A stretch of DNA of 64,000 nucleotides from Podarcis vaucheri. Taxonomy: Eukaryota. How positions within the stretch are numbered: the first letter of the stretch is position 1; every line of letters begins with the position of its first letter. The stretch is from assembly GCA_965113315.1 (NCBI GenBank), contig OZ220370.1; one strand, given 5' to 3'. Shown in pieces: positions 1 to 64,000 of this stretch. Below the pieces are notes generated by a model. It was not told the origin of the DNA. It worked only from the letters and a program-made list of their open reading frames with translations, and searched no databases. The position numbers and the translations under genes were made by a program.

Positions 1-371
1 GTTGCTTTCTATCCCACATTGCAGCACCTATTCAGATACCAGACAAATGAGGCTTTTTTCTAAGGTGACTCACCTACCCAGTTCAGGTGTAACATTCTCA
101 ACTCAACAAACTCTAGTTTCTCCTTCTAGCAGGGATAAATTCACAGGCTACCACCTCCTTATGCACCATCTGCGAGAAAACCTCATGGTTTGTTAAACCA
201 CAGTTTCCCTATAAAGTCTACACTAGGAAACTGATATAAGCATTCCCTACAGTCCAAAGTCTGCCAAGTACTAGATATGAACCATGATCAATCCTAGTTG
301 GTACAGTGTGCTTAAATCACAGTTTTCAGGTTTGAACATTGCAGGGAAACTGTAGTTTCACCATTTCCAGA

Positions 372-475
372 GGGGTATGCATGTTAGTCTGTTGCAGCAA
401 AAACCAAAGAGAATTTTGTGCTATTCCATGCACCTGATGAAGTGGTTACAAAAAGTTATGCCATAATAAATTTGA
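372..475. mobile_element. Penelope-like retroelement remnant (degraded)
   Basis: GTTAGTCTGTTGCAGCAAAAAC...CCTGATGAAGTGG...AAGTTATGCCATAATAAATTTG resembles the terminal repeats of reptile Penelope elements; recognised by pattern only. Confidence 0.4.
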
Positions 476-1961
476 GGTAGCATAACTGATTAAAGTTTGT
501 CCTTGTTAATCAGCAGGCTGTGGGCATGAGGAGAGCCCATCCCTCTACTCAGGAGAATGTATGTTATTTAAAGAAATTGAAAGGTAGCAGCACCAGTTTA
601 GGGTGACTGAGCAGGAGTATATAATCCTTATCTGGTGTTAATTATCCATGTGAGTTGCCCAAAGGAGAGAAGCTACCCTTACCTGAAGTGCTCAAGGCAA
701 GGAGAAAGTAAGTGTCCTTGAAGCCACACATGAGTTCAAGGGGCCTAATTCCCAGCCTAAGAGTGATTTATATTGGACTTTCATCCAACCTTCACCACAA
801 TACTATGATTAGGTTGAGAGATACTTAATGCATTTCCTTTGTGAACAATCAGGGTTTAGAACCTGAGTCCCCCTAAATCCAAACCACCTATCACTGTTCC
901 TCTGTCCTGTTACATTTACTGTACATGTGAAACAAAAGAATTTAAATATATCACATAGCTAAATTCATTTCAATATTCATTTCTGACTTGAACCTTTTCC
1001 CCTTGCTTAAAAAACTACCATTCCCTTGAAGATGACATTCGCTAATGCCAGCTGTGCCTATTGGCAACATTCATGATTTGACATTGCTCCATAGTCAATA
1101 TATGCTAGTTTTCAGTGTTGCACTAAATATAGGAATTCCAGCTTGTTGAAAGACACAGCCTTGGTTGTTGTTTTTTTATAATCTAATTGCCAGTAACTCC
1201 TTTGAGATTTCTCTTGAAAGAATGGGTGCTCCTCAGATTACTTCAGTCAAAGAATGTTGTATGTTATATGCTGACTTGAAGCAGGCTGGAATTATTTACA
1301 GTTAATCAGAAAGGGTGCACTGGAAAAGGTTTACCTTATGTAAAAATGAGCACTGTGCCACTTTGCCCTTGATTAAGCATTGCTAATATTGATCTTGGTT
1401 TGAGAAAAAGCATTTCTTTGGTGGATGTTTGTAGAAATCAGCACCCTTATAGACTATTGCTTCTCCATCTCTCTGAATGTAGCCATCCAGGTACATTTGG
1501 CTCCAAGATACTGTGTATTTTACCGTTCTTTATATTATAGAACTTCATCTTTCCCCCAAGCAATTTCTGTTAGTTTTATCATGCATTCAATTTTCTACAA
1601 GTAATAAATGCTAAAATGTAGAATTACACTAAATCCTTCAACTCTGAAGTTCATTTAGAGTAGTCTTTCTACTTATTTTATTAATATGATTGGATATATG
1701 ACTTCTGTTGTCTCCAAATTAATAATGCCAATAATTGAAAGCACTTTTTAGAACTTGATAAACATACTTAAACTATTTCAAATTACTTGCTTTTAAATTC
1801 TTGCACAGATTAATTGGTTATACTGTTCATTCAAAGCTGTTTTTGCAGTCAGTGGGAATAAAATATATCAACTGTTGATTGACTTGAGATGAATTTATTG
1901 TGTGTAATAATGCTGTTTTATACACCCTGATTATGAGAAGCAGTCTTACATACTTAACATA

Positions 1962-2165
1962 CAGTCATACCTTGGGATGAATACGGTTCGGGTTAGGCAT
2001 TTTCGGGTTGCACTCCATGGCGACCCAGAAGTAACGGAGCGCATTACTTCCAGGTTTCGCCGCGCGCGCATGCACAGACCGTCAAAATGACGTCACGCGC
2101 ATGCGCAGAAACTAGAAAACGTGACACACGGACACGGGTTACGTTCGCATCCCAAGGTACCACTG
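1962..2165. mobile_element. Tc1/mariner (pogo/Tigger-like) MITE
   Basis: TA|CAGTCATACCTTGGGATG ... CATCCCAAGGTACCACTG|TA: terminal inverted repeats, TA target-site duplication, CpG-rich interior. Confidence 0.85.
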
Positions 2166-2276
2166 TACTTATAAAAATCACACAACCTTACATTCTTTTC
2201 CTGTTGCTGACAAAATGTTTTGTGCAGCTAAACTTGTGATCATGCATTTTGTTTTGTGTCCCCCCCCCCTTTACAG

Positions 2277-2299
2277 GAAAGAACTTGAGATCTTCAAAG
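2277..2299 (+). CDS. DTNBP1: Dysbindin-1 internal 23-nt coding exon (exon 7 equivalent), (R)KELEIFK(A)
   Basis: Pyrimidine tract + TTACAG|G AAA GAA CTT GAG ATC TTC AAA G|GTAATT; matches dysbindin KELETFK; ends in phase 1 and joins exon 28870 in frame (G+CT=Ala). Confidence 0.9.
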
Positions 2300-3689
2300 G
2301 TAATTCAAATCCTCCCCCACCCCTTAGGACAACTTTTACAAAATCAAATGTAACAAAAGATATCTATTTCGCTTTTGTTTCTGTATTGCACTAACTTCTG
2401 GCAGACCAGTTCTGCAGATCAGCTTTAGCTACCATAATGCAAACAAGCGTCTTACTCTGTCTTCCTGGCTATATATGTTTCTTGTTGAAGTAAATAAGTA
2501 ATGCTCTGTTGTGCTGATATGCTGGTAGTAATTTGCAGTTTGAACTCCTTGACTGAGTGAAATGGGGAGGCTGGAAAGGGATATAGGAGGTGTGTACAGA
2601 CTTTTCATCCTCCCAACTGGCCTGAGGTGTTGAATGCTGTTAAGCATATGTTGCATGTGGGCATTGTGCCTATGGTGGATGACTACTAATCCATAGTGTG
2701 GCAGTGTGTTTCCTGCTGTTGTGGGCAGTTATGATGCACAACTTGTTGAGACAAAATGTCTGAGGCACAAAATATTAACCTGCCATTTTTAAAATTGTTA
2801 GCAATTGCTAAATGTGTGATTTTCCTTAGCTAAGTGAGTGATTTTATTATTGCATAACACAGTCAATTAACTTCAACAGATAACAAGTGGCACGTTATAT
2901 AAAATGCCACATTGTTTTAGCTTGGTATTGAAAATGTCTTGTTTGTCATGACAGCTTTAAACTCAGGCTCCATTAGTAGATGGCCAAAGAGTAGGTAAAT
3001 GTAATTCTGTGCTATTATTAATTCTTGCATTATAGAGTGAACAATATAAACTATGTTTTAAAAAAAATCTTCTAGCTTTGAGTTTTGAAAGTCAGTGGCA
3101 TATATCATAGCTGTCTTCTGTTGCATAGAATTTAGTGTGTTTATATATTCAGCCTGCCCTCTGATCTAGTGCTGCAGCTAAATGTCAGGTCTGTCCATTG
3201 GGGGCTGACCTGACATATATTATTGAGAACTGGATGGACAGGCTGGATAGAATTGATCCAGCTCAGCTCCTTCTACCTGGGTACCCAATTCGGCCTCAAA
3301 ACAGATTGGAAGATTAGCCAGGGTGTGTGTCACAGGAATCCACAGTGAGTCTTATCTTTCTTGTGAGGAGACACATCCATTCTGCTAAGGGTTATGTGGG
3401 TCTGCACCTCACGTTGAACTATAGAGAGATAATAGGGATACTGTTGCAGTACCATCTATCCTGTTGCCTAGAATTCATTCCTGACCAAGGTAGTCTTGGA
3501 GTTAGTGCTGGAGGATCCCAGGACTGAGTATTGAAATTCATTTTGTTAGTTTGAGTCCAGTTCTTTAATTTGTTAAGCTCGCATTGAATCCTGATTCTAT
3601 TTCTGAGGCATTAGCTACTCCTCAGGAATCCAATATGGGTACGCCTTTCAGATATCCTCATATCTTAGGAACCTGTCTGTACCAACCTA

Positions 3690-4110
3690 TCAGCGTTTAT
3701 TTACCAAAGCCAGACTAAATGTATTTCTATCGGAAGTGCTAAATGGTAGACTGAGAAGCATCCCTTATCAGAATAGGCTTTATGTTCTCAGGACATCGAT
3801 TGTATGAAGCATATCTTACTGCATTGTGGGCAGTACAAGCAAGCAAGGGACCAACTGATTAAACCCCTACTAGCAAATCTGCCAAGAAAATCGGAAGCCT
3901 CCCATATTAAATATCTTTTGGATGACAGGTCTAATGATATCATACTGGCTGTGGCAAAGTTTCTTTCAGAAGTTATAAGAAACAACGATTATCATGCTTA
4001 AGACCAAACAAAATGACCACCTCGGTTTCTCTATCTTGTGTGGCTGGCTATCTTAACTGTATTTTGTTCTGAAATTACTCTATGGGTCTTTGAACTGCAA
4101 TAAAGATTCT
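3690..4110 (+). mobile_element. 3' end of a degraded non-LTR retrotransposon (ORF2 C-terminus)
   Basis: ORF 3804-4001 HILLHCGQYKQARDQLIKPLL...AVAKFL resembles the H-x4-C-x2-Y-x3-R C-terminal motif of LINE ORF2s; AATAAA follows near 4099; clade uncertain. Confidence 0.45.
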
Positions 4111-4254
4111 CTCAACAAGCCCTCACAGCTTAGTGCCATCTGCAGATTTCCTCTATTCATTTGAGTCATTGATAAAAATATTGTAACAACCTCCGGGCAC
4201 AGGTCAGAACCCTGCAGCACCTCACTTGTCCCCTCCCCCCCCCACTCAGTCAAG

Positions 4255-4424
4255 GAGTTTGCGAACGATCTTTGGAACCCGAACGTCCAGTGTGTGTTCC
4301 ACAGCTTCTGGTTGGCTGCAGGAGCTTCCCGCAGCCAATTGGAAGCTGTGCCTTGGTTTCCGTATGTTCTGGAAGTCGAATGAACTTCCGGAATGGATTC
4401 CATTTGGCTTCCGAGGTACAACTG
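4255..4424. mobile_element. Partial Tigger-like MITE (right end only) with internal palindrome
   Basis: Ends in GAGGTACAACTG like the GGTACCACTG termini of other MITEs here; 20-bp hairpin at 4300-4350. Confidence 0.55.
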
Positions 4425-5352
4425 CTCAGTGCCTTGCATGTCTTCTGGGATGTCCTGGTTGCTGTCTGAATGTACCAGTCCCTGACGAGGAGAATGGCAT
4501 CACTGGCATATGTTAAAACTCAATATAGAAATTGGAGGAACTGGTTGCTTTTGATATTCCAAGGATTATTTTATATTTAATTTATATTTACGACTGTATT
4601 AGTTTTTGTCTTTTATGTTATTTTATGGATTATAACTTGCTCTTAGATCATTTGATATAGAAAGGGTTAGCAATTAAAGTTAATATTAATAAAGTTGTAC
4701 AACTGTGTGTATTTGGGCAGCTCTGTTGTAAACTACAATGATGATGAATAGTAAATATATATTTCTGACTTCCTAGTTTCATATAATAGTTAATTTTATT
4801 TCTCCCATGAAGCAATTATTGTAATTATTGAAAAACTAATTTTGACTGCCATAAAATGTCAGTGATTTCCAAATGTATGTATTCAAGTGGACACTTCCAT
4901 TTCTGCTGTAAGGCATACTTGATTATTTCTTTGTTCTAAATTGCAATATGAGTTTCAGCTACAGATATTTTTAGTAGAATAGGCAGTGCCAGCTGAAATC
5001 TGCCCCCCCCCCTTCAGAGCTTTGAAATAATTTTGAAAAAAATTGTAATAAAGTTTTCAATACTTTCTAACAGTTTCATGTGGAGATGAGAACTGGTCTT
5101 GAAATATGTCTTAAATAGCGATGTGATTGTCTATGAGGGAGTAGATGTATCTGAGAAGTCCTAACCATTTTCTGTGGATACTTGGATCTAATTACAGGTT
5201 TTATTTGCAACATGGCTGCCACTCATCCCCCCCCCCCGCTTCACTGAAAGTACGATACTGGCAAGGAAAGTACAAGATGCTATATTTGTTTGAGTTACTG
5301 ATACTTTACAGGGTAAACATCACTAGACTAGTTTGAGGTTGTTAACTATGCT

Positions 5353-6228
5353 GCGGGGGCAGACCATCCAAATTGGTCCCACCTTCCTGCAGAGAGGAAG
5401 GGTCGCGGAGAAGTCCAGTTGCACCAGGAAGTGATCTGACCATGGCACTTCTTTTGTTTCACTTTTACTTAATATCAGATCACCAACATCCATAGAGGTG
5501 AACACCAGGTCTAAGGCATGTCTGTGGCTATGAGTTGGGCCAAACTTATTCAGGGACAGCCCCATGGAGGCCATGCTTTCCACGAAGTCCCGAGTGGCCC
5601 CTTGTAAGGTCGTGTCAGCATGGATGTTAAAATCCCCTCGGACAACCAAGCTAGGTGTCACCAGGGGAACATCTGCCATGACCTGAAGCAGCTCGAGCAG
5701 GAAATCATTGGTGCAGCGGGGAGGTCGGTACACCAAAGGAATCCTGTACTGCCCCTATTGCCCAACTTCCAGAACATGCACTCAGAAAACTGGGTATTCC
5801 CAATAGGACGCTTGGTGCAAACTAATGACTTCCTAAAAAATCACTGCAACCGCCCCTCCCCGCCCAGATGACCTGGGTTGCTGTGCGCAAGAGAAACCTG
5901 GTGGGCAAGCAGCGGCAAGGATAGGCCCATCTGCTTCATCCAACCAGGTCTCTGTCACACATGCCAGGTCAAATCCTCCATCCACAATCAGGTCGTGGGT
6001 GGCAGTGGTCTTATTCATCATTGACCTGGCATTGCACAGCAACACTTTCAGGTCATGTGGGTTTCCCTTGCTGATTCCAGTATCCTTCTGGTCAGGACCA
6101 GACCCGGAGGTAGGGATAGTCCTCAGACAACAACTAAACCTGCCTCCTCGGTCATAACATGGTCTGGTCTTAGCATAGCTCCTCCTGCCCATTTCTAGTG
6201 ATATGATCCTCCATTTCTAGTGATATGA
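5353..6228 (-). mobile_element. L2/CR1-group LINE ORF2 fragment: complete APE endonuclease domain, no RT
   Basis: ORFs 5833-6192 and 5323-5736 (same frame) give LLCNARS, VTETWL, GRGGAVAV, VYRPP, GDFNIH, LDLVF and SDHFLV, the AP-endonuclease motifs of LINE ORF2; linker disrupted by two compensating 1-nt indels. Confidence 0.9.
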
Positions 6229-7670
6229 GCCTTCATCTGTACTTCTAGTGTTTTTTTCTAGGTTGGTGGTGGGAGGTAGGGATATCTTGGATAATTTTAA
6301 TGATAATTTTAATGTTAACCTCTTTCTGAACTTTGCAAGGTATATACTGTATGACAGGGATTCAGCAAGTGAGACATATCAGTAGAAGCTTGAACAAGAA
6401 ATTTGTGTCTTGCACAATGGAGCTTCCCCCTTGCCCTCTATGCCCCTTGAAATTGTTTTGGGGTGGGGAGTTGGGAGAACTCCTTGAACGGTGCACGGGG
6501 GGGGGGGGAGGGAGGAGTGCTATTCCATATGGCAAGTAGAAATGCATGCCCTGACAGAACGATTGGCATAGCATGATGTTGAATTATTCCGTATGTCTTT
6601 ACTGAGATACGCAGTGTATTCCTTACTGTTGCCTGTTGAGCAGATAATGACGAGTGAGGGTATGCAGGTGATGTTTCTGTTAATGAAACTAGCTTCAAAT
6701 TGCAGCCTTAAAATAGTGCAAAAAGAGGGAACGTAATGCTCCTGTGTAAACGTATGATGCTTCCACAATTACAGTGTTGCATGTATGATACTGGGTAGCT
6801 CAGAATGTAGAACTGGATAAGGTATAAAAAGAGCAGTTAAAATCTGGGAGGGGACACTTTGCACCCCCCCTTTTTCTCCCACTGTGCACAAACAGGTTTA
6901 ACTGTATGCTTGCATTTAAATCATGTTTTTTTGTTTTTTGCTTGAGAAAGCATTTCTAAATTGTGAAAACTCACATTGTTGAGATTATCAGGCACAGGAA
7001 TGTTAATGGGTATTTGGCTTAACAGAGCAAATCATAATAAGCTGTGATTGAATAATTTGTGTGATGTGTGTATCGCACATTAGCACAGTGTTTTCAAGTT
7101 CAGACTCTCTGTGTGTATATGCACGTGTGTGCGCACACCACACACATGCAAAAGGGGGGAAATGCATTTCTAGCAAGACTAGTACATAATCTGTTCTGAA
7201 GGGTTATTAAACACAACCATAATTGGTAATTTTGGGAGGGGAGAGCCAAATAAACTGTTCCTATTTAAACTGAAATCTGTTCATCAGTGGCTTAATTGAA
7301 TAATGTATTGCATTTTGTTAGACAATCAAGTATTAGCTGTTAGTGTATTCCTTATGACCACTTACCACCCCTTTTTCAAACGGCATGTGGTAGCTCCCAG
7401 ATATAGGCATGCATTCTGGAATACCACATCTCCTGACAGCTTATGTTCAGTTTATGGAGCAACAGTGGAAGAATTTGTCCTTGTTTGTTTCAGTTTTATG
7501 TGAATGACCAATTGATGTGGTCTGTCCTGTGTAGTTCTCGAGTGGGGGAATGGATGTGTAGTATCATTCTTTTACGACGGGAAAGATGTACATCACTAGA
7601 GCTGCTTAGTAATTGGAGGTTTCACTTGATCTGCACTGTGCTTCTGTTTACTTGCCTGTTTCTCTCTGCC

Positions 7671-7713
7671 ATGTCTTCTCCAGGAACCAGTGAGAATAAT
7701 CGGAAGAATTCTT
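7671..7713 (+). CDS. DTNBP1: Candidate alternative DTNBP1 exon (alternative first coding exon MSSPGTSENNRKNS, or 30-nt cassette 7684-7713)
   Basis: GCC-ATG at 7671, open frame to a phase-1 donor TCTT|GTAGGT (7714) that splices in frame to exon 28870; a pyrimidine tract + CAG|G acceptor at 7683/7684 is in the same frame; no transcript evidence available. Confidence 0.5.
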
Positions 7714-10700
7714 GTAGGTGAAAGTTTATTAATGGTTTTCATCTTTAAAGCTCTCATTGTATTAAAATTCCAGTTAAAGCAATTTGTAAGCTATTTTTTG
7801 ATCTTTGGTTTTGCTTAACTTGTACTGTGTATTCTGATGGTGGAATAGCTGGAGATCTTATTTATGTAGCTGAGAAGAGTAAATGAAAAAATATTCCTGC
7901 ATATTTATAGCAGGCATTGTTATTCCTTTGCCTTGATTATAAAATGAAATTTTGCAGGCATGTATCTAAGCTGATGATGATCTAGGTCTGTAATTATGTA
8001 AGAGTTCATAGAAATGTACATTGCCAGGCACTGGATAAAATTTGCCTAGTACACACTTCTTTCTTTAAAAAAGAAATCATTAAAATTAAATATGATATTA
8101 GAGAACAGTAGTCAGGAATCCATTTCTGTTGAATCATTTCTGTAATGTTGACTGCTGGCATCCTTTAGTACAAGCATGTTTTAACATGAAGCAGGTGGTT
8201 TCATATTTGGTAGATTGGAGAAAAAGAGTGGTATAAGAGTGGTATACCAATCCAGAACTTTTTTTTCTGCTAGTAATGTTTAAATGAGAGGTTGGTTTCT
8301 GATGTGTTCCTTTTTGCTTTTAAAGCTATCATTGCAAAGCCATGTTTTTAAAAGAGCATTTCCCCACATATGTGAAGAATGAAACAATCAAAATCACTTT
8401 TAATTTTTTTTAAAATTTTGACTAAAATGTCACATAAAAGATGCAATTTTGATTTTTTAATGTTTCAAATACATAGTCTATGCATGATTAAACTATTTGC
8501 TTGCTATAAGATATTTGCTTGGCATAAATCCTAGTGTAGAATATGTTTTCATGCAGTTGGGCAATGTTTTCAGATTAGTGTTATCAAAAAAATGTTAGTA
8601 CTTTACTCTATTTCCACTATTAAAAATAAATAAAAGATGTACTAATTCAAAAATGGCAGAAATTATTATCCAAAGTGAGAATTCCATGTTACAGTTCTTG
8701 CTTTTAAAAAAAAGGGATAAACTCACATTTCTGCGAGTTGGCACTCAGAATTTTGTGTGTTATTCTTTACAGTCTTCACTCTTCTTGCAGTGTCTTTTCG
8801 TTGCTTTGTTTTGTCCTGTTTTACATGTTAGCATGTGTGTGTGTATGTTTTAGTTAAGCCAACACTGAAGCTTCTCTGAAGTCTAAAAGAGCCTTTTCCA
8901 GTACCTAGTTCCCAGATGTTGTTAGATTACTGCCCCCATCACACTACCATGGGGAAACTGTTCCAGTGACAATGCCCACATGCTTCCCCTGTCTAGGGTT
9001 TGTTTTAAAGGCCCAGGGTAGAGCTTCACATAGTCATTCTGTTGTGAGCTGGCCTCCCCTGCACCTGTACAGACATTGACAGTTAATGCATGAGAGGAGC
9101 ACAACCCCAGTTGCATCCCCATCAGCTCTAGGCACAGCATGCAATGACCCTGCTTCTGCCAGTCTGTAGGCATACCTACAGGCCAGGGGTTCAAATCCCT
9201 TTGTTTCGTACGCCTACTATTGTATGAGCACAACATACAGTCTCAATGGAAGAAGGAAAGCCTGCACAGTATGTTACCATCCTAGCTATATGTGCAGAGA
9301 GTACATGCAGCCCTACTGGGACAAAGGTTCAATATCATCTGGTGACACAAAGACTCTTGCCCCACAGCCCAGGGGTCAGCACATGCAGCAAAAGGCATTG
9401 ACAGCATCAACCTCCAGAGGCTCACTGTATACAATACTGGACTGGGAAGCAGGATGTGGCAGTTTCAGGTCCACCAGAAAAAAGGGCAAATGTAGCCCCC
9501 CCCCCCTTTTGTATGCCTGGTTAAAGTCATGTCAGGCAAAAGAGAATGTGATTTCAGGACTTGAAGTCATGCTGCAAACACCATGGAGCAGTGCCTGAAA
9601 CCATATACTATAACAGCTGACAACAATCAAGCACATAATGAGCCATTTGTCTTCTCTTCTGCCAACTTCAACACCTGCATAGATGCCAGGAATCCAGAAG
9701 GAATCCTAGCTGGGTGAAACAGCTCACATTTTACATGCAAGGGACCCAAGTTTCAATCTGAGTATTACTCCATACCAGGCACACCAGAAAAGTGCTGCAT
9801 GGTACCAATAACTCAGCCTGTGTATGGGCCAACAGTCCTTTTCGTTTGCCTCACTCCTGGCAACCTATGTGATCAATCCATTACATACCCTGCTATTTTG
9901 CCTGATAGGTTGGTTCTGCTGGATAGGCAGAGGCAGAGGGCTCACTGCCTGCTTTTATTTTCATTCACTGCTGTACATCCCAAGAGGCATTCTAACCTCA
10001 TGGTAAAGGATCCTTGACTGAACAGGGGTGAAGGGCCACTCCTAAACCCTTCAAGCTCTCAGCCTCTGTGATTTCCATCCTGAGGCCAGCTGAAGCCAGA
10101 TCATGCTAGAGTGTGGGAAAGCAATCTTTATCTATCAATCTCTGGGAATAAGGAAACAACACATATGGCAGTTATAGCACTGATTGATCAGCATCTGGGG
10201 TGGGGTAGAACTCAGTAAATCCTGCAAGGAAAAGGCAAACATTTGGGATTGGCAAGATGCCACTCCAGCAGGGTGCTTGTCCTGTGCTTTGCACCAGCCA
10301 TACCTGCTTCATGTTAGGAGTATCTTCACTTGTTGCAAAACTGTCTGCCATGGAGCTTACAGTGGTAGCTGCGGAACAGTCAGCCTGAGGAGACCAAGAG
10401 TAATGAGTAGTAGGCAGCAGCTGGATTATAGCTGAATCTGGATGCAGAAAGGCAGAGAGAGACAAGGGAGAGTGGTACAACCCAAGTGCTCATGTGTTCC
10501 TCCTGCAGTGACTGTGAGTACACACCCCTTTTTCATCCTTGGGGGTTGCAGTGGAAATCCGAGTGTGATCTTGCAATGCATTAGGGATAATGGGGTTCAA
10601 TAGCAGTAGTTGAATTTGAGTGCTGGGTCTTTGCTAACAGCTTACCTGCAATGTTGGGATGAGTGCTTCACCTTAATGTGGAAAGTATTACTTTCTGCTG

Positions 10701-11159
10701 AAAGTACATTTTACTGTTAACAGCAATGCGGTTCAGGAAAGACACAGTGTTCATGTATGACTGATGTAGGGATGGGAGACAAGGGAAGCATTTGGAACAA
10801 TTCTGCATTGTGTCATGGTTACCCCTGATCTCTTGCTTACCTGTGTGGGGTGCTCCATCCTGGCACCCTCATTGTTGGAGTGAGGTTTACTGTTGGATAT
10901 TTGTATCTGGATTCTAAAGATAATATACCTGTTTGGGTTCTAGGCAGAGAAGCAATACACTGTTTTCTATGAGTAATTTGGAGACAGTGACCTTTGCTAG
11001 AATTAGTTCTTGCAAGCTCTAAGTGTGTATGGCGTGGGACCAGAGAAATGTAGCAGCATGTAGCATGCCCTGTTGCCTTGTGTTGTGGTCTCCCTGCGTG
11101 TGGTTAATATATTGGTGGTGATATGCTGTGGTTTGGCATTGAGTTACACCATATGTTAT

Positions 11160-11637
11160 GAGACGCAGGTGGGCTTGTGGATCGTGAGGTCAGCAGTTTT
11201 AATCTGTGTGATAGGGTGAGCTCTCGTTGCTTTTTCCTAGCTCCTGCCAACCTAGCATACCCGCATGAGTAGATAATAATAATAATTTAATAATAATAGT
11301 TTATTATTTGTACCCCGCTCATCTGGCTGGGTTTCCCCAGCCACTCTGGGCGGCTTCCAACAAAGATTAAAAATACATTAAAATGTCACACATTAAAAAC
11401 TTCCCTGAACAGGGAACTTCCCTGATAAAGAGATACTGCTACAACAGGAAGGTAAATGATGCTTCCATGTGCTCTGTCTTCTGTTGCAGTGTCCTGTGCG
11501 CAAGAAGCAGTTTAGTCAACCCAGAAAGCTGTCTGCGGACAAATGGTGGCTCCCTTGGCTTGAAAGCAGAAATGAGACCACACCCCATAGTCGATTTTGA
11601 CTGGACTTAACCATCCTGGGTCCTTTACCGTTATACC
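11160..11637 (+). mobile_element. Old full-length Sauria SINE interrupted by an L2 3' end
   Basis: GGGTGAGCTCTCGTTGC..AGCTCCTGCCAACCTAGCA..GTAGATAA, resuming after the insert with GGAAGGTAAA..CCCAGAAAGCTGTCTGCGGAC..GACTGGACTTAAC..GGTCCTTTACC; matches the Sauria SINE layout. Confidence 0.75.
11277..11423 (-). mobile_element. 5'-truncated L2-type LINE 3' end with (AAT)n tail
   Basis: Reverse of ...GGAAGCCGCCCAGAGTGGCTGGGGAAACCCAGCCAGATGAGCGGGGTACAAATAATAA; flanked by GATAA duplication (11272-11276, 11424-11428). Confidence 0.75.
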
Positions 11638-13027
11638 ATATGTTACACTCTGTTGTGGCAACATGGGTAGGGTGGTTATCAATAGAGAGGCAGCAATTTT
11701 TAACAACATGCCCCCATGGAAGTCAATGAGAGAAATTTCTTGGCACTTGGTCTGGGGCTGATATGAAGTTCCACTGTTGATAAGCATTGCCTGTAACTTG
11801 AAGACGTATATATGATACAGCATGTGTTCTGCTTTAGATATTATACTGGCGGAAGATGCCAGATAAATGGGTGAATCTGTCATGGCATACCTGGTATTCT
11901 ACCAATATAGCAAGTCTTCTGCTGAATCTTATAGATCCTCAACTGGCAAATTTTCAGAATAAAATTGTACCATCATGTATGGCTAAATAATGAAACAAAA
12001 TACATTTGTTGTTGTCAGTTGCTCCATTGGGAAAGCACCTAGTGATGGTGGTGAATAAAACAATGATAATCTGAAAGAGATTGGCAGCACAGATATCACA
12101 GTGAAGGTTTCGTTCCAGCACATATTTGTACTGAAAATCAGTCTTCATACATTTAGATGTTCTTATAAAAAGCTGACTTATTACTTGAGCTAGCCAGACA
12201 ATATTCTACCACTCGAGTTGTTTATGCTGATCTTCATGAGTGATCATCATCCATACTCTCATGCAACAATATAGATGATAGTGTGGGTTTAAACAATAAA
12301 TTGAGCAGTCAAGTTTGAGTGTTCAGAGTGCTTGGTAACAATAATATAAATGAACTTAAGAGGCTTTTACAACTAACTTTGAGTTCTTAGTTTGGTTTTG
12401 AAGTGCTTAGTGGATAGTTGACTGAAGGTAGGAAGAAACTAAGAGTGAACACATTTGGGGAGGGTTCAGGGGGGCATGTGGAGTGGGGAGGAAAGTCCTG
12501 TTGCTCTAGCAGGACTTATTTGCTGGCTTCTGCTAGGGCAACTACTTGGTTGAATCTGGCCCAGAAAGCAGCCTCAGTAGGTCAAAATCCAAATTAGATC
12601 CTAGTAACATGGAAGGGCCATGTTGATATCAATAAGCAAGATACAAAAGATGTTACTTTAAAATGAAAGTTGATACAGAGAGTCCAGCTCTCTTAGACCT
12701 CTGCCCACAAATGGTTTATAGAACAGCTTGTTTCCATATGCTTAGAGGCTGCAGAGCTGGATGATTAGAGAATAGATGGTCATACATCAGAGAGATAAAT
12801 AAAGATGAGTATTCTGAGTGCTTGGGATGTGTTCGCATTAGAACTTTGATTTTAGTCTAGACTTGGAAATGCTTATGTAGAATCCATTATAAATGGAAGC
12901 TGAAAGCTTAATATAAAACTTGCTGGAAGATTTAGCATGAAGGATTGTTTCCTACAGTGCATCTGAAATAGTGAACAGATGCAAATAGCTTTGAAGTAGA
13001 AGTGAGTGATTCATAACCTGATAAAGA

Positions 13028-13158
13028 AATAATAATAATAATAATTTATACCCTGCCCATCTGGCTGGGTTTCTCCAGCGACTCTGGGTGGCTCCCAACA
13101 GAATATGTAAAAAAGCAACAAAACATCAAACGTTAAAAACTTCCCTAAACAGAGCTGC
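13028..13158 (-). mobile_element. L2-type LINE 3' end
   Basis: (AAT)n tail + CCCTGCCCATCTGGCTGGGTTTCTCCAGCGACTCTGGG...CTTCCCTAAACAGAGCTGC; same family as 11277, 13806 and 16665. Confidence 0.75.
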
Positions 13159-13217
13159 AAGGAAGTATTGTATGGATCCTGAATAAAAGTAAAACATGAG
13201 TCAGACTAGAGTTGGTA

Positions 13218-13551
13218 CAGTGGTGCTCCGCAAAACGAATACCTCGCAAGACGGAAAACTTGCTAGACGAAAGAGTTTTACGTTTTGGAGGTGCTTCGCA
13301 AAACGAATTTCCTATGGGCTTGCTTCGCAAGACGACAATGTCTTGCGAGTTCCTGCTGGTTTTTTCCCTTCCCCCCCTTTTTCTAAGCCGCTAAGCCGCT
13401 TATCAGCTGATCCGATCAGCAGATAAGCCGCTAAAAGCCGCTAATGGCGCTAATCCGCTAATCCGTCAATGGGCTTGCTTTGCAAGACGAAAAAACTGCT
13501 AGACGAAGAGAATCACAGAACGGATTCTTTTCGTCTTGCGAGGCACCACTG
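13218..13551 (+). mobile_element. Tc1/mariner (pogo/Tigger-like) MITE, 334 bp, copy 1
   Basis: TA|CAGTGGTGCTCCGCAAAACGAA ... TTCGTCTTGCGAGGCACCACTG|TA; many internal CGCAAGACG repeats; near-identical inverted copy at 23770-24102. Confidence 0.9.
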
Positions 13552-13805
13552 TATTAGATAATGAATGGAAAGGTGTATATAAATATATTGTCAAGAGCTA
13601 GTCTGACCTAGACACTGAAGGCATTTTGTCCAAGGAATTTTGTCCTCATGGAATGCCTTGAAGAATCTGTTAAGCAGTCTAGCTCATCAGGTCATGCAGA
13701 CACCTTTCTTTGAGTTTGGACAATTCCTTACACCACACCATGGATCGAGCTTCTCCCTCTTCCCCTGTAGCCCCCAGGAGCTAAGACAGAGGCAGACCTG
13801 GTGTG

Positions 13806-13876
13806 AGAGTGGCTGGGGAAGCCCAGCCAGATGGGCGGGGTATAAATAATAAATTATTATTATTATTAAATTATTA
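13806..13876 (+). mobile_element. Very short L2-type LINE 3' end
   Basis: AGAGTGGCTGGGGAAGCCCAGCCAGATGGGCGGGGTATAAATAATAAATTATTATT; possible TGAGA duplication at the flanks. Confidence 0.75.
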
Positions 13877-16664
13877 TGAGACAGATAATGGATGAGAAAT
13901 GTTTGCCTGGCTTTAAGGAAAGCAGAGGTCTACTGAGCAGAAGGGGCCTACTCAATAGGAGGCTTCCCCAAGTGCATCTGGTAAGTAGGAAGAGGGTGAG
14001 TTGGCTGTTCAACAGCTCACAATAGAGGTCTCTGGACTGCTTTCCTTCTGGTTCAGTCTATCTCGCTCCTGTTTACCTTGTCTTGACTCCTGATTGACTA
14101 TAGCTCTGGGATTGCCATTTTAATAGGCCACTGTGCCATAATGTTTTGTATATTCATGTGCTCATGTGTAATCTTCCTACCAGTAGAAAACAAGCACAGT
14201 AGGGAGTATGTTGGACTAAATGTTTTTCCCTGGTGGTGTTGGGTGGTGCGTTTTTGGTTTTAGATTGGTTGCCACATTACTTTATTAGCAGGGATGGGAA
14301 ATCTTTTCGGCTCAGCAGGTCAGATTCTTCACTTTCCCCACCCCTGCAGACAAACCTTTTGGACAACTCACTTGTGAGTCATTTGACATCATTATGATTT
14401 TTAGATGATTGATAGGCATTGCCTTACCTACCTTTCAAAGTCCCCTTTTCAGTGTTTCCAAAGTGCCTGACAGCCAGCTTGGTTGCTGGATGCTCATTTT
14501 TGTATTTTATATCAGAAGGAAGCCCTAGTTTCCCTATCTGGGAATAGTACCTTCCCCAGCCCTATACTTGAGATCTCTGTGGTCTTTCCCTCTACCAGCC
14601 TCAACCTAAGGTTGAAAGAGATGCACTGACAAGTTAAGTTTCAAATGAATACATTCCATATAAGAGTAATGCATTAAATGCAAAATAAATAATTATGAAG
14701 ACTGCTCAGACTAAGGAGTTATTTGGGTTTGCTTTTATCTTCTGGACTCAAATAGAAAATACCTTGCTCTCTGCAACTAGAACATTAGCTTAAGCCTACT
14801 TATTATTTTACAAGAGAAGTTACATAAAATAATGTAATTTTATCAAGATAACTGGGTGATTGGGATGTATCAAGTGGTGGTCTTCCTTAGAGCAGACCTA
14901 TTCAACATTGCAATTTTCAGTTTTTCCATCTGTTGCAAGCATTGCAGCTTGCCAGATAGAATGACCTCACCTCTCCTCTCCCTGCACACTGTTCTGGGGA
15001 TTCTCCTGACCTGCTCAGGCAGCTTTGGGAGGAGGAGGGTGAGAATAGGGGAAAACCCATTGTGCAAGTTGAAATCCTTGTGTAGGGCTTCTAACAGGAC
15101 TGTTTAGGTGAATCCCACCCATTGAAATTAATGAGACTAACTTGGGTTTATTAATTTTGGTAGGTCTACACTGAGTCAAACTTAGTTTGATATAAGCCAT
15201 TCACGCTATCTTACTGCTTTTCAGAAAGACTGAAGGCACTAGTTCTGTAAAAAAGAAAAACACTCAACTATCTGATAATTTAAGAACTGTTGGCATTTAG
15301 CTAAGAAGAGCAAAAACTTCCAGGTCAATGCTTCCCAAACAAGGGAACTTACAATGTTTGAAATTGCTGTCTCTTTTTTTTGGACATGAAATGGCCCTTC
15401 AAAAGGAAATACTTGCTTAAAGTAAGGGCTATTTGTTTCAGAACTCTTAAGGCAGAGTCTATTTGATATAATGTAAATCCTACAGTACCTTGTGACTTCC
15501 TTTTGATTTGAAATGTGACATGACAGTTGAAGTATCAAATATAGTCCTGTCAAAGCTAGTTTCTGTATCAAGATTATTCCCTACAGAGAGCTTTCATATA
15601 GCCTTAAGGGTGAGCTATTGAAGGCAGAATCAAATAGCTTAACTAATGCATTGACAAAACTAACCTGTAAATATTTGACTAGACTGCAAAGATGAAACAA
15701 GGGTAGGTATTGCTTACAAGTTCATTGTGCAGCAGATATTCTCAGCTTTCAGAATTTCCACACCCACTTATCTCCCAACTTGGTTTTTGAGAGGTCTCAT
15801 GGCTCCAGAGGGGAAACTGATAGCACCACCATCATAACCATCAACTGCCAGTTCCTTTCACAACAAAGTACACTCATTAGCAGACACTTAATATGTCCTG
15901 ACCTCATTCCTCTCTTCTGTCCCCCCAGCATGGCTTTACGGCAGTTCCCACAGTTCCTAGTGTGTTTCCCCCTCCCACTCACAATAGTTTCAGAACTACC
16001 ATGGTTTCCTCAGTGGTTTTCAAGTTTATCATTGTTAACAAAGATGTCTCCCTTCAAGGTAATTTCGGTAATTACTTTTTTTCTTAATAGTCTGCTTCCA
16101 GATGTTGAAACCTGGTCTGTGCCTTCTAGAAACACATTACTGTAACTCCAGACAGGTGTGATATATGCAGAGCCATTCTTGAAGTTAAACAGACTACCTT
16201 GCTCAGAGCGGTAATCTTTGACTAGTGAAATCAGGCATAATAAGGACATATTTTATTCACTAGTTCAACTTCATTTCAGTAACTGATCTAAGTAGTCAGT
16301 TCAGTTGCCTTCTCTTCTTCACCATGCATAAGCATATAGATGGAGGGGTGATAGCCTTCTGTGTAATTTTATTAAATTTTGTCTGTGTTCTGTATGGTTT
16401 GCCACCTGGCCTGAAGCAGCCTTGTTAGGGTAACAAAGTATCTAACAAAAATGCAAAACAGAGGATTGAGAATTCCAGCCCATTAGCTTTAGAACAAGTA
16501 TAACTATTTAAGTTGTGAATACTGCTCAATTTTGTATAGTAAGGCAACTATGTGCTTTGGAATCATTTGAGATACACACTGCCAAAGTCGTCATAATTCC
16601 TTTTGTGTAATGCTTGATAAAATTGAAGTTAATATTAATTTCCATTTGGGCATCCAATTTTGTC

Positions 16665-16846
16665 AATAATAATAATAAATAATAAATATTTAATTTATTA
16701 CTTATACCCCACTCATCGGGCTGGGCATCCCCAGCCACTCTGGGCAGCTTCCAAAAGGATATTAAAAACAATAAAACTTCCCTAAACAGGGCTGCCTTCA
16801 GATGTCTTCTAAAAGTCAGATAGTTGCTTATTTCATTGACATCTGA
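16665..16846 (-). mobile_element. L2-type LINE 3' end including ORF2 C-terminus
   Basis: Minus strand reads SDVNEISNYLTFRRHLKAALFRE (L2-like F-x-x-x-LK-x-x-LF terminus), then the same 3'UTR and (AAT)n tail. Confidence 0.75.
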
Positions 16847-18049
16847 GTGGAATGGACTTCACTTAGGGAATGGGATTTCCCCTTCCTCACCTTTGCACTT
16901 CCTGTATACTCCCACAATCTGCTATAGAAGGCTGGTGGTCCTTGTAGCTTGAGCAAAGTATGCTCTTTTGACAATTTTCATGTGACTTTGAAAATCTCCA
17001 ATTACTATAAATGTATTGATATATTTTTAGTTCATTACATTGAACAGGTTTGTTGTGCATCCTCTTTTTTATGTTATCAGTGAAGAATATATCACATATA
17101 TGAAAATCTCAACATTCAGAGTACTTTATTTTTTAAAAGCTCTGTAGGTCAATGACAATAATCAAATCTCTAGAAGAAATCCAAAGCTACCCTTTTAAAT
17201 CCGTCTAGTATCAAATTAGTTCTCCTGAGTCCCAACTCCCATGTAAAGGCTGGGAGACCAGATGTAGCTCTGTGTGCTCTGTAGGTCACCTCATTTGGGC
17301 TGTGATGGAAGAAATGAGTTCTACTCTTGAGAATAATTGCTAGAATTGTTTTTTCTGGGGAAATTAATTATAAATACAAATGTAGCTGTGAACATCTTAC
17401 TATTACGGTATGTTATTCTAAAAAACTGAAATGCTTGTTTTACAATAAGTGAATTGGATGCAGATAACCAGGTGAGGTTTAACTGAAATAGGAAAGTAAG
17501 TTTCTCAAATAGAATCTTTAGTATGTTGACAGATCACCACCTATACATCTTTTATGTTTCTTTAGTTCTGGTTTCTCTGGAAAGCTTTTTGTTAACTCAA
17601 ATTATATTTCTGTTAATAATAGCTTGCTTTAATTCTTCTCTAAAGTGTGTCATTTAAAAAAGTGTATTCTGTCCCATTACTGATAGTAAAACCTAGTGTT
17701 GTTCTTCAGAAATGGGTTCTTAGTTCTCTCATCTGCCTGATGAGGGTGACAGTAGGAATGTACAAATTGTTAAGAACAGGAGGTTGTGTTGGTAATGCAC
17801 CTTGACCCAGAGGGCCATGGTTAAATTTAATTTTATTTCATGGAGTTGACATCACTTGTATTGTAAATGAGTATTCTGTGATGAGTGCTATGGAATCATT
17901 AGCCATAAATGTGAAAACTTAACATCAGACTCTTAAAATTAGTGAAACATAATGAATTTGTGAAAATGAGTAAATTTGATCTTCCAAATGATTACTTGAG
18001 TTTTGTGAACACATACTCTAATTTCTTTCTGCAACATGACTAGTAATTA

Positions 18050-19047
18050 CCGTATTTTTCTCTCTAAAACACTCACAGTTTTTCTCCTAAAAAGTAAGGG
18101 GAAATGTCTGTGCATGTTATTGAGCGAATGTGTGGTCCCTGGAGCCGACTGGCCCGAGTACAGGGGCAAAAATCAGATCGTGGAGGAGGGAAGGCTAAAG
18201 AAGGAAGTTGCTGTTTTTCTGTATTCTGCCTCAGGGTCTTACTGCCCACTGTTTTCGGTTGCTGTGTATGCTCAAACGCAACAAAGAGCAGGGAAAGCCC
18301 CTGCTCTCCTGGCAAGCAGAGGGGAAAGGAAAGGATCGCGTCCTTCCTTCTAATTCCTTCCTAGTCACACTGCGCACAGGCTCCGGCCCACCTGGCTCAG
18401 GTTCCATCGGCTAGGAGCGCAGCCGACAGCCACCACCTCCTCCTCTCCGTGCTCCGCTGCTGCTGCTGCTGCGTCTAGCATTGCAGGCAGCTGGAAAATG
18501 CAGGTGGGAGAGAGAGATAGAGATAGGGGGGGGGCTGGCTTGGGTGGGTGGGGGAAAACTTTTGCCTTCCTTTCCTCCCTCCCGTTAAACCCCTCTCCTG
18601 CATTCTTAGCCAGCTGCTTCTCTGCACACCCCTCTTGTGCTCCTTGTCCCTTCTGTGTTTTTCCTTCCCTCCCTACTTAAAACGTGGTTACAAAGCACGG
18701 ATCCACATGGATCCTCATGATCTTTGCATTGGGTCACCCCAAATTCACCATCAGATCACATTACATGTCCATGGCTACAGCCTGCACCAAAAAAATCACG
18801 CACCCACTGTTGCCTGGGGCCACAATGGTGCAAAAATGTGGTTACAAGCCACAGATCCACATGGATTCTCAGGATTTTTGCATTGGGCTACCCCAAACTC
18901 ACCGTCAAATCACATGTCTGTGGCCACAGCATGAAGCACAAAATGATACATCCACTGTTTCATTCAGAATTTTTTTTATTGTTTTCCTCCTCTAAAAACT
19001 ATGTGCGTGTTATGGTCAGGTGCGTGTTATCGAGCGAAAAATACGGG
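18050..19047. mobile_element. ~1-kb non-autonomous Tc1/mariner (Tc2-like) DNA transposon
   Basis: TA|CCGTATTTTTCTCTCTAAAACACTCAC ... GTGCGTGTTATCGAGCGAAAAATACGG(G)|TA; CCGTATTT termini are Tc2/Kanga-like; no transposase ORF. Confidence 0.8.
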
Positions 19048-20524
19048 TATTTTTAATAGAACCAAAGAGCCTCAAAAATTAATCTGCAACTAACACAATG
19101 TGAGTGACTTTTTTATAGGATGGTGATGATGATTCAATTTATTGTCTCCTTTTCATCAGCAGGTCCCAGAGCAGGTTACAGCAATTTAAAATTCAATAAT
19201 AAAAACAGTTAAAACAAATTGCAGTCACATGAATAGGGTGGGTCCTGAGAATACATATCTCAGATGTCAAAAGCTAGGGTAGAGGGGTACCTCTTCTGCA
19301 TAGCCACTTGCATGGATGTGTTCATTGCCTTAAGTTAAACGACTACAACGTAAGAATACTAAAAAGTATTCTTTGTTGTCTGTCATGACTGCGACTGAAG
19401 GGGATGTCAGAGGAATGATCAACAGCAACATCCAAAATATTTCCATTGAGCTTGCTCCCTAATAAGAATGCTTGGGGTTGTAGCCCAGTTCACTAGAGGT
19501 ATCTAAATGCTGAAGGGAATTTATGTATTAAGGTATTTTAACAGAAGGGAAAAAGAAGGGGAATGAGAAGCATGTGGAAGGCGGCTAAAATCTTACTAAC
19601 ACTCACATTTAACAGACACTGCTTAGGAGACAGGTTTTGTTTCACAGTAACACTTCTCACAGTAAGATAGCTTATCAATGCGGACTTGGAAAGTGTAGGT
19701 TGACATTTTTAGTTGACTTTAATGACTATTCTTTACAGATTTTACAGACAGATCATCTTTTCAAATGGACTGTGGAGAAAACCCCATCTTAACAAGATTG
19801 TGCAAGGCTTGTTTGTATTGATTAGGAAAGGACTTGCAGTTCTTTGACAGAATGGAGTGCTGCTGAATAGTAGCAAGATGAATGTGTTTGTTATGAGTCA
19901 GTAGGTAAAGCTTTGAAATCTCATGGCTGGCTGATTCTTTTGCAAGTTGATGCCTTTTACAGGAGAGTGCCTAAGATGTAGCCTATCTTCTGCTTTATCT
20001 CTGTTTTCCATGCAGTCAGAGAGAAACTTACACCTGAACTCTTAATCTACTATATTTTTGTTTTCGTTGCCATTTGTGTGGTCAATTATCAATTGCAGCC
20101 CAAAGTGCTTGTAGTCTACAAACTCTTGAAATGATAAATAACAATGAATCATCAATGAAGGAAAATACCAAAGCTCATGATATCAGTATTTACAAAGTCC
20201 ATTTAATCTAGATGATTCTGAGAAAAGTGAGGGCATAGAGTGCTCTAGACATAGGTCAGCAAGAAATGTGGAAAGGGTTTATCACTGCTAAGAAGCAGCT
20301 GTGATTGTGGCTTCTTTATGCTACGACATATGGTACACTGTATACCCTAAGGCAAAATAGGTGTACAGATGCAGCTTAGAATTTGTGTGTGTGTTCTTGC
20401 CTCAGCTAATGCTATCTAATTCAAATGCTATCTAGTTCAAAAATATCATTCCAGAAAGTAATATGTTGGCAAATAGATAACTTATGTACTTTTTGTTGTT
20501 GAATAACTGATGTAGTTTAAAGTT

Positions 20525-20603
20525 TAAAGGTAAAGAGACCCCTGACCATTCAGTCCACTCACGGATGACTCTGGGGTTGCGGCGCTCATCTCAGTTTAAT
20601 GGC
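20525..20603 (-). mobile_element. Sauria SINE 3' end (5'-truncated)
   Basis: TAAAGGTAAAGAGACCCCTGACCATT..GACTCTGGGGTTGCGGCGCTCATCTC is the reverse complement of the Sauria SINE tail ending in ACCTTT. Confidence 0.8.
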
Positions 20604-23025
20604 TGCGACAGTTTAAGGCTAGTGAAACATTATTGCAGACTTAAGTGGCTTTAATGATAACTCTGCCAAGAGTCTTTTTGCTTCTTTTTAGAAAAATATA
20701 TTCAAGAACTTGGGATTTTGTAGATTTTCATTGGTGGTGGTAGCAGTACCACCACTAGAGGGAGTGATGGAAAGACATGTACAAAATCATTTTGAAAGCT
20801 CTGGGGAGGTTGTAATGCATCACAGTAATTAAATTTGTACCTCAACAGTAGGAGCTGGGAGAGACTTAGGGAGAAAATGCAGTTGTTAAGAACTGTTGAA
20901 ACATTTTAATAAATAGATGACAGGAAACAGAAAACCATAGCAGTTACTGTGCAGTTGACTGGGAGCAAACTGGCCCAAGACAGAGGCCGTTGTCATTTGA
21001 TGATTTTCCAGGTAGTCAAATCCACTGAGGTAGTAGCATTAGATCCTGTCATCTTTAGGGTTGCAAGTGTACCATTCTGCTTGTTCCAGAGTCTTTGCTT
21101 AATGTATGAACATATGAATTTAAAGATTTAAAGTCACAGAATATGCAACAGCGTGGAAATATAGGGTGGTTAGACCTTTAAACCATGCCCCCTCCAAGTG
21201 AGTTCCAAAATGTCCCCTTAAAATGTTGCTTTCCAAAGTTTCCCTCTGCCCCTAGCATAGAAGAATACCATGTCTGGGAAGATAATAATGGTTTACTTAC
21301 AAACTCTCCAAAGGTCTGATTCATGTGTTTTTCAATCCAGCATTCAGAAAAGTTCCACAGGCAATAAAACAAATTCTTGGTTATAGGAACTTAGGAGCGG
21401 ATTGTGAGAGCCATGCGGATGAGCTTGAGCAACTAGCTCAAACCTCTTCACATGCTGAACCTCCCAGGTAGATTGGAGAAGAATTGTTTTCTCCTAAGTG
21501 AATTGACTTAGCTAAGCTTGACAGGACAGTTTACTGGTATTAAACCCTTTATGCATTAATTAGACTTAAGCATGTTCGTTATATAGGGCTGGTTATCCCA
21601 CATGAACCAGTATGATAAAGACATTTAACACCATACAATGTTTCTTCAAAACATTTATGAAGAACCTCCCCCCCCCCCCAAATTTCAAGAACTCAACAAC
21701 AGTTTGATTCCAATCCTATTAACCAGTGGCAAGTTCAGTTCATATCCATTCCTGTGCAGAATTACAACCAACTGGGAAAAAAATCAAGTGGGAGATGTCC
21801 TGTGAGTAATTCTGACTGAAGTTCCCTTGTGTTCTGCCCACTCCCTCTGACACCATAACACCTGTCAGAGTGTTTTGATTTACCACAGAGCCTTTAGTTG
21901 TATTCTTTTTTAAAAAATATATATTCAATTTCAGTTCAATAAAATAGAAGATATATTTCAATGTGGGGGAAGGAAGTCTCAAATTCTAGGAACTGCAGGT
22001 TTTCCTAGTATTACATAATACCTTTTGTCATTTGGATGAACAATACAAAATATCTGTGAGGTCATTGGGAGCAGAGAGCAGCTGCTGAAACATAAATTTG
22101 TAGACCAGCTGCGACATTAAAGTTATGTGATATTTTTTGCCCCCATCCTGCAAAAACAAAGACAGAATTCATGGAAATGTCTCAGATTTTAAATATAGCA
22201 CTGGATTATTAACCTACCAGTATATCTAAAGTACATATGAGCTTTGATACTTTAAAGTTAAATGTATTGAATTTAATATCTTTCCCTAGATGCTTTTTTG
22301 ATCTCTGCTGCACTTTCTACATTTTTTTAGTATCTTTAGTTCTTGACTGCTTTGTTTCCACTTGACTATAGTAATATTTCCGGTAGTGCATTTGGAATGA
22401 TGGGCTTCCTCCAGCTGCTTTTACAAAGCAAAGTAAAGTACCTAGATGTGCTCACTGGTGGTGTTGATTCTGGTGGTCTGCAGCAACATAAAACATTTTG
22501 ATGCTATTAGTATAGGTAAGTAAATAGGTGTGTAGGGAACTACCTAAAAGTAGTACATTTACTACAAGAACTTCTTTGCAATTGCATTTTTTTTGTTTCA
22601 TATCTTGAACAGTAATGTTAGAGGGTAAGTTTCACAAATGTGTTGTGAGTCGTGACTGCTTTCAGGTGGAAATAGTGCTTGCTATTTTGTTACGGTTAAT
22701 TTCATGGGAAAAGCTGTGTTGTGTTGAAAAGCAATTTTGAGTTTGAACTTTGTGTTTTGTGTGTTGTGTTCAAGAAATAGGATGGCTATAAATATTAGTG
22801 TTTTTGGATGGGTATGGTTCAGTGCTATCATGTTGTAATTATTTTGGATGATTCCCTCTTCAGACTCTATAATTCTACTCCAAACAATGTTTGGAGTTTG
22901 AAGCAGGTAAATTTCATCTGCCTCCTGACTTAAACTGATGTAGCTCATTGATGTGACATAGAAGTTCAGTTAGTAAGGTTTACACTCTGTATGCAAGGAA
23001 TTTTCCTATATACTAAGTTGGAGGA

Positions 23026-23177
23026 CATGGGCAATAGCCAGGATTTTTTTTAGGGGGATGCCCGGACTTCATTAGGGGAACAGAACTGACATTATTGGTC
23101 AATTAGTTAAGTATTTCTATTGAGTTACTTGATCTGAGGGTGCAGCTGCTCCCCTGCCCCCCTTGGCTACGCCCATG
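23026..23177. mobile_element. hAT-family MITE, 152 bp
   Basis: TIRs CATGGGCAATAGCCAGG / CTTGGCTACGCCCATG with a perfect 8-bp TSD TTGGAGGA (23018-23025, 23178-23185). Confidence 0.85.
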
Positions 23178-23769
23178 TTGGAGGACCTTCCATTGTCCCC
23201 AGATAAGCTTAATAAAGGTTATAGTGACATGTTGAGAGAACTCACACAGGGAAGTTGTGTTTAGATGAAATTGCTTGCTTGGAGAATGGGAATGAGCAAC
23301 TATTTTCATGTCGGAGAGGGTCAAATTTGTTAAGGAGGAAAGCTTCTTTAAATATACATGGAAGAGGAAATTGAGTGTGATTGCCTGCTGAGTAAGATTT
23401 CAAGATTGTAGCCTGGCAGCACTGACCTTAGGGACATTAATTGTACCTGATTGCTGGTTGACAGAAGACTGTTTGCTTCAGAAGAGACAACTGCCTAACA
23501 TACTGTCTAGGCAGTGCTGGAACAGTATCGGTTAGTCTTGTTCTTATTATCTTTCTAATGATTGATGGCTTTCTCCATGAAAAGGCATGAGAATGAAACC
23601 ACTGAGAGAACTTTATATTAAGAGGTGGCATACAGATGTCATAAACAAATGAAGTGAGCTTGAAGTTGAATGCTTTTCATAATGTTTTACAATTGGCACT
23701 ATACTGCCAGATATTAACAAGTCTTGGATAATTGTTTGTTCATACCTGCACCAATATTTTGACAGCATA

Positions 23770-24102
23770 CAGTGGTGCCTCGCAAGACGAAAAGAATCCG
23801 TTCTGTGATTCTCTTCGTCTAGCAGTTTTTCGTCTTGCAAAGCAAGCCCATTGACGGATTAGTGGATTAGCGCTATTAGCGGCTTTTAGCGGCTTATCTG
23901 CTGATCGGATCAGCTGATAAGCAGCTTAGCGGCTTAGAAAAAGGGGGGGAGGGGAAAAAACCAGCAGGAACTCGCAAGACATTGTCGTCTTGCGAAGCAA
24001 GCCCATAGGAAATTCGTTTTGCGAAGCACCTCCAAAACGGAAAACTCTTTCGTCTAGCGAGTTTTCCGTCTTGCGAGGCATTCGTCTTGCGGGGCACCAC
24101 TG
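23770..24102 (-). mobile_element. Tc1/mariner (pogo/Tigger-like) MITE, copy 2 (inverted relative to 13218)
   Basis: TA|CAGTGGTGCCTCGCAAGACGAA ... TTCGTCTTGCGGGGCACCACTG|TA; spurious ORFs 23894/23926 nearly identical to 13196/13212. Confidence 0.9.
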
Positions 24103-25537
24103 TACTTGCATTTATTACTTGTACAGCTTCAGCTAAATAATCAACTTGTCTTTGCCTTCCACCACCAAACAAGCAAGCAGTTCATTGTGCTTTGGGCAAA
24201 AGGCCTTAATGACATTCTTACACATTAGTCTTTTTAAATGTGTATAGCTGCCCTGTGCTGTTTCAAGTTACTGTACCACCAATACCTGCTCACTTAATCA
24301 AGATATTTTTGCTTCATTGCAACTTGCCACAGAACAAAACAGTTCAGTTTTGTATGAAAATGATTCCCTGAATCAGCAGGAGTTCAGCCCAACTGCTAAT
24401 GTGCATTTCTAGAGTCGAACAAACAGCCCAGTCATGGGGCTTTGTGGAAAGAGTATGATTTAAATATGTGTGCTGCATAGTTTATTTTTCTGTGCTTAAA
24501 ATGATTGAACAGTCAAGTTTGGATGGGCAGTGCAGATCGTTATGCATCAAAGAAACCTGCTAGGTGTTAAAACATTTCCCAAGGTTGTAACTGTGGTTGT
24601 GAGATGGCAGCTGTTTCATATGATGCTCAATATGTTCAAGTTGTCTCTTCTTAGTATACAACAAGTTTGTCATAACACACAGCTTGCTCAGCCTACTCAC
24701 TATTGAGCTTGTAGTATGAGCCCATTTCTCAGTCACCTGAATTATTGAATTAGGCAACTACATAAGTGAGAGTAATTGTGTGGAGTTTTGTTTTCTCTAT
24801 TTGCTTGTTTAAAAGTGTTTATAAAGTGCTTATTTTTTTGAAAACCTAAGTGGTGTACAATATAAAACATACAATATTGTTAAAAGAAAAATACAACATA
24901 AAACTAATAAAACAGTAGTATAAAAGCATATTAAAGACACCACAATACCTTCAGGAATTCAGACACACAAAACATCCCATTCTTACTGGTCAGGGAAAGC
25001 TTAATCAATGAGGAATCAAGTTCCTGGCTGGTTCTTAATGCACACACTTGCATGGATCTTTTCTGCCTGATCAGTACCCTGCTATTGCAAACGCATTCCT
25101 ATTTATAGTAGGATCAAACCACGGGCCAGTGACAAATCCACTCTCTGTGTGTAAAGGAAATTCTATAGAAGAAAGATCATGGTGCACTTAAAAAATCAGA
25201 ACTGTTTCACCTCTGTACAGATGGAAAAATGGGATTAACTACTGAAAAGCAATAATGCATCTGCTACAGTGTGTCCTATTTTATTTTAAATATTCAGAGA
25301 ATCAGGGGAAATAGGGTTGGGATGATCCTTTTGCTTGGATGCTAATTCTTGTATGGTTGCTTTCTAGCATCATGCTTTCTTGGTCTTCTCTTCTGTCAGA
25401 CAACTAATGGCGGCAATTGTCCTGGTTCTTAATTTTGTCTGTTTAACTGAAATGGTTGCACTCACCATTAAGAACAGGCTCAGTTAGATATCATTGGCAG
25501 AGAGATACAAACAGATATAAATATCTAATAATATACA

Positions 25538-25619
25538 AGAAGAAGAAGAAGAGTTTGGATTTGATATCCCGCCTTTCACTCCCCTTCAGGAGTCTCAAAG
25601 CGGCTAACATTCTCCTTTC
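25538..25619 (-). mobile_element. Short retroposon (SINE/LINE) 3' end with (TTC)n tail
   Basis: (AGA)n GTTTGGATTTGATATCCCGCC...GGAGTCTCAAAGCGGCTAACATTCTCC; recognised as a lizard retroposon terminus by pattern only. Confidence 0.5.
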
Positions 25620-26719
25620 AGAGTGTTAAGTTGTAATGAGATTAAAAATAGATGTGAGCTTTCATCGGCAGTGCTAAGAGAGCATATCCTTTTGGCTCTT
25701 CTTGCAGCTATGCAGTTCCTATCCAAGTTGGTCATTACATAAGAACTCTGTTGTGTTAAGAACTGGTGCTAGGTTTGCTGCTTCCTCCCTCATCTTTCCC
25801 CCTTTTTTTGTTCTGTTAGATTATATGCCTGAGTACAGGGACCTTTTTGATTTTTATTGTTCTGTAAGTAGCTCTGGGAACATTTTTGGCTGAAGAGCAG
25901 GGTAAAAATGCATTTTGTAAAATATATTACAATATTTTAAGTACTTTAAATGTAGAGTTCTTATATCAGATGATTTTCTCAATCATTTGAAAAAAGACAC
26001 AGTATGGGAAACAGTGGTACTATGAAAAAACCATTTAGAGTGATATTCCATTCCTTCCCCTCCCACAATTTACTCTGAAGAGTCTTCCAAGTCTTTGGAG
26101 CAGACTTTGGTGCATGGTGGGGGAGCTGCAGAGGGGAGGATAGGAAGTTCTGTTACACCAGTGGTGGCCACAGTTGGAATTCACCCAGAGGCTGAAGTCC
26201 TTTGCACACTTACTTGGAAACAAACCCCATGGAACTCAATGGGACTTGCTTCTGACTAGGCATATACAGGATTGCACTGTTACTGTCTAAAATGTGTACA
26301 ATTCTATTAAAAATGGAGTGTGAAATGGAATAAGCTGCAGACTTGAAGATTAGATAGGCACAAGATGTAGGAGATAATATCCAAGTAGGAACTTTTGGAA
26401 TATTTGTGAACAGAATGGGAAATTGATATAAAATGGCAACTAGATGGTATGTTACTTTAGTAACCATGAGTAAAACCAGTAACTGTATTTTTATTGGCTG
26501 TAAACATTTTTTTAAATGAGGAGATCTCTGCCGTATGTGGTAGACATACCTTTGTGCAGAAGTATATTGGAAGAAAATTAATGGAGAAAATATTAGGCAA
26601 TACCGATTCAGCTTGACACTTTTCATTTTAACCTACAGAAAAGATTTAATACGCAAAGAACATAGAGAACTGACTGGTTAGACTTGTTCATGCTATATAT
26701 TGGAATGTAGCTCCAGAAG

Positions 26720-27295
26720 CACCAGGATGGCAGCATGATTCACTTTCAAGGAAGCTCTTAGAAAAAGGCTTTCCTCAAAAAAATGCCCAAATGAGAAGAA
26801 CAAACTTTGGCAAAAGCAGACAATACAGGGCATTAGAAAAGAATTTGAGGAGCATGCTAAGGCCAACAACAACAAAATCTTTAAATATATTAGTAACAGG
26901 AGATAGTCTAGGGAGGCTTGGACCCTTGGATGACCAAGGGGGTCAAAGGTGTGCTAAAGTAGGAAATTGCAGAGAAGCTGAACAAATTATTTGCATCCCT
27001 GGAAGGTAGTCTGAAAAACTGAGGCAAAATATTGATGAAATATGACATTCTAGGCCTAATAGATAAAATAAAAACTGATAATAACTGAGTCTGGATGGCA
27101 TCATCCTGAGAGTTCTCAACTGTGAAATTGCTGATATTCTAATGGAAATATGTAACTTCTCCCCTGTATAAACCTCCATATCAGAGGACTGGAAAGTGAC
27201 CAATGTTAACACCAATTTTTAAAAAGGGTTCATCAGGGGATTCTGGAAATTGCAGGCTAATTAGCTGAAAGCCTGTCCTTGGAAAATTGGTGCAA
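26720..27295 (+). mobile_element. Degraded CR1 LINE ORF2 internal fragment
   Basis: Frameshifted remnants of DGIHPRVL-CEIAD, EDWKV.NV-TPIFKKG, DSGN.R.IS, PV.GKLV (CR1 pre-RT region). Confidence 0.75.
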
Positions 27296-28869
27296 AATAG
27301 TTATCTTCCACAGTGCCATTTGATAATGTTAGTCAATGAACAATTAACTGGTGTTATTCAAGGAGTGTCAGTGAGGCAGTATATGCCATCTAAGCTTACA
27401 TATATTTCTGGCTGTGTTGCAATTCTAAATAATCATATTTTATGATGCAGACTTATATGTGGGGAAGGAAGAAGTTGCCTCAGCAACTTGAAACGTGGAC
27501 AGATACAGGACTCTGGACAGAATATAACATGAATAAGTTGAATGAGTGTGCCACAGAGAATTAGCTAAGAAAAAGCTGACTCTAAAAACCAAACCAGAAA
27601 ATTTCCTCAGAGTTCTTTGACACCAAGACAAGGCAAAGGTGTATCTGGTGACAAAACAGTGAGAGAAAATTGCAGCAATGAAGTATTTCATGTAACTATT
27701 TGTCTTTCCTACTCATGTAGTTGTGAAATGTGGTGGTTGTGCATAGGCTGCTCAGTTAGTGAGCAGCAGGTTTTGTTGCTTGATTGGTGATATTTGCAAC
27801 TCATGATTATTATACTGTTTTAGTTGTGCAACTTTTATAATTATGTTATATGTATGTAAATGGCACAATATCATTTTAAATGTTTTTAAAATGGCAAAGT
27901 CAGGTGAATCCCACATACTGTTTGTGTAGGCTTTGTATATTACATTTTAGGATACTGTTGACACTTTAGCAGTTGCTTTTTAAAAAATATTTTATTACAG
28001 ATGAAACATTAAAACAAACCAATATAAAACAATCAAAACATTCCAAAGATCACATTGGGGGAATACACAAGTGAACTGTGCGTCCTCATAACACACTTTG
28101 GAAAGAATGTATCTATAAATGCCATAGGCACCAATCTATAGAATCGATTACAACAACAGACTTGCAAAGTTGACAGCAACCTTCTTTATCAATTTAAACA
28201 TAAAAGGCTAACTGGGAGTGGAGAGAGGCTTGGTAAAATATTACATAAACTCCATTTGTTGCTTAGCTGCTATGTCTATTTCGGGGATAGAAGAAAAATG
28301 GATGTTGCCATTAAAATTCAAAACTGCCAGGCACTATTAGGGGCAAATAAATAGATTTCTATACTTAGTAATAGCTTCTGGCCTATTATTACAATAGAAT
28401 TGCCTTTCTGCATCATAGCAGAACTAACATTTGCTCATTACATGGGACAAGCTCTGTGGTTTTTAGCCTACGTAAAATAATACAGACACTACCAGCTTAT
28501 ATAACACAATGGCAAAGAAGAGTGTGTTTACTTCTCAGTTTTACTCTTTCTACAAAATGGCTTGTCCCTAATTTCTGAAGTCCTTAACTCATTTGCCTTA
28601 CAGCCACAGACAGATAATATATTGGGATGCGCATTTGTGTTCTTCAGAAGCTCCTTGCCAAGCAAGTGCTCTTCAGTATTTCTTTTTAATGGAAAAAAAA
28701 TACTAGTCTTAAATGCCTAAGGAAATAACTTTAAAAATGAGTTCTGTCAACTGGGTTTTGTTTTTTGCAGAGTTTACTTCCTTGGGAAGCAGGGTGCATA
28801 AAACATACATGCTTCTGAAAACACTGAAATGAGAATCTTTCAGGCTTAATGCATATTTCTCTCCTGCAG

Positions 28870-29025
28870 CTGAGCTTGATGCAGAGCATGCACAGAAGGT
28901 GTTGGCTATGGAGCATACCCAGCAAATGAAGCTAAAGGAGCGGCAAAAGTTCTTTGAAGAAGCTTTTCAGCAGGACATGGAACAGTATCTCTCCACAGGC
29001 TATCTGCAAATAACTGACAGACGAG
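28870..29025 (+). CDS. DTNBP1: Dysbindin-1 exon (exon 8 equivalent), 156 nt: [52 protein letters not shown]
   Basis: CTCCTGCAG acceptor; near-identity to vertebrate dysbindin; donor is non-canonical GAG|GCAAGT. Confidence 0.97.
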
Positions 29026-30024
29026 GCAAGTAGTGAAAATGTTCCGTGTAATTTTTAAGCTAGATCCCAAGAGGAAGCAAGATTTTAGTTCCTTCAGTAC
29101 ATCTCTATCCTGTTTTTTCATTTATAAGTTTTTATTGGCTGGCTTGTTTGAGCATTCTCTTCTTCAACCAGTGAGCAGAATGAGACCCACTTAGCTTCTA
29201 AGAATGTAACAGCAGGCAAAGGACTGTCCTATATGCAGGACTGCGATTGAGGCGCTGCAGCTGGAAATAGCATAGCACCAGTGGGTGGGATGAGGGATGA
29301 TAAATTTTAATATTGCAGTTGCTTGCTCCACATGAACAAGTAAGTGACAGATTGCAGTTTTGCTGTAGCTGTTTTCCTCCACAATGATGAATTGTATGGA
29401 AGAAAACACAGCCAAATCCGAAGGCCTGTGGTATAGCAACTGTATAGATGTATGAAAGCTGTAGGTTCTGAAGTAAGTTTAATGGTTTAAGACTTTTCCA
29501 GATGGATTCTGTTGATCTTCCACAGTTCAAGTGCCCTGGATCCAGCACCTTCGTTGTCACCGTAGGATTTCCTACACATGTACAAAGGACTTTTACAATG
29601 CCTGAAACTTCTGGGGCTTCTATCACAACCTAGCACATTCTGTTAGTCTCAGGGTTAATTCTGGAGAAATTAAGCCACCTCTTAATAGCAGTTTGAGATT
29701 GGGATGTTAGCTTCTTGCAATGGCAGTTAAGATTAGTTTTACTTACCTGTCTCATAATGATAAAAATCTTTTTTAAAATGTAAGTTGCATCATCCTAGGT
29801 TTGGGAATGAAGTCTGAAGTAGTTCCATTACATGAATTTCAGAAAGTAAAACTGTAAATCCAGTGCAAGTATTTTTTTAAAAAAAATAAAGGTAAAAGGA
29901 TGCCTATTCACTAACCGTAAATGTTATCTTCCAGTATGCTTAATTTATGCCATAGTTTTCTCCAAAAGTGATCATATATGGGTGAGATTTTCAAGTTTAC
30001 TTGTTTACCTTTTTCTTATGGCAG

Positions 30025-30168
30025 AGCCGATTGGAAGCATGTCTTCTATGGAAGTAAATGTGGACATGTTGGAACAAATGGACCTTGTGGATATGTCTGA
30101 CCAAGAAGCCTTAGATGTCTTCCTTAATTCAGGAGGAGAGGACAGTACTATGTCATCTCCTATGATAG
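30025..30168 (+). CDS. DTNBP1: Dysbindin-1 exon (exon 9 equivalent), 144 nt: [48 protein letters not shown]
   Basis: GGCAG|AG acceptor, ATAG|GTATAA donor; dysbindin-domain signature; phase 1-1. Confidence 0.97.
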
Positions 30169-30802
30169 GTATAAAATGAACTCTTGCATTCTTGATCTGG
30201 TTGCACTGGCATAAAAAGAAATAGAACTTATTGATGTTTTTGAGCAGGGTGGATACGTATTAAATTGAGGTGATTTAAATCACCAAGAAAAAAGATCTAA
30301 CATAAATTGTTGATTTCAATCACATTTCCCATTCTTGTGTTTTCTGAACAAATATACATATCACCAGCCAGGTTCACTAAGATGCAGGATTCAGCAAGAA
30401 GCCCACATTTTTCATTTCACACAAAAATTGGAGGCTAAATTTGAACTAGAGCCCTAGTTCAAGGATACTTTCATAAAACAGATTCTTATTGTGGCTACTT
30501 TCCTGACATCTTATGTCTTAGACTGAGGTTTATGTGCTCCATTTGTTCTGGATTATTAGTAAGGCATTACAAGATGTGGAGCACACAGCTTTTTATGCTT
30601 TAGTATGCAACTATTCTTCACTTTCTTTTTCACCCTGAGAAACTCAGTGCCATTTCTGGAGCATGTAGTCAAATGCTTTCTTACTTTCTCTCAGCTATTT
30701 TGTACAAAACACTAAAGCATTTAGTCTCCCAGTTGTTGTAATATAATGGGTTTCTAACAAATGAATAAGCCTAGCTCACTGACTTCTCTTGTTATTTTGA
30801 AG

Positions 30803-31041
30803 GATCAGACAGCAGTACTGGTCAAAATGAAATTAGTCTTCAAGTTCCCACCCAGTCAGCGTTGAGAGAGTTGTCCTCCTCTTCTTCAGCCTGGACTGAT
30901 TCTGCCAGCCAAGATGCCAGTGAAGGAGAATCGCCTGTGATCCAGTCCGATGAGGAAGATGTGCAAGTAGACACTGCTGTAAATACTGAAATGAAAGGCC
31001 CTTCTGATGTTAGTGATGAGAGTGATTCGCAAACAATTTGA
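30803..31041 (+). CDS. DTNBP1: Dysbindin-1 last coding exon, acidic/PEST C-terminus ending ...SDESDSQTI*
   Basis: TTTTGAAG|GA acceptor; QNEISLQVP, ESPVIQSDEEDVQVDTA match dysbindin-1A C-terminus; TGA at 31039-31041. Confidence 0.95.
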
Positions 31042-31222
31042 GTTATCATGGTGCTCTAAAGGAATTAGGACCCTGGAATGAATGAGTGAGTAAAGAAGTA
31101 TTTTGAGCTTGCTTTTGTTACTCCAATCTTATCATGAAAAATATTACCATATATAAAACTTGAGTTTGACAGTCATGAAAATACTGATTTTTATTAAAAA
31201 TTTCTTGAAGCACACCATTAGC

Positions 31223-31228
31223 AATAAA
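31223..31228 (+). terminator. DTNBP1: Likely DTNBP1 polyadenylation signal AATAAA
   Basis: First AATAAA ~180 nt after the stop; ATTAAA also at 31193-31198. Confidence 0.6.
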
Positions 31229-32010
31229 GTGTTGGCTTTGGAAAAGTAAACCTTGTATATAAAGGATTATCCAATGAACAAGTTGTTGTAAGGGTTCCTT
31301 TTAAAATCCTCCATAGGAACATAATACAGAAGCCATGTTTGTTGTCACAGTGTGCATGTCTTAATTGTTGTGGCTAAAGACTGGTAAATGTTTGTTGTTT
31401 AGACAGAAGAATAATAGCCTCCAATTATGTGACCTTCCAGATGTAAGAAATCGATATGCTTTCTTACTGATGTTTTACATACCTATAAATAATGAGCAGA
31501 AAAAGATCAGCAAGTACTTGAATAGTTGAAAAAGTACGTGAACTTTGATTCCATGCTCCTGTCCTGTTGTTGCTTTGTCCTACATTTAGTGGGATAAGCC
31601 TCATTTGTGATAAGGGATGTAGAAGCATGTAGAAGCATGCTGCTTTGTTCACTTCACAATAGATACCGAAAGACTGATGAAGTGCACTAGCCTAACTTTA
31701 AGACTGTTGAAGCTTTCTACTTACTACCTGTAGCACACAGCATCAGGCCAACATGCTTGTGCTATCCCTATGTAAGAGATTATGGGCATGTTCTAAATGA
31801 GCAACTATTCTCAAATAGTTGACTACTTGAAATAAGTCTCAGAAGCCCATTTCTCTTTGGGTTCGGTGGAATAATGTACCTATAAATGAAAGCTGGGAAT
31901 ATCTGCTATATGTGTTGCATCTTTCCTAACCAGAATGGTCCTGACTTTTGAAGTTTAATCTCTACTGCTCTTTCAGAAGAAAGACAAAGTGTCCAAAAAG
32001 TGTGGTTTTT

Positions 32011-32016
32011 TTTATT
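32011..32016 (-). terminator. JARID2: JARID2 polyadenylation signal AATAAA
   Basis: Minus strand ...TTTGTAATACAAGGTTTAATAAA, with an upstream UGUA (CFIm) motif. Confidence 0.75.
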
Positions 32017-33470
32017 AAACCTTGTATTACAAACCTGAAAAGTAAACAAAACTGGCAATAAACATGAAGTCTTTCCTTACAAGGAAAGAGAGCAGAGCAG
32101 CGCTAATAAATTAAATGTCAAACTGTAAGCCATAGTCAGAAGTTTACTGTCAAGAAGGAAAAAAGTACACAGCAAGGCCATAAAAACCGGACAACCACAT
32201 TGGAAAACACTCGACTCTGTATGTTATTGTTAAATATTCCAAAACAATTCGTCTTCTGCAACAACCGACAATATGTATTTTATAAGACTTTTCCTGACAG
32301 TCACCACTGGCAAGCTCAGTGCAATATGGGTAGCTCTACGGTCTTGAATTCAATTATGAAACAAAAGAGTTTGTGAAAACATTTTCCCTTTTTTATTCCA
32401 CACATACTGTACACACAACTGGAAAAGGGCAACAACTACTCCATTATTATTTTTGTTGTTGTTCAGTGATGTAAGCAGCACTTATAAATGTTACAAGAAA
32501 AACCCTGTAAGCATCCAAATCCATCCGATGAAGAAAGTGAAACGTAAGGCTTTTCTTCATCTTGTCTCTTTGCCACCCTTCCCCACCCTCCCAAGAAAAG
32601 GCTCAAGTATTTAAAACAATTTACAGGCTTATGTACAAAAGGTATGATTTCTTTTTTGTTACAACATGAAGGAAAAAAATAGACAAGATGAGAGCAAATG
32701 CATTTTTCACATTCAAAAGAAATATGCAAATCTGCTAGTGGCTCTAAATGTGATCAAACAACAAAACAAAATTCAAAACAAAATTAATGCTGACTGTGAA
32801 AAGGTATGAAAAACAGCAGTGGAATGGAAATGGAATGTTAAAGATTGCACGTCTATGACAAGAAGCACTTATGGCTTCAATCATTTTAAAAGGATGCTAT
32901 TGAAGGGTTTTTGATAAAGTAGCCAACAGCACCAAAACATAACAGAATGGATTTCCTAATGAAATCAGGCACAGTTTTCGCTCACATGACTCCTCAAGGC
33001 AGGCAGTCTTTTTCTTCTCTTTCTTCTCCTCCTCGAACAGATGCATAGTGAAGTGCTGGTAACAGAGAACAATTTCTCCAAATCTCCCATTTTGCCTACA
33101 GTTAGAAAACTAAGTCCATCTTCAGCTGCCATAACCTCTCAAAGAAAAGTGTGTATTCTCCAATTTAAAAAGGTACAAAACTCATCCTGCCTGTTACAGA
33201 ATACAAGCCAAAAGTATAGCAATTTCTTTCAAGTTTTGTCTCCTATCCCTTTTCTCTCTAGAAAAAAATCTGTTGACATGACTTGGAGAACAAATTATAA
33301 AACGCCAAACTTCAACCTATCAAAAAAAGAGTTTAAAAGCCTTTTCACAGTTACCAAAAAATGAAAAAAAGGCTTTGTAGCTTCAGACAGAGGGACAAAT
33401 ACAAATGAATTTCATCAGCCCCTTGATGCTTTCAAAACTGAATGTACAGCAGTTAAAAAAAAATCCTGCT

Positions 33471-33603
33471 NNNNNNNNNNNNNNNNNNNNNNNNNNNNNN
33501 NNNNNNNNNNNNNNNNNNNNNNNNNNNNNNNNNNNNNNNNNNNNNNNNNNNNNNNNNNNNNNNNNNNNNNNNNNNNNNNNNNNNNNNNNNNNNNNNNNNN
33601 NNN
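33471..33603. other. Assembly gap (133 N)
   Basis: Run of N. Confidence 1.
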
Positions 33604-33689
33604 GCAAGTACTCCAAACTATGATATAATAATTACAAAAAATATATATAAAATTGACAAAAATGAGAGAGTGTGTTGGCATCTTCATGA

Positions 33690-33866
<177 letters not shown>

Positions 33867-34114
33867 CTATTTCAGAAGGAAAAACAAAAATGAGTTTAGA
33901 TAGCAGAAGCCTTAACAGAATGTGGCAAATAAGCTCGCAACAATGGCCATGCACCAGATATAACACTCCTCTCACATCGTCCAGCACAACTGTGAGGAAT
34001 GGAACAATTCTGTTTAACTACGGTAACTTGTTGAATCAGTACTTTATGAAGTTTGGCTTTTTTAAAAAAACAACCCACCCTGTTTAATCACAATTTGACA
34101 TGCTGTTCAAACTA

Positions 34115-34529
34115 CAGTGGTGCCCCGCAAGACGAAATTAATTCGTTCCGTAATTTTTGTCGTCTAGCGAATTTTTCGTCTTGCGAAGCACGAAATCCCA
34201 TAGGAATGCATTGAAAATCAATTAATGCGTTCCTATGGTCAAAAAAAGTCCAAACAAAGCCAAATTTGGTACAACAACAGTTTATTAACTGCTCTTTAAA
34301 GTCACACATACTGTAAAGAGCAGTTCAAAAATTTAAGGGAAAATAAATTAACTTTATAAACAAAACATGTCTTTGTTTTTAGTCAAAGAAAAAAAGTCGC
34401 GAGACGTTTTCGTCTTGCGAAGCAAGCCCATAGGGGAAATTCGTCTTGCGAGGCAAATCGCAAACGGAAAAAACTTTCGTCTAGCGAGTTTTTTGTATTG
34501 CGAGGCATTCGTCTTGCGGGGCACCACTG
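34115..34529. mobile_element. Tigger-like MITE, 415 bp, same termini as 13218/23770 but different interior
   Basis: TA|CAGTGGTGCCCCGCAAGACGAA ... TTCGTCTTGCGGGGCACCACTG|TA; internal palindrome CCATAGGAATGCATT..AATGCGTTCCTATGG. Confidence 0.9.
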
Positions 34530-34856
34530 TAATCTAAATTAGAAATAAGGGAGAACACATGAACCCAGAGCTCATTCATATATGCTGAACCACAGATTAT
34601 TTGCATTCTGCTAATGACAAAAAGTCCTCACTTAAACCTTTTAAAAAACCTTTGCTTTTTTAAAAAAGGAGATATTTATAACTATTTCAAACCACGTTAT
34701 TGAAATTTCTACATGCTTACTAGTCTTCATATAATGATGGAATACAGAACAAAAACTACATGTTTAAGGACACCTTTTAAATTCAAGAATAAAGTGCCCA
34801 TAAAATTGGAAATCAAAAGCAGGTTTCCAATATAGCTGAAATTATTTGTAAGATCA

Positions 34857-35039
<183 letters not shown>

Positions 35040-36867
35040 TCAAGAGTATTAATAACCTGCAGATCAGTATTTCCTGAACAGCCTGATTCTATATGGAAGC
35101 TTAACCTGGAAGTCTCACACAACCGTGATCCCTGTTTGTTAAGCCTGTGGGTGAATTCACTTTTAAAATTCAAACGTTGAAACCACTCGTTACTACTGTT
35201 GGTGTGGCAAATGTAATAACCACGGTGAGACCGTTAATTGATATATGTTCAATCACTTTGATAGTGTTTATGGACACACCTATTTAGAATCAAATCCCAA
35301 TGAGCAACAGAATTAGAAACTAAACTTTGCAATTCTTAAGCTCTTCCAAGCAAAACTGAGCCAAGGTGAACTTTTTTTCCATAGAGGCTAAGGAATGATG
35401 TAAACATCAAGGCAACCCTGTTCATGTGGCAGATGCTACCATCTGGTGAGATGGGTGTGTGGCATGGTTCACTGACGGCACATTTTCTCTCTGCCACTGC
35501 AGACCTTTTCAAAATGTATTGGTAATTTGCAGTGGTGTGCAGAAAAAACCACTCTATTTGTAAATGAGTAATTCTACATAAATGGCTTATCCCATGCTGA
35601 CATTCAAAAGTGGCCTTCATATATGCACTAGTGCTACCTTGGGCTTGAAATGGCAGAAAAGCTTTTATATTGTGTCAGGAAAATGCATTTTCAGCCATGA
35701 TTTTAATTTATTAGTCCCATAAGCCAATTATTATTTTGGTACTAAATTCTAAAGTGAGCTTTATTCCTTTTATGACCTAATATTGCACTATTTTCTGCAA
35801 CCTCTTGCTGGTCTGCAATGAGAAATCTTACAGTTTATTACTAAAGTTCTTCTAGTAATACGCTCCCTTTTACTGAACCGTTTGAACTACCTCCTTGACA
35901 AATCTTGAAAACCAGAAAACCCTCTTCACTTATTCTGAATATGCAAAGAGGCCCGTGGAAAGTGTGGCTCTAGCTCCTCCCCCTCAATGACATGACTCTT
36001 GATTTGACTTGTGATTGACTGGATCAGAAGGAAGACACTTTCATTGTGCATAGGATTTCCTACATGGGGTGGAAGTGGCCTCCCTTCAGACTCAGCTTAC
36101 TGCATGTTGGATTTGGAATACTGCCGGCATGCGTGATCTCACGAGGGTAAGCCCGCAGGTTCCTGCAGGCCCAAAGTGAATATCTGAAGACAGCTGAAGT
36201 GAGGCATACATTCTTTTAAGTGAAAAATCACCAGCTTCTGCTTACAACTGGCATACTGTAGTACAAGAGCAATTTTCAAATGGTGTTCCAGGTACTGTAA
36301 TTCTGGAGTTCTCCCATGAGCAAATACCAGAGAATCTTCTCTGGAAGAGCCCCTGCCCACCACTGTCAATCATCCAGTGCAATGTGCAGACTGCTGGAGA
36401 ATCTGGAATATTTTGTACATCAGTTGTTGTCCTCTTTGAACTGATGATATGAAGCACAGCTGACCTCACTTCAACTGAATGGTACATCCTAGAACATATT
36501 CAGAAATTCTCTAGAGCATGTCAAGTTTCCTTGACAGGCGTCAGAATAAGATTTGAAAACTATGAAATGACAATAAAAATTACAAAACAAATCATCAAGC
36601 TTTTAGTTCTCCTGTTTTATGTTTCAATCCAATATTGTTTAAAAAGCACTAACACCAATGTTCCTTAACCTTCAACTATCCTGAGTCTCCTACACACCAG
36701 TGCTTCACAAGAGATTTCAACCTATACTTTATTGAAATACATACACTGCTTTGGCCAAATGCATTTTGGCCTTTTAGCACTGGAGTAATTGAGATTTGGG
36801 GGGGGGGGGAAGAGATGATATTTAAAGAACATAGTGAGAACTCCCAGCTTCTAGGGATTTTCCATAC

Positions 36868-37051
36868 CATAGATAGGTAACACAGGTGCTGGCAAATCTG
36901 ACACCTCCTCTCAGACGTCTCTAGCTGCCACTTTCGAGGCTTTTTCTTCCCATCCACTCCCGAACTGCTGCTGCTATCATGGCTCCCATAGCGAGCTGAC
37001 GAATGGAGGCCTGCCTCATACAGCTGCCGCCGCTGCCTCAGCTCTGTCTCC
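36868..37051 (-). CDS. JARID2: JARID2 exon (zinc finger 1st half): [15 protein letters not shown]...[14 protein letters not shown]
   Basis: CCACAG|G ... ATG|GTATGG; 184 nt; within ORF 36676-37149. Confidence 0.95.
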
Positions 37052-37363
37052 CTGTGGACATGAGGAATAATTAGAAAACAGCAACCTCTCCTAGGAATGC
37101 CATGAACTGCAGGCAACATTTCAACGTAGGCCTGAGATTTTAATAACAATTGCCATGCTATGATGGGCTAAATCCCATCTAATGTTTTGTCTGGCCACTG
37201 TATACAAATTGGGAGTTTTCCAGACAGAGACTCTGATACAGAAAAACCTTGGGCCAGATCAAATTATTGGGCAAACATGGCTGCCAACTGATTTGCCAGG
37301 AGATACTACTACCTATGGAGACCAAGCACCATTTTAAGCAGCCCTACACGCTGTAGAAAAAAA

Positions 37364-37745
37364 GAATTATTGAGTTGGAAGGGACTTGGGACGTCATCTC
37401 GTCTTAACACCCTGCTCAATGCAGGATCAACAATCCAGGATGCAACTCCAGAATCCCTGACAGATGGCTATCTAGCCTCTGCTTAGAAACTTTCAGTGAA
37501 GGAGAGCCCATCACCTACCAAGACAGTCTCTTCCTTTGTTGAACAGCTCTACACATTAGAAAGTGTCTTCCAATGTTTAGACCAAATCTGTTGCACCACC
37601 ATTTCCACCCACTGGTTCTAGTCCTGCCCTCTGATACAGCAGAGAACAAGCCTTCTTCATCTTCCATATGACAACCCTTCAGAAATTTGAAGACTGCTGC
37701 CATGTCTCTCCTTAACAATCTTCTCTCCAGGCTAAACATACCCAG
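37364..37745 (-). mobile_element. CR1 LINE 3' end (ORF2 C-terminus + 3'UTR)
   Basis: LGMFSLERRLLRRDMAAVFKFLKGCH...RTRTSGWK...NIGRHFL in ORF 37515-37955; tail GTCCCTTCCAACTC. Confidence 0.85.
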
Positions 37746-38897
37746 TGGCCAAGGAGGGAAACAGGAGGAGATAGAAGTGGGACAAAAACATTGTCCTGCG
37801 GTAGGCCCTCCCTCAGTTGGCAAGACTTGACTTGCTATGACACTTAAAAGGGAACTGAGCAAACCATTGAGCAGACAGGAAGAGAGATGGAACATCATGT
37901 ACCAAAGCAGTGAGTAAATGAGAACTGAGCTCAGGAAAGGAAACGGTGGTACCACATATCAAGCAAAGGAAAAAAGTAGGCTGACATTTGCAGTTAAAAA
38001 ACATAGTTATTCCAGCAGCAAAGATCAGGCTTTAGAAGGAGAAATATCCTTTGGAAGATCTCCCTCTTGAAAGAAGCAACCTAAATGTGAACAAGCTTGA
38101 GAACCACTTGGATGGATGTAAAAATACCAGCTCTTTCGATATTTGCAAATTTTCCTTTGTTAAAGGGAAAAGTGCATATCAACTCTCCAAAAAGGAAGAA
38201 GCTCCATGCAGAGCCTCAAAAGTCTTCCACTTTGAGGGCAGACATATAGTGGAGAAGACTCTAACCATTCTTTGCACATTAACACAGTAATTTTGTTAAA
38301 TACAATTTGTAGATTCCAGCCATCAGATTTTCTCTTGATCTATTCGAGATGTTACCGACCAGCACTACCCAGCTGTCTCACACTTGTTGTGGGTAGCAGT
38401 GCTACATAGTAGGAGAATAAAAGAGAACAGCATTACATATGAAACATGGCAGCTTTTCCTGCTTTTCAAACCTGCCTTGGACAGGGGCTGGGGGGCATTT
38501 AAAAACAAGTCTTTCAGTGTCTTTAGAAAAGGTGTGTAGTTGTCCTCATCCTACAGACAGATTACACTGTCTGCTTCCGAAAACACAGGAACTCCTGGCT
38601 TAGCCAGTGATTTTAAAACTCTTGACATTATTAGGCACACTGGGAAACACGGATTCATTTGTTTGGTGAGAAAAAAGTCATCACCTAATGCTAGTAGTAT
38701 GGAGTACTTTGCTCTGTCCTCTGGTGCTTTGACAGCAAACCATCCATGGAAGTTTCTTCTCCCATGTGTGGCAGTGTTCAAGCAGGTTGGCTGGCTCAGC
38801 AGCTGCCAGCAATGCTCTTGGACGTCTCACAACACTATACTTTCCGCGAGAGCTACTCTGGAAGCAAGTAGGATAAAACAAAAGAGACTCTAGCTAC

Positions 38898-39028
38898 CTG
38901 AGCTCTCCTAGAAGTGCCGATATTGTACTAAGAGAAGACCCATTTTCTTTCTTTGCTTCTGCTGTTGCGATCTGATAGAGCAGCTTTTCCATTGAAAATG
39001 GCTTGGGTATACGTCGTTGCTTCATCTC
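38898..39028 (-). CDS. JARID2: JARID2 exon: [44 protein letters not shown]
   Basis: ACGCAG|GAG ... AG|GTAGCT; 131 nt, phase 0-2. Confidence 0.95.
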
Positions 39029-39597
39029 CTGCGTCGACAAATTCCAGAGTGTTAGTTCACATACAATGAAATAACTCGTTTTGGAAAGAAAAAGGAACAT
39101 ACCCAATTAACGCATCATCCTTGGGGACAAGGATTTCCTGACCAGAAGAGTGTATGTGTGAAACACAAAATTTTCCTGAGCAATCTCTTCTCAGTCACTT
39201 CATATTGGCCCTTCAGGTGTCAGTGTGCAATTCCTGCCGTCCCTTAACTTCTCAATTAAGCCCTGGGCACAAGTGCAAGTAAATGCAAAGTGCAACTCAC
39301 CTCCCCAAGACTTTCACCTGCAAAACACAACCCAACTGGTCCTAGTAGGCACTGTTGCTGCTGTCCTTGCAACAAATTCAACCAACGAGTCATACATAAA
39401 AGGAGTTACTAATGCACATCACAGCTGAGTCAGGACATGTCCTATGAATAGTTATATGTGACACAGTCCATGCAGTCTTCATTGAAATGGAGATTTCTCA
39501 AGTTCTGAGTGGTAAAAGGCAAAGTCTAGATGCTTTATGTATGAAAAAAACCCCACCCATATCCCAAAAGGTTTAATGAATGCATCAAGCAGCACTA

Positions 39598-39843
<246 letters not shown>

Positions 39844-40518
39844 CTAGGGAGAGAGAAAGAAGCAGGGGAAATCTAGAGCGGGTGCCTTTCTTGGCAGCTC
39901 CATTTGCTTACCTCTTACTACTTGCCATGGAGAACATGCAAAAGTCATATTGAATCTCTAAATGCTTCTACAGAAACAAACCCCAGAGCAGATCCTTCTG
40001 CTGCCAACTACGTAAAACCAACCAACTCTTAAGCTTGGCTTAAAGGGAAACAAACCTCAGCAGGACCCAGGAGCCTTGGGGTGGGGAGGCATATCTCCTT
40101 GTGTCATATAGGACTGGGTTATCCCCTTTAAGAACATATGAATCCACATCAGCCCCTCTAAGTATTGCTTAAACAATAAATCTGAGCTTTCACTCTGGCT
40201 GGAAGCTCCTACCAATTTCAGCAGTGACATCAGTAAGAAAAAACCCCAAAGTTAGACAATAATCCTCCATCTCCATCCTTAATACGCATAGGTCAGTTGA
40301 GGGGGAGCTGTGTGCCTGTGTTTGCCCCTGTGTGTTTGGCAGGGGAAAGGAGTGTGGTGTGGACATCTACCAGGGGCATGCAGTTCCCAGATGGTTAACC
40401 CAAGGTTTGGCCCTTGGATCTAGAAAGGAAATCGACCCCTGGCTTACACAATAAAATGTATTGCTGTTCCTGACACCGCAAAAGAAACTGCCTAGTAACA
40501 AATCACAAAGCAACTCAC

Positions 40519-40624
40519 CATGACGTTACTTTCAAGCATTTCCAGCCCTGGAGTGCCATTGGCTTGCAGCAGGGTGTGTACCACTTTGTCAAGTTTTTTC
40601 TCCTCTGCAGCAGGAATGCAATAC
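40519..40624 (-). CDS. JARID2: JARID2 exon (JmjC): [35 protein letters not shown]
   Basis: GAACAG|G ... ATG|GTGAGT; 106 nt. Confidence 0.95.
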
Positions 40625-42457
40625 CTGTTCATTTTTGACACAGAAAGGGGAAACAAAGGGAGTATTTATTCCATGCTGCCGAAATTGACATCACCAAAGC
40701 TGAGAGCAACATGAGAGCATACAAAGCCCTGCTGGATCAGACAAAAGGCCCCTCTGGTCCAGGGTCCTGTTCTCAGATGCGTAGAGGAAGCCTGGACCTG
40801 AATGCAGCAGCAGATGTGCAAAATATACCAAGAGTTTGCAAATTTGAAAACAAGATCAAACTTCAAAATAACACAGCAAGGAATAATTGTAGCGCTACAA
40901 CCACTGAATATATTATCAAACATTGGAGCATTAAAGGATTTGCCATCTCTACATGTATCTGACTGCATTTCTCTCAAATATTGGGGGTTAGGAAAAGGAG
41001 AAATAGAACTGTGTTTGAACTCACAATATTTTGAAGCTCTCACCTAATGAAACTACAACCAGCATATCCTCTGTTGGTTGAACCGAATGCTGACACCTGA
41101 CTGCTTTTTAACATCCCATAACCACCAATAAGGGCTGTCCCACACATTCCATGTCAGCAAACCTGGGCATGCTGCTGAAGCAACCAAGAACAGACAGGGA
41201 TTTGTAGCTGATCCTGGCTCTTTGGAAGAGAATGCCTGTATGGCACAAATTTCCAAAGACTGGATTTTATCATACGTATGACCAACTTGCAAGGGTATGC
41301 TAACCCCCCCCCCCAATGTAAACCTAAAAGGTGAATGTGTGGTGTGGCCCCAATATCAAAAGCTCCTTTTTGACAAATATCTGTACACCATGTCTGAATA
41401 GCAAAGTCACATTCAGGAGTATTCTTCATGGCCACTCTGGACTGCAGGCCTCTGCTCTCCTGAAGCTGTGCAACATTTTGGACTTTTTCCAGAGGACATT
41501 TGAAAGTCTTCTATTTGAGCTGGCAAGAGCCATTAGCTGGGTAGCCCCTGGTTCAAATCTCATGTCAGCCCTGAATGCACTTCGCACTTGGGTAAGCCAC
41601 ACTCAGCCTTCCAACTGTATCACTGCAATAATACAACATCCTTGTAATTACTGAGATGATGTATGTGTGAAGTACATCTTAAAGCTGAGGCTTGTACAAA
41701 CTACCACTCACTCCCTTGCCTATGGGAAAAAAGAGCTGCCTCCTAGTGACGAGACAGGAAGTGTTTTCCCCCCAAACACAGTTAATTACTTTCCATTTAG
41801 GCCTGAAAAGATAGGTGTAAGTTTTTATGGTACAACAGAAGAATGCTGCCTCTCACATAGGGAGTACCACTTGTTACAAAGCTGCACTGCATCTGGAACC
41901 CCTCTAAACCCTCTGAAAAGCTCTTTAGGGTGTTCTTGATCTTCTCAAGCCAGTTTGGCAGAGGGGAGAAAGATGGAGGGAGGCAGGATTGGTGCCTCCT
42001 TACTTAAGTACGAGAGAGAGCATTCTACTCTTTGAACAGGATTTTGGGATCCAAGAGATTACATATAGGGAGTGCATGCTGGAAACATTTTTTACGGCCT
42101 AGTAACTTTGGAGGCTTATTTGCGCAGCATTTGTACCAAATGGAATAAGTGGGACTTCTATGTAAGGCTTGTGATTAACTCCGATTCTTTGCCACATTTC
42201 TAGGTTGCGTGTGCTGAACAAGGGTCAACTTGATCTTTTTCTGCTTAATGTGATATTTTCTGGCTTTTGAGAGTTTTATAATCTTTAGGAAAACATTATT
42301 TATAGAAGAAGGTTGTAGTTGGGCAGGTTGGGGTGCCATGAACTGCGATGGTGTTGAGGCCGTAAGACGCTCCATCAGGATCACCATAGAAGCTGACGTG
42401 CAACTTCCTGAAAGCAACAGTGCAGAAGAGCAAAGAGGTTCACTTGGGATTCACTTA

Positions 42458-42583
<126 letters not shown>

Positions 42584-43691
42584 TTAGATCAGAAGCAAAA
42601 CACAATTAATGGGGAAAAGGTATGTTGAAAACCACACATATAATTTGTGCTGATACTTGAAAATTTAAATCTTTTGATTTCTACCAGAAATAAGATTACA
42701 TAGTTAACAAGAGATGTCTTTGATCTGATTATTCGGATACATTTTTTCACCCAGGCTCCTATTTTTTCACGGCATCACTATGCAGCCGATCACACATGCA
42801 TATAAATTTTGCTTTCTGCAAATATTCTGGGTGCACACTTGTATTAACATGGTGAATTGCTTGGACAAGTGTGGCTCATGAACACTGGTTGCAGGCAGAA
42901 AACATCCCCCCCCCCCGAAAGTTGAAAATGGTGCAGGTAAGCATAGGTATCTCATTATCATCTCTATTTATAGGTCTTTGTAAAAATGCTTCAAAATCCT
43001 GCCAGACCTGTTTGACCAGAGATCGGGGGGGGGGGGGTTAGAAGAAATGAGTGAGCAACAGCAGTCACTTTCAGCTCTTTGTAAAATGATTATCTAACCC
43101 CCCAGCCATTATCAGGTAGAAATCACTGAAGAGCCTTAATGAAGAACCAGAGGAATTTCTGCAAATTTATTGGCACAGCACTGCTCCCTGGAGACTGCAA
43201 ATGATGAAGTTACATGTGCTGATCGCTCACCATATTGACACTAAAACATTATCATGAGCCTACTGAATAATGATGAACAACTGGGAGAAGTAAATGGCCC
43301 AAGGTAGAGATGGTCTGCACTACATGCGTACCCCTCCGTCTCACTCTCACCTTTCTTTCTTTCCTTTTTAAAAAATTCAGTAATACAAGACACAGAGCTT
43401 AACTGCTACGTTTGGCTTGTTCAGATACAAAACACACCTTTCTCAGCCTCTCTAGGATAGAAGTGTGTCCATCTGTGCTGAACAGATTGAGGGGTCAATG
43501 GGCAGCAGAGACACAAACAGGATTATAAATGCCACCATGATGGGAAGCTTACTGAATATTAATTCATTTTTAAACAGCAGGTAGAGATGCCCAGCTCCAG
43601 GGAGGTGGCAAAAACATGATTTATTCAACACTCTGTGTGAATTCCACAACAGAGTATGTCTCTTAAACATGGAGAATATAAATGGACTTAC

Positions 43692-43762
43692 CAGGCACAG
43701 CACCAAGATGTCGCAGGATGGATCCTGTGTTATTAGGAAGGACTGTTAGGTTCCACCCATGC
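43692..43762 (-). CDS. JARID2: JARID2 exon (JmjC start): [23 protein letters not shown]
   Basis: CAATAG|G ... G|GTAAGT; 71 nt. Confidence 0.95.
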
Positions 43763-45526
43763 CTATTGAAATTAAGTGGTGCACATCGTGATGAGCAAAC
43801 ATCAAATGTCACATTAGTCATTGTTTTATTTACCTACTTGCTAGGGATTCTGCAATGCTGTGTAGGACTGCAGCCAAAGGAGGAATGCTCTAGGCCTCTT
43901 TGCTGCAATTCCAGATTTTGTTTTAAAAGTAAAATTCTGCTTAAAAATGAAACTTCTAGCTCTTTCCTTTATGCTAACAAATGTGTAAGCAGCATTCTAG
44001 ACATGGTTGTTCAATACACTTGCTCTTGCCTTTGTGTTCTGGTTAACCTTGCAAAGGCACTAGTGACTAACAAGAACTTTAGACTTCTTGTTTAAATTTA
44101 TTGATGTCATTTTTTTAAAAAATAAACACGATTAATAAATTGAAATGGTGAAAACATAAAACAACTTGTTTTTCTTCTTTTTGCTGCTTCACAAAGATGC
44201 ACCATGTTATTGTTTCAATTAGGTGCCTTGCAAAAGCAAGCAAACAAAAAACCCAGTAATTGACTGACTCCCAATCCAAAGGAATCTTTATAGCTACGTG
44301 GGAAGGAGAAGTTTGGCAGGGACCGTCTTTCCATGGGGTCATAGCTGACACATTTTAGCAGCTACTGTATGGTTCCTAGCCATCTGTTTCCACCCAAACT
44401 AAGTTGTGGTTAATTCATTAAACGCATCGTCATTAACTTGCTCACTCAGGAACAGACAAGGTGAACATTAAGGGAAACGTACATGCATCTGGGTGCACAG
44501 CATAAAGAAGGCATCGTGTGGATTCAAAAAAAGTCCTTGCCCACCAAATAAGAGGTTGCAGCATTCACACAACCCATTAAGATGCTTATGCTGAACTGGT
44601 TGGTTGGGGAAATGTTAATGCTGTGGCTCCTTCAAGCAACTAACTGAAACTGGACGGAAAAGTTATAGGAGGAATGGTAGGATCCTGTAGCAACTGCCTG
44701 CACCCCCTTAAGAAGATCCTCACCCTTGGAACTTAAAAAGAAATGCAAAAGGTGTAATGAATGTGCAATTGTACAGCTTTAGAGATCCTTTGTGCTAATG
44801 CAGGGTGTGCAAAAAGGGGGAGGGAAACACCCAGTGCGACATTTCTGGTTTACTCCAGGCCTGACCATTTCACGAAACTCTTCCTTCTGGGGACACTATA
44901 AATATATGAACAGCATAACTAGGAAAAGGGATAATAATTACAAAACAATAAAACACAATACGTAATAAAACATAAAACTTCATAATCTCACATTAAATGA
45001 ATAATAGCTTATCAAGTTGCATTCTGCAAAAGAAAATACAGAAAAGCTGAAAAATGTATCGACGTATATATTAATGCAAACATATCTAACAAAACCACAT
45101 TAAAACCAGACTTTCTACCAATGAGACAACCCCTAAAAATGGAAAGCTGTCAAAAAGCATGATTGGTAAGGCTGAAGGTGCTTTGGGGCAGTTTTCAATG
45201 ATATATTTTGTCCTTGCTAGCCCTTTTCCTATGTACGCTGCTCATATGCCCCCAAGGAAGGAATTTTCCAAAACGTGTTGGACCTGGAATGAGCCATAAT
45301 TCTAGCAGCCAAAGTCCACCCCCCACCTTACCTGTCAGTAACAACCCTTATTCTGCAGCTGGCTGTTTTGCTGCTAACTGGGGCGGGGTAGCACAAGCTG
45401 CTACAAATACACTGAGCATGAAACAACATTATACCCAATAATGGTGATGAAACCTGCAACTTAGTAAACAAATTAGAGGAGCCAGTGCTCTATAGAGAGG
45501 TGAAAGGTGTCTTGGAACTCCCCTTA

Positions 45527-45670
<144 letters not shown>

Positions 45671-46345
45671 TTAAGATTAGAGGAGAGTGCAGTTCCATTT
45701 CCCTGAGTTCAATCTAGGCAAATTCTCATTCCTTAGAAACCGGGCGCCTGATATTTCAAAATACACCAAAAGCAAGCTTTGTATAGCTCTTCCGACAAAT
45801 AATAATTTCTTAGCTGATGTTATTACTAAGCCCTGATAAGTGCGAATGCTTGCATTATAAAAAATGATATTACTATCCATTTAGAAATTGCTGCTTGGTC
45901 CATTCTGAGAGTAAGTGGTCCTCCAAAGGGGAAATGGTTTATAAAATATCTTTGTGTCAACCAGCATAACTTCTGCTAAGGATATACCATGAGCTGTTGC
46001 CACTGAACCAATGGCTGTACCTAGGATAGCCTGGTTTATGTAGTGGGTTGGCATTTGCCCAAGGATGGTTATTCCTCGCATGGAAAAGAAAGCCTTTGGA
46101 ATAAAGTGCTGGTTCACATAAGAGGTAAGATAGTGCAGTGAAGCATTTGGGCTACATGTTTGATGTCCTTGAGGCAGGACTTTCTTTTGCAGAAGCCATG
46201 CTGATTCTTCCTCAGCAAGCCTTGTTCTTCTTTCTAATAAACTGTTTCACAATTCCGTTTTAAAATCTGCCTTTCTGTGTGCTTCTTGCAGCTGCCCTCT
46301 TTTTCTTCCTTGACTTGGATCCCAGCAGATATTCCCCACCAACAT

Positions 46346-46385
46346 GACACGACACGACACGACACGACACGACACAACACAACAC
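46346..46385. repeat. (GACAC)6(AACAC)2 pentanucleotide microsatellite
   Basis: Directly visible. Confidence 0.9.
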
Positions 46386-46554
46386 CTGCTGTAATCATGG
46401 GAATTGTTACAGGGCTTAACTGCTGAGTTCTCATGTTACATTACCCAGGCAAATGCACGCTTGTGGATGGTTTGGATCTCTAGTGTGTATGGGGAGAAAA
46501 TCATCTTCTAGTGGCTAGTTTAAAGAACTACCCTGACTTTACGGAACCCCTCAC

Positions 46555-46647
46555 CTCTATTTCAGCTGCCGTAGGCTCCTTGCTGAAGCACATGTTCATG
46601 ATGTTTCTTGCTGTTCGGTAAAAGGTTGTTAAAGAAACAGACCTTCC
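46555..46647 (-). CDS. JARID2: JARID2 exon: [31 protein letters not shown]
   Basis: TTGCAG|GGA ... GAG|GTGAGG; 93 nt. Confidence 0.95.
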
Positions 46648-49288
46648 CTGCAAACCAAAGCATAAAAAGGGAGAAACTGTGGTAGTTGTTTTCCATCATT
46701 AGTAACAGTAATATTGAAAATAATAATGAATAAAGGAAGAGCAGATATGAGTGGCTGGAAATATAGATACATCATGACACAGGGTTATTAAACCAACAAT
46801 GTTCCAGATTGCAATTTCTCTCATCTATTGCATGGGCAGCACCAATAAAAAATATGCACAACATTATTAAGAAAAAGTGGGGGAAATGCATAATATATGG
46901 GGGGGGGATTGCTGCAAAATATGTATATGAGGCAGAATTGTGAACAAAAACGCACATTTTTAGTGTTGGCTCTAAAAAGAAAATCACAAACTGGTGTGGA
47001 AATGGGGCAAACTGAGCTTAAGATCAGAAAAATGAGACGCTGAAGGTGTCCATCACTAACTGCAGACTGAAACTGTAAATGCTCTAAATGGGCTTGCTCA
47101 GATACATTTTGTCCTGCGTTCTGTTCTAACTTCACGTTGCCTGAGAAAGTTGTCCTCTATGTGTAAGACTGCTGCCTAGGGAAGGAAGAGAAATCAGAAT
47201 GACTCATTTTAAGGACCAGCGGCTAACTGAGATGCCAATTTAGGCTTATTTTTAAAGGGAGTAGTGTTGATGCTTGCTCACAAGCTGGAATCAGCTGTAG
47301 GAAACAACTGCAGACATGTTAGAAAATAAAATATCTTTCACCAAATGAACTTTCAAACTGGGTAGCCAAAGAAAGACTAACCCCAGAGGTCCAAAACAAA
47401 ACTGAAAAAGTTGATTAGCGTTTAGCCATAGGCCAGTACAATACTAAAATGTAAATATTTCAATCAGATTTTTTTTAAAAACACACACAAACACAATAAA
47501 GAATCATGAAAAAACATTTCCAATTCATAAACTAGAAGTACATCAATATAACTCAACTGTGCCTTTTTCCCCCAAGCAAAGGTGCGGTGATCATGTATGG
47601 TTTTCCATTCAGTAAGTAAGGGGAGTAATAATCACACCGTGAGCTTAACATTAAAACTTGCAGTCTCACAGTGCTTTAACATGCACAAATGGAAGCTAGC
47701 TATTTGTCTTAAAATATATCTTCATTTTCTCTCTGAATATGAAGACCACTATTTTGTTTTGATGATTAGAGATATTTTCCACAATTCATTGAGAACAGAA
47801 AGACTCGAGGTGCTTTCAGTTACAATGCACTTCTGCAATGAAGGTTTTCCCTGATTTTCAACACTTGGCTGGATCCCAGACCCCAACCTGTTAATGGTGC
47901 ATGTTGGGGGATGGAAAATATGCTTTGTGGGGGTAAAGAGAAGGCTCACGTGTTACCAAAAGTTTTAAGTTAATTAGTTCAAACTACAGAGTCAAACTCT
48001 CAGTAGTTTTCTGCTTCTTTCTCCCAGAGCAAAAACAGACACTACCAAATAGTTCCCCCCAATCAAAGTCTTAGCTCAGGCCCACTGACTACACAAAAAA
48101 TGTTGAGCTGCCCCATAAAAAATAAAATGTGAAATGAACACAAGGCAATTAAGCTATTACAAGTGCCCATCAGGGGAGGAGAGCTAAGACACTCTTAAAT
48201 GTCAGAGCTGCATGCTTGTAAATAAAATGAGCAATTTCCTTCCTCTTTTACTGCCCATGTGAACCATTTATTGGGGTAGTCTAACAAAAAAAACATCCTT
48301 CAAAAGTGCTATTCAACAGCCATCAAATTTGCGTCTGTAATTCAGGGTTTACAAAGACTGCTCACAAGCACAGAGAAACAGCTGTCTAGATTTAAGGAGT
48401 GCTTGCTGTGGGGTTTGGTGTTTTTTTTGCCAGACAAATAAAGGCAGAAATTATCATCAAGAACTGGTTACTATCGGAGAGAGGTGGCAACCCTACCTCA
48501 GGGCAGAAGTTTTCTCAAGTTTTTTTAATAAAAAAGATTAGTCATAATTGATCTGATTTATTAGTTCTTAAATTTTTCCTCTGGGCATAAAGCACCCTCC
48601 AGGGAAAACTCTCACTTTCCAGCCTTTGTCTGAAATTACATTCATTTGGGAGAAATTTTTCTCACTTTGATTTTATCTGTTTGGTTCAAAAGAACACAAC
48701 ATTGTGAAGGAGATTTGCAATAGTCATCATTTCACTGCAAAATATTTCTTCCTTGATTTCATCTCAAAACACCTGCAGACTTATTTAAAGAATTCCCCAA
48801 GTGAAAACCAAATACCTGTCCCAGTTCACATGTAATGTTAAGCCACAGTAAGAAACAAACCATGGTTAGGAATGTGCTACGGCACACTGAAGAATTGCTT
48901 CTACCTGCCCTGAGTTGGGAAGAAACAAACCACAGCTTGTGCTTAGCGTTAACTGCAAGCCAGTCCTCGTGGGTTGTTTCTCTCCAAAACCCGGGGTGGA
49001 AACTAAGGTTTGCTCTTGGACTTACTGCCCATAGTTTGTTTGGAGGAGTCATTGTTGGAGAATTTCCTCTAAATAACTTAGCAACTGGAACCTCCTGGGC
49101 CAAATCTGGTCCCTTAAGGGGTGATGCTTGACTCCCATCCAAACTATAACCCAGAGGCAAAAGGTGATGTGAGAGGAGTGATGGGCAACAGGAGACTTTA
49201 ACTTCACATTTCTCCTAGTTGATATATGCAGGTTACAGATTCTTTGCATACACTGTCTCACTTATTTCATGTGACCTAAGCTCAACTA

Positions 49289-49421
49289 GGACGGTGTTCT
49301 CGAAGCTACAAACATGAGTCTGACCAAGCTGCAGGAGGCAGTGGAAGTCAGGAGTGCCTGGCGTGCTCTGGTCCAGGGGGTCACGAAGAGTCGGACACGA
49401 CTAAACAACTAAACAACAACA
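49289..49421 (+). mobile_element. BovB (RTE clade) LINE 3' end, 5'-truncated
   Basis: GGAGTGCCTGGCGTGCTCTGGTCCAGGGGGTCACGAAGAGTCGGACACGACTAAAC + (AAC)n tail; perfect 11-bp TSD AAGCTCAACTA (49278-49288, 49422-49432). Confidence 0.9.
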
Positions 49422-50719
49422 AAGCTCAACTAACTTAGTCTGGGATCCAACCCATGACTTTAGGAGAATTAGGAAAACTGGGAGCCTACCCCCATTAAAA
49501 AAAAAATCTATTGCCAGATAGAACAATTAATCCCCTTTATTTTGTGACACAATAAAAATTCTTTACATGGGAAGCCAAGCATATGGCTTGATCATGATTT
49601 GCAGTGTAATTTTGTGTGGTTACTCATAAGTCATACCTGACTTACTACCAGGTAAATGTACAAAGGATTTTTAATACCACATATTTAGTTCATATCTCTT
49701 TTTCTGCATAAGTTTAGCAGAACAAAACAAAGCTATTGTAGTCTGACTAGAAATAATTTGACTGAGCAGATTTTTTTACCTCTAGCAGAAGTGAAAGACT
49801 GACTCCAATTGCAGTATTAGTTTCCTATGGAATTTGCTAACAGTGGCAGCACTTCTGGCTGAAGTTAAAAATATGCACTTTCAAACAGAAGTAGAAGATC
49901 ATAGCTTACGTATATAAGCTATACTGTCAAACTGATTGTGGACTAAAAGGCCTTAATTAAATTAAAAACAACAACCCCCAGTCTCAATTAGACATCCATA
50001 AGGAAACTGAAGAGATCTGAAGGAAAATGCTTCATAAATACCCCCCCACACCACCCTAAGGTTTTATCAAACTTAGGTCCATTAATTTCAATGGGTCTAC
50101 TCTTACTAAATATGTACAAATTTGATAAAAGGGCTGTGCTCATTGTGTTCATTCTTACAGTACTTTACTTTCACGATGTAATCTTTTACAGACTTAGGAA
50201 CACTCCTGTAACATCCCTTGGTATAATAAAGGTGTTGCATGAATATTCAGTGGCGATAAATGATTCTGTAAGAGGAAGCACAGGCTTAGTTAAGTAGCCT
50301 TAACCTCTGCTCACTTATTCCACACACTCTAGTCCTGTGAAATGCAGCTGCCAGTCATGAGGACTGTCAGGTCGCAGGTGATGGGGTGATGGCGTCCAAT
50401 GACCCAGCCAATTTCTAGGCCTGACCGACTGCAGGGTGTCAGGAAGAAGGTGTTGATAAGAGCAACAGGCCAATTTGTTTCACGGATAAACATATTACAG
50501 CAAGAGCTATCAAATGACATTAAATCATAATGAATACATTTCAAGTGGTAATTGAGTGTATATTTTAACCTGGTATTTAAGTTTATAAAGCTGTCATGGG
50601 GTGAGGGGGCAGATTCTTCCAAGGTCTGAACTCTTGCGATTTTTAACTCCGCTGCTTGCTGTTGCAAGCCCTGGAAATTAGACTGTTTGAGCTGATCATA
50701 GGCAGGCAAATGTCAGGAG

Positions 50720-50870
50720 CCCACAGTGTGGTGTTGTGGCTGGAGTGTTGTGTTTGGACACGGGAAAGCCAAGCCCATTCCCCACTCAGACATTAAACTT
50801 GCTGGGTGGCCTTGCACAAGTCACAGCCACACAGGCTCACCTCACTCACAGGGTTGTAGAGAAGATAAAG
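50720..50870 (+). mobile_element. Old CORE/MIR-like SINE
   Basis: tRNA-like head remnant then TGGGTGGCCTTGCACAAGTCAC...CCTCACTCACAGGGTTGT..GAAGATAAA, resembling the CORE domain. Confidence 0.55.
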
Positions 50871-51415
50871 TAAATTAATCCTTTGCCCAGACCTCTTGAG
50901 GGAAAAAGGCAGGAATACAAATGCAGTTAATATAGAAGTAAACAGAATCTGGCACAGGAATGTATAGATAGGCCTCAGTTCTTGAAGACTGACAGCCTCT
51001 GCACAGAGGAACCAGAAGTTGCCAATTTCCGGCAGCACCTGATTCCTGTTTTGCAGCGAGAGGAGAAAGAGCAGTGATGGAAAAAGCAGTGTGTGCCGGG
51101 CACAGGCACCAGCGTAATAAACACCATATTTCTTTCTCTCTTAGCAGCTCAGCCTCACTCACTAAATCCAACCTCACTAACAATTACACAGCAAGCAGCG
51201 GTTGCCAGCTCCTGCTTAATAGTGGGGAGGCTGCCAAATCAAATTGAGTGGGGGAGTCAACATTCCTCTGCAAATGGATGTGCTCAGCGTCAGGAGGAAT
51301 AAGCCTTCCAAACCACTGTTTGCACTAAATCAGAGCTGGCAACTGCAGACAAAAATACTGTTTGCATTTCGGGTTGCACGTTCTAAGCAGGGCCAACGGC
51401 AAGGCTTCTGCTTAC

Positions 51416-51912
51416 CTTATATACACACTTGTGGAGGTCACTGAGAACGCCTTTGTCTTCCTCCTCTTCCTTCACGGTCTCTTTTTCCTGAGAGAAGAGT
51501 CGCCGCCGGCCCGTTTTCTGTGGGACTTCGACTTCCTTCGCCTTGTTCCGGAAGCCGTTTTTATGAACCACGCCATTGATGAGTCCGTTTTTGGGCTCAT
51601 ACCGGGGGAGAGACTGGAATTCGTAGTTGTTCTCCGAATGTACCTCCAGGGGGCCTTTCCTCTTTTCTAGGACCTCCTTTTCAAAGAGGACTTCCTTCTC
51701 CAGTCTCTTGTGCTCCTCGGCAGAGAGGGAGTCGTAGGAGAGCAAGTACTGGCAGTACGCCTCCTGCAGCTTTGCTAACCTGTCCTGTGCAGTTTTGGGG
51801 ATCCGCAGCAGGTCTGCCAGCTTGTTCCATTTCTTGAGGTCAGTCACTTGCTGCATGCCCCCCATTTCGTTGATCAGTTGGAAAAAGCAGGCCAAATCTA
51901 GCTCACATCCTC
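51416..51912 (-). CDS. JARID2: JARID2 exon (ARID domain): [61 protein letters not shown]...LHKCVYK
   Basis: ACCCAG|GA ... AAG|GTAAGC; 497 nt; ORF 51383-51895. Confidence 0.97.
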
Positions 51913-54900
51913 CTGGGTGTCAGTGAAGTGGAACAGCAGGAAGGGAAAGGACATACAGGGGGAAGAAAAAACATGGTTAGGAAAACGTGACAGCAGACCG
52001 TATGCAATCCAGGCCAACTTATTGTGGAAGTGGCTGCATCACTTCGGACTGTAAATAGGAGCAAGACTGAAAACAAATCTGTGCAAACGAATGAAGAATA
52101 AAGCCCCTCAATATAGAAAATCAGATGTCAGTGTTATTTCTGGACCATCCGTCTTTAAAAAAAGGGAATCTGAAGGAAATTAAGCCACTGCAAAATCACT
52201 GGGCTTTCGTAGTAGTTACTGCACTTGCCTTGGGATTTGCCACTCACCTGCCCACCTGCATTAAGTTTCAACTGCCTTTGGGTATCTTTCTAAATGGCAA
52301 ACTGAGCCTGTGCCACATAGGATGCTCCCCCCCCCCAACCAATCATGTGAATATTGCTTTCTTTTTCTCCTAGCCTTAAAGGCACTTTAAAGCTAAAAAA
52401 AGGAAAGAGTTGTTCTTTTGTGCAAATGCCATTACAAACATCTGCAGTCAAATTAATGCCCCCACTGCACCACACAGATCTGCTTCAAACTGGATTTGAG
52501 GTCACTGTTGTGGTAGCTATTACTGTTGTGCTACACACCCTACAGAACGTACTTTGTGCCCTCGGTTTCCTATCTAAAGATATTATGGTTTCTTGATCAG
52601 CATTTATGCAATATCCAGGATCGATCTGTAGTTACTGCATTTATCAAGCAGCCATGTGATGCATACACCAGCCCAAAACCTGTCCATAGAAGCTCAGATT
52701 TATCAAAAGGATAATTCATAGGTTGGTGGACTGCAGGTTAGTGGGATCTATTTTGCTTTTAAGTGGTGCTGAGAGATGCACTAACAGGAGCTTGGTACAA
52801 AAGACATACCCTCAGAATTAAAGAATTCTGAGCCTCCAAATTTGTTGTGAGTATCACAGCTAAAATAAGAGTTTGCAGTTCTTCCACACAAAAATCCACT
52901 TCTGGTTACCCCAAGCTATCTTAATTTCTGCAGCATAATTTAGGATTTTGGTGCCGGGGTGGGGTGTGGGGTGAGGCATCATTTTGTTGCTGCTATTGTT
53001 AAACATTTGGGAGTCAATTGTTTGCCAGATCTACTTAGCTGCTGATCTATTTAACAGCAAGTCATTCAGTGATAGATCCTGCAGACCTATCTTCTGCCCA
53101 CCCCTGGAGTAATTAATTTGTGCTCATTATCTGATGTCAAAGTGCCTTTACAAAGCTGACAAAGTCTCTTACTGGCAAAAAATGATAATGGAATAATGCT
53201 TCAACTTTGGCAAGTCATTGCAGGGAGGGAGGGGAGGCACAGAGAGTGGCGTGATTGCTGCAGGTGAAAGTAGCCCTTCCATGTTTTGTCAAGGAGTGCG
53301 TGCTTTCAGGCAACACAAAAACAGGGCCAAACCAACTCTGGGTTTAATGAGGCTTGGTAGCTTTTCTTGAGCAATTTTATGATATCTGACCCTTAAGAAA
53401 AGGAGGCGACTGCTACGGATTTTGTGCTCGTTGTAAAATGTTCAAGATCAGCAAAATGATAGAGCCTTTTTCCCCAGGGGAATGAACCAAGGAGAAAAAC
53501 AAACACACACACACACTACATAAAACCCCCTTTATCTGCTGGCAAGGGGTAGACAAATACATAGCTTTCTACCTGCCATAAAGATTACAGAAAACCAAAG
53601 GCCATCTCAGAAGGACAGTATCTGAGATAATAAACTGATGAAGCTAACAACTCATATTTAATTAGGACACCGCTAAACGGGTTACAAACCTATCACACAT
53701 TTCTGAAATTTGGTGTGCCATCAGCAAAGTAGCATTTTATTTAGACCAAACAAAGGTAGCAATGCAGTATGCAAACTTTGGAGCTATACAGAACTGTTCC
53801 TCAGGTATGAAGTACACGGAAAGCTGTGAGAATGGGGTTTTTTTGTATTGTGGCTCTTGCTTGAAGTTTGTTTACATTTTAAGGTGGTGGTGAAGGATTT
53901 CTTGCAGCTACAATTTGTTTAAAACCTCACTATCTATTAAGTTTCATCTTGCACAGAGGTAATAAAAGATAAAAAGAGTAATGGAAGAGTTTATTTCATG
54001 TTAGCTAATCACCTGTAATATTCCATATGAAAAAATCTGAGAAACCTTCCTGAAGGTTTTGTATGAAAAGGGGGAAAGAAAGTCCCTTCCAGCACCATTT
54101 CATTAGTCAAATGATATGATGGAAAACTACAAATGTCCAATCTAACGCTCGAGCTTCTAGTTTTAATTAAAAACAGGTAGCACTTTTTACAAGAATCTGA
54201 TGAACATCATAGTTCACAAAGGTCTGTACTGCTACCTAGTCATGATTCCTAAACAGACAGATACACCACCTTGCCTGAGGCGAGAATGAAGGCCAAGGCA
54301 TCCCTTGGCCAAAAGATAAAATGAAATAAGTAATAATTGTTTTGAGTTTTAGTTTTCCACACACAAAAAGAAGACACCATGCTGCATAAATTGCTGAAGG
54401 CTTGTTAGCTGCCTTGTTGGTTCAAACCCCTTTCAATTCTGCAGGTTTTACGTGGTTAAAAGCTAAGGAGAAAGGGTCGCTTTGGGAAATATGTATGATG
54501 AACACTGCAGCTTAGATAACTCTGTACCAGGGAACACATACCAAGCAGTCTTCAGAATTACAAACTGAAGTATAAGCCCCAGTTTAAAGTTACTGCAAAT
54601 ATCCAGTGCAATGTATGTGCATGTTGGCTAAGCAGCCTGTTTGTAAGATACGTTGCACACAGCATAAGAGCTAGATAGAGGCAAGCGTTTACTGCAAGGG
54701 CTGGTTCCCAAGCTCATCGAAACCACATGCAGTGGAGTATCAGGACCATGTGTACAATTATACTGCAATTAAGATATTAAATTCATCATCCTAGGGTGTA
54801 TATGAATGTATTCTATAAGTGGGGCATTTGGACAAGCCTGGTGCCCTGCCAGATATAGAAGCTATCACCAGTTTGGCAAATGCATGAACCCAGGAAAACA

Positions 54901-57220
54901 TTTGAAAGCAGCTTCTGCAGAACATCCTCAGCAAACTTTTACACGCACAGAGTCCTTAAACACTTGACATATGTGCTTACAATTTCCAGGGCTAGCCTTT
55001 GCCAACTGTTTTCTGACTGTGGTTTTTTGTTAGTTTTACACTGAAAAATCCAAAACTTATGCATCCTTTCAGAACTCATTGAAGTTATTTTCTATGCTGG
55101 AAAGCTGGTTCTTCTAGTCATCAAATTATGAGATTTGGTAGAATGCAGATTATTTGACAGAGAAATGAGCAAACTGATATTTCACTGTCAATGATTTCAA
55201 GATTTTAATTTGTTTTCATTGGTCCTTGCAATGAGGGAAGCTTCAAACAGTGTCAGGCTGCTCAGTATATAAAAGCACTAAAGAGCTCATTCTCTTAAAT
55301 TTGACATTTACTACACTTCTTTGACTCATGACATTATTAATACAGCTCTACTTTGTAAGACTGGATTTCTTTCATAACATGCTTGCTATATATGAACCAT
55401 AACGATAAGGAATGGAAGTTTATTTTGAGTTCAACTTTGCAAGGAGGGGGGAGGGAAAGAACCCTCTTTTGAATCTAGATAAAATAAAAACTGTCAGAAG
55501 GAATGGCATTTACACAGCATTTCAAATACTAATGCTATAGAATCCTTATATCAACTCAGTGGTTGGATATAGAACACGCTCAGTAAGTCTTGGGCTCACA
55601 TACTCCCTTGCAGAACACCAGAAGCTTCCACTTCCATCTGAAATTAATGGCAGAACTTGGGACAAACTAAGGTTAATCTTAACCACTGTTAGCTGAAACA
55701 AGCCGGCTTCACAAACTATGGTTTGAAGTTTGCTTGTTTCAAGAATCGGTAATTAAGAATAACTTCAGTTTATCTCGTCTCAGACTACATATCAAGTGAC
55801 AGATACTGTAAAAGAGAAGCAACACTTTCCAAGCTCCTCCTCAAAGCTGTGCTAGAGAAGGATGAAGAAAGTGTGAGCCCAAGACTCACTCATTCTTCGA
55901 ACGTTAAATCATCTGTAGTGTGGCTAAATATACACATGCATACAGTTTTAATCAGACACACAAGGTCAGTTTCACAACTAAAGCGTTTCACATCAACTAT
56001 CATCTATTGCCTTTTAACAAATTATCTTATTGATTAGCTTTAATAAATGTTTCATACAACCAAAATATCAATATGCTAAAGGAGTTACTAAAGGAAATGT
56101 TGTATCATAAAGGCTGGAATCCTACTTATCATTAGGCTGCTTACATTCCACTGAAGTCAAAGGCTGCCAATTACAATTTATTTTTACTACAACTTGCCAG
56201 TTAATTTAAAACACTATTTCTTATTCCTGGAAGAAAATACCCATCTTCACTATTTTTTTTTTAAATTTCCAGAATGAAAATCAGCTTCAAAAATAAAACA
56301 ACTGTGGCCATCTCTCAGCCCTAGCAATTAAAATTTGACCTCATCAATTAAAACTGACCTCCGCAATTACACTGATTAAAGCTTGCAACTGTAACAGGAG
56401 CTCTAGCAAATTTATTAAATTTTAAAATTGCTTAGGAACAACAGATTAAAAGGGACCTTCTTCCAAAGAATAAAGAGTATTCTAAAGGGAATTGTTGTTT
56501 CACCAAATAGTATGCCACTTTTAAAAACATACAACCATGTGCATCCTATCTGATAGCAGAAAGCAAACCAACTCAATTAAATAATCAAACACAGCAGAGG
56601 TACCTGCTGAGTAAGTTTACAAAACTGCCATTTTGCTACAAACTACACTTCAATGCTTGTCATCCAAGATTTGTTAAATGCCTGAAGATTGATGAAAATT
56701 TGTAATTTTGGTGATTTAGCTATTTGAACTGAAATCACTTAATCAAAGTTGACTGGGGTGGCGTGTGAGGAATGTTTAAGGAGAAGAGAGTTATTAAACC
56801 AAATTGTTAACTTGTTTGCACCGCTGTGCGTCATTGCTACACACACCTTGCTAGGAAAACACCAGAAAACCCTACTGTAATGCAGACTGGGGACACTTCA
56901 ATGAGCATGACTACACCATTTTCTTTAGGCATAACGTGAGGTAGCCTTGAAACATGAGCAGATATGCCTCTTTTGCTCTAGGAGAAATAAAACAACATTT
57001 CTCTATAGCCAGCAAAGAAGGATCAACATGTTGAAGTGAAGCATAACAGGGAAACAGCTCAGTATGCAGCTGCACTGGACCTGGCTTATGAATCAGCTAT
57101 GAATGAAGCCTAGTGTCCTGCAGTTTTCAGAGGAGGCCTGTCAATCTGAGAAGGAACTGATGCTCAAAATAGGAACCTGCTATAAATTGGGAAAAGAACA
57201 GAACACAACAAAGGACTCAC

Positions 57221-58250
57221 CTATGAGTGGAAGCTCATCCATTGTAATGCCCTGAGATTTGAGGTGCTTCTTGATACAGGCCAGCCGCTGCACATTGGGC
57301 CCCCAGCGCCTGCTCAGCTTGTGAATGTGTTGTATTTGCGTCACAAAGCGCATTTCTTCATTCAGCTTGCACTCGGGCCTCCAGTCGGGAGGAGGGATCA
57401 CCCTGCACATCCCATACTTCTCAACCTGAGCACGGATCGACTCGATGTATATCAACGGGTCATGGAACTCCTTTGGGGAAGGCTTGAAGATAGGGATCTC
57501 CTCCATCATGGCCCACCCAGACTTGACGCTGACCTTCTCGTGCTTCCCCGTTGAGTCATGTGGCTTGTGCAAGGACTCGGTTTGAGAGGTAGAATGATTT
57601 TCACAGGAGGCATTTTCAGTTTTGCTATGTGCTTGTTTCCCTGGCATGTTCTTCCCAGCAGCAGCTCTCTTCGGCCTGTTTCTTTCCAGACTTTTCTGTG
57701 GCACTTCCTGACTTCCAGGCTTCTTCACGTGGCCGTTCAGCAAAGGCTTCTCCGCAGGCGCCTTTTTGCTTGGGGCTTCAGCCACGCTGACTGGCCCCTT
57801 TAGCTTCTTGGTCGGCGACTGTGTTTTGTCTATGTGGTTTGCCTCTTCCAGTCTCCTTTTTGAATTGCGCAGCCCCTCCCTCAACTGCCTCCCTACCTCC
57901 TTAGTGCATGTCTTTTGGTTCAACTTGCCATTGACCTTGACACCATTAACAGCGGTGTTGTTGGGCTTGGCCACTCCAAGAGATAGCACCTGTTTGCGGG
58001 TTTTTGCATTGCTACTTTCCGTTTTCCCTGAGATTGTATGGTTGACAGGTGAACTGGGCTTGTGGTGATTTAGTTTGGTTTCCTTGACCAGTTCTTTCTT
58101 GGCTTTGGTGTATGTGACAGTTCCTTTTGTCACTGTTGCAGTGTACTTCACAGTTTTGGACGGTGAAGGTCTGACTTCTCTCATCTTTTTGGCACTGGCT
58201 GTGTTTGCACTCGGAGATGACATTCGAGTGACACCATTGACCTTTGAAAC
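57221..58250 (-). CDS. JARID2: JARID2 large exon (exon 7 equivalent; basic region, JmjN, ARID start)
   Basis: CCCTAG|GTT TCA AAG GTC AAT ... ATA G|GTGAGT; 1030 nt; [35 protein letters not shown] is JmjN; upstream exons lie beyond the window. Confidence 0.97.
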
Positions 58251-58736
58251 CTAGGGATGCCAGGACCATCAGGAGGAAGAAGAGACAAAACAGGAGGGGG
58301 GAAACCAATTAGTAAAAATTCACAATAAGCCTCAGGCCCTCTAAAAACTGATCTGAGAGGGAAATATATGCTTTGCAGCCTTTCAACAACATTAAGTCAC
58401 ATTATTCAATGTATTGGACTTCACTCAGTGGAGAGCAGAATCAGTCTCTTTTTAAAGCAAATAAAGACAGAAATATAAAACAAGGCTTTGAAGTGTGGGT
58501 GTATCTTTAGTCATCTGATGCTGTCTACTCTGAGTGAGAGTGCATCTATACCCAGTCTCTGCTTCATAATGAGGCTGTGCATGATGGCTTGTTCTGTGGT
58601 TTGACTCTGGGAGGGGCCTGCCGCCCTCTCCCAGGGCCCTGGACGTGCTGCTGCCATGCCTCATTTCTGTCACTGCTTCCCATTTCTGAACTTTTCTGGC
58701 TCTGTAGATGTATTGTGCGTGCTTGCTGATGCATAA

Positions 58737-59058
58737 GACCCCATCTGCACTATATATTTAAAGCAGTGTCGTACCACTTTAAACAGCCAGAGCTTCCTCA
58801 AAAAAAAATCATTGCCACTTGCAGTTTGTTAAAAGCGCTGAGAATTGTTAAGAGACCTCTATTCACCAGAACGACAATTCTCAGTGTGGTTCAACAGTCC
58901 ATCCCTCTTCCTAGGGAACTCTGGGAATTGTAGCTCTGTGAATGGAACAGGAGTCTCAGGACAATTCCCAGCTACAGTTCCCAGGATTCTTTGGGGGGGG
59001 GGGCACAACTGCTTAAAGTTATATGATACTGATTTCAAGGTATAGCGCAGATGGGGTC
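58737..59058. mobile_element. Palindromic PIF/Harbinger-like MITE
   Basis: TAA|GACCCCATCTGCACTATA ... TATAGCGCAGATGGGGTC|TTA; long imperfect internal inverted symmetry. Confidence 0.7.
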
Positions 59059-60282
59059 TTAAAACTGTCACCGTTCAGAAATACGCACAGCTTGAAAATA
59101 TGGCAGGGGCAAAAGTAAGGATGCCTGGCAGCAGCAAACGATACAACAACTGGGCGGATCCAAATTCTCAAATCTGTTTTGGGGCAAAAGTTTCCATATT
59201 CCATATTGGAATTATTCCAGTCTATGTCTATTTGAGCCACATGCACACAGCTCCACTGGGTGACCCAATGGGAACTGATGCTCCTCGCTTTTCATTTCAA
59301 CCAATCCTCCTTTTCCAATATTAACCCCCTTTCCCCACCCAATCCCCATCTACCAAGGTGTCTACTCATTTGCCTTCTAAACTTATTTGAACTTAAACAC
59401 AAGCAAACTTAATAACCACTAATAACGGAAAATTACCAGAATCTCTCACTATTTTACTGCCATAAAATAGTAAGATTCACAAGTGTGCACACAATTATAT
59501 CAAATATGCACCCAAGAGATTAGCATGGCTCTGAAGAATCCCACTTCCAGAATTATATTATAGCCAGGAGGTACAAAATGTAATTCAGTAGTTATGTGCA
59601 GATTCTATATCCGCCCCCACAAGAAGTTTGATGTCTAGGAAGTTTTGTTTTTATTTAACAGCAAGTTCCTGAAATAGTTAGTTGCAAATGACAGGACCCA
59701 CAGCTAACAAGTTTCATTGATTTCAATGGGAATTTGTTGCAATTTATCATTTGTTGAATTTCCCCAAACATTTCTTAACTGTATAATTTATTAATTATGA
59801 ATTTGTAAATGTATGGATTTTTTATGGGGAGAGAAAAACCAGGTTTACATGTTTCAACTTTGTGTTATAGAACTGCTGAAGCCCAGTACTTGTTAAGAGA
59901 CAGCAAACAGATATCCCAAAAAATGCAGTGGCGTAACAAACATTATACAGCAACCATGCAACACATCTTTCCAACTGTGCTTATTATTTGGTCAATAGAG
60001 CACCAAGCAAGAATTAATGTGAGCGCGCATGTGCAATGTTTAGCCTCATGTACTATTTCTTGTTTAGTGGCACCAGGAACCATAAACCTGAACCTTTATT
60101 CTCCAAAGGCTGTGCTTCTCTTTCCTACTACTGCCAGCTCTAAGAAAGGCAACCCAGTGCCTCCCAAAAGGTTCAGTGGCATGAAGCTGTGTGGAAGCTA
60201 CAGCACCTCTGGGGCAATGAGAAGCCACATCTTCCAAATTTCTTCCTGCCATGCAGCTACAGAGGATGCAGAAACCTCTGAA

Positions 60283-60540
60283 CAGTGGCAGGGCTAGCTG
60301 CTCGGGCACCCGGAGCGGCGCTCATGCCGTGCACCCGGGGCCAGGGCGATCTGCCCATGGGGCAGGCTGATCAGCGTGGCAGCGGTCCGCCCAGGGGGTT
60401 GATCAGCGTGGTGGTGGTCCGCCTTGGGGGGCGGGAGGCGATTGCTGCAGTGGCAATCCGCCCAGGGTTTTTTTGTCACCCCCCCCCCGGGATGGCACCC
60501 GAGATGGACCACCCTCACCACCTCCCTTCCTACGCCCCTG
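60283..60540. mobile_element. GC-rich hAT-like MITE
   Basis: CAGTGGCAGGGCTAG ... CCTACGCCCCTG termini; decayed 8-bp TSD (CCTCTGAA/TCTCCGAG); internal ~30-bp direct repeat TGATCAGCGTGG..GGTCCGCC. Confidence 0.6.
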
Positions 60541-60862
60541 TCTCCGAGGGAGTGGTTTGCAATCCTAATCACATATTTCACTTATGTTTATTTGGAATAG
60601 GATGGTGTTCAGCAAGGAAAGCTACTCAGAAGGGCTACCTAGAAAGAAGTAGACATCTGTAAATGCATAAAACTCTGTTTTCCAGCCAATGAGGAACAGC
60701 ACATTAGGACACAAAGGCCTAGAATGTATTCCTAGAATGTAGAAGGGATTGAAACATGCCGTTAAGCCATTCTTAAAACACAGCAAGTTTGCTTGCTTCA
60801 AAGAGTCAGGTGATAGGATACTTGTTAGAACACAATGTACAACAGTTAAAGCAAACTGACTA

Positions 60863-61047
60863 CAGTCATACCTCCGCTTACGTATCCCTCTGGATACGTA
60901 AACTGGGATGCGAACGCGGCAAACCCGGAAGTATTTTTCTGGGTTTCGCCGCGCATGCATGTGCAGAAGCGGTCCTCCGGTTGCAAATTCCTCAGGATGC
61001 GGCCCGACCTCTGTAATGGATCCTGTTCGCAACCGGGGGTACCACTG
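60863..61047. mobile_element. Tigger-like MITE related to 1962-2165
   Basis: TA|CAGTCATACCTCCG ... CGGGGGTACCACTG|TA; shares GGTTTCGCCGCGC..GCAT core with 1962-2165. Confidence 0.85.
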
Positions 61048-61430
61048 TATTTATAGAAGAAAGGGGAAGCCACAACTAATCAAAAATATTTTAAATTAAC
61101 ACTGCTTTACAATTCTGTATTTGGTCCCCCGTTTATAAACAGCTTTGCATTTCCCCCTCTGTAAGCTTTACTACACCTAATACCACACAGGTATCTAGTA
61201 TTCATGCCCTTTTCATTGGATGTGCTACAGTCATGATTTCATTATCTCCTACGAGATGCAAATGGCTTAAGCAGGAACCTTAGCATAGCTATCTTTCGTG
61301 AAAGTGTAGTCAGGTTTTGCTAAAATCTAAGGAACAGCCCGTATTGGGCACATATGTTAAATGTGGGGTGCCTGATACGACGGCATAGGAAGACTTCATG
61401 TGACGTCACAGAACATTCCATAGCTTCGGA

Positions 61431-61557
61431 ATGACTGTGGCTCAGGGGCAGATCATCTGCTCTGAGTGCAGAAGGTCCCAGGTTCACTCCCCAGCATTTC
61501 TCCAAGTAGGGCTGGGAAAACCAACGACCTGGGCTCAGTATAAGACAGCTTCCAATG
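61431..61557 (+). mobile_element. tRNA(Ala)-like-head SINE, internally deleted
   Basis: GCTCAGGGGCAGATCATCTGC...GGTCCCAGGTTCACTCCCCAGCATTTCTCCA head; TCAGTATAAGACAGCTTCC tail. Confidence 0.6.
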
Positions 61558-61596
61558 CTCCCGTGACTCAAGCATATTTTACACCACATCAACATT

Positions 61597-61734
61597 AGCC
61601 TGGATAGCTCAGCTGGTTACAGGGGGGTGCTGATAACACTATGGATGCAGGTTCAATCCCTGTGTGGGACAGCTGCATATTCCTGCACTGCAGGGGGTTG
61701 GGCCCCTTTCAACTGTACAAGTCTATGATTCTAT
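61597..61734 (+). mobile_element. tRNA(Ile)-like-head SINE with CR1-derived tail
   Basis: TAGCTCAGCTGGTTA..GTGCTGATAAC..GGTTCAATCCC head; TTCCTGCACTGCAGGGGGTTGG..CCCTTTCAACT..CTATGATTCTA tail. Confidence 0.7.
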
Positions 61735-63024
61735 AAACCAGTGCCAGAACTGAAGGCTTACAAACTCACCAGCCTCAGCTCCTAATAAGACACATCCTCA
61801 CTGCCACGTACGGAGGCACACACAGCATTTCTATAAAAATTCCCTCTTAACTCTACCCCTGGCAGCTTGATCCAATAACCTTATAAACACAGTTAGTTTG
61901 CTTCTCACAGAGCTTCAGCAGTTGGGGAATGTAACTTTCCCCCTAATGAAATACTATTGTTTCAGGCTCTCTCTCCCCCCCCCCCATTTCCTTCATTTTG
62001 GTGACATGACCAAAGAAACACACGTTTTAAAAACACACTCCGACAAACATTTGACATGTATTTGGAGTCAGAGGTGATGCTGCTCTTATCTAAGGGGGTT
62101 ACAAGAACAGACAGACAGTTCAGGAGGGGAAGAACGAGGTCAGGGGAGAAGGGTCAGCACTCAGCAGAGAATCAAGCAACAGCAGTGGTGAAACGAGGCT
62201 GGACCAGGAAGGTAAGTTGCGGAAACGAAGATCTTGGTAAGCACCTTGAAGGAAACAAGCAAAGGTTGTGTCAGAGCAACATTAGAAGACGGGGAGGAGG
62301 CAGGCAGGCAGGCAGGCAGGCAAGCATACTGAACATGATTTTGGAAAAACAGTGAAAAGGAGAGAGGCAAGCGGAAGTAAAGGGAATTAAATTTTCTAAA
62401 TTGTGAACAAGGAGGTAGGTCCCCCTTTTAAAAAAAAAATGCTTTTGAAATGGAGAGATTAAAACTCTCGGGAGGACTGTATACTGGTTCCTTTGAAACA
62501 AATTTTGTGTCTGTTTTAACTGGCCTATGACTGAAACCAATGCAAAGTATATGTTTTAAGAATTTTAAAAGGATATATATGCTGCTTAATAATCAAAAAC
62601 CTCTAAGGGATTTACATGAAAGTAGGCATAGCAGTCTCAAAAAAAACAACAACCAGCTGTAGCCTCAAGAAAAGACTTCTGGATTGGGTAAGATTATATA
62701 GTGACAGAATCTCTATAACTAGTTTGGACCCTTGGAAAGCTGTCTCTCCCTCTCCCTCTCATACACATGCACACATACCTAAACATTCTCTCACACTTAA
62801 TTTCTTTGCCAGCTGTAAACTCTAATAAAAACTGCCAAGACAGAAACTTGTGATATTACATAGAGAATTTTAGAAACGGCAAACCATCGTGACCACTTAG
62901 GTGCAGAAAAGTACTTCAATAAAACCTCAAATGAGATCCTTCTGAGCCAGCTAAGAAACTGCATGGGTGCATATGTTTTACAAATACACACTTTTCAAGC
63001 TTCTAAAACAGTACATAGGAAGAC

Positions 63025-63160
63025 TGTGGAATAGCTCAGTCGGTAGGGAATGAGATTCTTAATCTCAGGGTTGTGGGTTTGAGCCCCATGTTGGGCAAAA
63101 AGATATATTCATTGCAGAGGACCATCATGGTCCCTTCCAACTCTACAATTCTGTGGTTCT
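63025..63160 (+). mobile_element. tRNA-Lys(CTT)-derived SINE with CR1-derived tail
   Basis: TAGCTCAGTCGGTAG..TGAGATTCTTAATCTCAGGGTTGTGGGTTTGAGCCCCATGTTGGGC closely follows tRNA-Lys-CTT; then GGTCCCTTCCAACTCTACAATTCT CR1 tail. Confidence 0.8.
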
Positions 63161-64000
63161 ACATCAGTATCTGAGAGCACATGGTGCATTCTCAATTTTC
63201 CATCTCTGCTTCCAAACAGAACGTTCCCCTCAACCAAGTGGTGACGTTAGAAGGAGACAATACTGGGACCAACTTAGCAGCTGGTGATTTTCCCCATCTG
63301 CTTACTATGGAATTTTTTTTCCCAGATACTTTACTCTCTCTCCAAAAATGAAGTCCATTGCATATCAATAATAGGGAAGAAAAATATTAGTCTAGTTTCT
63401 AGATTTCACACAGTTAACATGGTCTTTATTTTGCATAAAATTGCCTTAGAAGAAAGAGCCTTCCGGGTCCCAGGTGCAGAAGAGAGCAAAAGAAATTGCG
63501 GTACGCAGTTTCTTACCTTTCTACTGTTGACATGTCTCCCCCCATTAATCAAAAACACACAACCTTTGTGAGTCAGCCTATTAAATGTCTGCACTGCTGG
63601 CTGCGGAGCATCACCATAGAGGTTCTAGTCCCAGAGTTCCATCGTGAGGCAGTGCTTACACTGATCACACAAGAAAGAAGTCAATTTAATTTTAAGAAGA
63701 AGTAACAGTGATCAATCATTAGGCTTTATCACTTGTTACACAGTCTAAACTAATCAGAAGCACATGCACGCGCACACACAACTGATCTTTTTTGTTTTCT
63801 CCAACCAGACAAGTGGAACACATTCTGTCTTCACACAACTCTCACACTTGAATGTAAAAGCTAAGTGTTCTCTTAAACCGTTTTTTTTAAAGAAAGAAAG
63901 AAAAGAACCCTTAATATAAGGGGCCAACTCATAATCTTGCATCAATTGTATGACCTTCTCTTGCATAATCAATAGAGGGCCTCCTTGAGTTAGGTTTCCT

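What the first reader, a model, noticed from the sequence alone, without database searches (positions are those of the whole stretch)
7640..7720. Hidden in-frame DTNBP1 exon in the long intron: short dysbindin isoform or 30-nt microexon
Seen: GCC-ATG (7671) opens MSSPGTSENNRKNS up to a phase-1 donor T|GTAGGT (7714). Spliced to 28870 it reads ...[14 protein letters not shown]... and gives a 582-nt CDS (193 aa) made only of the C-terminal dysbindin and acidic regions. The same stretch has a strong acceptor (CTTGCCTGTTTCTCTCTGCCATGTCTTCTCCAG|G at 7683/7684) defining a 30-nt, phase 1-1 cassette in the same frame (…EIFK-GTSENNRKNS-SELD…), with TGC motifs in the pyrimidine tract. Established: the N-terminal coiled coil mediates BLOC-1/dystrobrevin binding, DBNDD1/2 resemble the C-terminal domain alone, and UGC near the 3' splice site marks SRRM4-dependent neural microexons. 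Inference: an internal promoter or dual-use exon could give a BLOC-1-independent, DBNDD-like dysbindin. I vaguely recall a similar N-terminus in mammalian minor isoforms; this is unverified.
Basis: partly seen in the sequence, partly recalled or inferred. Interest (0 to 1): 0.7.

Follow-up and report, generated by a model that had tools for sequence, protein, structure and literature searches.

The report
Ancient short-dysbindin first exon
Inside the long intron of a lizard's dysbindin gene lies a spliced extra exon, kept from fish to primates, that likely starts a short protein lacking most of the part needed for its usual trafficking complex and built like the sister protein DBNDD2, which suggests an overlooked fourth form of dysbindin and a likely origin for its sister genes.

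Summary
In this lacertid DTNBP1, 7671-7713 is the coding end of an exon in intron 7. One of 8 runs laid has a contig covering 7543-7713 joined to exon 8 at 28870, ATG and pyrimidine tract included. The same 14-codon start, joined to exon 8, occurs in records of teleosts, a bird, a marsupial, bats, ruminants and monkeys, so the isoform is already in database gene models. I found no paper on it. The 30-nt microexon is unsupported: 0 of 70 proteins show it and a bird-like locus lacks the acceptor AG. New here: DBNDD2 has an exon of the same length, phase and position with a similar leader, and aligns with the short isoform from residue 1 (56%). DBNDD2 is therefore likely a duplicate of this internal unit. 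Not shown: the transcription start, tissue, protein, BLOC-1 independence, casein kinase 1 binding, presence in human or mouse. A 26-kDa mouse-brain band dismissed as degradation is a candidate product. The scan had not noted this on other DNA.

The parts
2277..2299 (+). DTNBP1 exon 7 (23 nt), last exon before the long intron 7
   Evidence: six upstream coding exons found in G000 C27
7543..7713 (+). Alternative, likely first, exon; extent covered by the junction contig (true 5' end not shown)
   Evidence: run X11 record 2
7583..7731 (+). Block conserved with bird-like locus L001 (leader, coding part, donor)
   Evidence: 78% over 149 nt
7586..7609 (+). Out-of-frame upstream ORF of 7 codons; its ATG at -85 is kept in L001 (8 codons)
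7550..7561 (+). 3-codon upstream ORF, overlapping an in-frame upstream ATG at 7554; neither is kept in L001
7671..7713 (+). Coding part of the alternative exon: 14 codons plus one base (phase 1), MSSPG leader
7682..7683 (+). AG proposed as microexon acceptor; no use seen, absent in L001
7714..7719 (+). Splice donor GTAGGT, identical in L001
28870..29025 (+). Exon 8 (156 nt), shared acceptor; ends in a GC donor
30025..30168 (+). Exon 9 (144 nt)
30803..31041 (+). Exon 10, coding part to the stop

Best explanation
This is a spliced, conserved alternative exon in DTNBP1 intron 7 that likely acts as a first exon from an internal promoter and is predicted to encode a 193-residue acidic dysbindin that likely works outside BLOC-1, like DBNDD2/CK1BP, as a binder and damper of casein kinase 1. 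Shown: splicing 7713 to 28870 with the leader included, conservation of ATG, length and phase, and the same exon layout in DBNDD2. Inferred: a promoter just upstream of about 7540; translation from 7671, tuned by a conserved upstream ORF; loss of residues 1-171 prevents normal BLOC-1 assembly; kinase binding by analogy; DBNDD2 arose by duplication of this unit with loss of exons 1-7. My odds: first-exon isoform about 0.9, shared origin with the DBNDD2 leader exon about 0.8, kinase-binding role about 0.4.
For: Run X11 (related organism B) has a 206-nt contig: 171 nt on 7543-7713, 30 nt matching 28870-28899 at 29 of 30, and only 5 unaligned letters at the 5' side rather than an upstream exon. 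34 of 241 fetched proteins carry MSSPG; 31 of them have it 15 residues before the exon-8 product and 25 start with it (the set was gathered by targeted searches, so this is no frequency). Named records include XP_010165452.1 (bird), XP_073894936.1 and BAE73074.1 (macaque), KAF6344364.1 (bat), XP_031432376.1 (herring). Two assembly-derived proteins, P0061 and P0154, join 15 residues of the upstream tract and the leader to exons 8-10. L001 keeps ATG, frame, donor and the -85 ATG but has an in-frame stop 30 codons upstream. Own-genome DBNDD2 has a 156-nt phase-1 exon and, 18.7 kb upstream, ATG + 14 codons + T|GTAAGT; P0242 starts with nearly that leader. Nine DBNDD2 leaders score above 99.8% or more of 2175 random ATG-started 14-mers. 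P0125 and P0242 align from residue 1, 98 of 176 identical. CK1BP binds CK1 delta and epsilon and resembles dysbindin's acidic C-terminus (PMC8616157, passages).
Against: The junction was seen in 1 of 8 runs laid (of 24 listed), in one study, in a related organism; the run is only guessed to be RNA, its tissue is unknown, and the 30 letters on the exon-8 side are one short of the tool's 31-letter bridging rule. Two raw-read runs, read to 12% and 6%, had no read on the exon. Contigs cannot show a start; 7543 happens to follow a GAG and would give an in-frame 171-nt exon. Most supporting records are gene predictions and may be projected from one another. No human, mouse or rat record with the leader was among those fetched; a hamster model of similar size has another first exon (P0054) and the coelacanth model differs (P0165). 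Leader substitutions against L001 show no strong coding signal (7 same, 3 silent, 4 changed codons). Upstream ATGs could suppress translation. The DBNDD2 leaders were picked by a pattern that favours M-S/T starts (11 of 58 DBNDD2-type proteins, 8 of them scored), and the own-genome one was the best of 147 candidates on the same profile. The short form keeps a predicted helix at 14-56 that could still bind BLOC-1 subunits. No binding was tested.
Confidence: 0.72

Rival explanations
1. 7684-7713 is a 30-nt SRRM4-dependent neural microexon that adds ten residues to full-length dysbindin.
For: In frame, phase 1-1, pyrimidine fraction 0.82 and TGC at -17.
Against: No 2299-7684 joint and no loose end before 7684 in the runs laid (4 runs spanning both sites, 4 on the exon alone). 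0 of 70 proteins with a recognisable exon-7 end and exon-8 start have this insert; 6 have other inserts. L001 reads CCG GGA, so the AG is gone while ATG and donor stay (one species). TGC occurs at 19 of 56 comparable sites. No paper held both DTNBP1 and microexon.
Confidence: 0.05
2. The segment is mainly a longer internal cassette entered from acceptors 85-130 nt upstream of the ATG, inserting a hydrophobic stretch plus the leader into long dysbindin.
For: 6 of the 34 MSSPG proteins have it inside longer models: wallaby (3), two bats, conger. The frame is open for 78 codons upstream in the lizard and 29 in L001, with no indel over 87 nt. The X11 contig begins at 7543 after a GAG, 171 nt in frame.
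Against: The X11 contig has no upstream-exon loose end. The entry points differ among models, some of which skip exon 6 or exon 7. L001 closes the frame at -30 codons and does not conserve the 7543 region. Upstream codons change amino acid in 12 of 29. 25 of 34 records start at the leader Met.
Confidence: 0.1
3. The transcript is made but gives little protein; the conserved block is a regulatory leader whose upstream ORFs keep it silent, or a relic of the unit that became DBNDD2.
For: Three upstream ATGs lie within 7543-7670; reviews name only isoforms 1A, 1B and 1C (PMC7000454, PMC5666726, passages); low or no cover in 7 of 8 runs.
Against: MSSPG, exon length and phase are kept from teleosts to primates; the frame joins exon 8 correctly; all junctions precede the stop exon, so no decay signal is expected; an unexplained 26-kDa band is seen with a C-terminal antibody (PMC3046962).
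Confidence: 0.12

Closest known systems
Database DTNBP1 short models: XP_010165452.1 (Antrostomus), XP_073894936.1 and BAE73074.1 (Macaca fascicularis), KAF6344364.1 (Rhinolophus), XP_031432376.1 (Clupea)
   Same: Same MSSPG start, 14 codons plus junction residue, then exons 8-10; 185-211 aa.
   Different: None of the 12 lacertid records listed (334-351 and 271 aa) is of this form; no function or paper found for any of these records.
DBNDD2 / CK1BP / dysbindin-2
   Same: Short phase-1 leader exon of 43 coding nt, 156-nt second exon, Pfam Dysbindin domain starting at residue 18-19, 56% identity from residue 1 between P0125 and P0242.
   Different: Separate gene (C25) with no upstream coiled-coil exons seen; leader ends in a KRLP-like motif; the mammal-type DBNDD2 hits start inside the second exon or have unrelated N-termini. 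CK1 binding is reported for CK1BP only (PMC8616157, passages).
Dysbindin-1C
   Same: N-terminally shortened DTNBP1 product with the same C-terminus.
   Different: 1C lacks only 81 residues and keeps the coiled-coil domain (PMC3046962, PMC5666726, passages); it comes from an alternative splice site and downstream start (PMC2614472). The form here lacks 171 residues and has its own exon and N-terminus.
DBNDD1 / dysbindin-3
   Same: Acidic, disordered dysbindin-domain protein (PMC9510119, part 1 of 4); own-genome gene has a candidate 10-codon phase-1 first exon in a CpG island.
   Different: Leader is shorter and its use was not checked here; the second exon did not align.
SRRM3/4-dependent neural microexons
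   Same: In-frame short stretch with a pyrimidine tract and TGC upstream.
   Different: No inclusion seen, acceptor not conserved in the one ortholog read, and the tract is transcribed as leader.

Membership tests
Alternative first exon of DTNBP1 | Spliced to the next exon at the predicted donor | tested here: met
   (1 of 8 runs); P0061 and P0154
Alternative first exon of DTNBP1 | 5' end is a transcription start, not an acceptor | tested here: inconclusive
   Contig ends near 7540 with 5 loose letters and no upstream exon, but contigs cannot show starts
Alternative first exon of DTNBP1 | ATG, frame and donor conserved | tested here: met
   DNA in L001; proteins from teleosts to primates
Alternative first exon of DTNBP1 | Protein is made | not testable with these tools
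   No proteomic or footprint data; the 26-kDa band in PMC3046962 is only a candidate
SRRM4-dependent microexon | Inclusion between exons 7 and 8 | tested here: not met
   No joint; 0 of 70 proteins; sensitivity limited
SRRM4-dependent microexon | Conserved acceptor AG and UGC enhancer | tested here: not met
   AG absent in L001; TGC at 19 of 56 background sites
SRRM4-dependent microexon | Neural, SRRM3/4-dependent regulation | not testable with these tools
   Run tissues are not given
DBNDD2-like protein (works-like claim; it is not a DBNDD2 gene) | Dysbindin domain without the N-terminal coiled-coil region | tested here: met
   PF04440 at 19-163 of P0125 and 18-164 of P0242; only helix 14-56 is confident in the model
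DBNDD2-like protein (works-like claim; it is not a DBNDD2 gene) | Homologous leader exon and exon layout | tested here: met
   with the selection caveats stated
DBNDD2-like protein (works-like claim; it is not a DBNDD2 gene) | Binds CK1 delta or epsilon | not tested
   No kinase sequence was fetched and no complex job was sent
BLOC-1 subunit | Carries the full coiled-coil domain that isoforms 1A-1C share | tested here: not met
   Lacks residues 1-171; keeps about 41 of the 110 residues of predicted helix 103-212
BLOC-1 subunit | Assembles into BLOC-1 | not testable with these tools
   No solved dysbindin chain matched; the BLOC-1 architecture paper was not held

The most novel reading that the evidence does not exclude
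DTNBP1 is a two-in-one gene: an internal promoter older than the teleost-tetrapod split makes a DBNDD2-like casein kinase 1 regulator, DBNDD2 (and probably DBNDD1) are duplicates of that inner unit, and its protein is the 26-kDa brain band long read as a degradation product. Mutations and knock-outs upstream of intron 7 would then spare it, while those removing the intron-7 promoter would delete it, confounding BLOC-1-dependent and independent phenotypes.
Probability: 0.3. Interest if true: 0.75.

Novelty: new variant of a known kind. Interest (0 to 1): 0.5.

Why it matters
Reviews count three dysbindin-1 isoforms, all with the coiled-coil domain. A fourth, conserved across bony vertebrates and recognised in principle by the C-terminal antibodies in use (PA3111, residues 196-352), would bear on how blots, C-terminal assays and mutants are read. 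The sandy mouse deletion ends at nucleotide 12377 of this same intron (PMC3022736), so whether it removes the inner start is a direct question. It also addresses a doubt in print, whether DBNDD1/2 are true paralogs or only share a domain (PMC9510119, citing Ghiani and Dell'Angelica 2011): a shared leader exon argues for duplication of a whole transcription unit. Internal-promoter short isoforms are common and this one is already in databases, which limits surprise.

Tried and rejected
Run search: no RNA holder on record was listed for 7000-8200. (X1, X5, X23, X21 on 2000-8600) was dominated by repeats and gave only 2-5x unspliced contigs near the exon; X6, X7 and X14 likewise (an X14 contig runs unspliced through the donor). 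These blanks are not evidence of silence. The two exons lie 21 kb apart, so the junction could only be read as a loose end. A second donor reading at 7717/7718 breaks the frame and was not seen. An extended N-terminus from ATGs at 7443, 7515 or 7554 was rejected as the conserved form because L001 has no in-frame ATG within 300 nt and a stop at -30 codons. A retrocopy as the source of the junction: the only extra DTNBP1-like copy found in G000 holds the last exon alone. PDB sequence search found nothing. No complex prediction or fold search was run; the short model is mostly low confidence (mean pLDDT 60). Literature searches; none returned a paper describing this isoform; none was aimed at the DBNDD2 leader exon. 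PMC8151252 concerns 3' UTR length only. PMC10636040 lists DTNBP1 among genes with alternative start use in T cells without naming the start; 0 hits in its 11 supplement files held as text, one further file unreadable. Four papers were not held, and Text S1 of PMC3046962 was not seen.
Full report
Setting. The window holds the 3' half of DTNBP1 on the + strand, tail to tail with a JARID2-like gene on the - strand (that gene name is recalled, not from a call). The exon at 28870 translates to a stretch identical to Podarcis muralis dysbindin, so the animal is likely a lacertid lizard. Six coding exons lie upstream in G000 contig C27. The 23-nt exon at 2277-2299 is therefore exon 7, the long intron is intron 7 (26.6 kb), and 28870-29025, 30025-30168 and 30803-31041 are exons 8-10. 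The finding's 201 bases match once in the genome.

Observation. The microexon features are not rare in this intron: 12 of 948 YAG sites have an equal tract and 19 of 56 good tracts have TGC nearby.

RNA evidence. I laid 8 of 24 listed runs. One search (four runs, 2000-8600) showed no joint and no raw read on the exon. In one search (four contig runs, 6250-8600), run X11 of organism B has a 206-nt contig of depth 91.8 that covers 7543-7713 with four differences and continues with 30 letters matching 28870-28899 at 29 of 30. Intronic contigs in the same run have depth 6, but contig depth is a poor measure of level. The contig includes the ATG and the whole pyrimidine tract, so the tract is exonic in this molecule. 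Its 5' side has only 5 unaligned letters, not an upstream exon. Limits: one run, guessed to be RNA, tissue unknown, 30 letters rather than the 31 the tool asks for, and contigs cannot show a start. The other three runs have only 2-4x unspliced pieces.

Conservation. A search with exon 8 returned P0061, an assembly-derived protein in which the upstream tract and an MSSPG leader join exon 8. Follow-up searches and cluster look-ups gave 34 proteins with MSSPG among 241 held: 31 with the same 15-residue spacing to exon 8, 25 starting at the leader Met, 6 inside longer models, 2 with a short upstream extension and 1 unspliced. They come from a bird, tammar wallaby, four bat genera, sheep, musk deer, cattle, Old World monkeys, a mole-rat (different junction), tarpon, conger, herring and salmon. 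Most are predictions and not independent. No human, mouse or rat record with the leader was among those fetched. A degenerate pattern found one locus in metagenome contigs, L001, whose leader translates like the bird record. It keeps ATG, frame and T|GTAGGTG, and an out-of-frame ATG at -85, but reads CCG GGA where the lizard has CCA GGA, so the proposed acceptor is lost. The only lizard-L001 match is 7583-7731. No 10-residue insert was found in 70 proteins with both flanking exons recognisable; 6 had other inserts.

Link to DBNDD2. G000 has DBNDD2 on C25 and DBNDD1 on C26 (named by likeness, from my knowledge of the family). The DBNDD2 exon matching exon 8 is also 156 nt and phase 1. The best of 147 upstream ATG-to-GT candidates is an ATG with 14 codons and T|GTAAGT, 18.7 kb upstream beside a CpG-rich patch. 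A search with that DBNDD2 exon returned 105 unnamed proteins; 11 of 58 DBNDD2-type proteins held have such a leader, 9 of the 11 at their N-terminus, and P0242 starts with 11 of the same 14 residues as the own-genome candidate. The eight database leaders of exactly matching length and the own-genome one score 10-21 against the DTNBP1 leaders, against a null mean of -11 (sd 6.7, n 2175); shuffle p values are 0.0004-0.016. The picking pattern favours similar first residues, so these values are generous. P0125 and P0242 align from residue 1 with 98 of 176 identities, and the Pfam domain starts at residue 19 and 18. I infer that the inner start predates the duplication that made DBNDD2. No tree was built.

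Mechanism. AlphaFold gives full-length dysbindin a long helix at 103-212; the short form keeps only its last part, at 14-56, followed by low-confidence acidic sequence. Isoforms 1A-1C all have the coiled-coil domain (PMC3046962, passages). That the N-terminal coiled coil builds BLOC-1 is established knowledge, recalled and not tested here. The short form would thus likely not assemble normally, though its helix might still bind or compete. CK1BP binds CK1 delta and epsilon and resembles the acidic C-terminus of dysbindin (PMC8616157, passages; the original paper was not held). I commit to a DBNDD2-like kinase binder at about 0.4. The conserved upstream ORF suggests translational control (inference).

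Literature. Seen as passages: PMC8151252, PMC10636040 (plus a supplement search), PMC3022736, PMC8616157, PMC7000454, PMC5666726, PMC2614472, PMC3046962; PMC9510119 as part 1 of 4; other papers as search listings only. Ten searches gave no description of this isoform, but subscription papers and the 2009 handbook chapter were not searchable, and AceView's 16 variants may include it (PMC3046962). The legend of Figure S2 of PMC3046962 reports a band of about 26 kDa in wild-type mouse brain with an antibody to residues 196-352, called a probable degradation product; acidic dysbindin pieces run above their mass in that paper, so a 20-21 kDa short form would fit. This link is a guess, as the exon was not seen in mouse here. 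The sandy deletion runs to nucleotide 12377 of intron 7 (PMC3022736); in the lizard the exon lies 5.2-5.4 kb into that intron.

Verdict. A real, ancient alternative exon, most likely a first exon, already in database models but apparently undescribed, with a newly noted homology to the DBNDD2 leader exon. The microexon reading is unlikely. New variant of a known kind; interest 0.5.

Noticed in passing
window 29026-29031: Exon 8 ends in a GC donor (GAG|GCAAGT); the matching DBNDD2 exon has a GT donor.
   Followed up: no
G000:C33:28835531-28835775 (L009): A lone copy of the DTNBP1 last exon, about 79% identical, with a frame break near its start; no other exon within the 10 kb fetched.
   Followed up: partly
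window 7217-7226: A perfect CArG box (CC, six A/T, GG) about 320 nt upstream of the contig's 5' end; not kept in L001.
   Followed up: partly
window about 7235-7270 and 7370-7415: Two short stretches align well with L001 in the global alignment but give no significant local match; possible promoter elements.
   Followed up: no
window 7443-7719: The leader's frame is open for 78 codons upstream, with in-frame ATGs at 7443, 7515 and 7554; L001 is open for 29 and P0122 for 155.
   Followed up: partly
G000:C26:51989022 (L006): Candidate DBNDD1 first coding exon of 10 codons, phase 1, donor GTAAGT, in a CpG island.
   Followed up: no
proteins P0054, P0106, P0108, P0130, P0201: Other intron-7 exons in gene models: a different first exon in hamster, and unrelated inserts in baboon, a sea turtle, chicken and snub-nosed monkey.
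   Followed up: no
window 2000-2220, 4210-4430, 5315-6198: High-copy repeats in intron 6/7 that draw reads from elsewhere in the genome.
   Followed up: no
window 51383-51919 and 57180-58250, - strand: Large coding exons of the neighbouring JARID2-like gene, which converges on the DTNBP1 3' end.
   Followed up: no
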